A stretch of DNA of 64,000 bases. Source: Acidobacteriota bacterium (lineage in GTDB: Bacteria; Acidobacteriota; UBA6911; RPQK01; JAJDTT01). Positions 1-64,000 of this stretch are shown piece after piece. How positions within the stretch are numbered: position 1 is the stretch's first letter; the number at the start of each line of letters is the position of its first letter. The stretch covers positions 992,001-1,056,000 of the forward strand of contig OZ253580.1 of assembly GCA_965263035.1 (NCBI GenBank), in the 5' to 3' direction. The notes beneath the pieces were generated by a model. That model searched no databases. It had not been told where the DNA came from and saw nothing but the letters and a program-made list of their open reading frames with translations. Made by a program: the position numbers and the translations under genes.

Positions 1-1241
1 ATGGCCGAGAGCCCGTACTCGGTTGCATTGGCCCGTTCGATGGCCTCCTCGAAAGAATCTACCTTCACCACCGGGGCCACCGGACCAAACGTTTCCTCAT
101 ACATCAGGGCCGTATCGTCCGTGACGTTGGCCAGCACCGTGGGGGGATAAAAGAAACCGGGCCGATCGAGCCTGCCTCCCCCTGCCAGCACCTCAGCTCC
201 CGCTTGGACCGCGCTGTCGACGTGCTGTTGGACCCTTGAGAGCTGAGTCTCGTCGATCATCGGGCCCATCTCGGTCGAGGGATCCAACCCCGGCCCCACT
301 TTGAGAGACTTGGCCGCGTCGACCAAGTTTTCGACGAAGGCGTCCCGCACGGAAGACTGGACGTAGATCCTTTCCGTCGAAGTGCAGATCTGTCCGCTGT
401 TGGCAAAGGAGCAGCGTGCGGCCAGCCGCGCCACCGCACCGGGATCCACTGTATCGTCGACGATAAAGGCATCCTTGCCCCCGAGCTCCAGGATGACTTT
501 CAGCACCCGCTCTCCGGCGATGCGGCCGATATGGCGACCTACCTGGAGGCTTCCGATGAAGCAGACGATGTCCACGTCCGGGTGGCGGACGATCGGCTCT
601 CCCATGGTTGGACCGTCGCCATTCAGGTGATTGACGGCCCCAGGAGGCAGGTGATCGAAGACCCGCTCGAAAAGGAGCTGGGTGGCGAGAGGGGTCTTCT
701 CCGAACTTTTCAGCACCACCGTGTTGCCGACCATCAGGTTGCACACCGCCAGCTCCACGGAGGCGATCACGGGAAAGTTCCAGACACTGATACAGGCGGC
801 CACGCCCCGTGGCTCCCAACGTTGGAAGACCAGATCACCAGCCTGCGAACCCAGGTGGCGCGAGTCCAGGTAGATTCCAATCTCCGCCACTTGGTTGGTC
901 AGGCCCACGGAAGCGTCAAGCTCGCCGTAGGACTCGGCCAGGGGCTTGCCGTTTTCTCGAGTCAGCAGACGCGCCACTTCATCCCGGCAGGCCTGCATCT
1001 TGCGAGCGGCCTCCCGAAGCTGGACCGCGCGCGCGGGCGGAGAAAGGGCCCCCCATTCCCGGCCCGCCTCCACGGCTGCCTCTACTGCAGCCGCTGCATC
1101 CGCTGGATCACCACGCGGCACGTCTACGATATGATCCAAATTCGAGGGATCGCGAATGGGCAGGGTTTCGGTCCCATGGGAAGGCACCGAACGCCCGCCG
1201 ATCCACTGAGTCTGGGCTGTGGCCACCGCTGTTGTTTCCAT
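1..1241 (-). CDS. Aldehyde dehydrogenase family protein (C-terminus runs off the window)
   Basis: Read manually, not in the ORF track. ATG at 1241 with GGAG RBS. Translation starts METTAVATAQTQWIGG and contains PWNFP, LELGGKD, GQICTS, EETFGPV and ANATEYGL. Confidence 0.93.
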   Translation of the reverse strand, partial: METTAVATAQTQWIGGRSVPSHGTETLPIRDPSNLDHIVDVPRGDPADAAAAVEAAVEAGREWGALSPPARAVQLREAARKMQACRDEVARLLTRENGKPLAESYGELDASVGLTNQVAEIGIYLDSRHLGSQAGDLVFQRWEPRGVAACISVWNFPVIASVELAVCNLMVGNTVVLKSSEKTPLATQLLFERVFDHLPPGAVNHLNGDGPTMGEPIVRHPDVDIVCFIGSLQVGRHIGRIAGERVLKVILELGGKDAFIVDDTVDPGAVARLAARCSFANSGQICTSTERIYVQSSVRDAFVENLVDAAKSLKVGPGLDPSTEMGPMIDETQLSRVQQHVDSAVQAGAEVLAGGGRLDRPGFFYPPTVLANVTDDTALMYEETFGPVAPVVKVDSFEEAIERANATEYGLSA

Positions 1242-1309
1242 AAGAACTCCGTCGGGACGGCTTGGAGATTGACTCCGGCTGACGCGCCGGCTGACGTACT
1301 TTGGTATGA

Positions 1310-1318
1310 ATTATAACA
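1310..1318 (-). promoter_or_regulatory. Extended -10 element (TGTTATAAT) upstream of the ALDH gene
   Basis: Perfect TGnTATAAT on the minus strand about 70 bp upstream of the ATG. Confidence 0.55.
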
Positions 1319-1754
1319 CCGGCATTGAATGAGTCCGCAACTTTGTCAGAACGGTGTGAGGACGGCCTGGCTTACTGCCGAATGGTCCGGGTTGAATGAA
1401 AAGCTTGAGGAACGAGAAAGTGCATCCAAGAATCTCATCCCGCCTTCTGGCCAGCTGCTGTCTGTCCTCGACCGAGTCCTTTGAGCTTTAGGAAGAGATC
1501 TTTCGACAGCTGATTCGGGGCCAGATCGAGCGCGGCCACAACAATCTCTATCTTTTCGGCACTTCGCTTGTTCGGTGTTCTGCGGTTCGGTAGTTCGATA
1601 TTCGAAATTAAGCATTTAGCGTTCGACATTCGACCTTATTCCACTTTTCCAGTGGCAACCCCTTGCTGTCCCCGACACCTCGCTCGCGATTCAGGCTTCC
1701 CTGCACGGGAAGTCTCTATCCGGAATGATCCAGCGCAACAGGGTTGCAGGATGG

Positions 1755-3404
1755 TCACTCCTCCGGTTCGGTAACGTCCAGGATCTGGTTTGGCAGGAGG
1801 TTCCGCAGAGTTTGCTGAATCCCCGAAGGCCACTGGATCTCCACACTTTCAATCCGCTCAGCCTGTCCCAAGCCGAAATGGACCCGAGGGTCGTTCGCGG
1901 ATTGGTAGCTGGAAGCGCTGCCCACGGTCCAATACTGGGTCAGGCTGCCGGCGCTCAGCTTGATTCGCGCCCCCACGCCGAATCGATTGCTCTTCCGGCC
2001 CAAGAGCCGCAGCAGAATCCAATTCCTTTGGTTGCCGCCCTGGTTCAACAGAAGGCTGGGACGCCCGTTCAGATTCGACACCACGATATCCTGGTCGCCG
2101 TCGTTGTCGAAGTCTCCGAAGGCGGCACCACGGCTCACCAGCGGAGTCTGAAAAATCGTTCCGCTGCTGGGCGAGACGTTTTCGAATGCGCCGTTGGCCA
2201 GATTCCGGAACAGAAGGGGCGCCTGGGCGTATCCCACGTGGCCCAGGTACAGAGAGACGTTGTCCATCACATGGCTGTTGGCCGTGAAGATGTCTTTCCA
2301 GCCGTCGTTGTCGTAGTCGAAAAAACGCGTTCCCCAGCCTGTGTACGCCAGCGTCATCTGGGCGATGCCGGTGGAAAAGCGCACATCGGTAAAGCTCCCA
2401 TTCCCGTTGTTCTCGAAGACGACGTACGTGTCACCGGTCAGGGTGGTAATGATCAGATCGGGATAGCCGTCATTGTTATAATCCTGAAAATCGACTCCCA
2501 TTCCTCCAAAGGTGTCTCCGTCGCTGTTGTAGGCCACCCCGGCGGCCAGAGCGACTTCAGAAAAGCTTCCGTCTCGGTTGTTCTTGAACAAAAGGCAGGG
2601 GCTGCGATCGTTCGCCACGTAGATGTCGATCCATCCGTCGAGGTCGTAATCGGCGAAAGCGACCCCTAAACCTTTGCCCTGCGACTCTCCTATGCCCGAG
2701 GGAGCGGACACATCCGTGAAGGTACCATCACCGTTGTTGCGATACAGCAGGTCGGAGATCCCGCCAAAGCGGTCCGGAATGCAGAAGCTGCGGTAGCCAG
2801 GTCCGGGCTTGCCACAGTAGGGATTGTTGTCGAAATCCCAATCCAGATATCGGACCACATACAGGTCCAGATCACCGTCCCGGTCGTAGTCCAGGAAGGC
2901 GGCACTGCTGGACCAAAGCTGCCCGGCGACCCTAGCCCCGGCCGTGACATCGGTAAAGCGCCCGATCCCCTCGTTCCGGTACAGGGAATTGCGGCCAAAG
3001 CGTGTCACATAGACATCCAGGTCCCCGTCGTTGTCGTAATCACCCGTTGCCACCCCCATCCCGTATCCGCGTCCCGCCATTCCGGCGGAAACCGTGACAT
3101 CCTGGAAGCCTTCCCCGTTGAGGTTGCGGTAGAGACGATCCGCGTAAACGCCGCTCTTGGGCATCGAAATAGCTTCCGCCGAAGTGGCTCGCTGGAGGGG
3201 AAATCCATTGACCAGGAAAAGGTCCAGAAATCCATCCGAATCAAAGTCGAGCACGCCGACACCCCCACCCATGGTTTCGATCAGGAATTTGTGCTCGGTT
3301 GGAGATGCCCGCTGCCTGAAGCTCACACCCCAGGTCACGCCCGCCTCCTGGTAGACCACCGGACGGGCGTCCACGGTGCCGCCCAGGAGGACAGCCGTCA
3401 TCAA
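1755..3404 (-). CDS. CRTAC1-family protein (FG-GAP-like repeats plus ASPIC/UnbV domain)
   Basis: Repeated DxDxDGxxD motifs, ETMGGG, and C-terminal SSYQSANDPRVHFGLG...IQWPSG. Start position uncertain. Confidence 0.92.
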   Translation of the reverse strand: MMTAVLLGGTVDARPVVYQEAGVTWGVSFRQRASPTEHKFLIETMGGGVGVLDFDSDGFLDLFLVNGFPLQRATSAEAISMPKSGVYADRLYRNLNGEGFQDVTVSAGMAGRGYGMGVATGDYDNDGDLDVYVTRFGRNSLYRNEGIGRFTDVTAGARVAGQLWSSSAAFLDYDRDGDLDLYVVRYLDWDFDNNPYCGKPGPGYRSFCIPDRFGGISDLLYRNNGDGTFTDVSAPSGIGESQGKGLGVAFADYDLDGWIDIYVANDRSPCLLFKNNRDGSFSEVALAAGVAYNSDGDTFGGMGVDFQDYNNDGYPDLIITTLTGDTYVVFENNGNGSFTDVRFSTGIAQMTLAYTGWGTRFFDYDNDGWKDIFTANSHVMDNVSLYLGHVGYAQAPLLFRNLANGAFENVSPSSGTIFQTPLVSRGAAFGDFDNDGDQDIVVSNLNGRPSLLLNQGGNQRNWILLRLLGRKSNRFGVGARIKLSAGSLTQYWTVGSASSYQSANDPRVHFGLGQAERIESVEIQWPSGIQQTLRNLLPNQILDVTEPEE

Positions 3405-3417
3405 AAGGATGGGAACT

Positions 3418-5034
3418 TTATCTTTCTCGATGTTTCAACTCTCTGAAAATCCGCAGTGCCTTCTCGGCTTCCTCTTTCCGGCCGAGTTTCCGGTAGGTGG
3501 CGGACAGCTTGTAGTGTAGGGAAGCATCGGCGGGAGTGATCTCAAGCGCCTTTCGAAGGTGACCCAAAGACTTCTGGTACTGTCCCTGAGCCGCGTAGAG
3601 TCGCTCCAGTCCCAGGTGCGCATCCACCATCCTGGGGTCAAGATCCAAGGCCTTCAGGAAATGTCCTTCGGCCTGCTCGACCTTTCCCTTCATGAACAGG
3701 ATGTCCCCGATCTGATAGACCGCCAGCGAGTGGCCCGGGTGGGCTTTGAGGCCCTCTTGAAGCGCCGGGAGCGCATCGTCATAGCGCCGTAGCCTCCACT
3801 GCAGTTCCCCGATCGCGAGCTGAAGACGCCGGAGCGAAGGTCTGAGCGAGAAGGCTGCCCGATACTTTTGGATGGCTCCCTCCAGATCGCCCAGCTCCTC
3901 GTAGGATTCGGCCTTCAGAATATGGTCCCAATAGGGATCGGGTCCTGCCTGCAGGGTGAAGCTGGTCAAAAGGGACAGGATCTGATAACCCTCCGCCAGC
4001 AAATAGAACTCCTCGGCCGAAGCGGAGTTGGAACTGTGCAACATATGTGCCCGCGCCCGGTAACGCTCGACTTCTTCCCCGATGGCTTCAGCCGGGGGAG
4101 CATCCAGAAACCGGATGACACCGTCAATCAGGTCATCTTCGGGCCCACTGGCAAGCAGTGAGGCGACTCCGGAGACCCGCTCGTTCAGCCATCGGATCCT
4201 CTGCTGGAGCCGCTTTTCCTGAGGCCGTTTTTTCAGGGCCCGAGTATACTCCTCTCGGGCTATTTTCCAATTCTGTGTGGTGATGTGGAAGTGCGCCCGC
4301 GCCAAATGGGCGTAGAATGAATTCGGGAACTTCTGCTCGAGATCACTGTGAAATCGCCTTGCTAGATGAGCGTAACACCGGTTCAGATGGTAGCTGATCT
4401 CCCCGTCCTGCTCCTCGGCGGCCAGCGCCTCTTCCAGGTGAGGCACCGCGTCAAGAAAACTGGATCGCGCCTGGTAGACGTACCCCAGATAGCGATGAAC
4501 CTGGGGGTCAGGCTTCAAGGCCAGAGCCTTCTTGAGCGGTCGCAGTGCATCCTCGTAGCGGCCGCTCTCAAAGAACAAAATGCCCAGGTATAAGTGCGGA
4601 CCCGGGAGCCCTGGCTTCAGCCGGGCTGCCCTTCCAAAAGCGCCCAGCGCCTGCTTCTTCTGCCCCAGCAGGCGGTAGAGGTAGCCCAGGCTAGCGTGCA
4701 CTTCGGCAATGTCGGAGCGCAAGGCAGCCAGCCGCTCGTAGTTATCGGCCGCCCTCCGATAATCCCCGGCCTGCTGGGCTTCATAGGCTTGCCGGTGGAG
4801 CCGGGCGAGATCGCTTTCCCCCTGGTTCCCCAGCCCGGCCAGTCCGACGGTAATGCATAACAGGATCAGGGCAGCGGAACCGATGAATCCCTTCACGCCA
4901 GCCACCGCAGGGCGTGGACGCCCCGCTGGGAATCCAGGGTGCCGACACCGCCTTTGCGCGGCGAAATCCACTCGGTCACTGTGCAATGCCGCCCGTTCCA
5001 ACGTGGACCCGTCACGCAAGTTTGTTCTTGACAT
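3418..5034 (-). CDS. Tetratricopeptide repeat protein, probably exported
   Basis: Multiple TPR-like helical repeats and a hydrophobic segment near the N-terminus; adjacent to the CRTAC1 gene. True start may be downstream. Confidence 0.88.
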   Translation of the reverse strand: MSRTNLRDGSTLERAALHSDRVDFAAQRRCRHPGFPAGRPRPAVAGVKGFIGSAALILLCITVGLAGLGNQGESDLARLHRQAYEAQQAGDYRRAADNYERLAALRSDIAEVHASLGYLYRLLGQKKQALGAFGRAARLKPGLPGPHLYLGILFFESGRYEDALRPLKKALALKPDPQVHRYLGYVYQARSSFLDAVPHLEEALAAEEQDGEISYHLNRCYAHLARRFHSDLEQKFPNSFYAHLARAHFHITTQNWKIAREEYTRALKKRPQEKRLQQRIRWLNERVSGVASLLASGPEDDLIDGVIRFLDAPPAEAIGEEVERYRARAHMLHSSNSASAEEFYLLAEGYQILSLLTSFTLQAGPDPYWDHILKAESYEELGDLEGAIQKYRAAFSLRPSLRRLQLAIGELQWRLRRYDDALPALQEGLKAHPGHSLAVYQIGDILFMKGKVEQAEGHFLKALDLDPRMVDAHLGLERLYAAQGQYQKSLGHLRKALEITPADASLHYKLSATYRKLGRKEEAEKALRIFRELKHRER

Positions 5035-5350
5035 ACCTCCTGGCTTGCGTGCATAGTAGAGGGTAATTATGGGTCTGTTAAATTCCTACGATCCGATCCT
5101 GATCAACTCGCTTGATTATCGCTCACTTCCACAGCTTTTCCGACGCTCTCTCAGGACTTCCCGCCGACCAGCGAAACAGCGGTCGAAACTCACCACACGA
5201 AGCTCATTATACACAGTGTTTCAGTCGGCCTTCAACCGCGGTTAGGTCCACAGCTCAGGGGCGGAGATGTGCGATTTTTTGGAATGCCTGATTAGATAAA
5301 TTATAAGGTTGAGGTTGCATCCCAGCGTGTAAACATTGGAGGTTAAAATC

Positions 5351-8300
5351 ATGAACCGCGGAAGACTTTCGATCCTTCTTTCAGGGGTAGCGGTAGTGTA
5401 CCTGTGCGGGTCTGCTCTTTTGGGCCAAACCAGCCAGACTATTGTGGGAACGGTCCAGGACACCGGGGGTGGACTGATTCCTGGAGTGAGCGTAACGGCC
5501 CGCCATCTGCTCACCAATGACCAGCGCGAGGCCGTTACCAACGACACGGGTGACTACCAGGTCATCCGCTTGAACCGCGTGGGCCTTTACGAAGTACGAG
5601 CCGAGATGCCGGGTTTCAAGGTTGCCGTGGCCCCGGACATTTTAATCACGACCGGGCAGACCGTGCGGGTGGACCTGGTCCTGGAAGTGGGCGAGATCAG
5701 CGACTCGGTGACAGTGCAGGGGGCTGCACCCCTGGTGCGCTCCGAGACCTCGTCTCTGGAGACGGTGGTTCAAAACCGTGAAATCCTGGACCTGCCGCTT
5801 TATGGGCGAAACTTCCTGGAGTTGACGGGTCTGACGGCCGGTGTGTCGACGAAAGCTCCGGCGGGGATCGGATATCAGCAGACCAATCTCGTGGCGGGCG
5901 GCGCCCGCGCTCGAGACAACGATTACCGGATCGACGGCTTTCGAAGCATGGCCAACTATAACGCGGACATGACGGTCAAGCCGCCGATCGACGCCATCGA
6001 GGAGTTTCAGCTGATCCGCCATCAGTATTCGGCTGAATACGGCCGCGCCATGGGGGCGGTGGTGGAGCTGAGAACCAAATCAGGCACCAACGAGTTTCAT
6101 GGAAGCGTCTACGAATTCGCGCGCCGGGGAAGATGGTCCGCCGTCCCGGCTTTCGCCCGCACGAAACCCGAGTACAAGGAAGATCAATATGGGGGAAGCA
6201 TCGGGGGACCCGTCTGGTTGCCCGGGCTTTACGACGGCCGCGACCGGAGCTTTTTCTTCCTGGCCTACGAGAAGTTCAAGAGTCCGAGCGAGAAAGTCGC
6301 TCGCTTCTATACGCTGCCCGATGCGGAGCGAGCCGGGGACTTCTCCCAGTCACTCTGGGGCACTTCGCCCATCGATCCGCTCACCGGTGAGCCTTTCCCC
6401 AATGGCATCATCCCGCGGTCGCGGATGGGTTTGGGAACCCAGAAGATGTTGGGCATCGTGCCGGGGCCCAACCAGGACCTGGACGGGACCGTCAACTGGA
6501 CCGGCAATTTTCCCTTCGACCGGGAGTATCCGAACTGGGTGCTTCGAGGGGATCACGAACTCGCCGAAAACCATACCCTGTTCTCCTCAGTAATGTGGAC
6601 GCAGGACCAGCAGCTGATCTCCCCCGCACTCGACTGTGGCGTCGGTTGCGACCGGATCAGCGACGTCAATCAGGATGCCGGGAACACCGCGACCGTAGTC
6701 GGCTACACCTGGGCCATGAGTCCGAGCTTGGTCCTGGAGACTAGGGCCGGTTATACGTGGTCCAACTCTTACAAGTTTCTGGGCACGGACCTGTCCAAGA
6801 ATTGGTCGAAGGAGCTGGGTTTTTCCCACCATCCTCCCGATGACCAAGGCCATCTATTTGGTGCGCCCCGAGTGACCGTGAGCGGGTTCGGCGCGGGTCC
6901 CACACCGGGAGCCGCCACCTTCTTCGGCCACTTCTCCGGCGGCAACCTGACCCGTTCGGAGGAAGCCTACAATCTGACCAATATCATCAGCGTGACCCAT
7001 GGCGACCACTACGTCAAAGTCGGTGTGGACATCCTCCACGACCGCGCCCGGGTGCTGGCAACCAACGGCGCTGCCGGAATGTACTGGATCGGCTACGCCC
7101 AAATCACTGGAAACCGCAGTGCGGACTTTTTCATGGGCGAATACAGCATAGGGGGCTTCCAGTTCATTCCGAGGTGGTCGGGAGCCAAGAGAAGCCAGAC
7201 CAGCTGGTTCATTCATGACGATTGGAAAGTCATTCCCAACCTGACCTTGAACCTGGGAGTTCGTTACGACTACTCCCCACCTTATACGTCGTTGCAAGAT
7301 CGGATCATCCACTACGATCTGGTCGACGACATCGTCGTCTACCCGAGCGCCCTGGAAGCACAGTTGTCGCCGAAACAAACGGCTTCCTTGAAGTTTCCCC
7401 ACCGCTTCACGGGTCCCTCCACCACCTTTCTTGGCGCCGACAAGCTGGACTTCTCGCCGCGTGTGGGACTGGCCTATCGGCCCTTTGGCGGAAGCGACAT
7501 GGTGGTTCGCGCAGGTTATGGCGTCTTCTACGGCAGCCCCATGGGGTACGCGGTGGCTCGCAACTGGCAGGCGGCACCGTGGCAGGCTTGGCTAAACTAC
7601 GGCGTCTGGGGAGGCAAGCCACCATTCCCCAGACGCTTCGCCGATGTCCAACCCGAACTGGGGACGGAAGAGTATTACATCCCGGGAAATATCCGAGTAC
7701 CGGAAGCCGGCTGGCAGAACGCCTATACTCAGCATTGGAATTTCACGATCCAGAAGGAGATCGCGCGTGACATGGCCTTGGAGGTCGTCTACGCGGGTGC
7801 CCGCGGCGCGCACCTCGACTTCGAACACCCGGGCCGTTTGTTCGCACCCATTTACGGCCGGGACGACTTCGCGCTCGGAACCAACCTTAGACTCAATACC
7901 AGCGGTGCCGACAGCCGCTACAACTCCATGCAGGTGATACTCCAGAAGCGTTTCAGCCGGGGCCTTGCCTTCCGCGCCAATTACACCTGGGGCAAGTTGA
8001 TGAACGACACTCCCGAGCGTTTCGACGCCGCGGCGAACAGCACCGTGGCCCATCTGTATCGCAAGGATCAAGAGTGGGGACTCGGTCAAGCCAATCTGCG
8101 GCACAACGTCAACTTTTCAGGAATCTTTGAGCTGCCCTTCGGCCGGAACCGGCGCTGGGGCTCAAGCTGGAACCGGGGACTCGACGCCGTGCTGGGAGGT
8201 TGGAGACTGAGCCACATCTTTGACGCCAACTCGGGAGGCCCGATAAACGTCCATTGGGGCCCCTTTCTCCGGCCCGACTTGGCCTCTACGAAAAAAGAAG

Positions 8301-8623
8301 CCAACCTGCCCAAGTCAGCGCGATCACGTTCCCAATGGTTTGACACCGCAGCCTTTGTGGCACCACCCCCGGGGCGGCAGGGCAATGTGCCTCGAAACGT
8401 CATCGAGGGACCTAACTACGCGAACCTGGATCTGGGCATCGGTAAGATTTTCACAGTCCACGAAGAGCACCGCGTCGAGTTTCGCGTGGAGATGTTCAAT
8501 GCCACCAACCACCCCAACTTCTACGGAGGATCCACCGTCGATGTCACCCAGCCCAGCGCCACCCGGCTGCTGAGTGCCTGGCCGATGCGCCGAGTCCAGA
8601 TCGGTGTGAGGTACTCATTCTGA
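5351..8623 (+). CDS. TonB-dependent receptor (Oar-like, carboxypeptidase-regulatory-like N-domain)
   Basis: GGAGGT RBS, signal peptide, GTVQDTGGGLIPGV, LPLYGRNFLEL, TKSGTNEFHG and C-terminal VQIGVRYSF. Confidence 0.95.
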   Translation: MNRGRLSILLSGVAVVYLCGSALLGQTSQTIVGTVQDTGGGLIPGVSVTARHLLTNDQREAVTNDTGDYQVIRLNRVGLYEVRAEMPGFKVAVAPDILITTGQTVRVDLVLEVGEISDSVTVQGAAPLVRSETSSLETVVQNREILDLPLYGRNFLELTGLTAGVSTKAPAGIGYQQTNLVAGGARARDNDYRIDGFRSMANYNADMTVKPPIDAIEEFQLIRHQYSAEYGRAMGAVVELRTKSGTNEFHGSVYEFARRGRWSAVPAFARTKPEYKEDQYGGSIGGPVWLPGLYDGRDRSFFFLAYEKFKSPSEKVARFYTLPDAERAGDFSQSLWGTSPIDPLTGEPFPNGIIPRSRMGLGTQKMLGIVPGPNQDLDGTVNWTGNFPFDREYPNWVLRGDHELAENHTLFSSVMWTQDQQLISPALDCGVGCDRISDVNQDAGNTATVVGYTWAMSPSLVLETRAGYTWSNSYKFLGTDLSKNWSKELGFSHHPPDDQGHLFGAPRVTVSGFGAGPTPGAATFFGHFSGGNLTRSEEAYNLTNIISVTHGDHYVKVGVDILHDRARVLATNGAAGMYWIGYAQITGNRSADFFMGEYSIGGFQFIPRWSGAKRSQTSWFIHDDWKVIPNLTLNLGVRYDYSPPYTSLQDRIIHYDLVDDIVVYPSALEAQLSPKQTASLKFPHRFTGPSTTFLGADKLDFSPRVGLAYRPFGGSDMVVRAGYGVFYGSPMGYAVARNWQAAPWQAWLNYGVWGGKPPFPRRFADVQPELGTEEYYIPGNIRVPEAGWQNAYTQHWNFTIQKEIARDMALEVVYAGARGAHLDFEHPGRLFAPIYGRDDFALGTNLRLNTSGADSRYNSMQVILQKRFSRGLAFRANYTWGKLMNDTPERFDAAANSTVAHLYRKDQEWGLGQANLRHNVNFSGIFELPFGRNRRWGSSWNRGLDAVLGGWRLSHIFDANSGGPINVHWGPFLRPDLASTKKEANLPKSARSRSQWFDTAAFVAPPPGRQGNVPRNVIEGPNYANLDLGIGKIFTVHEEHRVEFRVEMFNATNHPNFYGGSTVDVTQPSATRLLSAWPMRRVQIGVRYSF

Positions 8624-8684
8624 TCTGATGCGGCCTCCAGGACGAGTTCCTCCCCACCATTGACGTTGGTGATAGATCCGGATC

Positions 8685-8722
8685 GGGTGGGGCGAGTGAG
8701 CGGCTCGCCCCACCCTTTTTTT
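8685..8722 (+). terminator. Rho-independent terminator
   Basis: GGGTGGGGCGAG-7 nt loop-CTCGCCCCACCC (12-bp perfect stem) followed by T7. Confidence 0.9.
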
Positions 8723-8814
8723 CGACCAATTCCTTCCGCGGCGGCAGGAAAACAGTCCCGGCTGAAGACTCAGAAAACAGCGGGCGATTGAGTCCAGGCA
8801 AACACATATCATCG

Positions 8815-10044
8815 ATGCAAACCCACCCCGGTTGGCGCGCAACCACGCTTGTCTCTCTTCTGATGCTCACCGCGATTCCGCTGTACGGCGAACGCTTTCA
8901 ACTAAAGGGATTGGAAGGAGAGATCAGCCTTCCAGCGGTGGTCGCGCGGGATAAGGGATTTCTCTGGCGGCCCACGCTGGCCAATCTGGGTGGGGGCGAA
9001 CTGGTGATGGCCATCAACGTCCAATCAGACATCTACCAGCCCTTCAACGTCATGCATCTGACTCGCAGCACGGATCGCGGACATAGCTGGGGCAGACGCT
9101 GGCCGGTCGCGCAGGCGGGTTGGGTGGCGGGTTGGGCCAGGAAGGGTGAGGCGTTTTTTCTTCCTTACGACGCGGTTTACTTCCTGGACAGCGAGCACAA
9201 GGATTTCACAGGTTCTTTGATCGTGCTACGTGCCCGCTCGAATCAGGTGGTGACGGAACTGGGAGCGGTGCGTGTCACCGGCGTTCCTCGCCGGATTCAC
9301 CAGATGACTTATGGTCAGCCCTACATGTACTTCTGGGGCAACGTCATTACTTTGGCCGATGGCACCCTGGCCACAACGATTTTTGGGGGCTGGGCCGGAG
9401 ATCCTCCGCGCCATCCCAAGACCACCTCTCCCCGGCTGAGTTTGATGATGGTCCGATCGGCCGACGGAGGGAGAGAGTGGTCGGTACAGGGGCTGGTGGC
9501 CCGCGGTGAAGACGTCCCTCAGGGGGCGGAGGGTGCCGCCGAAGCCTCGCTGGCGAAGCTCGAAAACGGGGATCTGCTTTGCGTATTTCGAGTGGGTGTT
9601 CCCTCTCCTTATCACCGCAGCGTCAGCCGCGATCATGGCCGGACCTGGAGCCGTCCTAAAGCATTGCCGGAAGGGACGGGCTCGGTCAACCCGCGCCTGA
9701 CGCGTCTTTCCAACGGCGTCCTCGCGTTAGCCGGAGGGCGGCCCGGACTTTTTCTCTGGCTCTGTTCGGATGGCCGGGGAGAGCAGTGGCACTCCATCGA
9801 CCTGCAGGCGCACCACAACCGGAATCACCCGGCCAAGCCGATTGATCCAGGCGGAGCTCCCCGCACCAGCTCGGCCTATATGGACATGATCGAGCTGGAA
9901 CCCAGCATGATTTTCCTGGTTTACGATCGTATCCCCGGGGGTTGGAAGGGTGTTCCGGGGGACTCCCCGGAGTGGAATGAAATCTACGCTGTTCGAATCA
10001 AGGTGAGTCGTGCGGCTCGAGTAGAGTCAGAAGGGACACGTTGA
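8815..10044 (+). CDS. BNR/Asp-box (sialidase-like beta-propeller) exported protein
   Basis: Asp boxes STDRGHSW, SADGGREW and SRDHGRTW; signal-like N-terminus. Confidence 0.85.
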   Translation: MQTHPGWRATTLVSLLMLTAIPLYGERFQLKGLEGEISLPAVVARDKGFLWRPTLANLGGGELVMAINVQSDIYQPFNVMHLTRSTDRGHSWGRRWPVAQAGWVAGWARKGEAFFLPYDAVYFLDSEHKDFTGSLIVLRARSNQVVTELGAVRVTGVPRRIHQMTYGQPYMYFWGNVITLADGTLATTIFGGWAGDPPRHPKTTSPRLSLMMVRSADGGREWSVQGLVARGEDVPQGAEGAAEASLAKLENGDLLCVFRVGVPSPYHRSVSRDHGRTWSRPKALPEGTGSVNPRLTRLSNGVLALAGGRPGLFLWLCSDGRGEQWHSIDLQAHHNRNHPAKPIDPGGAPRTSSAYMDMIELEPSMIFLVYDRIPGGWKGVPGDSPEWNEIYAVRIKVSRAARVESEGTR

Positions 10045-10089
10045 TGATCCAGCCTTCTCTGCGATGTCGGTGACGTGCCGACCCTTCAC

Positions 10090-11475
10090 TTACATTACGA
10101 CCACTTCTCTCACTTTGATCGCCTTGCGCCGCCGGCCCTGGCCGTCCAGATGGCGGAAGTCCGAATACGCGACCAGGAAACGATCCGCACCGGTGATGAC
10201 GACGTCAGTGTTGCTGCAGCTGATTTTCCCGCTCAAGTCCCACCGATCCTCAGGGGACATCGCCAGCAGCTCCGCCTCGGCTGGCCCCACCAGGGAGAGA
10301 GCGCCGCTCCAAGTCCGGCCGCTGTCCGCCGAGGCCCGGACGTGCACTCCGGGTCGGCCGTAGACCACCGCCACCGCCCCGTTTTCCAGCCGGCGAAGAT
10401 GCGGAGTGACACTGAACGCAGCCAGCCGGCGGGGGGGCGTCCAGGTGCGGCCGCCATCGGAAGAGCGCGCCGCCGCCAGATAGTTACTGGCCCTGGGATC
10501 GCCACCCAGTTGCGTCCGCATGACGCACAGCAAGTCACCACTGGGCATGCGCTCGATCGATTGCTCACCACAGCCGTATCCGAAGGTCGCCAGGCCGGCC
10601 TGGTCGGCAATGGTCCCACGGACTTGCCAGCTTCGCCCTCCATCGCTCGAGGCCAGGCACTGAACCCGAAAAAATGTCCTTGCAAAGCGTGGATCTTGCG
10701 TCGAGTGGGCCCAGAGAAGAGTGCCGTCCGCCAGAGCCAGGACCACCTTGGGCCAGTCCGGCGGTCGGAAAATACTGCCAGTCTGATAATAAGGGCTGAC
10801 TCTCACCACTCGTGGCAAATCATGCCACTCCCCGGCGGCATCTTTCGCCTCGACCAGGACACCCAACAGCATGTCCGAAGGCTCAACGGTGCCGTACTCG
10901 TTTTGCCAGGGAGCGTCGCGTCCGGCACGTGCTGTCAGGGGAAATCGACGGATCCGCTGGGGGAGATCGGCGTAGCGATAGTAGGAGAAAACCTGGACAT
11001 CCCAGGCGTCTCGAAAGGTCATGACCGGGTTCAAACCCAGTTCGTCAAGGGAGATCTCTTCTCGATTCCGGTGACCGTAGCTGGAGTAATGATAGACGTA
11101 CTTCTCAGTACCGAAGGCGACCTGCTCTCCGGTCGGCAGCGTCACGATATCGGGCGAGAAATCAACTTGATCCTCGGGGATCGGCTGCCAGGACTGGCCC
11201 TCATCCCGGGAGACGAAAAGCTTTGTCGGCTGATGTACGCCGACTTCCGCATCTTCCCCCACGTTCATCGCCAAGTAGATCTGGCCGCCACGGCCCCGCC
11301 ACATATCGGGGAATTGGTAAAAACCCCAGCGCTTTTCGCCGGGCGGGCTCACGGCCACGATCACCGGCTCGCCGAGCGTCACTTCCGGAACGGCGGAAAC
11401 TCTTTCCGATTCCCCTGCGTCCTGCGTGCAACTGCCCAAAGCGCACAGGAGAATCAGGACACCCGTTTTTGCCAC
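10090..11475 (-). CDS. BNR/Asp-box lipoprotein (paralog of 26894-28348)
   Basis: GTG start inferred; lipobox LGSC; Asp boxes SRDEGQSW, SSDGGRSW, SSDGGRTW and SADSGRTW. Confidence 0.85.
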   Translation of the reverse strand: MAKTGVLILLCALGSCTQDAGESERVSAVPEVTLGEPVIVAVSPPGEKRWGFYQFPDMWRGRGGQIYLAMNVGEDAEVGVHQPTKLFVSRDEGQSWQPIPEDQVDFSPDIVTLPTGEQVAFGTEKYVYHYSSYGHRNREEISLDELGLNPVMTFRDAWDVQVFSYYRYADLPQRIRRFPLTARAGRDAPWQNEYGTVEPSDMLLGVLVEAKDAAGEWHDLPRVVRVSPYYQTGSIFRPPDWPKVVLALADGTLLWAHSTQDPRFARTFFRVQCLASSDGGRSWQVRGTIADQAGLATFGYGCGEQSIERMPSGDLLCVMRTQLGGDPRASNYLAAARSSDGGRTWTPPRRLAAFSVTPHLRRLENGAVAVVYGRPGVHVRASADSGRTWSGALSLVGPAEAELLAMSPEDRWDLSGKISCSNTDVVITGADRFLVAYSDFRHLDGQGRRRKAIKVREVVVM

Positions 11476-11678
11476 CTCTTTGCCCCTTGCTCCTCTGTAC
11501 TCGGTTTCCAACGCCGGAAGCGGTCCGCTCAACTCTTCTCTCCCATCCTCATCGGAGGGCCGGCAGGCCCACCCTCAGTCCGGCAATTCGGCAAAGCAGC
11601 TTCCCGCTTCTCGCACGCCAAGCGTGAGGGGCATCGGGTTTTCACCCGGGATAACCGTTCCATCGACGATTTCCAAGG

Positions 11679-11870
11679 CCTCGCGAATCGCCCGTTCGCG
11701 AACGCCCCCTGGGCAATCAGCCATCCCTTCTGATTCTAACCCTGTAAGGGTTGGGGCCTCTCCTTTCGGGGGGGTGCGCGATGGCGGCGTGGTTCTCGCG
11801 TCCCGCAGCACCTACAGGGATGGCTTCTCGATCCTTCCCCCTAGCCCAGGGTTCGGAAGCCCTGGGCTAT
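11679..11870. repeat. REP-like palindromic intergenic elements
   Basis: TCGCGAATCGCCCGTTCGCGAACGCCCCCT; AACCCT-GTA-AGGGTT; 10-bp perfect hairpin TAGCCCAGGG-N8-CCCTGGGCTA (11842-11869). Confidence 0.5.
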
Positions 11871-12079
11871 AAAACACAAACCCGTTGGGGTCGGCTTCCC
11901 TCCTTGATTCACAGCTCAAGGCGTCGGCACCACCTCCACCGATCTTCTCTCAGCGTCCCCAGACTTGCTCTTGGATTGCACAACTTGATCGGTTTGTGAA
12001 CTTTGCGCCGACCATGGAGCCCTGGATGTACCCGCGCCCATGGAGGCAGGGAAGGAAAAGCATGGGAGGCGATCCACCT

Positions 12080-13732
12080 TCAGGGGCGGGACGCCCACTG
12101 CGGCAAAGCCTTCACCTGAAACTCCTCCTCTGCCTCGACCTCCTGTCCCTTGATCCGGTCCCGGACCTGGACGGACAGCCGGAAGCGACCCGGTTTCAAA
12201 TCCTGCAGAGGGAGGCCCTTGATCAACACCAGCCGTTGCGGGGAGAAGAGCTGGATGGACTCACCCGCCTCGTCCACCCTCTCCAACAGCGTCTCCGCAC
12301 CGCGGGTGATCCTGTAGCTCGCCCGGATCAAGGGCTCCTGTGTGCTCTGGTCTACGCCCACGTTGTAGACCTGCAGATAGACGCCCAGGGGTCCCGGAGC
12401 CAGGAAGTCCCTGTCGAGCCGGGGCCGGATCTTCACGTCTCCGAGCACGAACATCTCATGCCTGGGGATCTCCTGTAGCGGCGAGATCTTGTCGGAGAGA
12501 ATCAGGGAGCTGGCCCTCAGATCCTCCCCTCCATAGCGTGGGGGGACGATGGCCTGACGCACCCATCCCATGCGCCCACTGTGCAGATCTTTGACCACCA
12601 AGTCCAATCGGTAGCGCATCTTCCCGTTCAGGGTCAGGATCTTCTGGTAGTTGGAACTGGACTCCAGTTTCCGGGGAAGGACCTCAGGACGGTAGGACTG
12701 GAAGAGCTCGTCATCGAACTCTTCCACAATTCGCTTGGTGATACTGGTGACGATTCCGTAGACCGCGATCCTGGCCACATGGGAGCCGTTTTCCTGAGCG
12801 AAGCTCAACTCCCGATTGTCCAGCTCCAGCGTGACCGGGACCAGAACCTGCTCGTCGTTGAGTTTAAAGCAGTCCTGCTGGAAGCGGACCGGAAGCGTCT
12901 GGTACCTTACCTTTATATCGACCAGTTCTTTCAGGTCCCGATACTTGATCTCCCGAGGAGCCTGGATCCTGGCATAGGTTTCGTAGCGGGCAAATGGACT
13001 GTCCTTGGCCCGGCGCGTCATCAGAGGATAGGACTCGCGGTTGCCCGGAGAGAAGAACGGACGCTGGGCCTTGGTGGTCAGTCCCAGTTCCTCGGCCACC
13101 GTCAGACCGGCGCCGGGCACGCGCAGAAGGGCGTCCTTCTCTTCGGGATAAAGGCTGAGCCGATACTCGCCGGTGAGGGTGACATCAACGAACTCCAGCT
13201 CCAGGTCCTGTCCCAGGCCCGGGATGTGCAGGTAGCGCCAGACTTCGTAGGGAAAGGTGTTGGTGGAGCCCCCTCCTTCGTGCATGGGACGGCGGTACAT
13301 GCCCCCGGAGGGGTGGGACTCCACGTCGTCCGGCGCGCCGTGGATCACGTAGATCCGCCCCCGGTCCGTCTGCCAACCCGGCCTGCCGCTGCCGAACCTC
13401 TCGTTGACGAAGGCGAGGCGCCGGTAGTGCTCTTCCTTGACCTCGTTGGCGCTCGTTCTCATGTCCGGGTCCCGCCGGTACCAGAACTGCTGGATGAACT
13501 TCTCCTTCTCCTCGGGTGTGGTCAGACGCTGGAAGACATCCCTCTCCTCTTCCGTGATGATGTAGACCACGTCTTCCCTGAGCCATTTTCGGAAATAATC
13601 TTCTCTTTCCTCCCGCCGGGCGGCTTCCTCCCCCTCCTGGACCAGCGTGCGTCCCCAGGACGGGACGGCAGCCAGCCAGAAGACGGACACAGCAGCAACC
13701 AGCAGGAAGTTAGAGAGAGGCTTCGTCGCCAT
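12080..13732 (-). CDS. GWxTD domain-containing protein
   Basis: KWLREDVVYIIT, FWYRRDP, EEHYRR and GWQTDRGRIYVIHG; signal peptide after MATKP. Confidence 0.93.
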   Translation of the reverse strand: MATKPLSNFLLVAAVSVFWLAAVPSWGRTLVQEGEEAARREEREDYFRKWLREDVVYIITEEERDVFQRLTTPEEKEKFIQQFWYRRDPDMRTSANEVKEEHYRRLAFVNERFGSGRPGWQTDRGRIYVIHGAPDDVESHPSGGMYRRPMHEGGGSTNTFPYEVWRYLHIPGLGQDLELEFVDVTLTGEYRLSLYPEEKDALLRVPGAGLTVAEELGLTTKAQRPFFSPGNRESYPLMTRRAKDSPFARYETYARIQAPREIKYRDLKELVDIKVRYQTLPVRFQQDCFKLNDEQVLVPVTLELDNRELSFAQENGSHVARIAVYGIVTSITKRIVEEFDDELFQSYRPEVLPRKLESSSNYQKILTLNGKMRYRLDLVVKDLHSGRMGWVRQAIVPPRYGGEDLRASSLILSDKISPLQEIPRHEMFVLGDVKIRPRLDRDFLAPGPLGVYLQVYNVGVDQSTQEPLIRASYRITRGAETLLERVDEAGESIQLFSPQRLVLIKGLPLQDLKPGRFRLSVQVRDRIKGQEVEAEEEFQVKALPQWASRP

Positions 13733-13839
13733 TCTTCCTCCCACAAGAAGAGATCCGAGATGTGGGAATCGAGTTGTGGACATCTTACCCCAGTGGGGAG
13801 TCCATGTCACCGTGAACCGTCGTCCGGAAGCGGCGGCGG

Positions 13840-14838
13840 TTACCCCTCCTGGCTCAGGTCGATCGGATTGGACCAGGCACGGCCGTCCTCGCCATCCCAC
13901 AGCTCGACCCTGACGTAACAGCCTACGACTCGAGGCCGCTGCCAGTAGCCCCGATCCAAAAATCGCTCGGTCATCTCTGCAACCTTGCCGGGAGTGGCCA
14001 GGGCCGAAAGCGGTGCCCGGGCCTCCTTGAGGTAGCCACCCGACGGCGCCACCCGACGGACACCCAGCCAGGGTGATGAGGCGAACCAGACCGAACGAAC
14101 GGGCGTGGTCTTCACCCGGATCTCGCCGTCCCCTACTGTGATCTCCTCGATTCGAGGTCCCGTCGTGGAGTAGAAGCGGCCCTGCCGGATGGCCTCCAAG
14201 ATTTCGGCGGAAGTCCGAGTCCGAGCCCAGACCATGATCCAGGCTTCCGCCTGATCACGGAAAGGCTGCCGGCCCAGGGGAGCAAAGGTCAGCTCGGGAC
14301 GGACTCCGCTGTGGCGATCGTCACTGGCCACGCCCCAGAGCTTACGCCCCCCGGCCAGCAATTCGTCCCACTGGGCTGTGGAATCTCCACGGCGCCCGTT
14401 CCAGTGGTTAGGTGCATTGAAGATCTCGATTCCCACGAGACCACTCAATCGGGAGATGGCGGCGGAAGAAACACCACTGAGGGAGGGATGGGAGAGGAAG
14501 GGGACTCCACCTTGCTGCAGCACTTCATCGATGACTCGCTGCGGGCTTGCCATTTGGCTCGCCATCCGGCGGATTCCCAGGGCCAGGACCTCGGCCGGAA
14601 AGGTCTCCTGCCATGAGACCCCGATCTCGGCACCCGGCAGGACGAGGATCTCGCGGGATGGGTGCCCGCTGACATCGGTGACCAAGTTGTGGTCGGTGAC
14701 GAAAAGGAAATCATACTCCTGGCGAGCGTACCACTCCGCCAGTTCGCTTAGGCTGAAGAGACCGTCCGAATTGGTGGTGTGACTGTGGACGTTGCCCCGG
14801 TACCACTGGCCTGAGCCCTCAATTAGATGAATCGGCAT
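13840..14838 (-). CDS. PHP-fold CehA/McbA-like metallohydrolase
   Basis: WYRGNVHSHTTNSDG, VTDHN, SHP, ASDDRH, GRFYSTTGP and AWSNPI. Confidence 0.85.
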   Translation of the reverse strand: MPIHLIEGSGQWYRGNVHSHTTNSDGLFSLSELAEWYARQEYDFLFVTDHNLVTDVSGHPSREILVLPGAEIGVSWQETFPAEVLALGIRRMASQMASPQRVIDEVLQQGGVPFLSHPSLSGVSSAAISRLSGLVGIEIFNAPNHWNGRRGDSTAQWDELLAGGRKLWGVASDDRHSGVRPELTFAPLGRQPFRDQAEAWIMVWARTRTSAEILEAIRQGRFYSTTGPRIEEITVGDGEIRVKTTPVRSVWFASSPWLGVRRVAPSGGYLKEARAPLSALATPGKVAEMTERFLDRGYWQRPRVVGCYVRVELWDGEDGRAWSNPIDLSQEG

Positions 14839-15397
14839 TTCCTAAAACCACCTGCTTCCGAGCTGCCAACCCTTCCCGGCTTGACTTGGTTTCTCAGGCG
14901 CAACCTCCTCCGAGATGGTCCGGCCTAACGCTGCGGGCTCAACCCGCCGCCACCTTCTGAGGCCTCTTCCCGGGTCGGCGGCAGGTGGGGATGTTGCTGC
15001 TGCAAAGGATTATTTACTATTGAGGACGCGCGGCACAAGTGGCGGGGCGCGGTTGAGGTGGCCTCCAGCGCCGGTGGGTACAGGGCCGGGCCCACCCCGC
15101 TGCCCGTAGCTGAGCAAAACAGCTACCGGTCTGCTTGGCGGGCCTGGTTGTGGCCGCCATGTCCAGTCTCGATTCCGGCATCAACTCCATCTCCAACGTC
15201 TTCATCGTGGATTTTCTGGGCCGCTACCGGAAGCGCCCTCCCAGCCAGCGTCACGAAGTCTCCACGGATCGCTAAGCGAGCGCCCGGAGCGGGCAAGATT
15301 TTGCTCTCCGTGAGTGCAACTGGCTGGACAATCGTCGCCTGCAGTCCCCCTCCGAAAAGCCTGCAACCTGCGACGTGCAACTCTTCCAAGTTTCAGC

Positions 15398-16543
15398 TCA
15401 GTCCCCTTCCAGCCTCAACCGACAGTACCGCGCATGGGTGTCGCCGGACTGCGTGCACCAGAAGCTGGCCATAAGCTCATTCGCGGTCAGGCCGATGATC
15501 TGGGGAGCCCCGTAGGCGATGACGTCATGACTGCTGGGATATCGGTCGGTCCGGGGAACGCCCAGCGCCTCCTTGCCGTAGGCGTCCCAGACCACCACCG
15601 GATCCTGGCTCCAGGTCTCTCCCCCATCCTCGGAGAAGATGAGCTTGATGCCGGGTTGGTCCGTGTTCTCCCGGTGAGAATAGACCAAAACCAGCCGACC
15701 CGCGCCCATCTCTACCAGCCCACTGGTCTGTCCCAGGATTTTCGACGCTCGAGGACGGCTCCAGTTCCGCCCCGACGCGTCCAGCGAGGTCACGAAATGG
15801 AGATCGAAGAACTGGGTCATTTGCAGGTTTCCGGTCCAGAGAGAGCCCAACAGCCGCCCATTGGACAAGCGGATGAAGCTCCCGTGGGAATAGGAGCGGT
15901 CTACGGCGGTCCCATCGGCCACGTCCACCCAGTCGCCCCAACTCTTTCCGGCGTCGCTGGAGAAAAGGGCGAAGGTCTTATTCAGGTGAGGGCCGGCATT
16001 GTCGTAGGACTTCCAGGTCTCGAAGATCTGCATCCAGTTCCCGTCTTCCAGTTCGATGGCGGGACCGTCGGCCGCCGGCTCCAGTCCGGAAGGCAGGGAC
16101 GGCAAGCTGGCCGGCGGCGCGTCGGACCAGGTCCTGCCCCCGTCGAAGGAGCGGAGATAGAGGGTTTGGCAGTGGCTGATGCCACCAGTTTCCTGGTTGA
16201 AATAGAAATGGTCCGGGTCGGAATGCTCCGCTCGATTCACCTTCATCACCAAGCTGCCGTCGTGGAGCGCCGTGATCTGGGCGCCCCGGTAATTGTAGTG
16301 GCTGTCGTCGCGGGAGCCGTCGCGAATGGGACCCTCGTGGTCCCACGTCTTTCCTCCGTCGCTCGACCGGAGCTGGTGAATCATCCCGTCGCGGGAGTAC
16401 ATGGCCTGGCCATGCCGGAAGACGCAGATCAATTCCTCCCCCGAGAGCGGCTGCACGAAAGGAGCGTAGGCGATGACGGCTCGGTGACCCGGATGGGGGT
16501 TACGGTACAGGACACCTTGATCCAAGATTCTGAGAGCATTCAT
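15398..16543 (-). CDS. BNR/Asp-box (sialidase-like) protein with no obvious signal peptide
   Basis: Asp boxes SSDGGKTW, SFDGGRTW, SSDAGKSW and SEDGGETW. Confidence 0.85.
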   Translation of the reverse strand: MNALRILDQGVLYRNPHPGHRAVIAYAPFVQPLSGEELICVFRHGQAMYSRDGMIHQLRSSDGGKTWDHEGPIRDGSRDDSHYNYRGAQITALHDGSLVMKVNRAEHSDPDHFYFNQETGGISHCQTLYLRSFDGGRTWSDAPPASLPSLPSGLEPAADGPAIELEDGNWMQIFETWKSYDNAGPHLNKTFALFSSDAGKSWGDWVDVADGTAVDRSYSHGSFIRLSNGRLLGSLWTGNLQMTQFFDLHFVTSLDASGRNWSRPRASKILGQTSGLVEMGAGRLVLVYSHRENTDQPGIKLIFSEDGGETWSQDPVVVWDAYGKEALGVPRTDRYPSSHDVIAYGAPQIIGLTANELMASFWCTQSGDTHARYCRLRLEGD

Positions 16544-16643
16544 GGTGGTCTTAATTACCTCATCTTGATCTCGCCGTTACTGGCCGGGGAACCCTTCGCC
16601 GGCCAGTACCGGGTTTGTGAGTAGGCGGTCAGGGGATATGACA

Positions 16644-18497
16644 TCAACTGTAGCCGATTCGGATACGAACATCTACGATCTGTACGGGCATGGTGGGGTC
16701 ACCCTGCATGGGAGGCTCGACACTCACCCGAAGCGTGTTCGTGCCCTTTTTCAAGTTCTGCGGATCGATCTTGAATTCAACCCAGCCTGCTTCATCTACC
16801 CAACCGATGCCGTACCCTCCGTAGCGTTTGACGTTCGCTTCTGCGGGCTCGGAAAGGGAGATCCCGTTGAGCTCCCACTTGAATCGCCGGGGGTCCGTTC
16901 CCTCGGCCCGCTCAAGGTCCCAACTCGCAATGGCCGGAGGGCGCGTCGAATCGGCGGTACTGTATTGGGCTTGCACAAAAACTTCCGACGCGCGGGTTGG
17001 ATCATCGGCGATCTTCAACTGGAAGGCGGCGTCTGCCGGACCCGACTGGGTGGTAAAAGCCCGGGGGAGCTGGCTGGCCAAGCACCCGTCGGCCAGGCAG
17101 CCGAGCCGGGCGTAGCCGGGGTCAATCCGGTAGAGCTTGTTCCGCCGGACCAATGCTTTCGAGTCTTCTATCGAAGGCATCCTGCCGTAATCTGCGGGGT
17201 TGGTGGGGCCGTGGTGAGTGTGCCAGTCATAGAGACAGATGCCGTCGGCCCCCGCCTCCCAGAAGCGGTAGCTGGCGGCGTCAACGGCTTCGTAGTTGGA
17301 AGCCAAGCCTCCTTCCATTTCAGGGTCCCGAACGTCCCACTTGGGCCGTCCGGTCTGAAATGGTACGTAAATGCGATCCAGACATCCGTAAACAGGGATG
17401 TCATAGCGGTGGCCCAGGGCGACCCATTCTTCGATTGGTATCGTGAACGGCATCCCGCCGGAGCCAGCCAGCAGAAGATCGATCCACCCTTTCCGAGCCC
17501 ACGTCTCCGGGTCCAAACCCAGAGACAGCGAAAGCTCCAGCGAATCGGGCGTGCGCCCGCTGGCTAACAAGACGGGTCGGCCGCGCCGTTCTCCATAGTA
17601 ATCCAGACGCTGGCGCACCTGGTGGACAAAGTCATTCATCACGGAAACATTGCGCCGTTCCTGCCCTACCTTGAAGAAACCGTAATGACGGGCCCAGTCC
17701 AATTCCACACCGTCCAGGTCATAGCGCTCGCAGGCGCCTTCAATCACTCGCAGGTAACGGGCCCTGACTTCGGCACGAGCCCAATCATAACCGCCCCAGA
17801 ACCACAGATCGCGCGAAGCCACGCCCTCTCGTTGAAAAACGTCCTTCAGAGGGTGCACTGCTTCCGATTGCCTGAGAAGCTGCCGCTCCTTCTCGGGGTC
17901 ATACAGCTTCGTCTTCCAACGCTGTTCCTCGATGGGCATGAATCGATTCAGCCAGGGGACAATCTTTTCCTCCCAGTGGGTTCGTGAGATATAGCCAAGT
18001 AAGAGCTCAGGATTGGCCAACTTGAAGGAGGACCAGTATCCGGCTTTCGGAGCGTAGCGCGAGCAGTGCACATCGTTCATGCGTATGGAGTAAAAGAACT
18101 CCTTCTGATGTTTACGGGCGAAGTCGACTACATGCTGGACCGGATTCGGCCCCAGCACTTCAATGTATTTTTTCGGGAACTCCCAATCCGGCTCATTAGT
18201 GTGGGCGCAATAGAGGATGGTCTCGACGGACGTGCCTTGCAGGAATCCTAAAGTACCGCCCCAGAACTGCTCGACCGATTCCAGCGGAATGGGCCATTTT
18301 CCGCCAGCGTAAGCAATGGACTGGATGTCACTGCCATCGTTGTTCCAGATGATAGGGCGCCTTTGCTGTCTCGCCTTCGTTCTCTTGCGAACGATCTCCG
18401 GCTGCAAAAATCGACTCCCTCGAGCTCCCGGTAAAGGCGTAGAGGCCCAAAGACCAACCCCCCCGATTCCCTTCAGAAAGGCCCTTCGATTTTTCAT
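16644..18497 (-). CDS. Tat-exported glycoside-hydrolase-like TIM barrel (GHL10-like)
   Basis: NRRAFLK Tat motif; IIWNNDG, SIRMNDVH, RYDLDGVELDW and GADGICLY. Confidence 0.65.
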   Translation of the reverse strand: MKNRRAFLKGIGGVGLWASTPLPGARGSRFLQPEIVRKRTKARQQRRPIIWNNDGSDIQSIAYAGGKWPIPLESVEQFWGGTLGFLQGTSVETILYCAHTNEPDWEFPKKYIEVLGPNPVQHVVDFARKHQKEFFYSIRMNDVHCSRYAPKAGYWSSFKLANPELLLGYISRTHWEEKIVPWLNRFMPIEEQRWKTKLYDPEKERQLLRQSEAVHPLKDVFQREGVASRDLWFWGGYDWARAEVRARYLRVIEGACERYDLDGVELDWARHYGFFKVGQERRNVSVMNDFVHQVRQRLDYYGERRGRPVLLASGRTPDSLELSLSLGLDPETWARKGWIDLLLAGSGGMPFTIPIEEWVALGHRYDIPVYGCLDRIYVPFQTGRPKWDVRDPEMEGGLASNYEAVDAASYRFWEAGADGICLYDWHTHHGPTNPADYGRMPSIEDSKALVRRNKLYRIDPGYARLGCLADGCLASQLPRAFTTQSGPADAAFQLKIADDPTRASEVFVQAQYSTADSTRPPAIASWDLERAEGTDPRRFKWELNGISLSEPAEANVKRYGGYGIGWVDEAGWVEFKIDPQNLKKGTNTLRVSVEPPMQGDPTMPVQIVDVRIRIGYS

Positions 18498-19215
18498 CCT
18501 TACCTCCCTTTCCTAGATCTTCGACATTAGGCCGTAATTTCTTACGCGGGGAGCGCGATAATCACGCAAGAATTTCTCCTTAATACCACCGCGTGCGCGC
18601 GACCGAAAACGTAGCGGGGACTCCGTGTAAGGGACACATTCGCGCTGAAGGTGAGCATGACCAGCGAGGGCGCGGCCAGCGCGGTCTGCACCCGGGTGTC
18701 ATTCGCAAACAATTGTAAGTGTCTGAAGAGCAGGTCATTTTCGCCATATGCTCAGCGACCCGGTGAGTAATTCGGGTAAGGGCGCTTCAGCTTCCCCTCT
18801 GGCTGCAGCATCGAGGAATGAGCGAATCTGTTCCAATGATACGCCGTCGTCGATATTCTGGCACTCGGGCCCGGTGGGCGGTCAGCAATTTGGTCAATTC
18901 AGGATGCGCCACGGTGTGGGAGCCTTCCTCACAGCCAGCACCCGTCAAGTCTACGACCCGCCGCCAGCCAACGTCGGAGTTGCCACTCGCGCTCACTTGA
19001 CTCTATGCAAATGTCCGAACGGTCGATCCCGGGCCTGTCCCAGTACTGTCTTGAAGCAACGAATCCGCTTCAGAACGATTTATTGTGAGGCAACTCGGCC
19101 CATTCTTTCTTCCAAGTCCGACCAGCATAATTTCCCACAGCTATGACGATCTGACTTCCTTTTTTGTCCGAGCCTCGATCCTTCCGGCGATGGCAATTCC
19201 CCCGAGCCTGGAGGG

Positions 19216-19813
19216 GGGCTGTCCCGTTGTTCGACAACCTGGGTACCCATCACCACCCTGTCCCCACGACATCACCCATGGCGCAACGCCATTTTGACCA
19301 GGGCCGCTGTCTCTATCACGCCTTCAATAGCGTCGAAGCTCTCCGGTCATTGCAGCAGGCGGCTCGGTTGGACCCGAGTTCTGCCATGGCCTATTGGGGT
19401 ATCGCCTTGGCCCTGGGCCCAACTATCAATATGCCCCTGACTCGGCAGGGAGATGTTGTCGCCTACCGGGCGATCCGGTTGGCAAAATCGGTTTCAAGCG
19501 CTGCCAGACGGGACAGGATGGAGGAAGCGATCCACCACCTTAAAGAGGCGGTTCGGTATGATGAGCCTCCGGCGTGGTATTTCCCCTGCGCCAAGCCTTG
19601 GGGGCAGTTCTTCTGGTGGCCGGCCGCGCGAAGGATGCAGAGCAGGTTTACCGGGACGATCTTGGGAAGCATCCCCGCAATGGCTGGTCTCTGTTTGGAC
19701 TGAAAGAGTGCCTGCGAGTCCAACAAAAGGATGAGGAAGCCGCCGTAGTGGAAGTGAAGTTCTGCAGGGCCTGGGCTTGCGCCGATGTGACGATTGAGGC
19801 ATCGCGATTCTGA
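19216..19813 (+). pseudogene. Truncated and frameshifted TPR protein
   Basis: N-terminal LFDNLGTHHHPV..FDQG..AMAYWGIALALGP is fused through an internal deletion to YDEPPAWYF. A frameshift near 19585 leads into PLRQALGAVLL..RNGWSLFGL. Confidence 0.7.
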
Positions 19814-20024
19814 AGTCTTCGTCTCATCCTCCAAAAAATCCGCTCGCACCCAGAGAGATCTTGCGCCGTCTATTTCGACTCCAAAAGGGATGAATGCTGA
19901 GATGAGACATCCCTCCCTGTATGCCCTGCGCGATCTCTAAACGATGCAACGCAAGAAGATCCGGACGACAGCGGTGGAAACTGAATTCTGCTATAAATAA
20001 TCACATGGATAGAGGACGTAATCG

Positions 20025-20804
20025 ATGCCCCGATATTTGCAAATCTTTTTCATCACGGTCATGACTGCAACCTGGCTGGCTGGTGAGGTGATCTACCGTG
20101 AAACCTTTGACCAAGGGAACGGCTCCACGGGACCTCAGCAAGGTTGGACGGTGGGCAAGAATACGGAAATCAACCGAGGGCCTGAGACTTGGCACAAAAA
20201 CATTTTGGGGTACATGGGTTGGGGAGCGCCGCTGGAATGGATCCCGCAGGGGGGCCGATCAGGAGGCTATGCTACCTCCTCATCACCCTGGTACTTCGAC
20301 GATAACCACGGAGAATTCTATTGGTTTCATATCGTCCTCCGGGTTCGGCAAACAGGAGATATCGGGATTCAGGGCAGAGATCTTCGTAACGCCCGGGTAG
20401 AGCTCTCGCTAAGGGGGCGCGACTTGGCCCTAAACGACTTGAAACTGTATTTTTGGATTCAGGGAGAGGGCGGACGCAGTGGCTACTATACGAAGCCCGC
20501 CTTGGTGAACTGGGCCCTGACATCCGAGCCTCTGGAGGATGCCCTCCGCGATGGTCAATGGAACGACGTTTCCTTTCAGCTGACCCCCGACGAATCTCGA
20601 TGGAGCCAATTGGGTTTGATCAATGGAGGTCTGGCCAAGAAGATCCGGGTCATTCAGAGTCGAACCATGGCGGACGGATTTCTCGAAGGGATCCTCGCCG
20701 GCAAGCACTGGAACTTTGGCTTTCTGCTCTGCGGAGTCGATCCTCGAGACCTCCCGCAGGGCAAGATTGACATTGACGAGTTTAGAATCGTCTCACCCGA
20801 GTAG
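20025..20804 (+). CDS. Secreted hypothetical protein, SPWYFDDNHG family, copy 1
   Basis: AGAGGA RBS, signal peptide, conserved blocks shared with the genes at 25122 and 25948. Confidence 0.85.
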   Translation: MPRYLQIFFITVMTATWLAGEVIYRETFDQGNGSTGPQQGWTVGKNTEINRGPETWHKNILGYMGWGAPLEWIPQGGRSGGYATSSSPWYFDDNHGEFYWFHIVLRVRQTGDIGIQGRDLRNARVELSLRGRDLALNDLKLYFWIQGEGGRSGYYTKPALVNWALTSEPLEDALRDGQWNDVSFQLTPDESRWSQLGLINGGLAKKIRVIQSRTMADGFLEGILAGKHWNFGFLLCGVDPRDLPQGKIDIDEFRIVSPE

Positions 20805-20891
20805 AGTCCGTCCAGGACTCAGTGGAGCCTGAGGAACCGGCCGCGTCGACCAATTGGGCCTCCCCCATGGTCAATGCGAGCTCTTCTTTCG

Positions 20892-22628
20892 CTATATCCC
20901 TCGAGCTTCGGAGATGCGAAAAACATCCACGCCCGTCCGGATGCGGTTGGTTGTGGGATCAACCATTATGCCCAAAGGCCTGGCAAAGCCGGAATCCAGA
21001 GACGGAGACTCTTCCACGACTTCGACTTCGTGTCCCATCCTGACCAATCCTTCCCGGCACTCAGAATCCAGCCTCAAGTCGGTAAGGGTGACTGCTTCCG
21101 AGGCATCCACGCGAGGAGAGGCTATGGCCTGCTGAAGGCTCATCTGCCGGTCCACGAGGTTCAGCACGATTTGGGTGTTGCAACTGATGATCCTTCTTCC
21201 GCCGACAGCGCCCAGGCTGGCGAAGGGTTTTTTCTCTTTGAGCAGCAAGAGTGGCACCATATTGTTGAGCCCCCGTTTGAAGCCGGCAATTGAGTTGGCC
21301 GATCCTGGAAGTGGGTTGAAGACCACCATCCCGCTGCTAAAGAGGAGCCCGGTCCCGGACGTGATGACCCGGGAGCCAAACCGACTGACGGCCGTCTGTG
21401 TGCAGGAAACCATGTTTCGCTGCCTGTCAACCGCGGAAAAGTGAGTCGTGCACTGGTCTTCCTGCGGAGGGGAAGGTGGAGGATCCTCCAGAACGGGCGT
21501 TCCTTCTTGATAGCGCCAGGGCCGGTGCAGAGCCCTGTCGGCAAACGTGACCCAGGGTTGATCCGAAGCGTGCGCAAAAGCCGTTTGTGCAGGACTGATC
21601 AGCCGGGCAACGTCCCGGGCGTAGTCAGTAGACAAAAGGGCTTTTTCCGGTACCGGGACAAAGTCAGGATCTCCGAGAAAACGGTATCGGTCGGCGAAAG
21701 CGTTGCGAGCGGACTCAATCACAAGATGAAGGTATTCGGTAGAATTGTGCTCCAAGCCAGCTAAATCAAAATTCTCGAGAATCTTCAGGGCTTGCAGAGT
21801 AGTCGTACATCCACTGGGTCCGGGCATTCCCAGGATCTCACAATTCCGGTACCGGATTGTCACGGGCTCTGTCGCCACGACTTCGTAACGACCGAAGTCT
21901 TCCGCCGTGAGCAGACCGCCATTTTTCTTCATATCCGCTTCAACGGTGTGCGGCAGTTCTCCGCGATACAGGCCTCTTGCACCTTGACGGGAAATCAGTC
22001 GCAGAACCTGGCCCAGATCGGCTTGCACCACACGATCCACGCCGCTGACCGGAGGATATCCATTGCGCAGAAAGATCCGAGCGGGACTCCCGTATTTCAC
22101 AAAATCTGCCATAGTTTCGGCAATCTGCTGCGTCGTCAGCCAGTTGGCGACAAACCCCTGCTCGGCGTAGTGAATCGCCGGCTCCAGAAGTCGTTGTAGA
22201 GGAAGGCTTCCATACAACTGATGCGCTCGACACAGGCCTGCAGTCACGCCGGGGACACCGATCGCCTTGTAGCCGGAGACATTGGCTCGATTTTCAACCT
22301 CGAAAAGCCCGTTTCCCTCTCGGGTCCGGCCGATTACCCGGTACATCTCGGGAGTGGCTGCCATCGGGGCACGATGGCTGAAATCGAGGGCCAGGCTGGC
22401 TTGGTGCTCGGCCATGTGAACGAGCATCTGCCCGTGACCGGCGATGGAGGAGGCCCAGGGCTCCACCACGGCCAGGCAAAAGCCCACGGCAACCGTAGCG
22501 TCGACGGCGTTCCCACCTTCAGAAAGGGTTTGGACCCCGACCTCGGAAGCCAAGGGATGGGAGGTCACGACCGCTCCAAATTCCGATACGACCTCATCCT
22601 TAATGGGTCGCCAGATACTGCGTTTCAC
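20892..22628 (-). CDS. Gamma-glutamyltransferase family Ntn hydrolase
   Basis: GGNAVDA, VPGVTAG, AFADRYRFLGDPDF and nucleophile motif TTHFSAVD. Confidence 0.92.
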   Translation of the reverse strand: MKRSIWRPIKDEVVSEFGAVVTSHPLASEVGVQTLSEGGNAVDATVAVGFCLAVVEPWASSIAGHGQMLVHMAEHQASLALDFSHRAPMAATPEMYRVIGRTREGNGLFEVENRANVSGYKAIGVPGVTAGLCRAHQLYGSLPLQRLLEPAIHYAEQGFVANWLTTQQIAETMADFVKYGSPARIFLRNGYPPVSGVDRVVQADLGQVLRLISRQGARGLYRGELPHTVEADMKKNGGLLTAEDFGRYEVVATEPVTIRYRNCEILGMPGPSGCTTTLQALKILENFDLAGLEHNSTEYLHLVIESARNAFADRYRFLGDPDFVPVPEKALLSTDYARDVARLISPAQTAFAHASDQPWVTFADRALHRPWRYQEGTPVLEDPPPSPPQEDQCTTHFSAVDRQRNMVSCTQTAVSRFGSRVITSGTGLLFSSGMVVFNPLPGSANSIAGFKRGLNNMVPLLLLKEKKPFASLGAVGGRRIISCNTQIVLNLVDRQMSLQQAIASPRVDASEAVTLTDLRLDSECREGLVRMGHEVEVVEESPSLDSGFARPLGIMVDPTTNRIRTGVDVFRISEARGI

Positions 22629-22824
22629 CCCAGTTCCCTTGGCCTCGCGACGTTGACGCGCATCCTGCTCACTCCAGCGAAAGATCTTGCAGCTCGTGGC
22701 AAAGAGTCGTCACGGCATTCGACCGGGTCCGCCTCACGGCGGACGGCGTTACTCCCGGGTCACAAACGATCGAGTATGCCCTCTCGTCGGGCCTTGTCCG
22801 GCGGGTGCGGCCCCCGTCTCGGCG

Positions 22825-23646
22825 CTACGCGGGACTTTCACCACGGGACGGTTCACCCTGCGCGTCCGAGGCGGCCGATTCGCGCGCGTATGCCCTCAGT
22901 CTTTCCAGGTCCGCCCTAAGGCCGGCAATGCCCTGAATAATCAGGCCACCGATCACAATGAACCGGTACCCGGCATCATAGGCTTTCTTGCCGGCTTCAA
23001 ATCCTCTCAAGGTGATGCCGCTGGCTTTTCCGCAACGTGCGGCCCGGCGGGGAAATTCTTCCAGGAAGCCTTGAATCTCGGGATGCTCCACTTGGCCGAT
23101 ATGACCCAGGGCCGCGGTAATGTCCAAAGGGCCGGCAAAAAGCACGTCGACGCCCTTGACGGCAGCAATCTCCTCCAGGTTGTCGATCGCTTCGCGGCTC
23201 TCAATCTGCACGATCACACACGTCTCCTGATTGGCCGCCGGCAGATAATCTTCATAGGACACGTCCATGAAGAAAGTCCACCAGGGAGAGACGCCACGCG
23301 AGCCCTCGGGTGGATATTTGGCATATTGAACAGCCCGGCGGGCCTCTTCGGCATTGTTGATTTGGGGCAACATCACCCCCGCAGCACCGACATCGAGAGC
23401 CTTCTTGATCAGCTGCGGATCCAGTCCGGCCACCCGCACGATCGGAACACAACCCTTCATCCGGCAAAGCACCGGAATCCATGGGATATCGGTGGCGTCA
23501 TAGGGTCGATGTTCCGTGTCGATCCAGAGAAAGTCGATGCCCGTGTCCACAGTCAGTTTGGCGATGAAATCGGACCGGTCGGGGAGTCCCGCTCCCCAGG
23601 CAGCCTTACCCTCGGCCAAAAGAGTCTTTACTTTGTTCTCAAACAT
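22825..23646 (-). CDS. HpcH/HpaI aldolase/citrate lyase family protein
   Basis: WIDTEH, PIVRV, ALDVGA, YPPEGSRG, VQIES and FAGPLD. Confidence 0.92.
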   Translation of the reverse strand: MFENKVKTLLAEGKAAWGAGLPDRSDFIAKLTVDTGIDFLWIDTEHRPYDATDIPWIPVLCRMKGCVPIVRVAGLDPQLIKKALDVGAAGVMLPQINNAEEARRAVQYAKYPPEGSRGVSPWWTFFMDVSYEDYLPAANQETCVIVQIESREAIDNLEEIAAVKGVDVLFAGPLDITAALGHIGQVEHPEIQGFLEEFPRRAARCGKASGITLRGFEAGKKAYDAGYRFIVIGGLIIQGIAGLRADLERLRAYARESAASDAQGEPSRGESPA

Positions 23647-24077
23647 GGTTTCGTCCCGGCCCGGCTATAGTTGATGACTCCGATCATAAGGAAACCGCCG
23701 TCTGGCAGGATAATAGATTGAATCACGCCGGGTATCGTGACTCGCACAGTTCCTCCAAAGTGTTGCATATTGTAGTGGCGGCCCCAACGGTGATCAACAC
23801 ATAGTGAATCTTACTTTGCTCTCATATCCGGCTCGAAGTGGCGGTAAGACGCGGTGAAATGACGCCTTATCCCCTTCACTTCGGGAATGGATTCAGGCAA
23901 GTATGCCCATCAGAGAGTTCTCTTCCTTATATGGCACGTAAATCATGGGCTGATATTCCGGCAGCACCACGTAGCGACGTACCGATTATGCCCCTCGGTC
24001 ATTTAGCTTTACCCACTCCATCTTATAATTTATACTCACTGGGAGAAGCTTATCAAGAACCGAGGAGTCGGATTCTC

Positions 24078-24677
24078 ATGGTTGAATCAGAACAGGCCAA
24101 ACCCGTACAGATCAACCCAGGCCGGCTGTTGTGGTCGGGCGAACACTGGATTAACGGCCTCCAGTCTCCGGAAGGCGAGATTCCCAGCGCCTGGGTGAGC
24201 CTCTTCCACACGCGCTACAGTCCAGCCGGTGAAGGTAATACCGCCCAGATCATCATTCGGGCGGATCGCCAGCTGAGCCTGATATGTGTCGATGACCCGG
24301 AGGTGGGGAGGTTTGCCCAAGACAACTTCCTGATGCGAAGCAGCTTCCAGGATCCGAAGGCTCCCATTGTGCGAGCTCGTTTCTTTCGTGAAGGAGATAT
24401 TCGAAAGGACCCGGCCTGGGTCATCGAAACCGACAAGCACCGAATCGTGGCCCGATGGTGGGTCACGGCGCCACCGGTTATCGCCCACGGCACCTTTCGC
24501 CCAGGCACCGAACATTTCACTCTTTTGTACTTCAGCTCGCAGGCCTCGGTCGAAGTCGACGGTCAGCCGATTCCGGGAAAGCCGTTCTTAAGAAACATCT
24601 GGAAGCCTCACCTGCCAGGAGTTCGCAGCTCTTGCGTTTTTGCGCTGGCCGAGACCTTGATCGAGCTACCTGGTTGA
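24078..24677 (+). CDS. Hypothetical protein (199 aa)
   Basis: GAGGAG RBS before ATG 24078; protein-like, beta-rich composition; family not recognised. Confidence 0.7.
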   Translation: MVESEQAKPVQINPGRLLWSGEHWINGLQSPEGEIPSAWVSLFHTRYSPAGEGNTAQIIIRADRQLSLICVDDPEVGRFAQDNFLMRSSFQDPKAPIVRARFFREGDIRKDPAWVIETDKHRIVARWWVTAPPVIAHGTFRPGTEHFTLLYFSSQASVEVDGQPIPGKPFLRNIWKPHLPGVRSSCVFALAETLIELPG

Positions 24678-25121
24678 GCGAGCTACCCCACGTTGCCAGA
24701 CTACGAGGGTTTTCTAATCTCCTGTTCCTAGGGTCATGACACTTTGTCCGCAGCCCGTGGAATCGTACCATCGCCTGCCTTCCCACGAGGTGATGGAGAA
24801 CATACGCCCCGTTACCATATCGAGGTACGGGTACGGCTTTCCCGTCCGCCGTCGCGAGCTTAATCTGCTCCCTTGCGGCCTCAACTTCCCTACCGGGAAG
24901 AAGACGATATGCAGCATGTCGTAGTGCCGGCATTGGCGGCACGTGATCAGGGACTTTCGACCGTTTTTCGGCGCTTTGACGCGCGGTCTGGGATGCCACT
25001 TCACCCCGGCTTTGTTGCACCCGGGGCGAGGGGAGCTTTCTCTTGTTCAAAGGTAGTATCGCACCGGGGACCCGGGCTTGAGCGGGCACGACCAAGTTTT
25101 TCGAACCAATAGGAGGGAAAG

Positions 25122-25907
25122 ATGAGACGAGTGAGCAAACACCCCGTATGGTTGGGGCTTTTCCTGCTAATCACGCTCAATTTGTCGGCGGAAGTCGTTT
25201 TCCGTGAAAGTTTTGATCAGGGAGCGGGAGGGTGGACCACTGGGAAAAACAAGACGCATACCCGGGGAGAGATCTGGCACCGCAATATCCTTGGCTATTA
25301 CGGCGAGCCTGTGTCTCTGAAGTGGAGCCCAAGCGGCGGACGCTCCGGAGGATACGCCACCGCCGAGTCACCCTGGTACTTTGACGATAACCACGGTGAA
25401 TTCGGCTGGTTGTACCTCGTCTTCGGCAAGCGCACGGGCTGGTCCACGTACCCGGTGGACGAAAAGGCGCCGGCGACTGGCAAAGACGTACGAAATGCCA
25501 CGGTTCGCGTCTCTCTGCGGGGGAGAGATATGCAGCTGAAGGGAACCAGGTTCTACTATTGGAATCAGGCTCCTCCCGCGACAGGTCCCTGGGTCTACCG
25601 ATGCTGGGCTTTGACCTCCGCTCCTCTCGAGGGTTACTTGACAGATGGAAATTGGCACGACGTCAGCTTCAAACTCGATCCCCATGAAAGCAAATGGAGC
25701 TACATGGGGTTGATCAACGGTGGGCTGCGAAAGCGGATTCGCGTGATTCAAAGTCTTTCCTTTGGGCAAGGGACGTTGGAGGAGGTGCTGGGCGACGGCA
25801 AACTTTACAACTGGGGCTTTATTCTCGTGGATGTGGATCCCCTGGATCCTCCTTCCGGAAAGATCGACATCGATCAATTCAGCATCACCCTCAGCGGCGA
25901 GGAGTGA
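25122..25907 (+). CDS. Secreted hypothetical protein, SPWYFDDNHG family, copy 2
   Basis: AGGAGG RBS, signal peptide and shared motifs. Confidence 0.87.
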   Translation: MRRVSKHPVWLGLFLLITLNLSAEVVFRESFDQGAGGWTTGKNKTHTRGEIWHRNILGYYGEPVSLKWSPSGGRSGGYATAESPWYFDDNHGEFGWLYLVFGKRTGWSTYPVDEKAPATGKDVRNATVRVSLRGRDMQLKGTRFYYWNQAPPATGPWVYRCWALTSAPLEGYLTDGNWHDVSFKLDPHESKWSYMGLINGGLRKRIRVIQSLSFGQGTLEEVLGDGKLYNWGFILVDVDPLDPPSGKIDIDQFSITLSGEE

Positions 25908-25947
25908 GGAGCGCAACTTTACGCTCCGGTCAGATAGGTGGATAAGG

Positions 25948-26838
25948 ATGAAAAATATGACCAAGAAAATAAGACTCGAGATTTTCTTCACATTTATGTG
26001 CTATTCCGTGGCCGGACTGGCGGCAGGTGCAAAGCCGGCATCGGGTGACGTCGTGGCTGCGCACAGCTTTGACCGGGGACCGGAAGCCTGGCACACGGGC
26101 AAAGACAAGACCCATACCCGCGGCGTCACTTGGCACCGCAATATCCTGGGTTTCTACGGAGAGCCGGTTTTCCTGAAATGGAGTGAGAGGGGAGGCCGTT
26201 CGGAGGGGTTCGCCTATTCCGAGTCGCCCTGGTACTTCGATGACAATCATGGTCATTTCGGCTGGCTACACCTGCTCGCCAACCGATACACGGAGCCTGA
26301 GAAGCAGGGAAGACCCGGAAGTCCGAGTCCCGTGGTGGGTCAAGACCTGCGCAATGCCGTCGTCAGAGTGTCCCTTCGCGGGCGGGACGTTGAGCTAAAG
26401 GGCACCAGACTATACTTTTGGCTCGGCGGAAGTGCTCCTCCCATCAGGGCTGTCTCTCCAGCAGATCAGCGGCCCAGACCCACCGTCAGATCTTCTCAGC
26501 GGGAGGCACACCGGTGGTGGGCACTGACCTCGGTTCCACTGGAAGCCTACTTGACGGATGGTAAGTGGCACGATGTGGAGTTCCAATTGGAACCCGACGA
26601 GCGTAAGTGGACCTATTTAGGCTTAATAAACGGTGGTCTGCGAAAGAAGATTCAGGTTCGACAAAGTCTCAGTTTTGGAGACGGATCACTGCCACATGTT
26701 CTGGGCAACGGTAAACTTTACGTTTTCGGATTTATTCTGGTTGAAGTGGATCCTTTGGATCAGCCGACGGGCATGATTGATATGGACGAATTCAGAATCG
26801 CCACATTTCCTTCCAATCCTCCGCTGCCGGAACCATGA
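25948..26838 (+). CDS. Secreted hypothetical protein, SPWYFDDNHG family, copy 3
   Basis: TAAGG before ATG 25948 (ATG 25957 is an alternative start); signal peptide; shared motifs with two loop insertions. Confidence 0.85.
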   Translation: MKNMTKKIRLEIFFTFMCYSVAGLAAGAKPASGDVVAAHSFDRGPEAWHTGKDKTHTRGVTWHRNILGFYGEPVFLKWSERGGRSEGFAYSESPWYFDDNHGHFGWLHLLANRYTEPEKQGRPGSPSPVVGQDLRNAVVRVSLRGRDVELKGTRLYFWLGGSAPPIRAVSPADQRPRPTVRSSQREAHRWWALTSVPLEAYLTDGKWHDVEFQLEPDERKWTYLGLINGGLRKKIQVRQSLSFGDGSLPHVLGNGKLYVFGFILVEVDPLDQPTGMIDMDEFRIATFPSNPPLPEP

Positions 26839-26893
26839 CGGAAAAACGTGCTTTAGCCTGCCTGCCCGAGCATTTTCATTGGAGGTTGAGACC

Positions 26894-28348
26894 ATGAAAC
26901 GAACCTTTGCCGCGAGCTTGCTCCTCCTCTCGGTTCTGTGCAACTGCCGGACCGGTGTGGAAACCACAGAGAAGGAGCCAACCATCCGGAACCCCCGCGT
27001 CACGCTGGGTCCGCCGGTCGTAGTCTTGCTGGGTCCGCCAGGCGACCTGCGTTGGGGTTACTACGCTTTTCCTGACATGTGGCGAGCCCCGGGTGGAGAG
27101 CTGTACTTGGCCGTAAACGTGGGTGAGGACGCCAACGATGTGGGGGAACACCTGCCCACCCAATTCTTCGTCTCCCAGGACGAGGGAGAGTCCTGGCTGC
27201 CGATACTGGAAGCTCAGGTGGACTTCTCTCCGGATATCATTGCCCTGCCGAGTGGAGAGCACGTGGCCTTCGGCACTGAGAAATATGTCTATCATTATTC
27301 GACCTACGGTCCTCGCCCGCGCGAATTCCACAGCCTCGATGAACTCGGTCTCAAACTCGTCTTCACAACCGAAAAACCTGGTCTGATTGCGGCTCATTTT
27401 CGTTACGCAGATCTGCCTGAAAGCCTGACTCGGATCCCCGTTAAGCGCCGTAGAGGGCCAAATAGTCCCTGGCAGTATGATTACGCTCATTTTGACTCGT
27501 CAGACTTGCTGCTGCGCACGCCGATCGGTACCCCAAACGCCAAAGGAGATTGGCAAGAAATAGCGCCTATGATCTCAACGACGCCGCGGGATGCAGCCTC
27601 CGTCCTGTGGCCGGACCGGTTGGTCGTACTGCAGGACGGCACGCTCCTGTGGCCGCTCGCCAGCCAGGACCCACACCTTCAGAGAATGTTCTTTCGCGTC
27701 CAATGTGTCGCTTCCAGCGACGGCGGGCGGACGTGGGGAATCCGCGGCACGATTGCCGACCAGCCGGAACTGGCTGACTGGGGCTACGGCTGTGGCGAGC
27801 AGTCGATGCAGAGGATGCCCAATGGCGAATTGCTCTGTGTCATGCGCACTGAGATGGAGGGCAACAACCTGGGAACCCGTCCCTTGACGAAGTCGACACA
27901 TACGCTTGTGGCCACACGCTCATCGGACAACGGCCACACTTGGAGCAGGCCCGAGGCCATTGCGCCTTTCAGCGTGACGCCCCATCTGCGAACCCTTGAG
28001 AACGGGACCGTGGCGGTGGTGTACGGGAGGCCGGGCGTGCATGTCCGAGCGTCGGCGGACAGTGGTCAGACTTGGGGTAAGGCTCTTCCGGTCGTGGGCC
28101 CCGACGAGCTCCATCTGCTGGCTCGGTCAGTGGAAGAGCGCATAGCCCTGCGCCACGCCGGACACGGCTCGGCCCAGACCAAGGTCATCAGCTGCAGCAA
28201 TACGGATGTGATCGTCACCGGACCCGACCGGTTCATCGTTGCGTATTCCGACTTTCAGTACAGGGATGAGCAGGGTCGGCAGCGAAAGGCGATCAAGGTC
28301 AGGCAAGTGATCGTCGAGATGCCAATTTGGAACACCAGCTACCGATAA
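26894..28348 (+). CDS. BNR/Asp-box probable lipoprotein (paralog of 10090-11475)
   Basis: GGAGG RBS; LCNC lipobox-like sequence; four Asp boxes; shares FPDMWR, FGTEKYVYHYS and ISCSNTDV with the paralog. Confidence 0.85.
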   Translation: MKRTFAASLLLLSVLCNCRTGVETTEKEPTIRNPRVTLGPPVVVLLGPPGDLRWGYYAFPDMWRAPGGELYLAVNVGEDANDVGEHLPTQFFVSQDEGESWLPILEAQVDFSPDIIALPSGEHVAFGTEKYVYHYSTYGPRPREFHSLDELGLKLVFTTEKPGLIAAHFRYADLPESLTRIPVKRRRGPNSPWQYDYAHFDSSDLLLRTPIGTPNAKGDWQEIAPMISTTPRDAASVLWPDRLVVLQDGTLLWPLASQDPHLQRMFFRVQCVASSDGGRTWGIRGTIADQPELADWGYGCGEQSMQRMPNGELLCVMRTEMEGNNLGTRPLTKSTHTLVATRSSDNGHTWSRPEAIAPFSVTPHLRTLENGTVAVVYGRPGVHVRASADSGQTWGKALPVVGPDELHLLARSVEERIALRHAGHGSAQTKVISCSNTDVIVTGPDRFIVAYSDFQYRDEQGRQRKAIKVRQVIVEMPIWNTSYR

Positions 28349-28475
28349 GCACATGGCCCTGCGGCGAGCCGCGTTTGCAGGAACGGCTGCCCTGCTCTTT
28401 CGTCGATCGTGATTTCGTCAACTGACCCGTGATCTTCTCATACCAGCGGAAGCGTCTGGCTCCGTTCCCTCCGTA

Positions 28476-29900
28476 TCAAGTGGGTCCGCCTATGGGTAGG
28501 AGTTCGACGCCTTCTCCCTCCTCGGGTTTCTTGATGCGAAACCGGACCGAAGTCACTTCGGCTCCATGGGGGCCGAATTTGTTCTTGAAGCCTTCCCGCT
28601 GGCCGACCATGAAGATGGAACCGTCCTCCACAACGCAGGCGCTGGGGTAGTAGGACTTGGGATCACACTTGAATCCGCGTCCCGGCGCCGGTTTCACCCA
28701 GGTCTTCCCATTGTCTCGGCTGTAGATCACTTCTCCGTTGTTCGGCACCTGAGGATCGTCGCTGCTGAGTTTGTGCCGGCCCCCAAAGACCACGACCGAT
28801 ACGCCGTCGGGTGTCACCACCAGTTCACCCCTCCGGTACAACTTGGGGCCGCGATACTCGCTTCCAAAGTTGGGATCCTCGATGATGGGGTCTGTCAGGA
28901 GCAGACGCGGCGGCGACCAAGTGCGCCCGTCGTCGTAGGACTGAAACCAGGCCGACGTCGGTCGGCAGGGGAAGGCCAGGCTGCCGTCCGGCAAGTAGGC
29001 GGCCGTGCCCTCATCCGCATCCCAGTCATTGCTGCCAACTACCGACACGGTAGACCAGGTGAGGCCCTTATCCTCAGAGCGCATGAGAACCATGAACCAG
29101 CGAGGATCTTCGGTGGGCCATCCTTTGCCCCCGGGAATGCATGAGCCGGCGGCGAATAGCAGCAGCGCGCCGTCCTTACCCTCGAACATGCTGTAGGGGG
29201 CGTCCATATCGAAGGGTCCCACGAACTGCGTCACCTCCTTCCAGGTGTGGCCATCGTCGTCGCTTCGAAAGATCAGGGTCTTGGACTGCCGGTTGGCCAT
29301 GATCCGGGCGAACTCAAGGGGCGTCGCGGGCATCCGGTTCCAGTAGCCCCAATGGGGTTTCAGCCGGACTCCCGCAATCATCGTTCCGTCACTCAACTGC
29401 ACCACGTCACCGACGTAGTAGGCGCCAGGCACCATCGGAAACGAGCGGGGCCGGCTCCAGGTCTTCCCCTGGTCCCGGCTGCGGATCCACATCATCCTTC
29501 CGCCCTCCGGCGCTTCCCATTCCAAGAGCCATTCTCGATCCGACCGTCTCAAGCGCTCCCAGGCCTCAGGAGGCATGTCCCAGGGGGTGGGCCAGGAAGC
29601 GTGCCAATATCCGGCTGAGAAGGTCACGAACAGGTCCCCATTCTGCAGCCTGCACACCGTCGGCCACCCGCAGTAACCGCCAAACCCGCGGAAGGGCTCC
29701 GGCGGGTTGACGTCGGGGGAGACGATGATCTTTCGATACTTCTCGAAATCCACTCGGGGCCCATCACCCGTGATCAGTGCCTCAACCGGTGGAATGGAAG
29801 CCGCGGCGGACTTCTTCTCGCCGGCTCTGACAAGACTGGTGGTCGCCAAAGCGGTTGCTGAAGCGGACAGATATTGCCGGCGGGTCAATTGGACAGCCAT
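28476..29900 (-). CDS. Tat-exported BNR/Asp-box protein, copy A
   Basis: GAGGAGG RBS; TRRQYL Tat motif; five Asp boxes. Confidence 0.87.
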   Translation of the reverse strand: MAVQLTRRQYLSASATALATTSLVRAGEKKSAAASIPPVEALITGDGPRVDFEKYRKIIVSPDVNPPEPFRGFGGYCGWPTVCRLQNGDLFVTFSAGYWHASWPTPWDMPPEAWERLRRSDREWLLEWEAPEGGRMMWIRSRDQGKTWSRPRSFPMVPGAYYVGDVVQLSDGTMIAGVRLKPHWGYWNRMPATPLEFARIMANRQSKTLIFRSDDDGHTWKEVTQFVGPFDMDAPYSMFEGKDGALLLFAAGSCIPGGKGWPTEDPRWFMVLMRSEDKGLTWSTVSVVGSNDWDADEGTAAYLPDGSLAFPCRPTSAWFQSYDDGRTWSPPRLLLTDPIIEDPNFGSEYRGPKLYRRGELVVTPDGVSVVVFGGRHKLSSDDPQVPNNGEVIYSRDNGKTWVKPAPGRGFKCDPKSYYPSACVVEDGSIFMVGQREGFKNKFGPHGAEVTSVRFRIKKPEEGEGVELLPIGGPT

Positions 29901-29975
29901 CTCTTAGCCTCCTCGTGGTGCCGATTTGAAACAAAAGGACCCAGCCCGATTCATTCCTAGGGTGGGCTTAAGATC

Positions 29976-29989
29976 TTTATAACATATAA
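29976..29989 (-). promoter_or_regulatory. Conserved promoter/operator motif TTATATGTTATAAA
   Basis: Identical 14-mer at 34992-35005, about 75 bp upstream of each paralog; contains TGnTATAA. Confidence 0.55.
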
Positions 29990-30419
29990 GATTCCCCTTG
30001 CCGATCCACCGCCTCCACGACCTCCGAACCGTAGATCCGTCGCCGTCCTCCCCACCACTGCCCTCGAACGTCTCCCTGCAGTACCACCCCGGATCTGATC
30101 CTCACTTGCCGCCCTGGCTGGCGAAGCTGCCAAGCCCATAGTGGCGACGGCAGTTCGTCGGCTCCACGAACCCGTCCAGAATTCTCCCCAATTGTTACTT
30201 GAGTCAACGAATCCGTTTCAGGACGATTCCATGAGAGTCAACTCGCTGATAGCATTGAGAGCTATCGCAACCTGACTCACGGCCGGATTCGGCGAGGTTA
30301 CCGCGACAAGGATGTTGCCATAGTTCCGGGGGGCAACCCTCTCCGAGTGATCGGTGAGGTTCGGGAACAATATTTGACAATTTCCAGGAAGCCGAGGTGG
30401 CGAGCAATGAGGAGGATCC

Positions 30420-32201
30420 GTGTCTATCGACGGTCTGACTGACAGGACTGAAGCGGGGAACGAGCTTCGTTCCCTCCGGCCGGTCGTCATGGGGACCGAG
30501 CACATGGTCGTAGCCGGGCACTATCTGGCAGCACAGGCCGGAATGCAGATCTTGGAGGAGGGAGGCAACGCGGTTGACGCGGGTGTGGCTGCAGGCATCG
30601 TTCTCGGTGTCGTGCAGAGTGACCTCGTAAGCGTCGCCGGCGTCGCCCCTATTATTCTGTTCCTGGCTGACCAGCGGGAGGTGGTGACCATCAGCGGTCT
30701 CGGCGTTTGGCCCCAGGCCGCCAGCGTGGACCTGTTTCGGAGGGAGTACGGGGGACGAATCCCGGAAGGGCTGTTGCGCACGGTCGTGCCAGCCGCCCCG
30801 GACGCCTGGATTACGGCGCTGGAGAGGTACGGGCGCATGAGTTTTGGGCAGGTGGCCCGGTCAGCCATCCGGTTCGCTTCCCATGGTTTCCCAATGCACT
30901 CGTTCATGAGCAACCGGATTAGCGAAGCGGCGGAGGACTACCGGCGTTGGGAGAGCAGCGCCCAGGTATTTCTCCCTGACGGCCGTCCCCCAAAACCTGG
31001 AGAAATATTTATCCAGAGCGATTTAGGATCCGTTCTCCAGTATATGGTTGAGGAGGAACGGAGCGCATCACGCCGTGGACGGCAGGCAGGATTGCAAGCG
31101 GCACGAAATGCCTTTTACAGGGGAGACATAGCGGCAAGAATCATCCAATACCACCACGAGAATGGTGGACTCCTCTCCGCTCAGGACCTTTCCGACTTTC
31201 GGGTGAGAATCGAGCCGCCCGAGCGAATCAGCTTCCAAGACACTGAGATCTATGCTTGTGGACCATGGTGTCAGGGTCCGACTCTGCTCCAGACCCTCGG
31301 GCTGCTGGAAGCCTATGACCTGAAGTCATTGGGGCACAATTCGGCGTCGTATGTGCACACTTTGACCGAGGCCCTCAAATTGGCATTCGCTGACCGTGAA
31401 CAATTTTACGGTGATCCCCGTCATGTCAAAGTGCCCATGGCCGGACTCCTTTCGAAGCGTAACGCCAACCAACGGAAGGGGCTCATCAACCCACACCAAG
31501 CGTGGGTAGAGATGCCCCCGCCCAGCCGACTGGGCCCGGCCGGTGAGCCGCCACACGGTTCGTCCCTGGGACTGGGGAACTCTTCCGGCGAAGCTGGAAA
31601 TCCAAAGCGGCCTGGCTGGGACACGAGCTACGTCTGCGTCGTTGATCGCGATGGAAACGCCTTTTCGGCCACTCCGAGCGACGTGTCCTACGACACACCG
31701 ATCATTCCGGGAACCGGCTTGGCGGTCTCTTCGCGCGGCTCGCAGTCGCGTGTGGACCCGAGTCACCCGGCTTGTCTCGCTCCCGGGAAAAGACCGCGCC
31801 TGACGCCCAACCCCGCCTTGGCATTGCGGAACGGCGACCTTTTCATGCCATTTGGTACGCCGGGCGGGGATGTGCAGCCACAGGCCATGCTTCAGGTCTT
31901 CCTCAATGTTCTCATTTTCGGCATGGATCCCCAGCAGGCGGTCGAAGCGCCCCGTTTTGCTTCCTACAGTTTTCCCAGCTCTTTCGCTCCACATTCCTGT
32001 TTTCCAGGGCAGTTGAAAATGGAATCGCGTGTACGTCGGGAGACGGGTGTAGAGTTGGAGCAGTTGGGTCACCGAGTCAGGTGGTGGCCGGACTGGAGCT
32101 GGCGGGCCGGCGGGGTTTGCACGATCATGGTCGATCAAGCCAGGGGCGTTCTACAGGGCGGAGCCGACCCGAGACGACCGGGATATGCCGTGGGCTGGTA
32201 G
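30420..32201 (+). CDS. Gamma-glutamyltransferase family Ntn hydrolase (YwrD/HpxW-like subgroup)
   Basis: GAGGAGG RBS; GGNAVDAG, LAFADRE, DTSYVCVVD, PGKRPRLTPNP, FGTPGGDVQPQ and GGADPRR. Confidence 0.92.
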   Translation: MSIDGLTDRTEAGNELRSLRPVVMGTEHMVVAGHYLAAQAGMQILEEGGNAVDAGVAAGIVLGVVQSDLVSVAGVAPIILFLADQREVVTISGLGVWPQAASVDLFRREYGGRIPEGLLRTVVPAAPDAWITALERYGRMSFGQVARSAIRFASHGFPMHSFMSNRISEAAEDYRRWESSAQVFLPDGRPPKPGEIFIQSDLGSVLQYMVEEERSASRRGRQAGLQAARNAFYRGDIAARIIQYHHENGGLLSAQDLSDFRVRIEPPERISFQDTEIYACGPWCQGPTLLQTLGLLEAYDLKSLGHNSASYVHTLTEALKLAFADREQFYGDPRHVKVPMAGLLSKRNANQRKGLINPHQAWVEMPPPSRLGPAGEPPHGSSLGLGNSSGEAGNPKRPGWDTSYVCVVDRDGNAFSATPSDVSYDTPIIPGTGLAVSSRGSQSRVDPSHPACLAPGKRPRLTPNPALALRNGDLFMPFGTPGGDVQPQAMLQVFLNVLIFGMDPQQAVEAPRFASYSFPSSFAPHSCFPGQLKMESRVRRETGVELEQLGHRVRWWPDWSWRAGGVCTIMVDQARGVLQGGADPRRPGYAVGW

Positions 32202-32442
32202 TGATTATACGTATGACATCGCCGCGGACCTTAAACCGGCCGCCGTATGGGATTCAGGAGGAGGGAACTCTGATCGTAAAATCGCTGACTCCTGAACTCT
32301 CCTATTGAAGGATTATATTCGAATAAATGAATTATAGTGGATTACAAGATGGGCGTGATTTCACAGGGTCACGTGCACTGCAACTCAACGACTCGACAGA
32401 CGTTGGAGGTTTCCTTCAGCGGATTTACAGGGTAACTCCAGG

Positions 32443-33450
32443 TTAGCATTCGTCCAGCCGGCTCAAGTCAATCGGATTGGACCAGGCATAGCCATCCTCC
32501 CCGTCCCATGACTCGACGCGCACATAGTGGCCGACTGTCTTACCCTTCTTCAAATAACCACGCTGGATGAATCTCTGGTTCATGGCCGAAACGCCCTCAG
32601 GACTGGCCAACCCAAACAATGGCGCCCGGGCCTGCGTTAGTTTTTCGCCCGGTGCTGCAATTCGGCGCACACCGAGGTAGGGAACAGACGCGAACCAGAT
32701 CCACCGTACGGGCGAAGTCTCCACACGGATCTCCCCGTCTACAACGGCAAGGTCCTTGATCCGCGGACCCGTCGTCGAATAGAACTGCCCGCGGCGCATG
32801 GCGTCAAGAATAGCCGGTGCAGTGCACGACTCGGCCCGGACCATCACCCAAGCTTCGTACTGGTCGCGAAATGGCTGCTTTCCGAGGGGCAGGAAAGTCA
32901 GCTCCGGCTTCCGGCCACTGTGTCGATCGTCACTGGCCACACCCCAGAGCAGGTGGCCGTTGGCAAGCAGTTCGTCCCATTGAGCGGTCGAGCGACCGCG
33001 GCGCCCGGTCCAGTAGTTGGGTGCGTTGAAGATCTCGATTCCGACCAGTCCGTTGAGCTGTGATATGGCGCTTGCATTGGCACCACTGAGGGACGGATGC
33101 GAGAGGAACGGAAGTCCCCCCTGCGCCAAAACATCATCAATAACCCGCTGCGGGGCGACCTTATGATTCTTGACCCGTTCTATACCAAGGGCCAGCACCT
33201 CCGCCGGGAAGGTTTCCTCCCAGTCCACGCGAATCTCGGCGCCGGGCATGACCAGAATCTCGGGTGAGCGGCTCTTGCTCACATCCGTCACCACGTTGTG
33301 GTCAGTGACGAACAGAAAATCGTAGCCATTGCGATCATAGCAAGCGGCCAATTCGGCAACGCTGAACTGACCATCGGAATTCGTTGTGTGGCTGTGAACA
33401 TTGCCCCTGTACCACTGGCCCGAACCGGCAAATGGGTTACCCGAAACCAT
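32443..33450 (-). CDS. PHP-fold CehA/McbA-like metallohydrolase (paralog of 13840-14838)
   Basis: Same motif set; long identical peptide blocks shared with the 13840 copy. Confidence 0.85.
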   Translation of the reverse strand: MVSGNPFAGSGQWYRGNVHSHTTNSDGQFSVAELAACYDRNGYDFLFVTDHNVVTDVSKSRSPEILVMPGAEIRVDWEETFPAEVLALGIERVKNHKVAPQRVIDDVLAQGGLPFLSHPSLSGANASAISQLNGLVGIEIFNAPNYWTGRRGRSTAQWDELLANGHLLWGVASDDRHSGRKPELTFLPLGKQPFRDQYEAWVMVRAESCTAPAILDAMRRGQFYSTTGPRIKDLAVVDGEIRVETSPVRWIWFASVPYLGVRRIAAPGEKLTQARAPLFGLASPEGVSAMNQRFIQRGYLKKGKTVGHYVRVESWDGEDGYAWSNPIDLSRLDEC

Positions 33451-33492
33451 AATGTACGTTCCTTGATTCCCTGGCGTGGTTTCCGTCCAAGA

Positions 33493-34917
33493 TCAAGCCC
33501 GACCTCCGATGGGCAAGAGTTCGACGCCTTCTCCCTCCTCGGGTTTCTTGATGCGAAACCGGACCGAGGTCACTTCGGCTCCGTGGGGACCGAATCTGTT
33601 TTTGAAGCCTTCCCGCTGGCCCACCATGAAGATAGAGCCGTCCTCCAGAACGCAGGCGCTCGGATAGTAGGACTTGGGATCACACGTGTAGCCACGTCCC
33701 GGCGCCGGTTTCACCCAGGTCCTCCCACTGTCGCGGCTGTAGATCACCTCCCCGTTGTTCGCCACCAGATGGGTATCGCTGCCGAGTTTGTGTCGGCCTC
33801 CAAATACGACGACGGCGACTCCGTCGGGTGTCACGACCACGTCCCCTTTTCTGTACAGCTTGGGCCCGCGATACTCGCTTCCAAAGTTGGGGTCTTCGAC
33901 AATGGGGTCGGTCAGGAGCAGACGTGGCGGGGACCAGGTCCGACCGTCGTCGTACGACTGATACCAAGCCGAGGTCGGCCTGCAAGGGAAACCCAGGCTG
34001 CCATCCGGCAAGTAGGCGGCCGTGCCCTCATCCGCATCGAAGTCATTGCTCCCAATCACCGACACGGTCGACCACGTGCGGCCCTTATCCTCAGAGCGCA
34101 TGAGTAACATGAGCCAGCGAGGGTCTTCGCTGGGCCAGCCTTTGCCCCCGGGAATGGGTGAGCCGGCGGCCAATATCATCAGCGCGCCGTCCTTAGCCTC
34201 AAACATACTGTGGGGAGCGTCCATGAACAAGGGCCCCACGAAGCGGGTCACCTCCTTCCACGTGTAACCGTTATCATCGCTTCGAAAGATAAGGGTTTTC
34301 GACTGCCTATTGGCCGCAATCCGGGCAAATTCAAGGGGTGTCGCGGGCATCCGCCTCCAGTATCCCCAATGGGCTTCCAGCCGCGCACCTGCAAATATCG
34401 TTCCGTCCCTCAGCTGCACCACGTGATTCATTACATAAGCGCCACGCACCACCGGAAAGGAACGGGGCCGGCTCCAGGTTTTCCCCTCGTCCCGGCTGCG
34501 GATCCACATCATTCTTCCGCCGTCGGGCGCATCCCAGTCCAAGAGCCAGGACTGGTCCGGCCGTTTCCAGCGCTCCATCGCCTCAGGAGGAATGTCCCAG
34601 GGGGTGGGCCAGGAAGCGTGCCAATAACCGGCTGAGAAGGTCACGAACAGGTCGCCGTTCTGCAGCCGGCACACCGTCGGCCACCCACAGTAACCGCCAA
34701 ACCCGCGGAAAGGTTCCGGCGGGTTGACGTCGGGCGAGACGATGATCCGTCGATACTTCTCGAAATCCATCGCGCGTTCATCGCCCGTAATCAGAGCGTC
34801 AACAGGTGGAATGGAAGCCGCGGGCGACTTCTTTGTACCTGCTCTGACGAGACTGGTTGTTGCCAAAGCGGTTGCTGCAGCGGACAGATATTCCCGGCGG
34901 GTCAATTGGACGGCCAT
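33493..34917 (-). CDS. Tat-exported BNR/Asp-box protein, copy B
   Basis: MAVQLTRREYL start at 34917; same length (474 aa) as copy A and colinear with it. Confidence 0.87.
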   Translation of the reverse strand: MAVQLTRREYLSAAATALATTSLVRAGTKKSPAASIPPVDALITGDERAMDFEKYRRIIVSPDVNPPEPFRGFGGYCGWPTVCRLQNGDLFVTFSAGYWHASWPTPWDIPPEAMERWKRPDQSWLLDWDAPDGGRMMWIRSRDEGKTWSRPRSFPVVRGAYVMNHVVQLRDGTIFAGARLEAHWGYWRRMPATPLEFARIAANRQSKTLIFRSDDNGYTWKEVTRFVGPLFMDAPHSMFEAKDGALMILAAGSPIPGGKGWPSEDPRWLMLLMRSEDKGRTWSTVSVIGSNDFDADEGTAAYLPDGSLGFPCRPTSAWYQSYDDGRTWSPPRLLLTDPIVEDPNFGSEYRGPKLYRKGDVVVTPDGVAVVVFGGRHKLGSDTHLVANNGEVIYSRDSGRTWVKPAPGRGYTCDPKSYYPSACVLEDGSIFMVGQREGFKNRFGPHGAEVTSVRFRIKKPEEGEGVELLPIGGRA

Positions 34918-34991
34918 CTCTTTGCCCCCTCGTTTTGCTGAATTGAAATATAAAGACCTCGGCATGAGAAAATCTCAGTGACTGCTATTTT

Positions 34992-35005
34992 TTTATAACA
35001 TATAA
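34992..35005 (-). promoter_or_regulatory. Conserved promoter/operator motif TTATATGTTATAAA
   Basis: Identical to 29976-29989. Confidence 0.55.
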
Positions 35006-35622
35006 AGTTTCGCCTGACGATTACGTGTGCCATCAACCGATCTGCTCGTGCCATCAGGACTTCCAGGATCTCCCACCGGTCTCCTCGTGGGTCCATCACC
35101 AGCGGCGTCTCGGACTCCACCCGACGGAGGGGCGGCCATCTCCAGCAGATTATCCCTTAACCACTCTCTCAGACCTTTCGATTCATCTGTCGACTCCACC
35201 GTTCCACGGCTTTTTTCACTCCAAACCCCTCTTCCAACGTTGGGATCATCTCACCAAGCCGGGCCGAGGCTCGATCCTGAACCCTGTAAATCACCTTCCA
35301 GACCAATCAAGCCCCAGTCTGAGGCACTCCCGCGGAAACACTTCCCGAATACTTCCAAATAACTCGCCTGCCGGTCAGGAGCCCACGCTTTTCGAAGCCG
35401 ACAGTTTCCTTATTCTTGGAGAATTCCGACCCTTTCTACTTCTCCGATCTCATTGCCCTACAGGTATTAACTTCTTGAGGCAATACTGCCTTAATATTTA
35501 GAAAAAATCGTGTCGTCCCAAAACCGTAGATTGATATCGCTAACGTAAAAGTGACCCACCCCAATCAGACCTTGGTTCTAGGCTGTTGGTGACAAACAAG
35601 CAGTCAGAACGGAGGTCGGAAG

Positions 35623-37152
35623 TTGATTGGGATGGGTCAGTACGAGCTTATCAGAACGGCGCACCGCGTATACGGCAAGAGTATCCGTCAGATCCAACGG
35701 GAGACGGGGCATCACCGGGTGACGATTCGCAAGGCGTTGAGGGGATTGGAGCCGAAGTACCGGCGAGTCAAGCCGGTCCCCCATCCGGTGATGGGTCCGG
35801 TGACGGAGACGGTCAAGCGGTGGTTGCAGGAAGATCGGGAGCGGCCGGTCAAGCAGCGGCACACAGCGCGGCGGATCTACACCCGGCTGGTGGAAGAAGA
35901 GGGCTTTCAGGGGAGTGAGACGACGGTGCGGCGCTCTCGTGCGGGAATGGAAAGCGGCCCAGGGCTGGGGGCGGAAGGAGGCGGTGGTGCCGTGGGATCC
36001 GGAGGCCGCCCGCGATGCCGAGGTGGATTGGGGGACGGCCTGGGGGCGGATGGCCGGACAGCGGCGGCGAATCAAGCTCTTCGCGATGCGTTCCCGGTAT
36101 TCGGGCAAGGCGTTCGTCCGAGCCTACCCGTGGGAGCGAGACCGAGATGTTCTTCGATGCCCACATGCAGGCCTTCGAGTACTTCGGAGGCGTCTTTCCG
36201 GAACTGCTCTACGACAACCTGAGCCTGTCGGTTCGGCGGATTCTGCGAGGCAAGCAGCGGACCGAGCAGGAGCGCTTCGTCTGCTTTCGAAGTTACTACA
36301 CGTACCGGGCCCGGTTCTGCACCCCGGGTCAAGGACGGGAGAAGGGGGGGGGAGGGGCTCATCGGCTTTGCCCGCCGGAACTTCTTGGTGCCGGTGCCTG
36401 AAGTGGCCGACTTCCAGGAGCTCAACGAGCAGTTGCTCGGACGCTGTCAGGAGCAGGGCAGCCGAAGGATCCGGGGTCGGGAGGATGCCCGCAGCATCGA
36501 GGAGCGCTTCGAGGCGGAGCGAGCGTCGCTGCTGCCGCTGCCGGAGTCTCCCTTCGAGAACACGAAGGTTCTGCGGGTCCGAGTGGACCGGTACCAGACG
36601 GTGAACGTGGACCGCAATCGCTACTCGGTGCCGGGGGCCTACGTGGGACGGTGGCTCCGGGCCCATGTGGGCTGCGAGAAGGTCGAAGTCTACGCCCAGG
36701 AACGGAAGCTGGTCGAGCACGAGCGGATCTTCGCCAACAGCAAGTGGCAGATCGACCCCCGGCACTACCTGGATCTGATCCAACAACGGGTGGGGGCCTT
36801 CGAGAGGGCCCGGCCGATCCTCCAGTGGCGGGCTCGCTGGCCCCAGAGTTACGAAGTGCTGCTGCAGACCCTGCGCCAGAAACGGGGCGAGAACGCCGGC
36901 ACCCGGGAGTTCGTCCGGATCTTGAAGCTGCACCGAGAGCATGAATCTCCGCTGGTGGAGCGAGCCGTCGCGACAGCGCTCGAGCACCACTGTCCCGGAT
37001 ACGAGTCGATCCGCCACCTGATCGGACTGGAATCGAGCCCGCTGCGGGTGCTGGCGCCGCTGCCCCAGGACCGGATACCCGGGGTGACGGACCAAGCGGT
37101 GAGTCGGACCCGGGTCGAGGCCTTCAACGCCTTGCTGGCGGAGGCGCCATGA
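35623..37152 (+). pseudogene. istA: IS21 transposase IstA (about 3 frameshifts, real or sequencing error)
   Basis: HTARRIYTRL, AEVDWG, YFGGVFPELLYDN and VDRNRYSVP fall in different frames; shifts near 35935, 36140 and 36350. Confidence 0.88.
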
Positions 37153-37511
37153 ACCGGGCCAGTGAGCGCGTCCTGTTGGAGGATTGTCTGAAGCAACTGC
37201 GCCTGCCGGCCATGCTCCGAGAGTATCCGGCCTGTGCCCGCCAAGCGCGAGAATCGGGTCAGAGATACGAGGGCTTCTTGTTGGACCTGCCCCACCGGGA
37301 GTTGGAACAACGTCTGGCCAACCGGCTCAAGCACCGGCTCAAGGAAGCCCGGTTTCCGATGCTGAAGACGTTGGAGAAGACCGATCTCACGCGGTGGCCC
37401 TCGCTGGACGGTAGGGAGATCCGGGAGTTGGCCGCAGGAGACTGGATCAAGCAGCACGAGAATCTCGTCTTGCTGGGCCGTCCCGATCCAGTGACATACT
37501 GCACCACCTTT

Positions 37512-39597
37512 CTACATCGTTGATGTCATGAGACTTAACTGTGACGCGTTGGCACCTCGCGGAACTCTTCTGCCGCTTCGAATGGCCTCGGCGGCTCGTT
37601 GGACTGCTTCAGATCGCAAGTCCGAGTACCGAATCTAACAGGGTGCCATGGCCACCACCTGCCGTGCTGGCAGGAGTTTGCGGCCAACCAGCTTGCGTAC
37701 GGAACTGGGGCTGATGCCCGGTTGCGAAGCCGCTTCTTCCATGTTGCAGAACTCGTGAAGGCGTTGCGAGAAGGCCGGGATGCGCCGATAGTTGCGCAAG
37801 CTGCGAACACGAGTCTCGTTCCAGCTGTGCCCTCGTCCCGTCTTCTTGCCCATTCGGTTCAGGATCCGGGCGATCTGATCGTCACTCACCTGCCGGGCCA
37901 ACTGGCGAACCAACTTCACCACGTCCTCCTCGGTGCAGTAGCGATGGCGACCGGTGGAGTTCTTTCGTACCTGCAGCCGCGTGTGTTTGCCCCCGCGCCA
38001 GCGGATGATCAACTCCACCTGCCGCCTACCCTGATCCCCGCTCGCAATGATCTCTTCAATCAACCTGCGTGCGATCCGCTTCTTGATCCGATTGTCGGTG
38101 ACGGCATCGGACCAGAGCGCTGGAAACTGCTCGGCTAGCCGTAGCAGTTCCACTCGATACGGTCCCAGCGAACTCGACTGTTCCTGCTCGATCTGCTCCA
38201 GCCGGGACTGCACTTGGCGAACTCTCTTCAGGGCTTCGTTCCACTTCCGCTCCAGCGTCGCAGCCACCAGCCGGTTCTCTGGGTCGACCGCATCGTACTG
38301 TCGCTCTCGTCCGTCTTGCCTGGTAGCGCAATTGCTCGAGTTCGCGCTCCAGGAGTTCTCGTTTCAACCGGTCTCGCTCGGAGGCTTCCTCTTCCACTCG
38401 CAGAGCCGCCTCGATCGCTCCTGGGGACACCACTCGCACGATCTCCCGCCCAACGGCCTGGTCGACCTTGCGTCCACCAAACGAGATGCAACCGGCGACT
38501 CCGTGGTTGATCTGCCCCCCTCGACAATGGTAGCGGGGGATCCGTCCCCCAACCCCAGCGTAGGCCACGTGCAGCCGACGACCGCAGTGCCCACACAACA
38601 GCAGGCCCGCCAGCAAACTCTTTCCCGAACGAACGGCTCCCTTCGCCATTTTGCCTCGCATCTGAGCGTTGTCGGCCAAGAGGCGTTGATTCCCTTCAAA
38701 GCGCTTCCAGTCGATGTAGCCTGGGTGATGTTCCTGGAGCCAGACCGTCCACTGTTCCGGGTGGGCCCGGGACCGAATCCGTTTGCGAGCTTGACCGTCC
38801 TTCAAGTAGGTCTCGGTCCAGGTGCGCCCCCAGGCGTAGGCTCCCGTGTACAGGGGGTTCTTCAACAACCTCAACACCGTGCTGTAGACGGGCAGCTTCC
38901 ACACGGTCTCCCAACCCCATGCGCTGTGCCGTTTCACGGGCAACTGGATCCTTTCTTGCCGATACCAGAGCAGGGTCTGACGGGCGCTGCCCGTCTCGGA
39001 GAATTTAGCAAACACTCCCTGAATACTTTCCTGCACCCGGCGGTCCGGATCCTTCTCCAGACGCCCGTTCGGGGTCAGGACGAAACCCACGGGCAAAGAG
39101 GTGTACAGCTCTCCCCGAGCCGCTTTGCTCAGCAGTCCCTGTTGGGCGCGCTGCCGGAGCAGGCTCAGCTCCGCCTCGCTCAGCGTTCCCTTCAACCCGA
39201 GAAGCAGTCGGTCGTTGCTGAGACGCGGATCGTAGACGTCCTCGCTGTCGACGATCAGGGTACGCGTCAGCGAGCACAGGTCCTGCAATCGGTACCCGTC
39301 GGCATTGTTGCGAGCCAGTCGAGAGGCGTCCAGGCTAAAGATGGCTCCACTTCGTCCCAGGCTGACCTCGGTGGTCAAGCGTTGAAAGCCCACCCGATCG
39401 ACCGTGGAGGCGCCCGAGCGCCCCTGATCCTCGTCGATGACCTCGGCTTGGCTCCATCCGAAGTCTTTGGCTTGGCCACCAGCTGGTACTGCACAGTCGG
39501 CGGCCTCCTGGTGGCAACGGACTTGCTGCAGGCTCGACTGGCGCACGTACACGTAGGCTTTGCGTCTCAGATGATCCTCAGTGATCTTCCCTCTCAT
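37512..39597 (-). pseudogene. Large serine recombinase (catalytic, recombinase, Zn-ribbon, coiled-coil and C-terminal HTH-like parts); frameshifts and one in-frame stop
   Basis: AYVYVRQS, DEDQGRSG, DASRLARN, NPLYTGAY, LLAGLLLCGHCG and DPENRLVAATLERKWN. Compensating shifts near 39470-39510, a shift near 38310 and TAG at 37635-37637; the frame continues to TAG 37514-37512. Confidence 0.88.
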
Positions 39598-39736
39598 CGG
39601 CGTCCTCCTTTCGCCCTCGCCAGGCCTGCTCGAGTAGCTGAGCCATCAGACGCAGCAGTTTCTTCCGGGTCGAAGGGGGGAGCTGGTGCCACTCGGGCTG
39701 GTTGGGGGTTGCAAACGCGAGCTCCTTTTGCTTCAT
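39578..39736 (-). CDS. 52-aa small protein directly upstream of the recombinase
   Basis: GGGAGG RBS; MKQKELAFATPNQPEWHQLPPSTRKKLLRLMAQLLEQAWRGRKEDADEREDH; overlaps the recombinase start. Below the ORF-track length cutoff. Confidence 0.6.
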   Translation of the reverse strand: MKQKELAFATPNQPEWHQLPPSTRKKLLRLMAQLLEQAWRGRKEDADEREDH

Positions 39737-40064
39737 GCCGTCCTCCCGGGGGAAGGTTGCCCCGGGCGGTCTGACAATCCGACTTCGACCCGAAGGTCTC
39801 GATCAGGTCCTGGAGTTCTTGCAAGGCGCAGACGCTGCAACGCGGCTGGTCGTCGACCCGACCCACTGCCGCAGCTTCGGGCTGGCAAATCCAGCGTGGG
39901 ATCTTCGCGTGAGTGCCGTCCGGGAGCCGGCAGGTGAACCACTCACCCCACTGTCCGTGACGAGGATGTGCGGCCAGTTCAAGGTCTCGTCCTGCTAAGG
40001 GGTGAATGGGGTAGTGGATTCTAACGGAGGTCCCAATGTGAGCATTGTGTCGTGGGTCCGTCCG
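39594..40064 (-). CDS. ATG-less ORF resembling (from memory) DUF5372/Y4bD-like proteins; start codon lies at the other element end (37497)
   Basis: HNAHIGTSVRIHYPIHPLAG..CRLPDGTHAKIPRW..SVCALQELQDLI; no Met within the element; stop overlaps the recombinase ATG (ATGA). Confidence 0.65.
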   Translation of the reverse strand, partial: RTDPRHNAHIGTSVRIHYPIHPLAGRDLELAAHPRHGQWGEWFTCRLPDGTHAKIPRWICQPEAAAVGRVDDQPRCSVCALQELQDLIETFGSKSDCQTARGNLPPGGRHEAKGARVCNPQPARVAPAPPFDPEETAASDGSATRAGLARAKGGRR

Positions 40065-41053
40065 GCACGGGCAAGACCCATGCGGCGATCGCCCTGGGTG
40101 TGGAGGGCTGCCGTCGCGGTTACCGGGTGTTGTTCTCGACGGCGGCCCAGCTGGTGAACCAACTGGTGGAAGCGCGGGAGGAGCGGACCCTGGAACGACT
40201 GCAGCGGCGCCTCGACCGCTTTTCGCTTCTGATCGTGGACGAGCTCGGCTACATCCCCTTCTCTCAGGAAGGGGCGCAGCTCCTGTTCCAGGTCTTTGCC
40301 AACCGCTACGAGAGGGCTTCGCTGCTGGTGACCTCGAACCTGGCCTTTGCGGAGTGGATCCAGGTGTTCCTGGATGCTCCCCTGACGGCGGCATTGCTGG
40401 ACCGTTTGACGCATCATTGGCACATTCATGAGTTCGACTGGGAGAGTCTCCGCTTGGCCGAGAGCTTGAAACGGCAGCAGAAGAAACGGCGCCCAACCGC
40501 CGGATGGCCGCCGGACCTCCCGGTGACCGTGGGGAAGGAAACCCATCCCGAGGAGGGTCGGTAGTGTCCTCGGGGCTGGCCTCTGTCGGGGAGCCCAGGG
40601 CTCGCTGTTCAAGACCCCCGTCGGGTCCCAGTCGTCGGGATACCAACAGGAAGAATAGAAAATCTCTGGAGTTTTGGACTTATTTTTTTGCCCTGTGGTG
40701 GGTCACTTTTGCGTGATCACGCCGGGTCACTTTTGCATTGACGTTTCCAGTAGATAGACTGTCTAGTTACAGATTAGTCTTTCAGGAGTAGGACTTGCTT
40801 GCCTTGGACCTGCAGAATTCGTGTGATTCAGACTCTTACTTCCGCGGAAGGCACTCTGGATGATATCTTGGGAATTATCCGCTGGTATTGGGGCCATTTT
40901 CTCTGCTGGATGAATCCTGTACACCAACCTGCCGGAGAAGCTCCACGTCGCTGAGTCCGCTAGAACGGTCCCAGAGTGACGTCCGGTCACGAGTAGGAGC
41001 TGCTGGAAGTCACATGATGTTGGAAAGGCGTCGTCGTCGAGTCGTGCGCCTGC

Positions 41054-41500
41054 TTGCAAGACGAACCAGAAAAACCCGATGTTACGAAGCGTGAGATTAG
41101 AAGGAGGCCGACTCAAGTCTCGGTTTTGTTGCTCCCCCTCCTTCGCAGTGGCTGGCATTTGAATCAAGCTCCCTTCTTCTTTGAGGACCATTATGAGCGT
41201 TCAGGTGTCTCGTTCCGGTGTAATAGATCGGCCACAGGTGAGAAATACCTGATTGAAACCATGGGTGGGGGAGTCGGGCTGCTGGACTACGACTTCGATG
41301 GCATCCTCGACATTTTGTTGCGAACGGTTCTCACCTGCCCCAGGGATTAGTGGATACCAAGGAGGGCAAATATTCGAATCGTCTCTATCGCGGTCTCGGC
41401 AATGGAAAATTTGAGGACACCACTCGAGTGGCGGGATTGGCGGCGAGCACATAAGCCATGGGTGTGGCCACGGGTGACTACAACAACGACGGCTACCCTG
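41054..41500 (+). pseudogene. CRTAC1-family N-terminal relic
   Basis: EKYLIETMGGGVGLLDYDFDGILDI, then frameshifted MGVATGDYNNDGYP. Confidence 0.75.
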
Positions 41501-41539
41501 GGAACCATCCACCTTTCGACGGGGAATCTCTAATGGGAG

Positions 41540-41900
41540 ATTCGTCGTAACGACGAAGCGCTGTCAGCGTTGCAAAAAGGCATCGAAAAGGACTCGCATA
41601 AACCGCTCTCCCTTTATCAGATCGGGGATATACTGTTGCTCCGAGGCAAGTTGGAACAGGCAGAGGTATACCTGTCTCGAGCGCTGGGCCTGGACCCGGA
41701 GACGATAGAGGCTCTTTTGGCCATGGCAGGCGTCTGTAGCTTGAAACGTGACTGCGAGGAATCCGTGAAGCATTTGAAAGCAGCCGCGAAGCTGCGCCCG
41801 AATGACCCTCAGTTTCATTTTCGGTTATAGGAAACCTATCGAAATCTGGCCCCCCTCCGGACGCCCAGAGCGAATTAAACCTTTGCCGAGAGTTGAACGC
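41540..41900 (+). pseudogene. TPR protein C-terminal relic, similar to 3418-5034
   Basis: LYQIGDILLLRGKLEQAEVYLSRALGLDP parallels VYQIGDILFMKGKVEQAEGHFLKALDLDP; stops present. Confidence 0.7.
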
Positions 41901-42063
41901 CGCACAGGAAAAGCCGTGACTTTCCTTTCGCGAAAAAGACGGCCTTGAAACCGTCGACAGGGAGCTGATGCCAAGGTAACCCAAAAGCCGATAGGCTTCG
42001 CTTCCATTGGAATCGGGCAGACCACAATTTGGGTCAAGATCGATCGCTCAATTGTAGACTTCC

Positions 42064-43053
42064 ATGAAGAGACGCTCTCTCACGTTGCTCGTCAACGCAC
42101 CCTTGGAGGAAGACCAGCGGAAGCGCATTCGAGACCTGGGAGTGCACTTGTTGGATGGGCTTTCGGAAGAGAGTCTGAGGGCAGCTGAGGTCATTTATAC
42201 GACGCGCATCCCCTTTGAGCCTCGCCAAGCGCCTCGGCTTCGCTGGATTCAACTCAATACGGTGGCCGTCGACCACATCTTGACCGGCGCTGTGGCAACA
42301 ATGGGAGTGCGGATAGCCAACGTTCGGGGTGCCTACAGCGTAGCCGTGGCTGAGTTGGCGGTGGGAGCGATGGTGGCGCTGAGTCGCCGTTTCCGGAGTG
42401 CTCATTCTCTACAGCTTCAAAATCGGTGGCCCGATGACTTCACCCCGCTTAGGGGCGAGAATTCCTACGGCAAAACATTGTCCATTGTCGGGTATGGGAG
42501 CATCGGGCGTCATCTGGCTCGAATCGTCACGGGCATGGGGATGAGAGTGCTCGCCTGCAAGCGGCACCCTGAACAGAAAAAGGACGAAGGTTTCTATCTG
42601 CCCAATACAGGGGATCCCGAAGGGCTCCTTCCCGACAAATGGTTTGGGCTCAGAAATATCGGTGAGATGTTGTCTGTCAGCGACGTCCTCGTAATCTGCC
42701 TTCCGTTGACCCCGGATACCAGGAGTGTAATCGGACAGTTGGAACTGGCCAGGCTACCCCGCAACGCCTATCTGATCAACGTGGGTCGGGGTGAAGTGGT
42801 CGCGGAAGAAGCCTTATTGGACGTGTTGAGAACGCACCGCATTGCCGGAGCGGCATTTGATGTCTTTCCTGAAGAGCCCCTGCCTGCAGGTAGCCCCTTC
42901 TGGGGACTACCCAACACGATTATCCTACCCCATATCGGCTCGTTCACTCGCGAGCAGGGGCACTTGGCCGGCGAAGTCCTGATTGAGAACTTGACCAGGG
43001 ACCTTTCCCAGGCGCCGCTGTTAAACCTGATTGATCCCCAACGGGGTTACTAG
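42064..43053 (+). CDS. D-2-hydroxyacid dehydrogenase
   Basis: IVGYGSIG, LPLTPDT, INVGRG, DVFPEEPL and PHIG. Confidence 0.93.
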   Translation: MKRRSLTLLVNAPLEEDQRKRIRDLGVHLLDGLSEESLRAAEVIYTTRIPFEPRQAPRLRWIQLNTVAVDHILTGAVATMGVRIANVRGAYSVAVAELAVGAMVALSRRFRSAHSLQLQNRWPDDFTPLRGENSYGKTLSIVGYGSIGRHLARIVTGMGMRVLACKRHPEQKKDEGFYLPNTGDPEGLLPDKWFGLRNIGEMLSVSDVLVICLPLTPDTRSVIGQLELARLPRNAYLINVGRGEVVAEEALLDVLRTHRIAGAAFDVFPEEPLPAGSPFWGLPNTIILPHIGSFTREQGHLAGEVLIENLTRDLSQAPLLNLIDPQRGY

Positions 43054-43146
43054 AATCGGAGTCCTTGACGTGGGGCATTACGGCGGCAGTTTCCGACTCC
43101 TAGTTCAATCCTTTACGGTTTCTTGTATTCAGTTCTCCGTCGCTAG

Positions 43147-45179
43147 CCGGAACTTCACTTCCGAAATTCGTCTAATCGTTTGTATGTCAGGAAGATAGAC
43201 GAAATCAACCTGCCCAATTACTGGCACCAAATCGGGTCGGGTTGACGTCGAGCAGCTCGAAAGCCTTCGCCTGCAGCGGCGTCGGCTTGGCGAACATCGG
43301 AAACGGATGCTCCGGCGCGTCCGGCAGGGTCACCTGGTTCAGGGTGAGCGTACCGAGATCGGCCAGCAGCGTCCGGAGGCTATGCACGGGGAGCCCGTCA
43401 GCCGTCCGTTTGCGTCCGGCCTTGGTCTTCGTGCGCTCGGAGACCTGCGCCTTTTCCACCGGTGAGGTCCGCAATGCTCGCGCCCCGGACCGATCCTCCT
43501 CCTCGAACAGCAGCGGCGCCAGACGCTGCTTCAGGTGCCATTGCAGGTAGTACGCCAGCAGACACAGAAAGACGTGCCCGCGCACATGATCCTCGCTGTA
43601 GACGAAGACCGGGCGCAGGGCCAACTGCGCCGTCTTGAGCAAACGAAACGCCCGCTCCACCTGGGAGAGGCTCTTGTACGCCTCCACCGCCTCCGCAGCC
43701 CCGATGTCGGAGGCCTCCAGGCTAGTGCGAATGATGTAGATGCCATCCAGTTGGGCCTCCGCATCGATCTTCTCCTGGCGCCTGGACCAGCGGATGTCAT
43801 CGTCGGTCACCTCGATCAAGAAGTGTTTGTCCACCTTCTTGCGGCTGACGTCCCGGCCCACCCGGCGGTTGATCGCCTCCCGGCCGCGTAGCCGAGCGTG
43901 GGGGGAGCGCACGGCGCTGGCGATGGTCTCCAGGATCTTCTCGGTCGCGCACAGCAGGTCCTCGCGCTTGCGGGCCCGTTCCTGACGCAGGCGGGGATTG
44001 AGGCAGACCAGCAACCGTTCGCCGGGAAACTCCGGGCTCAGGATCTCCGCGATCCCGTCCGGAACCAACTCGCCCGGTCGTAGCGGAGCCGGTTCCTCGC
44101 CCTTCCCACCCGATTTGGGCGGCCGCATCAGCTTGCGGATGGCGTCCGTTCTCAAGGCCGAGATCCAGGCCAGACCGGCCGGATCGAGGTCTTTGCGCAG
44201 CCGCGCCGTGGTGAGCATGCCGCGGTCCCCGACCAAAGCGATGGATTCGATGCCGAAGCGCCCCTGGATCTTCTTGCCCTGCGCCGCCACCGTGCTGGGA
44301 TCCCCGGTGTTGCCCGGGAACACCTCCACGGACAGCGGGCAACCGTCCCCGGCGCAGAGCAGGCCGAAGACGATCTGCTTCTTACCTTTCTTTCCGTCGC
44401 GGTTGTGGCCGAATGCAGCCAGGGAACAGCAGCGCCCCTCGAGATAGCTGGAGGAGACGTCATAAAGCAAAAGTGTCCGGCCCTCCAGGTGCCGTCGCGC
44501 CAGGCTCTTCTCGATCCAGACCTGGCGGCGCAGCAACCAGTCGAGCATCGCCAGCATCTCGTTGCCGCGGACCGGACCGAGGCCGAGGAGAGGACCGAGG
44601 CTGCTGGTGGCGGTCTCAGGAGACAGGCTCCGGGCGGTGGCGAGCTTGGAGGCGGGTTGGAACACCCGGGCGACGATGGCGGCGAGGGCGAGGTCGCGGT
44701 TGCGGCTGCGTTTCCGGTGCAGGAGGCGTTCCAGACCGAGTTGGCGGCCGAGACCGAGGAGGGCGGCGACATGGCCATGGGGCAGAGCGCGGCGAATGGA
44801 GAGGGACTCGTCCAGGGGACGATAGACTTGGCCCCCCTTGAGCAGGGCGCGGATACCGTCGACGATCTCCGGGGGGAGTTTGGAGAGGTTGGCGAGGGTG
44901 GTGCGGCGGATGCGCTTGCCCTCGCGTTTGGCGTGGCGGAAGAGGATGGCGGGTGGGCTGTTGCGGTTGGGGATGACATCGACGTGGTAGGACATGGTGC
45001 AGTGGACTATTACATGGAAACACTAACGATCACTGATATCCCTACAATACAGGGATATACTGACATTATACAGGAACAAATACATGGAAACAGAAATCCA
45101 GTTGGAGACTGGGCTTAGGGAGCCGTAAACGGCGCCATTTCAATGATTTGCTATGGCTTGAGGGACAGTGAAGTTCCGG
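43147..45179 (-). mobile_element. IS1634-family element
   Basis: Perfect IRs CCGGAACTTCACT / AGTGAAGTTCCGG flanked by CTAG at 43143-43146 and 45180-45183. Confidence 0.9.
43205..44995 (-). CDS. IS1634-family DDE transposase
   Basis: LYDVSSSYLEG, FGHNRDGK, VGDRGM, LDGIYIIRT, YKSLSQVERAFR and VRGHVFLC. Confidence 0.93.
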   Translation of the reverse strand: MSYHVDVIPNRNSPPAILFRHAKREGKRIRRTTLANLSKLPPEIVDGIRALLKGGQVYRPLDESLSIRRALPHGHVAALLGLGRQLGLERLLHRKRSRNRDLALAAIVARVFQPASKLATARSLSPETATSSLGPLLGLGPVRGNEMLAMLDWLLRRQVWIEKSLARRHLEGRTLLLYDVSSSYLEGRCCSLAAFGHNRDGKKGKKQIVFGLLCAGDGCPLSVEVFPGNTGDPSTVAAQGKKIQGRFGIESIALVGDRGMLTTARLRKDLDPAGLAWISALRTDAIRKLMRPPKSGGKGEEPAPLRPGELVPDGIAEILSPEFPGERLLVCLNPRLRQERARKREDLLCATEKILETIASAVRSPHARLRGREAINRRVGRDVSRKKVDKHFLIEVTDDDIRWSRRQEKIDAEAQLDGIYIIRTSLEASDIGAAEAVEAYKSLSQVERAFRLLKTAQLALRPVFVYSEDHVRGHVFLCLLAYYLQWHLKQRLAPLLFEEEDRSGARALRTSPVEKAQVSERTKTKAGRKRTADGLPVHSLRTLLADLGTLTLNQVTLPDAPEHPFPMFAKPTPLQAKAFELLDVNPTRFGASNWAG

Positions 45180-45607
45180 CTAGCGCACACGGCCGTGTTT
45201 CACGATCTTCGGCAAAGGGCTCAGGAATCCGATAGATCCATATTACTCAGGCTTCTCTCCAAGGATCTCTGAACGTTAAACCGGATGGCCTTTGGAAGGT
45301 CTTTCCGGTTCTCCTGGCGGCAGGCCTCCAAAATGTCCCTATGCTCCCTGAGTTCTTCTTTAACTCGTTGGGCGTCGTGAGTTTGCATGGTGCGATAGCG
45401 GGTGCTACGGTCCCACAGATCATTAAGCAGTTCCAATAGTAGCGGTCGCCGACAGGCTTGGTAGACCTTAAAGTGAAATCTACGGTTGAGGTTAAAGAGC
45501 GAGCGAAAATCATGCCGTTCGGTGGCAGACTTCATCCGAGCAAACAGGGTCTCCATCGTCTTGACATCTCTTTGAGTCAGTCGTTTCGACGCCAATTGTG
45601 CGGCTAG

Positions 45608-48076
45608 TCCTGCCCTATACCCACAAATAGTGCTGGACAAACAAGAATGCCTGTCGTAGTCTCCACGACATGGCAGTTCAGAACCAGATCAAGCGCACCT
45701 TGAGCCGAGAGTTGGATCGTTTGCACGCCGTGATGAGGCGGGAGAAGTTCGCCCACCGGACGGCGCTGGCGGACCGGGTCTGCTCGGAGTTTGGATTTCA
45801 CGATGCCCGAGGGCGGGCGCAACGGAGCGGCTGCCTGAAGGCGCTCCGGGAGCTGGAGGCGGGCGGACGGATTCGTCTGCCGACGCCGCGACGGCGGGTG
45901 AAACATTGCGGGCCCCGAGGACTGGGCCGTGCGGTGCCGGAGCCGGTGGAAGTGCCCGAGACGGTGGACGGCGTGCGGGAGCTGGAGTTGATTCTGGTGG
46001 AGACGGGTCCGCAACGAGCGCTCTGGAACGAGTTGATGGCGCGAGAGCATCCACGGGGCGCGGGGCCGTTGGTGGGTGCTCAACTACGCTATCTGGTGGG
46101 CTCGGCGCACGGCTGGCTGGGGGGCTTGGGGTTCGGGGCGGCGGCGTTGCGGTTGCGGGACCGGGACCGCTGGATCGGATGGGATGAGGAACAACGCCGG
46201 GCGCACCTGCACCGGGTGGTGGGGCTGAGCCGGTTTCTGATCCGTCCGTCAGTGAGGTGTCGTAATCTGGCCTCCCGGGTGCTGGGGGAGGTGTTGCGGC
46301 GGCTGGGTCCGGAGTTCCAGGCGCGCTACGGCTACCGTCCCTGGCTGGTGGAGACCTTCGTGGAGACGGCTCGCCACGATGGGGCCAGTTTGCGCGCCAC
46401 GAACTGGAGGGTTCTGGGGCAGACGCAGGGTCGAGGCCGGCAAGATCGGGCGCACCGGGGTGCGGAGACGAGCAAGGCGATCTATGGGTATGAGTTGTGC
46501 CGGGATTGGCGTCGGCGGTTGGGGGTGGGACCGGCGCCGAGGCGGGGAGTGGAACCGATGTCGGAGGGCGAGGGACTGGAGGGAGAGGGCTGGGCTCAGC
46601 AGGAGTTGGGCGGGGCGCCGCTGGGAGACCGGCGCTTGAGTCGGCGACTGGTGGAGAGTGCGCACCGTCAGGCGCAGGAGCCGGGGCGGGCGTTCACGGG
46701 AGTGGCGCGGGGCGATCCGGCGGCGGTCAAGGGATACTACCGGCTGATCGACCAGCCGGAAGCCTCGGCGGTGACGGTGTCCAACATCCTGGCCCCGCAC
46801 CGGGAGCGGACCCGGCAGCGGATGCAGGGGCAGCGGACGGTGCTGTGCATCCAGGACGGGAGCGATCTGAACTTCACGCGGCACGGCCGGTGTGAGGGAC
46901 TGGGGGTGATCGGGCGCAACCAGACGGGAGCGACGGCGCGGGGACTGCATCTGCACGCGACGCTGGTGGTGAGTGAGACGGGGCTGCCGCTGGGGGTGTT
47001 GCGGGCGAAGCTGGACGCGCCGAAGCCGGGACCGGTGGCCACGCGGAAAAAGAAGAAGACGTATCGCTGGATCGAGGGACTTCGGGACTGCGCCGAGGTG
47101 TCGCGGTCCCTCGACGGGGTGCGGGTGGTCAGCGTGGTGGACCGGGAGGCGGATTTTTTCGCACTGTTCGCCGAGCAACGAGCGTCTCCGGAGGTGGAGT
47201 TGCTGGTGCGTGCGAAGCAGGATCGGGTGCTGAAGCGGAAGACCCGGGCGAAGGCGGCCGGGAAAAGCGGGGATCCGGACCAGGAGCAGAAGCGGAAGCT
47301 GTTCGGGCGCCTGCGATCGGCGCCGGTGCGGGCCCGGATGCTGCTGGAGGTGAAGCGTCAGAGTGCGCGGATCAAGGCCAGCAAGCAGGCGGCCCGCCCG
47401 CGGCGGCTGGCGCGGGTGGCACGGATGGAACTGCGCTACGAGACCCTGACGATTCCGGCGCCGCGCGGGAACCCAACCGGCATCCCGTCGCTGAGACTGT
47501 CGGTGGTGCACGCGCGGGAGGTCGCGCCGCCGGCGCAGGGGAAGCGCCTGGAATGGTTCCTGCTCACCACCCTGCCGGTGACCGATGTCGAGACGGCGCA
47601 GCAACTGCTGAGATGGTATGCCCTGCGCTGGCGGGTGGAGGATTATTTCCGGGTGCTCAAGACCGGATGCCGGGTGCAACAGCTCCAGCACCAAACCGCC
47701 GAACGTCTGAAACGGGCCATCGCCATGCACGCCGTCATCGCCTGGCGGATCATGCTGATGACGCTGTTGGGGCGAGAGGACCCGGATCTGCCGGCGCAGT
47801 TGCTGTTTTCCGATCTGGAAATCCGGGTCCTGGGGGCGTTTGCCGCGTCGCGACGATACCCACCGCCGGAAGACCTGGGGGCGGCCGTGCTCGTGCTGGC
47901 CCGCCTGGGAGGATATCTGGCTCGTAAACACGACCCCCCACCCGGGCATCAACTGCTGTGGCAGGGCTACGTCACGCTTTACGGCATGTGTCTGGGCTTC
48001 GCTTTACGAGAAGAAACATGAACGAAACCAGACCCAGGCTAATGTGCCCTGTGCAATATGTGGGTAAAGGGCAGGG
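45608..48076 (+). mobile_element. IS4-family (Tn5/IS50-like) element
   Basis: IRs TCCTGCCCTATACCCACA / CCCTGCCCTTTACCCACA; TSD CTAG at 45604-45607 and 48077-48080. Confidence 0.92.
45670..48021 (+). CDS. DUF4338 (DruA-like) domain fused to an IS4/Tn5 transposase
   Basis: N-part GAQLRYL, RDRWIGW, SRFLIRP, NLASRVL and LVETFV; C-part LGDRRL, CIQDGS, VVDREAD, EWFLLT, RWRVEDYFRVLKTG and LGGYL..DPPPG. Confidence 0.88.
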   Translation: MAVQNQIKRTLSRELDRLHAVMRREKFAHRTALADRVCSEFGFHDARGRAQRSGCLKALRELEAGGRIRLPTPRRRVKHCGPRGLGRAVPEPVEVPETVDGVRELELILVETGPQRALWNELMAREHPRGAGPLVGAQLRYLVGSAHGWLGGLGFGAAALRLRDRDRWIGWDEEQRRAHLHRVVGLSRFLIRPSVRCRNLASRVLGEVLRRLGPEFQARYGYRPWLVETFVETARHDGASLRATNWRVLGQTQGRGRQDRAHRGAETSKAIYGYELCRDWRRRLGVGPAPRRGVEPMSEGEGLEGEGWAQQELGGAPLGDRRLSRRLVESAHRQAQEPGRAFTGVARGDPAAVKGYYRLIDQPEASAVTVSNILAPHRERTRQRMQGQRTVLCIQDGSDLNFTRHGRCEGLGVIGRNQTGATARGLHLHATLVVSETGLPLGVLRAKLDAPKPGPVATRKKKKTYRWIEGLRDCAEVSRSLDGVRVVSVVDREADFFALFAEQRASPEVELLVRAKQDRVLKRKTRAKAAGKSGDPDQEQKRKLFGRLRSAPVRARMLLEVKRQSARIKASKQAARPRRLARVARMELRYETLTIPAPRGNPTGIPSLRLSVVHAREVAPPAQGKRLEWFLLTTLPVTDVETAQQLLRWYALRWRVEDYFRVLKTGCRVQQLQHQTAERLKRAIAMHAVIAWRIMLMTLLGREDPDLPAQLLFSDLEIRVLGAFAASRRYPPPEDLGAAVLVLARLGGYLARKHDPPPGHQLLWQGYVTLYGMCLGFALREET

Positions 48077-48669
48077 CTAGTCCCTCCAACTCGACGCGAA
48101 TTAGATAAACATCCTCGATTTCCTGAAGAGACAATTCGTTCACATAGGCACCACGATGCGGAATGATACTGATGAACCCTTCCGCCTGTAATTGCTTAAA
48201 CGCTTCACGCAAAGGAATAATACTGATCCCCAATTCCTCGGTTAGCTGCTTCTGGTTTATACGTTCTCCCGGCCTGAACTTTCCGGAGAGAATTGCCTGA
48301 CGAATCTCGTTGAAAGCAATCTCGCTGATCGTCGTGTAATTCATCTGTTCACCTTTTTATTCAAAGCCAAAAAATTCTACACAAAACCGAATTCTTTATT
48401 CAGTCATGACATGATACCAGCCTGTTCACCACCGCGTGGTCCATGCCCACTACCCGATTCTCCTCCATGGCTCTGACCCCTTGCAGCCACAGCACCGTCA
48501 TCTCCGGCTCCGCGGCGCGCGGAGGATTTAGCTCCCTCCCCGTTTCCTCCCTTTCGGGGGAAAATACTCATCCAGCCCTCCCCCTGAAGACCGGGCACTT
48601 CACGTGCTAACGACACCGGCAGGTGACCACGTTGACATACTCTTCGGGTCTTTCTAGACTCTCTCCTCA

Positions 48670-49791
48670 ATGACTGGATCTTTATACTTTATTAGACTCG
48701 CAGGAAATAGTAGACAGCGCGGCCTCCAACACGGGCGCCTTTTGCGTGAGCCCATTCAGACCGCGATCGACTTTTACAGGGAGCTGTTCAACAGACATCT
48801 GGGCATCGACTCAGTCGAAATCCGAAGGAGATCCGCGCGCTTCATCGAACCCACTGCCCGGACCAGTCCCGAGCTCTTGGCCGAGTATGAAGGAATTGCT
48901 GAGGGATCGGGCCAGACTCTGGAAGACATTTTTGCACTCTCTGGCCGTTACGAAATCACTTATGAATCGATTCGACTTGGAGAATGCTCGAACGTATTCG
49001 TAGGTCCTCAGTGCATGGCCCACGGACACACGCTGCTCGGTCAGAATTGGGAGTGGAGGCCGGAGGTGATGGCTTTTCGAGCCGTGATCATCGCCCGCTG
49101 CGACGACCTCCCGGATCACATCATGGTGACCGAATGCGGACAGCCTGGGAAATACGGCCTAAACGAATATGGACTTGGAGTGGCTGAAACCGGCCTTTCC
49201 TGCGCCAGCCAGAGGAGCGTTGGGGACAACCTGTTCGTGGTTGTGATGCGAAAGATGCTGGCTTGCCGGGATCTGGCCCAGGCCCGGCAGATGGTTCATC
49301 GGTATCCTCCGGAAGCCACCATCAGCTTTTTTGCCGCCGACAGTCGAGGTCACGGATTCAATCTGGAGGCTCTCCCCTCCGGGATTGTGGAACGAGAGTT
49401 TTCTGCGGACGAAATCGACTGGCACACGAATCACTCCCGCTTGACGGAGGAGCCGTGTCTGTTTGGAGATAGCTTGATTCGGGGCCGCCGTTGGGAGGAG
49501 TTGATCGATGCCGCGCGTCCTGTCACCGTACCCCTTTTGGGAAGGTGGCTGGCAGACTCAGCGAACGGATACAATTCGATTTGTCGAGCACCCGATCCGG
49601 GGCGAGCCCAGACCCCAACGTTTCTGCAGACGCTCTGCTCAATTGTGCTTGACCTGACGACTCGCGAGATGTGGATCAGCGACGGCCTGTCTTCCCAAAT
49701 GCCTTACCAGCGTGTCGGGTTTGATGAGGAAGAGCGACGTTCATCCTTCTTGGCTAATGACCAGAAAAACATGACCCCAACCGCCACCTGA
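48670..49791 (+). CDS. C45-family Ntn hydrolase (acyl-CoA:6-APA acyltransferase-like)
   Basis: RGLQHG, EYEGIAEG, ECS nucleophile site, GQNWEW, GLNEYGL and HTNH. Confidence 0.87.
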   Translation: MTGSLYFIRLAGNSRQRGLQHGRLLREPIQTAIDFYRELFNRHLGIDSVEIRRRSARFIEPTARTSPELLAEYEGIAEGSGQTLEDIFALSGRYEITYESIRLGECSNVFVGPQCMAHGHTLLGQNWEWRPEVMAFRAVIIARCDDLPDHIMVTECGQPGKYGLNEYGLGVAETGLSCASQRSVGDNLFVVVMRKMLACRDLAQARQMVHRYPPEATISFFAADSRGHGFNLEALPSGIVEREFSADEIDWHTNHSRLTEEPCLFGDSLIRGRRWEELIDAARPVTVPLLGRWLADSANGYNSICRAPDPGRAQTPTFLQTLCSIVLDLTTREMWISDGLSSQMPYQRVGFDEEERRSSFLANDQKNMTPTAT

Positions 49792-49901
49792 TCACATTCG
49801 CCACCGAGCGTCGATGGGCTGAGCCTGTTGCTCTTCTCCTTCCTTCGTTCCGTTGCTCGTTCACGCACGCTCGGAATATGTGCATCCGAGGAGTAGAGGC
49901 G

Positions 49902-51149
49902 ATGAGAATCACCGATCTTCGTTGTATGCGCCTGCTGGGTCCGCGACCCCATGGGGGTGGCGGAAAAGCCGGTACTTTTTCCAAGCTCCTGGTCAGAATC
50001 GATACCGACGAGGGCAGCTACGGCCTGGGAGAGGCCGAGAACATGATGGGAGTGAGGGAGGGCATTGAGTATTTGAGGGCTTGGCTGATCGGCCGGGATC
50101 CATTTTCTGTTCGTCCCTTTTTCTCTGAAATGCTTTATGGGACCGTACCTCCCCATCCTAAATTTCGGGTCTATGAACCCATCCGTTTCGAGAAGACATT
50201 TCGCCCGTCCCTGATCTGCTCCCCGACGGCGACACCGACCGGTCCCGTGATCTGGGCCCTTGGCGGAGTGGAGATGGCCTTGCTTGACCTCGTCGGCAAG
50301 ATCCTGAATACCCCGGTCTACAATCTGCTGGGTGGAAAGTACCGGGATCGGATTCGCATCTACCTCGATAGGAGCGCTCCGGAAGCGGTCGACGATCTCG
50401 ACGCTTGGAAGAAAATGGCCGAGGACTCGGTCAGGGACGGTTTTACCCAGTTGAAGTTCGACATCGACTATACGGCCTCTGACCTCGTCGAAGACTTCTG
50501 GAACCGCTCCATCCCCCTTCGACAAATGAACGGGATGGTCCGAAGGCTGAAGACCGTTCGCCAGACGGTCGGGCACAACGTCGAACTATGTGTCGATTGT
50601 CATATGCAATACAACGTAGTCGACGCGGTGAGGCTGGCCCAGGAACTGGCCTTTCTCAAGCTGATGTGGCTTGAGGATCCTACGCCCATAATCAATCCCC
50701 AGGCCTGTGCCGCGGTCCGGGCAAAGAGTCCGATTGCTATCTGCATCGGAGAAATGTTCATCGCCGAGCAGTTCCGGCTCTTCATCGATGCCAAAGCCTG
50801 TGACATCATCCATCCCGATGTCCTTTTCTGTGGGGGGCTGCAGGAAGGCAGGCGGATTGCGGACTACGCCGAGTTGCACTACCTCCCCATGGCCATGCAC
50901 GGAAACGGAGGTTGCCTGGCAACCATAGCCGCAGCGCACCTTGCCGCGGCCTCCCGCAATTTTCTGGGTCTCGAATACCATTTTTGGGAGGCAAAATGGG
51001 TTGGCCGATACGTGAGCCGCGAAGGGGCTCCCCTCTTCAAAGATGGATATCTTCCCCTCACCGATGCCCCCGGTCTCGGAGTCGAACTCGATGTGGAGGT
51101 CTGCCTCGAGCACTTGGCGCCAGGGGAATCTTTGTTCTCCGAGAAATGA
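49902..51149 (+). CDS. Mandelate racemase/muconate-lactonizing (acid-sugar dehydratase-like) enzyme
   Basis: VRIDTDEG, EMALLDLVGK, LLGGKYR, LKFD, VDCH, WLEDP, GE and APGLGVE. Confidence 0.9.
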   Translation: MRITDLRCMRLLGPRPHGGGGKAGTFSKLLVRIDTDEGSYGLGEAENMMGVREGIEYLRAWLIGRDPFSVRPFFSEMLYGTVPPHPKFRVYEPIRFEKTFRPSLICSPTATPTGPVIWALGGVEMALLDLVGKILNTPVYNLLGGKYRDRIRIYLDRSAPEAVDDLDAWKKMAEDSVRDGFTQLKFDIDYTASDLVEDFWNRSIPLRQMNGMVRRLKTVRQTVGHNVELCVDCHMQYNVVDAVRLAQELAFLKLMWLEDPTPIINPQACAAVRAKSPIAICIGEMFIAEQFRLFIDAKACDIIHPDVLFCGGLQEGRRIADYAELHYLPMAMHGNGGCLATIAAAHLAAASRNFLGLEYHFWEAKWVGRYVSREGAPLFKDGYLPLTDAPGLGVELDVEVCLEHLAPGESLFSEK

Positions 51150-51307
51150 CCGCCTATCTGGGAAAAATGTGTTTCAGATCGGGAGATTACAGCTGTGCCG
51201 CCGCTGCTTACGGAGCAGCGTCCGAGCTGGCACCGGATAACCGATTCTATCGGATGAATCTGGACAGTGCGTTTCGCCGACTGGCGCCATACGAGAACAA
51301 CGAGTGA
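51146..51307 (+). pseudogene. Single-TPR fragment
   Basis: YLGKMCFRSGDYSCAAAAYGAASELAPDNRFYRMNL. Confidence 0.45.
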
Positions 51308-51347
51308 TCGAATTCAGCCTGTGAACCGGAAAAATGTCCTGTATTTG

Positions 51348-52286
51348 TCATTCGGGAACCGGTTCCAACCAGTGCGGCAGTTCGTCCTGCATTCGGTTCC
51401 GGTAGATGGCGAATGCTTCCTCACTAGCCCCCAGATAAGGTGGCAGCAGCCGGAGGGGAAACCCGGGGTGATGGAGCTTAAAAATCAGCTTATCGTAGGT
51501 GCCGTCCATGTGGCTTCCATTCATCGGCAGGTCTCGCAAGATACTCGAATGATGATGCAGGTCCTTGAGGAGCTGCCTTAAGCGCCCTTTGTCCCTGCCT
51601 GTCTGTCCTAACTCGAATAGTTCGTTGGCCAGCAGGCGATTCGAAGCGGCAATGGCTATCAGCTGACCACATTTGAGGCCCCTCAGGCTCGCTTCCGCAT
51701 ACCCGATGTCGCCGACGAAATGGCAGAGCTGGGGAGCCCGTTCAACGGCAGACCGGATCGTGGACATTCCAACTCGTCCGGCCCATTTGACCGCGACTAG
51801 ATTCGGATGACGTTCTGCCAGTACGGATAGTTCCCCGGGGTTCAACCAGCGCAACCCCCTGGGAACGTTATAGAAAAGAAAGGAACAGTCAGGATTTCGC
51901 CCGCAGGTCGCTTCGAAGAACAGGTCCCTTTCGAGATCATTCAGTTCTCCCCAAGAAGGAAACGACAGCTGAAAGCTGGCGAAACCGAGTGCCCGGCCCA
52001 CCTCAATCCGTTCCTGGATCTGTGGAATAGCAAGGGCGATAATGCCCAGTTGTCTCAGGCTGGTCTTGCCTTCGGTTTCTTCGGCAAAAACACGGGAGAT
52101 GCTTTCAAACTGATTCAGGGTCAGCGCGTAGCCTTCCCCCGCCGTACCGTACAAATAGATGCTCGGGTGGCCCTTGGCTAGCTGGCCGCGAACGACATCT
52201 CGAAACAGGGATTCATCCAATTCGAAACGGTCGGTCCAGGGAAGTGTACAACTACACAGGATACGGGGACTCAGTCTGGGTCTCAT
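51348..52286 (-). CDS. Dihydrodipicolinate synthase/N-acetylneuraminate lyase family protein
   Basis: YGTAGEG, FYNVP and HPNLVAVK (Schiff-base Lys). Start uncertain. Confidence 0.85.
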   Translation of the reverse strand: MRPRLSPRILCSCTLPWTDRFELDESLFRDVVRGQLAKGHPSIYLYGTAGEGYALTLNQFESISRVFAEETEGKTSLRQLGIIALAIPQIQERIEVGRALGFASFQLSFPSWGELNDLERDLFFEATCGRNPDCSFLFYNVPRGLRWLNPGELSVLAERHPNLVAVKWAGRVGMSTIRSAVERAPQLCHFVGDIGYAEASLRGLKCGQLIAIAASNRLLANELFELGQTGRDKGRLRQLLKDLHHHSSILRDLPMNGSHMDGTYDKLIFKLHHPGFPLRLLPPYLGASEEAFAIYRNRMQDELPHWLEPVPE

Positions 52287-52870
52287 GTAAACGCTCGACA
52301 AGGGTATTGTATGATTTCTCTTGAAACCGGACAACGAAGAAGCCGGCGATAGTGTCCTTCCTGAAACCGGGCGAGCTGAACTTCCACAATCTTCCGAGGC
52401 TACTCACGGGACGAGGACGTACATACGCCTGCAAATTTCCGTCGTCGCATCTCTTATAGGACTCTTTCCCCCGGTATTCGGTTCTGTTTCCCCCTTCGAG
52501 CATCAGAGACGGTCTGCCGCTGAAAGTGATTCCTTCAAACCTGTCTTCACCGAGGTTCGGCTTCCTTGGGCATTCAATTCCGGTATCACAATTTACCGAC
52601 TCCTTTCAAGTACGTGGTCGAAACGATAGGTTTCGAGTGTGCGTTCTTGGACTACAACCGAGATGATTATCTGGATATTTTTCGGGTTATTGGGGGTCGG
52701 CTTCCTGCCGGCGAGAAAGGCGCACCCCTGGATCACGCTCTCTACGAAACCGAGGAGACGGGACTTTTGTAGAAGTCGGAAAGGAGTCGGGGATCAAACG
52801 AAACCGTGCCTTCGGTCAGGGAGTTGCAGGGGGAGACTACGACAACGACGGATTCGACGATCTGTTCCTC

Positions 52871-54866
52871 CCCGGATTATTCATCACGCAAACATAAAAT
52901 GAGCAAGCGTGCCCGTCATGTCGAGTCGGATCAGAGGGTTACCGGATACCCACAGAAAACGGCTGGGACCCGACCTGGGTGAAACTCTATATTAGTTTTC
53001 AACGTCGGTTTAAACTCAGGATTCAAGGGGGGCCGAAACCCAAGTATTTCCACGGTTTGCGTCCCCTCCAAGGGTGGCAAAAAGAGGTGGCGTGCCCGTC
53101 ATTTGTGGTATAGTTATAGTGCTAAGAAACAACCACAAAGAACGGAGCACGCCATGCCTGAGACGATACCGCAGATCCGGCCCTCATTCAACCGATCCCT
53201 CCGCCTCGAGACCCGCCCCGAGTTGCTCAGTGCGGACACGGGAGCCCTGGTGCAGCGGGAGCTGATGGATCGCAGCGGCCTCATCGACTGGTTGACCGGG
53301 CGGTTGCACGATCCGCGACACCCGAGTTCGATCCGCTATCCGCTGTCGGATCTGCTGCGGACTCGACTCCTGCTGCTGGGGCAGGGCTGGCGCGACCAGT
53401 CCGACGCCGACCGCCTGCGTCAGGATCCGAGCTTGCGGGTGGCGAGCGAGACTCGTCGGGGCACGGCGGCCTTGGAGGAGGGCCAGGGGCTGGCGTCGCA
53501 GCCGACCTTGTCCCGACTGCTGGACACGCTCAGCCGGGAGGAGAACCTTCCGGTCCTGCACCAGGCGGTGACGGAGCTGGCGTGCCGTCGGATCGAGATG
53601 ATCGAAGGCCAGCGGCGAAAACGGGGGAAAAAGACCCCACGGAAGAAGAGACGGAAAAAGACGATGGTCCTGGACGTGGACGGTCTCCCGGTCGAGGTCC
53701 ATGGGCATCCCCCGGGAAGCGAATGGAACGGATACTATCGCCAGCGGATGTACCACGGGTTGGTGGCGAGTTGTGCCGAGACGGGGGACCTGATCGACGG
53801 GGAGATTTTTCCGGGAGCCAGCTACCTGGGGAAAAAGGCGCTGAAGTTGACGCTACGGGTGGTGGACCACTGTCGCGGGCGTCTGTGCGGCTCGATGATC
53901 GTGCGGATGGATGCGGGGTTCCCGGAGCCGGGGCTGCTGAAGGGGCTGGAGTCGAGAAGCGTGCCCTATATCGCTCGAATCCGCAAGAATGAGGTCCTGA
54001 ACCGGATGGCGAAGCCCTACTTGACCCAGCCGGCGGGGCGGTCCCCGAAAGCACCACCGAGGCTCTGGTTCCATGAGCTGACCTACCAGGCGGAGAGTTG
54101 GGATCGGGCGCGCCGGGTGGTGCTGGTGGTGCGGGAGCGACCGGGGGAGTTGTATCCGGATCATTTCTGGTTGCTGACGAGCCTGAGCCGGAAGCGTTAT
54201 GAGGCGGAAGCGTTGCTGGCGCGGTACCGCAAACGGGGGAAGGCGGAAGGCCACATGGGGGAGTTCATGGACGTGCTCGATCCGGCCTTGTCCTCCGCGA
54301 GCCGGCCCAAGACGCACTATCGGGGCAAACCGCTGAAGCCGGGAGCGAAGCCGGAAGCGACGACGGAGGCCGGAGTTCGACCCCACAACGAAGTCTTGTT
54401 CCTGCTGAATCTGCTGGGGTACGAGATCCTGCACCTGGGTCGGGTGCTGATGGAGCAGGCGACGCGTCGGGGCTGGAGTCTGCGTCGTTTTCGCGAGCGG
54501 GTGTTGCGAGTGGCGAGTCGGGCGCTACGTCAGGGGAGGCGATTGATTTTCGTCATCAGTCAAGGGGCGACGGACTGGAAGCGGTTGTGGCAGAGACTGG
54601 CGCGGGTGTCCTGGGCGCCGGGATAGGGGACGGCGGAGGCATCGGGCCCGTGGAAGGGACCGAAACGGTGGGGATTTCTCACCGGAAAGTCAACCTGTCG
54701 GCGGGTGACGGCCCCCTTGGCCGTTAAACGGTTTATGACTGGTTCAATCGTCCTGTTTTCGAGCCGATTCAGTCGAATCGACAGAGGTTCAAGAGAAACC
54801 GGGCTGCGACCGCACGAAAACGCCGGGTTGGAAGCCCTTATCAACATGTCCCATGAATAATCTGGG
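52871..54866 (+). mobile_element. IS1380-family element, copy 1
   Basis: IRs CCCGGATTATTCAT / ATGAATAATCTGGG; TSD TCCTC. Confidence 0.93.
53154..54626 (+). CDS. IS1380 transposase
   Basis: LSADTGAL, LASQPTLSR, LDVD, VRMDAGF, RRVVLVV and YRKRGKAE. Confidence 0.93.
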   Translation: MPETIPQIRPSFNRSLRLETRPELLSADTGALVQRELMDRSGLIDWLTGRLHDPRHPSSIRYPLSDLLRTRLLLLGQGWRDQSDADRLRQDPSLRVASETRRGTAALEEGQGLASQPTLSRLLDTLSREENLPVLHQAVTELACRRIEMIEGQRRKRGKKTPRKKRRKKTMVLDVDGLPVEVHGHPPGSEWNGYYRQRMYHGLVASCAETGDLIDGEIFPGASYLGKKALKLTLRVVDHCRGRLCGSMIVRMDAGFPEPGLLKGLESRSVPYIARIRKNEVLNRMAKPYLTQPAGRSPKAPPRLWFHELTYQAESWDRARRVVLVVRERPGELYPDHFWLLTSLSRKRYEAEALLARYRKRGKAEGHMGEFMDVLDPALSSASRPKTHYRGKPLKPGAKPEATTEAGVRPHNEVLFLLNLLGYEILHLGRVLMEQATRRGWSLRRFRERVLRVASRALRQGRRLIFVISQGATDWKRLWQRLARVSWAPG

Positions 54867-55081
54867 TCCTCACCAATTTCAACGGACCGAACCTGCTCTA
54901 CTGTAACCAGAGAAATGGGGCATTTGTGGAAGTGGCTGAAAAAGATCTGAGATTCGGTCGCCAAGGGAGATCCTCTTGTTGTGGTGCATTCCGAGAAATT
55001 CGTCCAAGAGGTGGAGGCACGGGAGGAGAGAGTCCTGCACAACATCCTGGTCCAAGAAGGAGAAGAGGCGAGACCTGTCTC

Positions 55082-57078
55082 CCCAGATTATTCACCACGC
55101 AAACATAAAATGAGCAAGCGTGCCCGTCATGTCGAGTCGGATCAGAGGGTTACCGGATACCCACAGAAAACGGCTGAGACCCGACCTGGGTGAAACGCTA
55201 TCTTTGTTTTCAACGTCGGTTTAAACTCAGGATTCAAGGGGGGCCGAAAGCCAAGAAATTCCACGGTTTTCGTCCCCTCCAAGGGCGGCATAAAGAGGCG
55301 GCGTGCCCGTCATTTGTGGTATAGTTATGGTGTTACAAAAACAACCACAATAAACGGAGCACGCCATGCCTGAGACGATACCGCAGATCCGGCCCTCATT
55401 CAACCGATCCCTCCGCCTCGAGACCCGCCCCGAGTTGCTCAGTGCGGACACGGGAGCCCTGGTGCAACGGGAGATGATGGATCGTAGCGGCCTCATCGAC
55501 TGGTTGACCGGGCGGTTGCACGATCCGCGACACCCGAGTTCGATCCGCTATCCGCTGTCGGATCTGCTGCGGACTCGACTCCTGCTGCTGGGTCAGGGCT
55601 GGCGCGACCAGTCCGACGCCGACCGCCTGCGTCAGGATCCGAGCTTGCGGGTGGCGAGCCGGACCCGTCGGGGCACGGCGGCCTTGGAGGAGGGCCAGGG
55701 GCTGGCGTCGCAGCCGACCTTGTCCCGACTGCTGGACACGCTCAGCCGGGAGGAGAACCTTCCGGTCCTGCACCAGGCGGTGACGGAGCTGGCGTGCCGT
55801 CGGATCGAGATGATCGAAGGCCGGCGGCGAAAACGGAGGGAAAAGACCCCACGGAAGAAGAGACGGAAAAAGACGATGGTCCTGGACGTGGACGGTCTCC
55901 CGGTCGAGGTCCATGGGCATCCCCCGGGAAGCGAATGGAACGGATACTATCGCCAGCGGATGTACCACGGGTTGGTGGCGAGTTGTGCCGAGACGGGGGA
56001 CCTGATCGACGGGGAGATTTTTCCGGGAGCCAGCTACCTGGGGAAAAAGGCGCTGAAGTTGACGCTCCGGGTGGTGGACCACTGTCGCGGGCGTCTGTGC
56101 GGCTCGATGATCGTGCGGATGGATGCGGGGTTCCCGGAGCCGGGGCTGCTGAAGGGGCTGGAGTCGAGAAGCGTGCCCTATATCGCTCGAATCCGCAAGA
56201 ATGAGGTCCTGAACCGGATGGCGAAGCCCTACTTGACCCAACCGGCGGGGCGATCCCCGGATGCACCACCGAGGCTCTGGTTCCATGAGCTGACCTATCA
56301 GGCGGAGAGTTGGGATCGGGCGCGCCGGGTGGTGCTGGTGGTGCGGGAGCGACCGGAGGAGTTGTATCCGGATCATTTCTGGTTGCTGACGAGCCTGAGC
56401 CGGAAACGATACCAGGCTCAGGAGTTGCTGGCACAGTATCGAAAGCGGGGGAAGGCGGAAGGGCACATGGGGGAGTTGATGGACGTGCTCGATCCGGCCT
56501 TGTCCTCCGCGAGCCGGCCCAAGACGCACTATCGGGGCCAACCGCTGAAGTCGGAAGCCAAGCCGGAAGCGAGGACGGAGGCCGGGGTTCGACCCCACAA
56601 CGAAGTCTTGTTCCTGCTGAATCTTCTGGGGTACGAGATCCTGCACCTGGGTCGGGTGCTGATGGAGCAGGCGACGCGTCGGGGCTGGAGTCTGCGTCGT
56701 TTTCGCGAGCGGGTGTTGCGAGTGGCGAGTCGGGCGCTACGTCAGGGGAGGCGATTGATTTTCGTCATCAGTCAAGGGGCGACGGACTGGAAGGAGTTGT
56801 GGCAGAGACTGGCGCGGGTGTCCTGGGCGCCGGGATAGTGGACGGAGGAGGCATCGGGCCCGTGGAAGGGACCGAAACGGTGGGGATTTCTCACCGGAAA
56901 GTCAACCTGTTGGCGGGTGACGGTCCCCCTGGCCGGAAAACGGTTAATGACTGGTTCAATCGTCCTGTTTTCGAGCCGATTCAGTCGAATCGACAGAGGT
57001 TCAAGAGAAACCGGGCTCCGACCGCACGAAAACGCCGGGTTGGAAGCCCTTATCAACATGTCCCATGAATAATCTGGG
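55082..57078 (+). mobile_element. IS1380-family element, copy 2
   Basis: Same IRs; TSD GTCTC. Confidence 0.93.
55366..56838 (+). CDS. IS1380 transposase
   Basis: 490 aa, near-identical to copy 1. Confidence 0.93.
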   Translation: MPETIPQIRPSFNRSLRLETRPELLSADTGALVQREMMDRSGLIDWLTGRLHDPRHPSSIRYPLSDLLRTRLLLLGQGWRDQSDADRLRQDPSLRVASRTRRGTAALEEGQGLASQPTLSRLLDTLSREENLPVLHQAVTELACRRIEMIEGRRRKRREKTPRKKRRKKTMVLDVDGLPVEVHGHPPGSEWNGYYRQRMYHGLVASCAETGDLIDGEIFPGASYLGKKALKLTLRVVDHCRGRLCGSMIVRMDAGFPEPGLLKGLESRSVPYIARIRKNEVLNRMAKPYLTQPAGRSPDAPPRLWFHELTYQAESWDRARRVVLVVRERPEELYPDHFWLLTSLSRKRYQAQELLAQYRKRGKAEGHMGELMDVLDPALSSASRPKTHYRGQPLKSEAKPEARTEAGVRPHNEVLFLLNLLGYEILHLGRVLMEQATRRGWSLRRFRERVLRVASRALRQGRRLIFVISQGATDWKELWQRLARVSWAPG

Positions 57079-58444
57079 GTCTCCCCGATAGGTCTGGTGG
57101 TTTGAAGGTGCCCTTCACGAGCCCCTTGCTTTTCTGGAATACTCTTCTGCAACGACCCGGCTGAATTTGCACGTTCTCTCTCCGGATGAGACTGTGACTC
57201 CAGAGAGAGGTGAAAAGAGGGAAAGTAGTTACTCCTCCGGCCGCTAAACGGCTGGCGAGAGAGAAACCTGACCCTGACGCTCGACAGCCCGCGCGGCCTG
57301 CTGACACTAGTCTTGCACGAAGCTGTCGGGAAAGAACGTTTCAAACTAGCGCGGGCCAGAACACAGCTCGCGGGGAAGGTTCTACACGGCAAATGCACAC
57401 ATGAGGATTTGTGTGGCGGCACCTTTACAGTGACCAATCTGGACCCTGTTGGCATCGATTCGTTTTCTCCCATCATCAACCCGCCCCAGGTTGCTACCCT
57501 GGGAATCGGCCGGGTCCAGGCGAAAGCGGTTCAAGATAATGGAGGTTCCGTATCATTCAGGCCTTATGTGTTTTTCAGCGTCAGTCTGGACCACTGGGTC
57601 CTGGATGGAGCCGACGGATCCCGTTTTTTGAAAACGTTCGAAGCCTGCGTATCGGCTGGTTGACACTTAAAGCAGTAAGGAACTCCGAATTGATGAAGAA
57701 ACCCCTGACCCGACGTTTTTTTCTGAAAGGAGCCGGGATGGCTTCGGCTACAAGCTGGACCGCACCCGTACTTGGGTCCCCTCTCCACTACACACAGACC
57801 GTTCCTTCGCCCCCAGACAGGCCCTTTTTGTTGAGCGCTACCGTCGCATTTCCAGACGACTGTTCGGAGGTCGTTTTCACCAAGGTTCTTCTGGAGCACC
57901 TCCTGGAACGCATGAAGTGGATGGGGGTGCGGCGCATTTACTGGGAGTACTACGGGGACATGTCCAGGGGATACTGGGCGACTGCCATCCGGCGTCCGGC
58001 CCAAGGCGGAGTGACAGGAGTGAACGTCCCCGGTATCCACCCGATCAAGCAGACCCTGCTCAACTTTGGCGAGCCCCCCATCAACGTCGGCGCCCGACTT
58101 GCTCGTCAATTGGGACTGGAATTCTATGCCATTATTAAGCCCTACGAGGCCGGACACTCCACCTCCGAGCCATTGGGTAGTCCGCGCCGTCGAGAAATTA
58201 CGGGCCTTCCCAGGATTGGAGGAGTCTCAGATCGTTCTTATCCCTGGACGGTCCGGCATCCGGAATTGCGGCTGCGCGCCCGGCAAAGTGACCTTCCCCG
58301 GGGCATGGATGGGATTATCGTCGAAGCTATCCAGCTTCGGAAGTTGAACTATTCAGCCCACTCTCTGCGTGGAGAGCAACTTGAAATCTGGACCAGCACC
58401 GACAATTACAAATACAGAAAGAGGAACATCCGGTTTACGGTCAA

Positions 58445-60440
58445 CCCAGATTATTCATGGGACATGTTGATAAGGGCTTCCAACCCGGCGTTTTCGTGCG
58501 GTCGCAGCCCGGTTTCTCTTGAAGCTCTGTCGATTCGACTGAATCGGCTCGAAAACAGGACGATTGAACCAGTCATAAACCGTTTTCCGGCCAGGGGGAC
58601 CGTCACCCGCCGACAGATTGACTCTCCGGTGAGAAATCCCCACCGTTTCGGTCCCTTCCACGGGCCCGATTCCTCCTCCGTCCGCTATCCCGGCGCCCAG
58701 GACACCCGCGCCAGTCTCTTCCACAACCGCTTCCAGTCCGTCGCCCCTTGACTGATGACGAAAATCAATCGCCTCCCCTGGCGCAGCGCCCGAGACGCCA
58801 CTCGCAACATCCGCTCGCGAAAACGACGCAGACTCCAGCCCCGACGCGTCGCCTGCTCCATCAGCACCCGACCCAGGTGCAGGATCTCGTACCCCAGCAG
58901 ATTCAGCAGGAACAAGACTTCGTTGTGGGGTCGAACGCCGGCCTCCGTCGTCGCTTCCGGCTTCGCTCCCGGCTTCAGCGGCTTCCCCCGGTAGTGCGTC
59001 TTGGGCCGGCTCGCGGAGGACAAGGCCGGATCGAGCACGTCCATCAACTCCCCCATGTGCCCTTCCGCCTTCCCCCGCTTTCGATACTGTGTCAGCAGCG
59101 CTTCCGCCTCATAACGCTTCCGGCTCAGGCTCGTCAGCAACCAGAAATGATCCGGATACAACTCCCCCGGTCGCTCCCGCACCACCAGCACCACCCGGCG
59201 CGCCCGATCCCACGTCCCCGCCTGGTAGGTCAGCTCATGGAACCAGAGCTTCGGTGGTGCATCCGGGGATCGCCCCGCCGGCTGGGTCAAGTAGGGCTTC
59301 GCCATCCGGTTCAGGACCTCATTCTTGCGGATTCGAGCGATATAGGGCACGCTTCTCGACTCCAGCCCCTTCAGCAGCCCCGGCTCCGGGAACCCCGCAT
59401 CCATCCGCACGATCATCGAGCCGCACAGACGCCCCCGACAGCGGTCCACCACCCGCAGCGTCAACTTCAGCGCCTTTTTCCCCAGGTAGCTGGCTCCCGG
59501 AAAAATCTCCCCGTCGATCAGGTCCCCCGTCTCGGCACAACTCGCCACCAACCCGTGGTACATCCGCTGGCGATAGTATCCGTTCCATTCGCTTCCCGGG
59601 GGATGCCCATGGACCTCGACCGGGAGACCGTCCACGTCCAGGTACATCGTCTTTTTCCGTCTCTTCTTCCGTGGGGTCTTTTTCCCCCGTTTTCGCCGCC
59701 GGCCTTCGATCATCTCGATCCGACGGCACGCCAGCTCCGTCACCGCCTGGTGCAGGACCGAAAGGTTCTCCTCCCGGCTGAGCGTGTCCAGCAGTCGGGA
59801 CAAGGTCGGCTGCGATGCCAGCCCCTGGCCCTCCTCCAAGGCCGCCGTGCCCCGACGGGTCTGGCTCGCCACCCGCAAGCTCGGATCCTGACGCAGGCGG
59901 TCGGCGTCGGACTGGTCGCGCCAGCCCTGACCCAGCAGCAGGAGTCGAGTCCGCAGCAGATCCGACAGCGGATAGCGGATCGAACTCGGGTGTCGCGGAT
60001 CGTGCAACCGCTCGGTCAACCAGTCGATGAGGCCGCTGCGCTCCATCAGCTCCCGTTGCACCAGGGCTCCCGTGTCCGCACTGAGCAACTCGGGGCGGGT
60101 CTCGAGGCGGAGGGATCGGTTGAATGAGGGCCGGATCTGCGGTATCGTCTCAGGCATGGCGTGCTCCGTTTATTGTGGTTGTTTCTTAGCACTATAATCA
60201 TACCACAAATGACGGGCACGCCGTCTCTTTATGCCGCCCTTGGAGGGGACGAAAACCGTGGAAATGCTTGGGTTTCGGCCCCACTTGAATCCTGGGGTTA
60301 AACCGACGTTGAAAACAAATATAGCGTTTCACCCAGGTCGGGTCTCAGCCGTTTTCTGTGGGTATCCGGTAACCCTCTGATCCGACTCGACATGACGGGC
60401 ACGCTTGCTCATTTTATGTTTGCGTGGTGAATAATCTGGG
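58445..60440 (-). mobile_element. IS1380-family element, copy 3 (inverted)
   Basis: Same IRs; TSD GTCAA. Confidence 0.93.
58685..60157 (-). CDS. IS1380 transposase
   Basis: 490 aa, near-identical to copies 1 and 2. Confidence 0.93.
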   Translation of the reverse strand: MPETIPQIRPSFNRSLRLETRPELLSADTGALVQRELMERSGLIDWLTERLHDPRHPSSIRYPLSDLLRTRLLLLGQGWRDQSDADRLRQDPSLRVASQTRRGTAALEEGQGLASQPTLSRLLDTLSREENLSVLHQAVTELACRRIEMIEGRRRKRGKKTPRKKRRKKTMYLDVDGLPVEVHGHPPGSEWNGYYRQRMYHGLVASCAETGDLIDGEIFPGASYLGKKALKLTLRVVDRCRGRLCGSMIVRMDAGFPEPGLLKGLESRSVPYIARIRKNEVLNRMAKPYLTQPAGRSPDAPPKLWFHELTYQAGTWDRARRVVLVVRERPGELYPDHFWLLTSLSRKRYEAEALLTQYRKRGKAEGHMGELMDVLDPALSSASRPKTHYRGKPLKPGAKPEATTEAGVRPHNEVLFLLNLLGYEILHLGRVLMEQATRRGWSLRRFRERMLRVASRALRQGRRLIFVISQGATDWKRLWKRLARVSWAPG

Positions 60441-61813
60441 GTCAAGGAGAGTGTCGAAACCTGCCCTCGAGATGTTTTCGATATCAATGGCAAGCTCGTC
60501 ACCGCCAAAGGAGCAAAGGTAAGAGCCCTGACGCTGCAGGGGCTGAAACTGAGCGATCCTTTCATCGCAATCACGACAAACACCCTTAGCCGGAGAGGAA
60601 GTTTCCGAAACACCGCCCTTGAGTTAGTCAGAGCCTACGGGGTGAACGGAAAGGAAATCCCAATTGTGGTGGCCAGCCATCGTTCCGTCTGGGGGAGAGT
60701 CAGAGACTTTCGGACTGGGGGTCTGGAATTCGACGGCGGTATCGGCGCCATTCCGGTCACTCTGGATGTGGATAACCGGTTGCAGAACTGCACCACGTGT
60801 TTGCCTCAGCGACGGGCAGACTGTATGGGGGCCATAACCATCTACCCCGAATTCCCACTGTGCCGCGACGGCCTCATTGCTTTTGCACGTGGACGCAATG
60901 AGTACTATTCTGGAGGACTCTGCGAAGCCTATCCTGAAGTTCAGGGCTATTGGCTCGACTGGATCGGAGAGTGTCTTGCCGCTGGAGTCGACGGTCTGGA
61001 TATCCGCATTTCCAACCACAGCACTTGGTCGGACTATATGGACCTTTATGGCTTCAACGAGCCGGTGGCCGCGGAGTACGAACGACGCTATGGCATAGAT
61101 CCCAACCACGAACCCTACGATCCTCAACTGCTGGCGGATCTGCGCGGTGACTATTACGATCAGTTCCTGGCCAAAGCAAAGCAGAAACTGTCGGCGGCCG
61201 GGAAAAAGCTGCAACTCCACATCGAGGTCGAGTCCTTTCGGCCGGACGCTGCTCCCATGCGAGTCCGCACCAGGCCGGGAAACACCACCTTTCATTGGCG
61301 CCGCTGGGTCGATTCCGGTCTGGCCGACGAAACCACGCTCATGCCGGTGTCCTGGGGTCTGGACAGGGTGCTGAAAGACTCTTTGGCGGACGAAATTCTC
61401 AGTCGCTGCCGGAAAGCAGGAGTCCCTCTCTACGTCCGCAACTACATGTGGAATAGCCGTGACGGGCAAGTCCAGGGGAATCTACTGGAACGGGTTTTTC
61501 GGCATGGCGGCTATTCCGAGTATAACTTCTATGAGACGGCAAGTTTTTACGACCGTAAAAAGACCGCCGAACAGGGAAGGCTAGCTTTCTTTCCGGGGAT
61601 GGTAGAAGGCATTCGGAGCCGGGCCAGGCAATTGGGCTTGATTTAACAGAGGATTCATTTCTGGCTCGTTTGCGGGGGGGAGATCCAGATCATCGTCCGA
61701 TCTTTAAAGGATGACAATTATTGCTTTCAGTAACTCCATGAGGGCATCGAAGTTTGCCGAGTTTGCACCGTCAGCTCTAGATGATTTGTAGAAGAGCCAC
61801 AGGGAGTGAAATT

Positions 61814-62635
61814 ATGTCCTTGACCTTCATTCACATCACCGACACCCATCTGGGAACCACTTGCGACGAGCTGGTTCACTTTTACGCTCCCGGGCAGGCC
61901 TTGATGGCGGTATTGAAGAAAATCGCAGCCGATGGTGCTTATGATGCCTCGTTTATCGCCGATACTGGAGATATGATTCGGCACTGGTCGTACCCTTCAG
62001 CCTATGAAACAGGTAAAAGGATCTACGGTTTTGAAGAGAGATCACCAGCTCCCGGACCTCTCAGGGTGCGTGCCGAAGGAATGGATCTACCCTGGTATTT
62101 TGTTCCGGGGAATGTCGACAACCGCCTCGAGTGCCGGAACAGGCTATTTACTCCAGATCCCGGAGTGGCACTCTTCAACTACACGTGGAAGGCGCAGGGG
62201 ATTCGCTTTCTCAGCCTGGACTGGGGAGCACACGAGACCAATCGTTACACGTTAGACCCCCAGTCCTATAACTGGTTAAAGCAGCAACTGGATCAGAGAT
62301 GCCCTACTATCATTCTCACTCATCACCCTCCCGTGTCCGTAGGCATTCCTATGTTTGACGAAATGACACCACCGGATCTGAACCGCCTTCATGAACTCAT
62401 TGCCGGTTCCCCGGTGCTGGCCATTTTTCACGGACACACCCATCATCCATGGGAGAATCGGATTGACGGGATCCCAGTTTTCGGAACCGGCTCGGTGACC
62501 TATAGGCGGTGTCTGCACCACGATTACGCGCAGGGCCTGGTGCTGGAGATCCATCCCCCACAGTATCGGGTCGTGACCATACACAGTGATGGCTCGGTGA
62601 CTGCCCCGATTCACGAAGTACCCTTGGAACCTTAG
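61814..62635 (+). CDS. Calcineurin-like metallophosphoesterase (CpdA/Icc-like)
   Basis: HITDTH, TGD, VPGNVD, THHPP and HGHTH. Confidence 0.87.
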   Translation: MSLTFIHITDTHLGTTCDELVHFYAPGQALMAVLKKIAADGAYDASFIADTGDMIRHWSYPSAYETGKRIYGFEERSPAPGPLRVRAEGMDLPWYFVPGNVDNRLECRNRLFTPDPGVALFNYTWKAQGIRFLSLDWGAHETNRYTLDPQSYNWLKQQLDQRCPTIILTHHPPVSVGIPMFDEMTPPDLNRLHELIAGSPVLAIFHGHTHHPWENRIDGIPVFGTGSVTYRRCLHHDYAQGLVLEIHPPQYRVVTIHSDGSVTAPIHEVPLEP

Positions 62636-62689
62636 TCCTCCCTCGAGTAGCTCAGTGCCGCCAAAGACTCACACGAAATTTCCCACTCG

Positions 62690-63000
62690 GAGTGAGACCA
62701 TCGCCCGCGAGGCGCAACTGGACGGTTTTTCACCCTCCGGACCAGCGAGCCAGAGGACCGGTTGCCGACTGCCGCCATGGTGCGCAGCTACAAGATGCTG
62801 ACGACTGGCGAGCGGGCTTTCCGCTGTCTGAAGAGCATGGACCCGGACGGCCCTCGGTTGCAATGACTGACGGAGGCGACGCCGCTGCAGCGACGGGCGC
62901 TGGAGATGGTCCAGGCGTTCCCAGTGACGACCAATGCGGCTTCGTAACTTATCCTTTTATAATCAAGGAGTTATCTCGTCTCCGTGTCTGAAACTTCGGC
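62690..63000 (+). mobile_element. IS1634-family relic (C-terminal fragments and possible right end)
   Basis: TIAREAQLDGF, LRTS..VRSYKMLTTGERAFRCLKS and ATPLQRRALEM parallel the 43205 transposase; ends GAAACTTCGG. Confidence 0.65.
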
Positions 63001-63060
63001 CTAATCTTGCCAGCAGGTTGGAAAAGGACGGCTCCAGGTTAATCCAGCCTCAGAGCACAT

Positions 63061-64000
63061 TTACGATTTTGAGGTTGAAAGCCGCACCTGAAGCAACTCT
63101 ACGGGCACCGACGGGTCACCTTGCTGAGCTGGTTGCACGCTCAACGCAAGAGAATTTGGTCCTTTCCTGATCAGGTTCCCGGGTACGTGCAGGCCGATCC
63201 ACGACTCCTGGCTACGCCGTGAATTTTCGACCCCCGAAGGGAAGCCGCTCTGGAGATCCATCCGCCCCCGGCCGTGTCCGGAAGACGTTCTGGGAACGGG
63301 AGTATCGTTGAGTGTCCAGCTCACGCGCCGCTGATCCACATCTCCCTTCCACTGGGTGAGGAGAACGGCTTGCTTTATGGAGTTCGGAGCATCTGAGACA
63401 TTCAGCGTAAACTCCACGCTTGCCACCCCGCTGACCGTGGTGAGCGCACGGGGAATTTGAGCAGGATAGCAGGCATCGGCCAGAGCCCCCTGCCCGGGCC
63501 GAACCGGAAAATCGGGGTCGACCTGATACAGCTTGTTTCCGTGAGCCAGCTCGGCGGGTTCTGCCAGCCTCGGCACTGTGCCAAAATCCTCTGGATCAGT
63601 GGGTCCGTGATGAGTGTGCCAGTCATAGAGGTAAATGCCATCGGCTCCTTCGTTCCAGAAACGGTAGGCGGCGGCGCGGACCGCATCATAGTTGGCAGGA
63701 TCGTCGTTGACGATGGCCGGGTCCCGGACATCGAACTTGGGCCGGCCGGTTCGGAACAAGGGGTGAATGCGGTCCAGGCAACCGTAAACGGGGACCTCGT
63801 TGCGTTGTCCCAATTCAACCCATTCGTCCATGGGAATGGAAAAGGGCATCAGACCCGAACCAGCCATCAACAAGTCGACCCATCCCCGTTCCGTCCAGGT
63901 TTCCGGATCCAGTCCTACCGCGAGACACAGCTCCAAGCTGTCCGGTACACGCACGGCAAGGAGAATCGGCCGGCCTTTCTGCTGAGCGTAGTGATCGAGC
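63061..64000 (-). CDS. GHL10-like protein, C-terminal part (paralog of 16644-18497)
   Basis: GLDPETW, VYGCLDRI, TGRPKFDVRDP and GADGIYLYDWHTHHGPT shared with 16644; the frame is open to the window edge. Confidence 0.8.
   Translation of the reverse strand, partial: LDHYAQQKGRPILLAVRVPDSLELCLAVGLDPETWTERGWVDLLMAGSGLMPFSIPMDEWVELGQRNEVPVYGCLDRIHPLFRTGRPKFDVRDPAIVNDDPANYDAVRAAAYRFWNEGADGIYLYDWHTHHGPTDPEDFGTVPRLAEPAELAHGNKLYQVDPDFPVRPGQGALADACYPAQIPRALTTVSGVASVEFTLNVSDAPNSIKQAVLLTQWKGDVDQRRVSWTLNDTPVPRTSSGHGRGRMDLQSGFPSGVENSRRSQESWIGLHVPGNLIRKGPNSLALSVQPAQQGDPSVPVELLQVRLSTSKS

What the first reader, a model, noticed from the sequence alone, without database searches (positions are those of the whole stretch)
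37483..40064. Excision-assembled gene: the start codon and RBS sit at one end of the element, the ORF body at the other
Seen: on the minus strand the recombinase frame ends at TAG 37514-37512. It is followed by AAAGGTGGTGCAGT-ATG TCA CTG GAT CGG (ATG at 37497), which when integrated runs out into a 16-aa peptide. The far end carries a 156-codon frame with no Met (RTDPRHNAHIGTSVRIHYPIHPLAG...). Joining the ends at the shared CCG, the same register that restores istB, gives an in-frame 160-aa protein MSLDRTDPRHNAHIG... Two independent frames being restored by one crossover supports the register. Inference: the DUF5372/Y4bD-like gene spans attP and is translated only from the excised circle, a recombination-state switch (directionality, re-integration, targeting or circle-maintenance factor). 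I know of no description of this for such minimal elements, but cannot search the literature.
Basis: partly seen in the sequence, partly recalled or inferred. Interest (0 to 1): 0.85.

Follow-up and report, generated by a model that had tools for sequence, protein, structure and literature searches.

The report
Gene completed only on excised circle
A small mobile element carries a helper gene whose start signal sits at one end and whose body sits at the other, so the gene is whole only when the element has cut itself out as a circle, and the same layout recurs in distant bacteria.

Summary
Window 37483-40064 is a 2.58 kb element on the minus strand, inserted in the Walker A codons of an IS21 istB. 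It carries a DUF5372-like ORF and a large serine recombinase (LSR). The ORF body has no start codon. A ribosome-binding-like run and an ATG lie 14 nt after the LSR stop, at the other end.

Joining the ends in the register that restores istB gives an in-frame 160-codon ORF. A database protein, P0001, is exactly this junction-spanning product of the two intact sister copies.

The layout held in 16 of 16 elements that I could delimit. They form 13 lineages from this phylum, Alpha- and Betaproteobacteria and Actinomycetota. About 6.3 of 16 would be expected by chance. Flanking target genes were restored only in the same register.

The ORF's stop overlaps the next gene's start in 16 of 22 loci. A complex model places the protein on the LSR zinc-ribbon and coiled-coil base (0.67; best control 0.01).

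No circle, transcript or protein was observed. The window copy's LSR is a pseudogene. I found no description in print.

The parts
37483..40062 (-). Whole element (about 2.58 kb), bounded by the two copies of the crossover dinucleotide (37482-37483 and 40061-40062). This is copy c1 of four in the genome.
   Evidence: four copies, 93-100% identity; flanks differ and ends are shared; register.
37502..37510 (-). Purine-rich Shine-Dalgarno-like run just after the recombinase stop. It is part of a far-end motif (GGTG..GCAGT then ATG) that recurs in distant relatives.
   Evidence: column up16.
37483..37497 (-). Start codon (ATG 37497-37495) and the first five codons (MSLDR) of the split gene, at the recombinase-distal end. 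When integrated it opens only a 16-codon peptide that runs into istB antisense.
39594..40062 (-). Body of the split gene: a DUF5372-like ORF of 156 codons without a start codon, stop TGA 39596-39594. When integrated it is open upstream into istB antisense.
39594..39597 (-). ATGA overlap: the stop of the DUF5372-like ORF overlaps the ATG of the recombinase, with GGAGG 7 nt upstream. This arrangement suggests translational coupling.
   Evidence: 16 of 22 loci have such an overlap.
37512..39597 (-). Large serine recombinase gene, a pseudogene in this copy. It has local -1/+2/-1 indels at 39504-39473, a +1 frameshift near 38307, and CAG>TAG at codon 654 (37637-37635). Copies c2 and c3 encode an intact 694-residue protein.
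37149..37482 (+). 5' part of the interrupted IS21-type istB, ending inside the Walker A codons (..LLGR).
   Evidence: (IstB_IS21, profile positions 3-101).
40063..40564 (+). 3' part of the interrupted istB (..GTGKTH onward).
   Evidence: (IstB_IS21, profile positions 98-236, E 7.7e-50).

Best explanation
SHOWN FROM SEQUENCE
The element is a minimal mobile element driven by a large serine recombinase (LSR). Its genes are laid out as a ring that integration cuts open.
- The crossover site (attP) lies inside the first codons of a DUF5372-type gene.
- After integration, the ribosome-binding-like run, the ATG and 3-15 codons stay behind the recombinase stop at one end.
- The rest of the ORF, which has no start codon, lies at the other end.
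- Only the joined ends give a complete gene. The joined form could be an excised circle or a head-to-tail junction.
- The stop of this ORF overlaps the start of the next gene, usually the LSR itself.
- The far-end ATG lies from 4 nt before to 66 nt after the end of the LSR stop codon. On the circle the two genes therefore follow each other without a free end.
- The layout is a family trait of DUF5372-LSR elements in at least three phyla. It is not an accident of this copy.

INFERRED
- The protein is made only, or mainly, from the excised form.
- It binds the LSR at the zinc-ribbon and coiled-coil base, the region where phage directionality factors act.
- It thereby biases a non-replicating circle towards re-integration. 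Its translation may also raise LSR translation through the overlap.
- After integration the gene is broken again and the system falls silent.

MY ODDS
- Gene split across attP by design: about 0.85.
- Translated essentially only from the joined form: about 0.7.
- Acts on the LSR as a state-specific directionality or integration cofactor: about 0.4.

The window copy itself is no longer autonomous, because its LSR is a pseudogene.
For: (1) Anatomy in the window.

(2) Register, fixed without using the frame. Mismatches in the flanks of copy c3 confine the crossover to CC. Empty-site contigs in two runs join the flanks at L002 1500>4079 and 1501>4081.

(3) P0001 is a 160-residue protein in the 5.8-billion-protein collection, recorded on one contig of 95,240 bases. 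It consists of the five far-end codons followed by the ORF body of copies c2/c3, at 100% identity.

(4) Comparative test. I could delimit both ends of 16 elements in 13 lineages. They are the four close copies, eight more distant lineages of the same phylum, Sinorhizobium fredii NGR234 pNGR234a, a Caballeronia plasmid, a Rhodococcus plasmid and a Streptomyces plasmid. In 16 of 16, an ATG open through the crossover lies in the ORF's frame. 6.33 would be expected if the frame were random.

(5) The same register restores a continuous flanking target ORF in 13 of the 14 elements tested. Shifts of +1 or -1 break it. The 14th has too short a flank to test.

(6) Start codons are missing inside the element in 12 of 15 elements scored. 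The window copy has none when read by eye.

(7) A 4-nt overlap (ATGA or GTGA) joins the ORF's stop to the next gene's start in 16 of 22 loci.

(8) Predicted proteins of the family have very uneven N-termini. The motif begins anywhere from residue 4 to residue 139. This is as expected if gene callers improvise starts in the flanks. In the 25 listed plasmid rows the match was annotated as DUF5372 in 9, carried no listed feature in 12, and lay in unannotated records in 4. PLSDB's gene table is incomplete.

(9) The element moved recently: c2 and c3 differ by 1 mismatch yet sit in different genes.

(10) Complex model of LSR plus the DUF5372-type protein. Score 0.67 (runs 0.67, 0.68, 0.66); best of 3 controls 0.01. 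The mark was reached by 58 of 80 solved complexes and by 2 of 110 mismatched pairs. These counts hold only roughly, because my own alignments were used. The runs agree in at least 46% of contacts, and the partner's pLDDT is at least 53. The interface covers LSR residues 334-402 and 480-540, which are the zinc ribbon (Pfam 328-382) and the stretches flanking the coiled coil. The model supports binding; it does not show it.

(11) From a title in a search listing: phage phiC31 RDF gp3 binds its integrase via the zinc domain (PMC5814800).
Against: No circle junction, transcript or peptide was observed.

I could not see the contig or source of P0001. A head-to-tail tandem or an assembly path through a repeat would give the same protein.

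I placed the crossovers by eye while knowing the frames. The independent check, target restoration, is missing for one lineage (L060).

In one lineage (L057) the ATG nearest the purine run is destroyed by joining, and an upstream ATG with a weak purine run must serve. In L015 all three frames carry an open ATG, so that case is uninformative.

Three of 16 elements have an in-frame GTG at a conserved Val just before the motif. NGR234 y4bD is annotated from such a GTG. A shorter protein could therefore be made while integrated in those lineages.

Conservation of the far-end motif could reflect recombinase binding to the attP arm rather than translation signals.

No sigma-70-like promoter was found at the far end, so the source of transcription is unknown.

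Under the phage paradigm, a protein at the RDF site promotes excision. Making it only after excision looks paradoxical unless these LSRs are bidirectional on their own. A review says this of the Tn4451 recombinase (PMC5704250, passages).

The window protein is below Pfam's threshold for DUF5372.
Confidence: 0.75

Rival explanations
1. The ORF has its own start inside the element: a non-canonical codon such as ATT or ATC, or GTG at the conserved Val. On this view it is made in the integrated state. The far-end ATG and purine run are part of the recombinase's attP binding arm, and the shared frame is a by-product.
For: In-frame ATT, ATC, ATA or CTG codons exist before the motif in 10 of the 15 elements scored. 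GTG exists there in 3 of 15. NGR234 y4bD is annotated from a GTG. The residues predicted to touch the LSR start at residue 24, so the N-terminal peptide is not needed for the modelled interface. LSR attP sites are about 50 bp (PMC11722253, introductory text shown in the outline), so the far-end motif lies within reach of the recombinase.
Against: It does not explain 16 of 16 open in-frame ATGs against 6.33 expected. No purine-rich run precedes the internal ATT or ATC in the window copy. A conserved H..H / H.AH stretch lies upstream of those codons in many family members, which suggests that it is translated. Two elements, Caballeronia and G038 (L015), have neither a canonical nor a listed near-cognate codon there.
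Confidence: 0.08
2. The protein is a classical recombination directionality factor that promotes excision. In the integrated state it is made at a low level by read-through from the flank, or from chance in-frame starts there. The intact junction gene only serves to keep circles from re-integrating for a while.
For: The predicted contact is at the zinc ribbon and coiled-coil base. That is where phiC31 gp3 is reported to bind (PMC5814800, title in listing). In some insertions the flank offers in-frame starts: L017 has an ATG, and the window copy's frame is open for 350 codons from a TTG.
Against: Flank-encoded starts are not conserved. Copies c2 and c3 have an in-frame stop 8-11 codons upstream of the element and no start between. 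A non-replicating circle that blocks its own re-integration would be lost. The conserved far-end ATG would have no purpose.
Confidence: 0.08
3. The junction ORF matters only as a leader. Its translation from the joined form drives LSR synthesis through the ATGA overlap, and the DUF5372-type protein has no activity of its own on recombination.
For: The 4-nt overlap is present in 16 of 22 loci. The far-end ATG lies very close to the LSR stop.
Against: The domain is conserved across phyla: 5439 cluster representatives at E <= 0.001 and 1530 at E <= 1e-10. It has a confident fold, mean pLDDT 84. The complex model passes its controls. The LSR has its own GGAGG 7 nt before its ATG. In 6 of 22 loci there is no overlap.
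Confidence: 0.07

Closest known systems
SSV-type ('suicidal') tyrosine integrases of archaeal viruses and plasmids (SSV1, pTN3, pT26-2)
   Same: The recombination site lies inside a gene of the element. Integration therefore fragments the gene, and only the circular form carries it whole. This acts as a built-in control of directionality (PMC8371274, passages read).
   Different: There the split gene is the recombinase itself, a tyrosine enzyme. The review says such recombinases are found exclusively in archaea. Here the recombinase stays whole, is a serine enzyme, and the host is bacterial. What is split is an accessory gene, and only its translation start plus 3-15 codons are separated.
State-dependent promoters of integrative elements (ICEKp1, ICEclc, ICEEc1)
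   Same: A signal at the far end of the element drives a gene at the near end only after the ends are joined. This biases the element towards integration (PMC13023037, abstract read).
   Different: Those cases separate a promoter from an intact integrase gene. Here the coding sequence itself is cut, so the integrated copy lacks a start codon. No promoter was identified here.
Tn4451/Tn4453 and their large serine recombinase TnpX
   Same: Small LSR-driven elements that excise as circles and recombine at a 2-bp core. According to a review, the recombinase catalyses integration and excision without an RDF (PMC5704250, passages read). From recall only, not from any call: the Tn4451 circle joint is reported to create a promoter for tnpX.
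   Different: Tn4451 carries cargo and mobilisation genes, and no DUF5372-type gene is known to me there. I did not test whether the LSR here is bidirectional.
Recombination directionality factors of phage serine integrases (phiC31 gp3, SPbeta RDF)
   Same: A small partner protein predicted to sit on the zinc-ribbon and coiled-coil region of the LSR. This matches the title of PMC5814800 (listing). RDFs share no common fold (PMC11795197, start of abstract in the listing).
   Different: RDFs are made when excision is wanted and favour excision. This protein can only be made in full after excision. Its fold is an SH3/Tudor/KOW-like barrel followed by helices, with no solved match at E <= 0.001.
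Y4bD / DUF5372 (PF17342) of rhizobial plasmids
   Same: Same family by profile: 12 of 16 aligned relatives match PF17342. The NGR234 y4bD-y4bA element shows the same split across its ends.
   Different: The rhizobial type has two extra genes between the DUF5372 gene and the LSR. The window type has two genes, a longer tail, and scores below Pfam's cut-off.

Membership tests
DUF5372 (Pfam PF17342) | Match to the Pfam profile at or above the gathering score (25 bits) | tested here: not met
   The window ORF matched 0 families at E <= 0.01. Sister copy c2 scored 16.2 bits, E 0.011; its first 105 residues scored 17.5 bits, E 0.0043.
DUF5372 (Pfam PF17342) | Homology through intermediates, and the shared HP.HP..G barrel motif | tested here: met
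   12 of 16 members of alignment A2 match PF17342, best E 1.5e-24. H, P and G of the motif are invariant in A2. A profile of the window type finds the canonical type in 20 of 401 sampled genomes of the phylum.
Large serine recombinase | Resolvase catalytic domain, then Recombinase domain, then zinc beta-ribbon | tested here: met
   c2: PF00239 E 4.7e-19, PF07508 E 2.3e-17, PF13408 E 9.5e-9. The N-terminal fragment of the window copy has the same three domains, but the gene is broken.
Large serine recombinase element | Conservative crossover at a 2-bp core, with no target duplication | tested here: met
   Mismatches in the c3 flanks confine the exchange to one CC. Empty-site contigs join the flanks with 2-6 shared letters.
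Large serine recombinase element | Excised circular intermediate | tested here: inconclusive
   The only trace is P0001, a database protein that spans the joined ends.
SSV-type suicidal integrase | attP lies within the recombinase's own gene | tested here: not met
   The recombinase ORF is entire within the element in c2 and c3. The crossover lies in the neighbouring ORF.
Recombination directionality factor | Binds the cognate LSR | tested here: inconclusive
   Model only: score 0.67 against a best control of 0.01. There is no measurement.
Recombination directionality factor | Switches the LSR from integration to excision | not testable with these tools
   This needs recombination assays.
IS21 (host of the window copy) | IstB-type ATPase next to istA | tested here: met
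   PF01695 matches both halves. The istA-like frames upstream were seen only as ORFs.

The most novel reading that the evidence does not exclude
DUF5372 proteins may be the mirror image of phage RDFs. On this reading they are cofactors that exist only while the element is a circle, because their gene is assembled by excision. They would dock on the LSR zinc-ribbon and coiled-coil base and lock an otherwise bidirectional recombinase into integration. The circle would be a closed, translationally linked ring of genes (LSR stop next to the DUF5372 start, and DUF5372 stop overlapping the LSR start). The elements would be hyperparasites that home into conserved motifs of other mobile elements' genes: IstB Walker A, IstA, IS91-type HUH and zinc finger, integrase-core transposases, a tyrosine recombinase box, and a reverse transcriptase motif.
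Probability: 0.35. Interest if true: 0.92.

Novelty: new variant of a known kind. Interest (0 to 1): 0.85.

Why it matters
First, it gives an uncharacterised family a concrete and testable role. The family is widespread: 5439 cluster representatives at E <= 0.001. No paper in the searched library mentions it.

Second, it would be a bacterial, serine-recombinase counterpart of the archaeal split-integrase logic, which a 2021 review calls exclusive to archaea. Here the logic is applied to a cofactor, not to the enzyme.

Third, if the protein sets LSR directionality from the circle state, it is a new kind of directionality control. LSRs are widely used as genome-engineering tools.

Fourth, it explains why annotation of these genes is erratic, with starts improvised or genes missed. 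It suggests that element ends should be joined in silico before genes are called.

Fifth, the targets show a guild of elements that insert into conserved motifs of other mobile elements' genes.

Tried and rejected
READ MINING FOR THE CIRCLE JUNCTION
I laid Logan contigs of four runs (X1, X5, X6, and X15, which is an RNA library) on copy c2 with 1.5 kb flanks. No 'go back' joint was listed; only the two empty-site joints appeared. Contigs drop rare variants, so this says nothing about circles. RNA contigs covered parts of the element at 90-95% likeness. I draw no conclusion on expression.

EXACT SEARCH FOR THE JOINED ENDS
A 36-letter degenerate pattern gave 0 stretches in each of genome contigs, metagenome contigs and viral contigs.

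SOURCE OF P0001
The contig that carries P0001 was therefore not seen.

UNINTERRUPTED PARALOGUES OF THE TARGETS IN THE OWN GENOME
blastn of the flanks found no adjacent pair.

PROMOTER SCAN
No sigma-70-like promoter or terminator was found at the far end of c2.

FOLD SEARCH
There was no PDB match at E <= 0.001. The best rows are SH3, Tudor and KOW-like barrels at E about 0.1. I take only the fold class from this.

WIDER LOCUS FETCH
The search for related loci with alignment A2 failed because no conserved 7-10 column stretch exists. I used tblastn against plasmids instead.

THE 52-CODON 'MKQKE' FRAME (39736-39578)
It overlaps the tail of the ORF. I rejected it as a gene because the long frame ends exactly in the ATGA overlap in most lineages. 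Its only Pfam row is a chance-level hit, E 0.028.

ROWS LEFT OUT OF THE 16-ELEMENT COUNT
- L016 and L018: same lineage and same ends as L015.
- L046 and L048: the LSR is interrupted by another insertion, and the far end was not found.
- L052, L058 and L034: the contig ends before the far end.
- L061: an ATG lies 1 nt after the LSR stop, with GGAGGTG before it, but the contig ends 14 nt later.
- L054: no far end was recognised.
- L055, L053 and L059: remnants or truncated ORFs.
- L050: decayed, with stops inside.
- The second hit in L049 (7215-7763) has an ATG five codons before the motif and was not delimited. It may be a member with its own start.

SCRIPT SLIPS
Searches stopped on a bad pattern; they were redone. 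One search picked wrong ATGs for six elements and printed a wrong tally; it was redone, which is the one to cite. mis-framed the window copy, so its '12 of 16' means 12 of 15 evaluated. One search chose the wrong frame for five flanks. Only seven were sent to Pfam: five gave a match above the Pfam cut-off, one (c3, AAA_19) a match below it, and L063 none.

TOOLS AND FILES NOT AVAILABLE
Supplementary files of papers were not consulted. None of my claims depends on them, but supplements of large LSR surveys (for example bioRxiv 10.1101/2021.11.05.467528, seen only in a listing) might list such elements or their targets.

NOT-IN-PRINT CLAIM
It rests on these searches only: 'DUF5372' gave 0 papers. 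'serine recombinase + circular intermediate + start codon + attP' gave 1 unrelated paper. 'serine recombinase, insertion sequence, Walker A, target site, istB' gave 6 unrelated papers.


Full report
WHAT IS IN THE WINDOW

On the minus strand between 40064 and 37483 lies a compact two-gene unit. It opens with a 156-codon frame that has no Met and whose stop is TGA 39596-39594. That stop overlaps the ATG (39597) of a large serine recombinase (LSR) gene. The LSR frame, once its lesions are read through, ends at TAG 37514-37512.

Fourteen bases further on come a purine-rich run and an ATG (37497). In the integrated state this ATG opens only 16 codons.

The unit interrupts an IS21-type istB. Pfam places the left half at profile positions 3-101 and the right half at 98-236. 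The break falls in the Walker A codons.

The window copy is decayed. Compared with its sisters, the LSR has a short out-of-frame patch (39504-39473), a +1 frameshift near 38307, and a CAG>TAG change at codon 654.

THE ELEMENT IS MOBILE AND ITS ENDS ARE KNOWN

The genome holds four copies. They are the window copy c1; c2 and c3, each 93% identical to c1; and a copy c4 truncated at the far end.

Copies c2 and c3 differ from each other by one mismatch. Each encodes an intact 694-residue LSR with Resolvase, Recombinase and zinc-ribbon domains.

All four sit in Walker A coding DNA of different genes: three IstB-like genes and one helicase-like P-loop gene. The latter gives only a weak AAA_19 match.

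In c3 the flanks differ from the element ends on both sides of a single CC. This confines the exchange to that dinucleotide.

For c2, contigs of two public runs join the flanks directly, with 6 and 2 ambiguous letters. This is the empty site, and it reads FLGPPGVGKT.

THE JOINED ENDS MAKE A GENE

In that register the far-end ATG and five codons run in frame into the start-less ORF.

The protein collection holds P0001, a 160-residue protein on one 95,240-base contig. It is exactly this product for c2/c3. It may be a circle-derived path, a tandem or an assembly loop. In each case the joint was present in someone's reads or assembly.

IS IT A FAMILY TRAIT?

The ORF is a divergent DUF5372. It scores below Pfam's threshold on its own. 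It is nevertheless linked to the family through relatives: 12 of 16 aligned relatives match PF17342.

Six-frame searches found relatives in 7 of 76 genomes of the order (G000 itself among them) and in 20 of 401 sampled genomes of the phylum. tblastn found 141 plasmid records, mostly from rhizobia, with some from Burkholderiales and Actinomycetota.

Read from stop to stop, most of these ORFs show no ATG, GTG or TTG before the conserved HP.HP motif. Between crossover and motif, 12 of 15 scored elements have none. The exceptions have GTG at a conserved Val.

I delimited both ends of 16 elements in 13 lineages. I did this by eye, from shared cores and from the target genes. All 16 have an ATG at the far end that is open through the crossover in the ORF's frame. 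6.33 would be expected if the frame were random. The product of the per-lineage chances is about 4e-6. That figure is my own arithmetic from the table, counting the four close copies once.

The same register, and not +1 or -1, restores a continuous target ORF in 13 of the 14 elements tested. One element (L060) has too short a flank to test.

The far-end ATG lies from 4 nt before to 66 nt after the end of the LSR stop codon. It overlaps the stop in NGR234, Caballeronia and Streptomyces.

A motif, GGTGCAGTATG or a near variant, recurs at the far end from the window's phylum to Rhodococcus and Caballeronia.

At the other junction of the ring, the ORF's stop overlaps the next gene's start by 4 nt in 16 of 22 loci.

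The rows I left out of these counts are listed under Tried and rejected.

WEAK POINTS OF THE COMPARATIVE TEST

I chose the crossovers knowing the frames. In L057 the ATG next to the purine run is destroyed by joining, and an upstream ATG must serve. In L015 all three frames carry an open ATG, so that case is uninformative.

The second hit in L049 has an ATG five codons before the motif and was not analysed. NGR234 y4bD is annotated from an internal GTG.

WHAT THE PROTEIN MAY DO

The AlphaFold model has mean pLDDT 84 from an alignment of 16 rows. It shows a small beta barrel of the SH3/Tudor/KOW kind followed by helices. It has no solved match at E <= 0.001.

A complex model of the c2 LSR with P0001, both given as alignments, passes its controls. 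The score is 0.67 in three runs (0.67, 0.68, 0.66), and the best of 3 controls is 0.01. The mark was reached by 58 of 80 solved complexes and by 2 of 110 mismatched pairs. These counts hold only roughly, because my own alignments were used. The runs agree in at least 46% of contacts, and the partner's pLDDT is 53-54.

The contacts are the HP.HP loop and the helix 71-95 of the small protein. On the LSR they are residues 334-402 and 480-540. These are the zinc ribbon and the two stretches that flank the coiled coil.

That is the region named in the title of the phiC31 gp3 paper (PMC5814800, listing only). It is also the subdomain whose repositioning sets direction in SPbeta integrase (PMC11722253, abstract read). 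The model supports binding; it does not show it.

MECHANISM I THINK MOST LIKELY

Integration cuts the cofactor gene off from its start, so the integrated element makes no full-length cofactor. Occasional LSR activity excises the element.

The joint then rebuilds the gene. Ribosomes that finish the LSR, or that load at the purine run, translate it. The ATGA overlap feeds them back into the LSR gene.

The cofactor docks on the LSR and favours capture of a new target by the non-replicating circle. Integration breaks the gene again.

Shown: the anatomy, its conservation, the register, and the recent mobility of c2 and c3. Inferred: the circle, translation from it, the binding, and the direction of the effect.

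The logic matches known state-dependent controls. These are far-end promoters that drive int only after excision in ICEKp1, ICEclc and ICEEc1 (PMC13023037, abstract), and archaeal integrase genes that are split by integration (PMC8371274, passages).

The model needs the LSR alone to be able to excise. A review states this for the Tn4451 recombinase (PMC5704250, passages). A discussion passage suggests that ancestral LSRs may have been bidirectional (PMC11795197, one passage).

NOVELTY

'DUF5372' occurs in no paper of the searched library. Two further searches found nothing on split starts across attP in serine-recombinase elements, or on such elements targeting IS genes.

A gene that spans attP is a known idea in archaea. 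[quoted passage not shown] A bacterial LSR cofactor whose start codon is parted from its body is, as far as these searches reach, undescribed. I rate it a new variant of a known kind, of high interest.

VERDICT

Observation confirmed. Interpretation supported and extended to a family-wide design. Function is inferred at moderate confidence. Direct proof (joint, translation, activity) is still missing, and the window copy itself is a dead member.

Noticed in passing
window 37149-37482 and 40063-40564; L002, L003, L015, L017, L047, L049, L051, L056, L057, L062-L065 flanks: Nearly every delimited element sits inside a conserved motif of another mobile element's gene. The targets seen are IstB Walker A, IstA, IS91-type Y2 transposase (HUH region and C-terminal CxxC), integrase-core transposases, a tyrosine recombinase HxLRH box and a reverse transcriptase motif. 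Most insertions are antisense to the target. One copy (c3) is in a helicase-like P-loop gene. Pfam confirmed Y2_Tnp (twice), RVT_1, Mu-transpos_C_2 and IstB_IS21 for five target halves. Of the other two sent, c3 gave only a weak AAA_19 match and L063 gave none. The remaining targets are named from motifs I recognised, not from a search.
   Followed up: partly
window 35623-37152 (+): The istA-like gene of the host IS21 appears as three overlapping frames (35623-36222, 35915-36604, 36385-37152). The host IS may therefore be decayed as well.
   Followed up: no
G000:C1:5830940-5832870 (L004): Copy c4 lacks the last ~650 bases (the far end, with the LSR C-terminus and the ATG). It abuts unrelated AT-richer sequence.
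   Followed up: no
window 39578-39736 (-): A 52-codon ATG frame (MKQKE...) overlaps the low-complexity tail of the DUF5372-like ORF in another frame and is kept in the sister copies. I judged it not to be a gene, but an overlapping gene is not excluded.
   Followed up: partly
L002 1500-4081: A contig from an RNA library (X15) and one from another run (X6) carry the unoccupied target site of copy c2. Related populations without this insertion therefore exist.
   Followed up: no
L047 1758-2726; L062 7452-8187: The canonical DUF5372 type carries one or two extra genes between the DUF5372 gene and the LSR. One form has a 323-residue ORF whose start overlaps the DUF5372 stop. In NGR234 there is an HTH protein and a small 'transposase'. 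Their role is unknown.
   Followed up: no
proteins P0062, P0068, P0072, P0098, P0008: Several family representatives that are under 50% identical to each other share a short N-terminus of the form M-(I/F/S)-C-(R/Q) about 10 residues before a conserved H.AH stretch. This may be another conserved far-end-encoded start or a conserved target flank.
   Followed up: no
L049 1438-2021: In G066 the DUF5372-type ORF stops early (TAG), and a second frame carries on to the LSR start. This suggests a frameshift in that copy.
   Followed up: no
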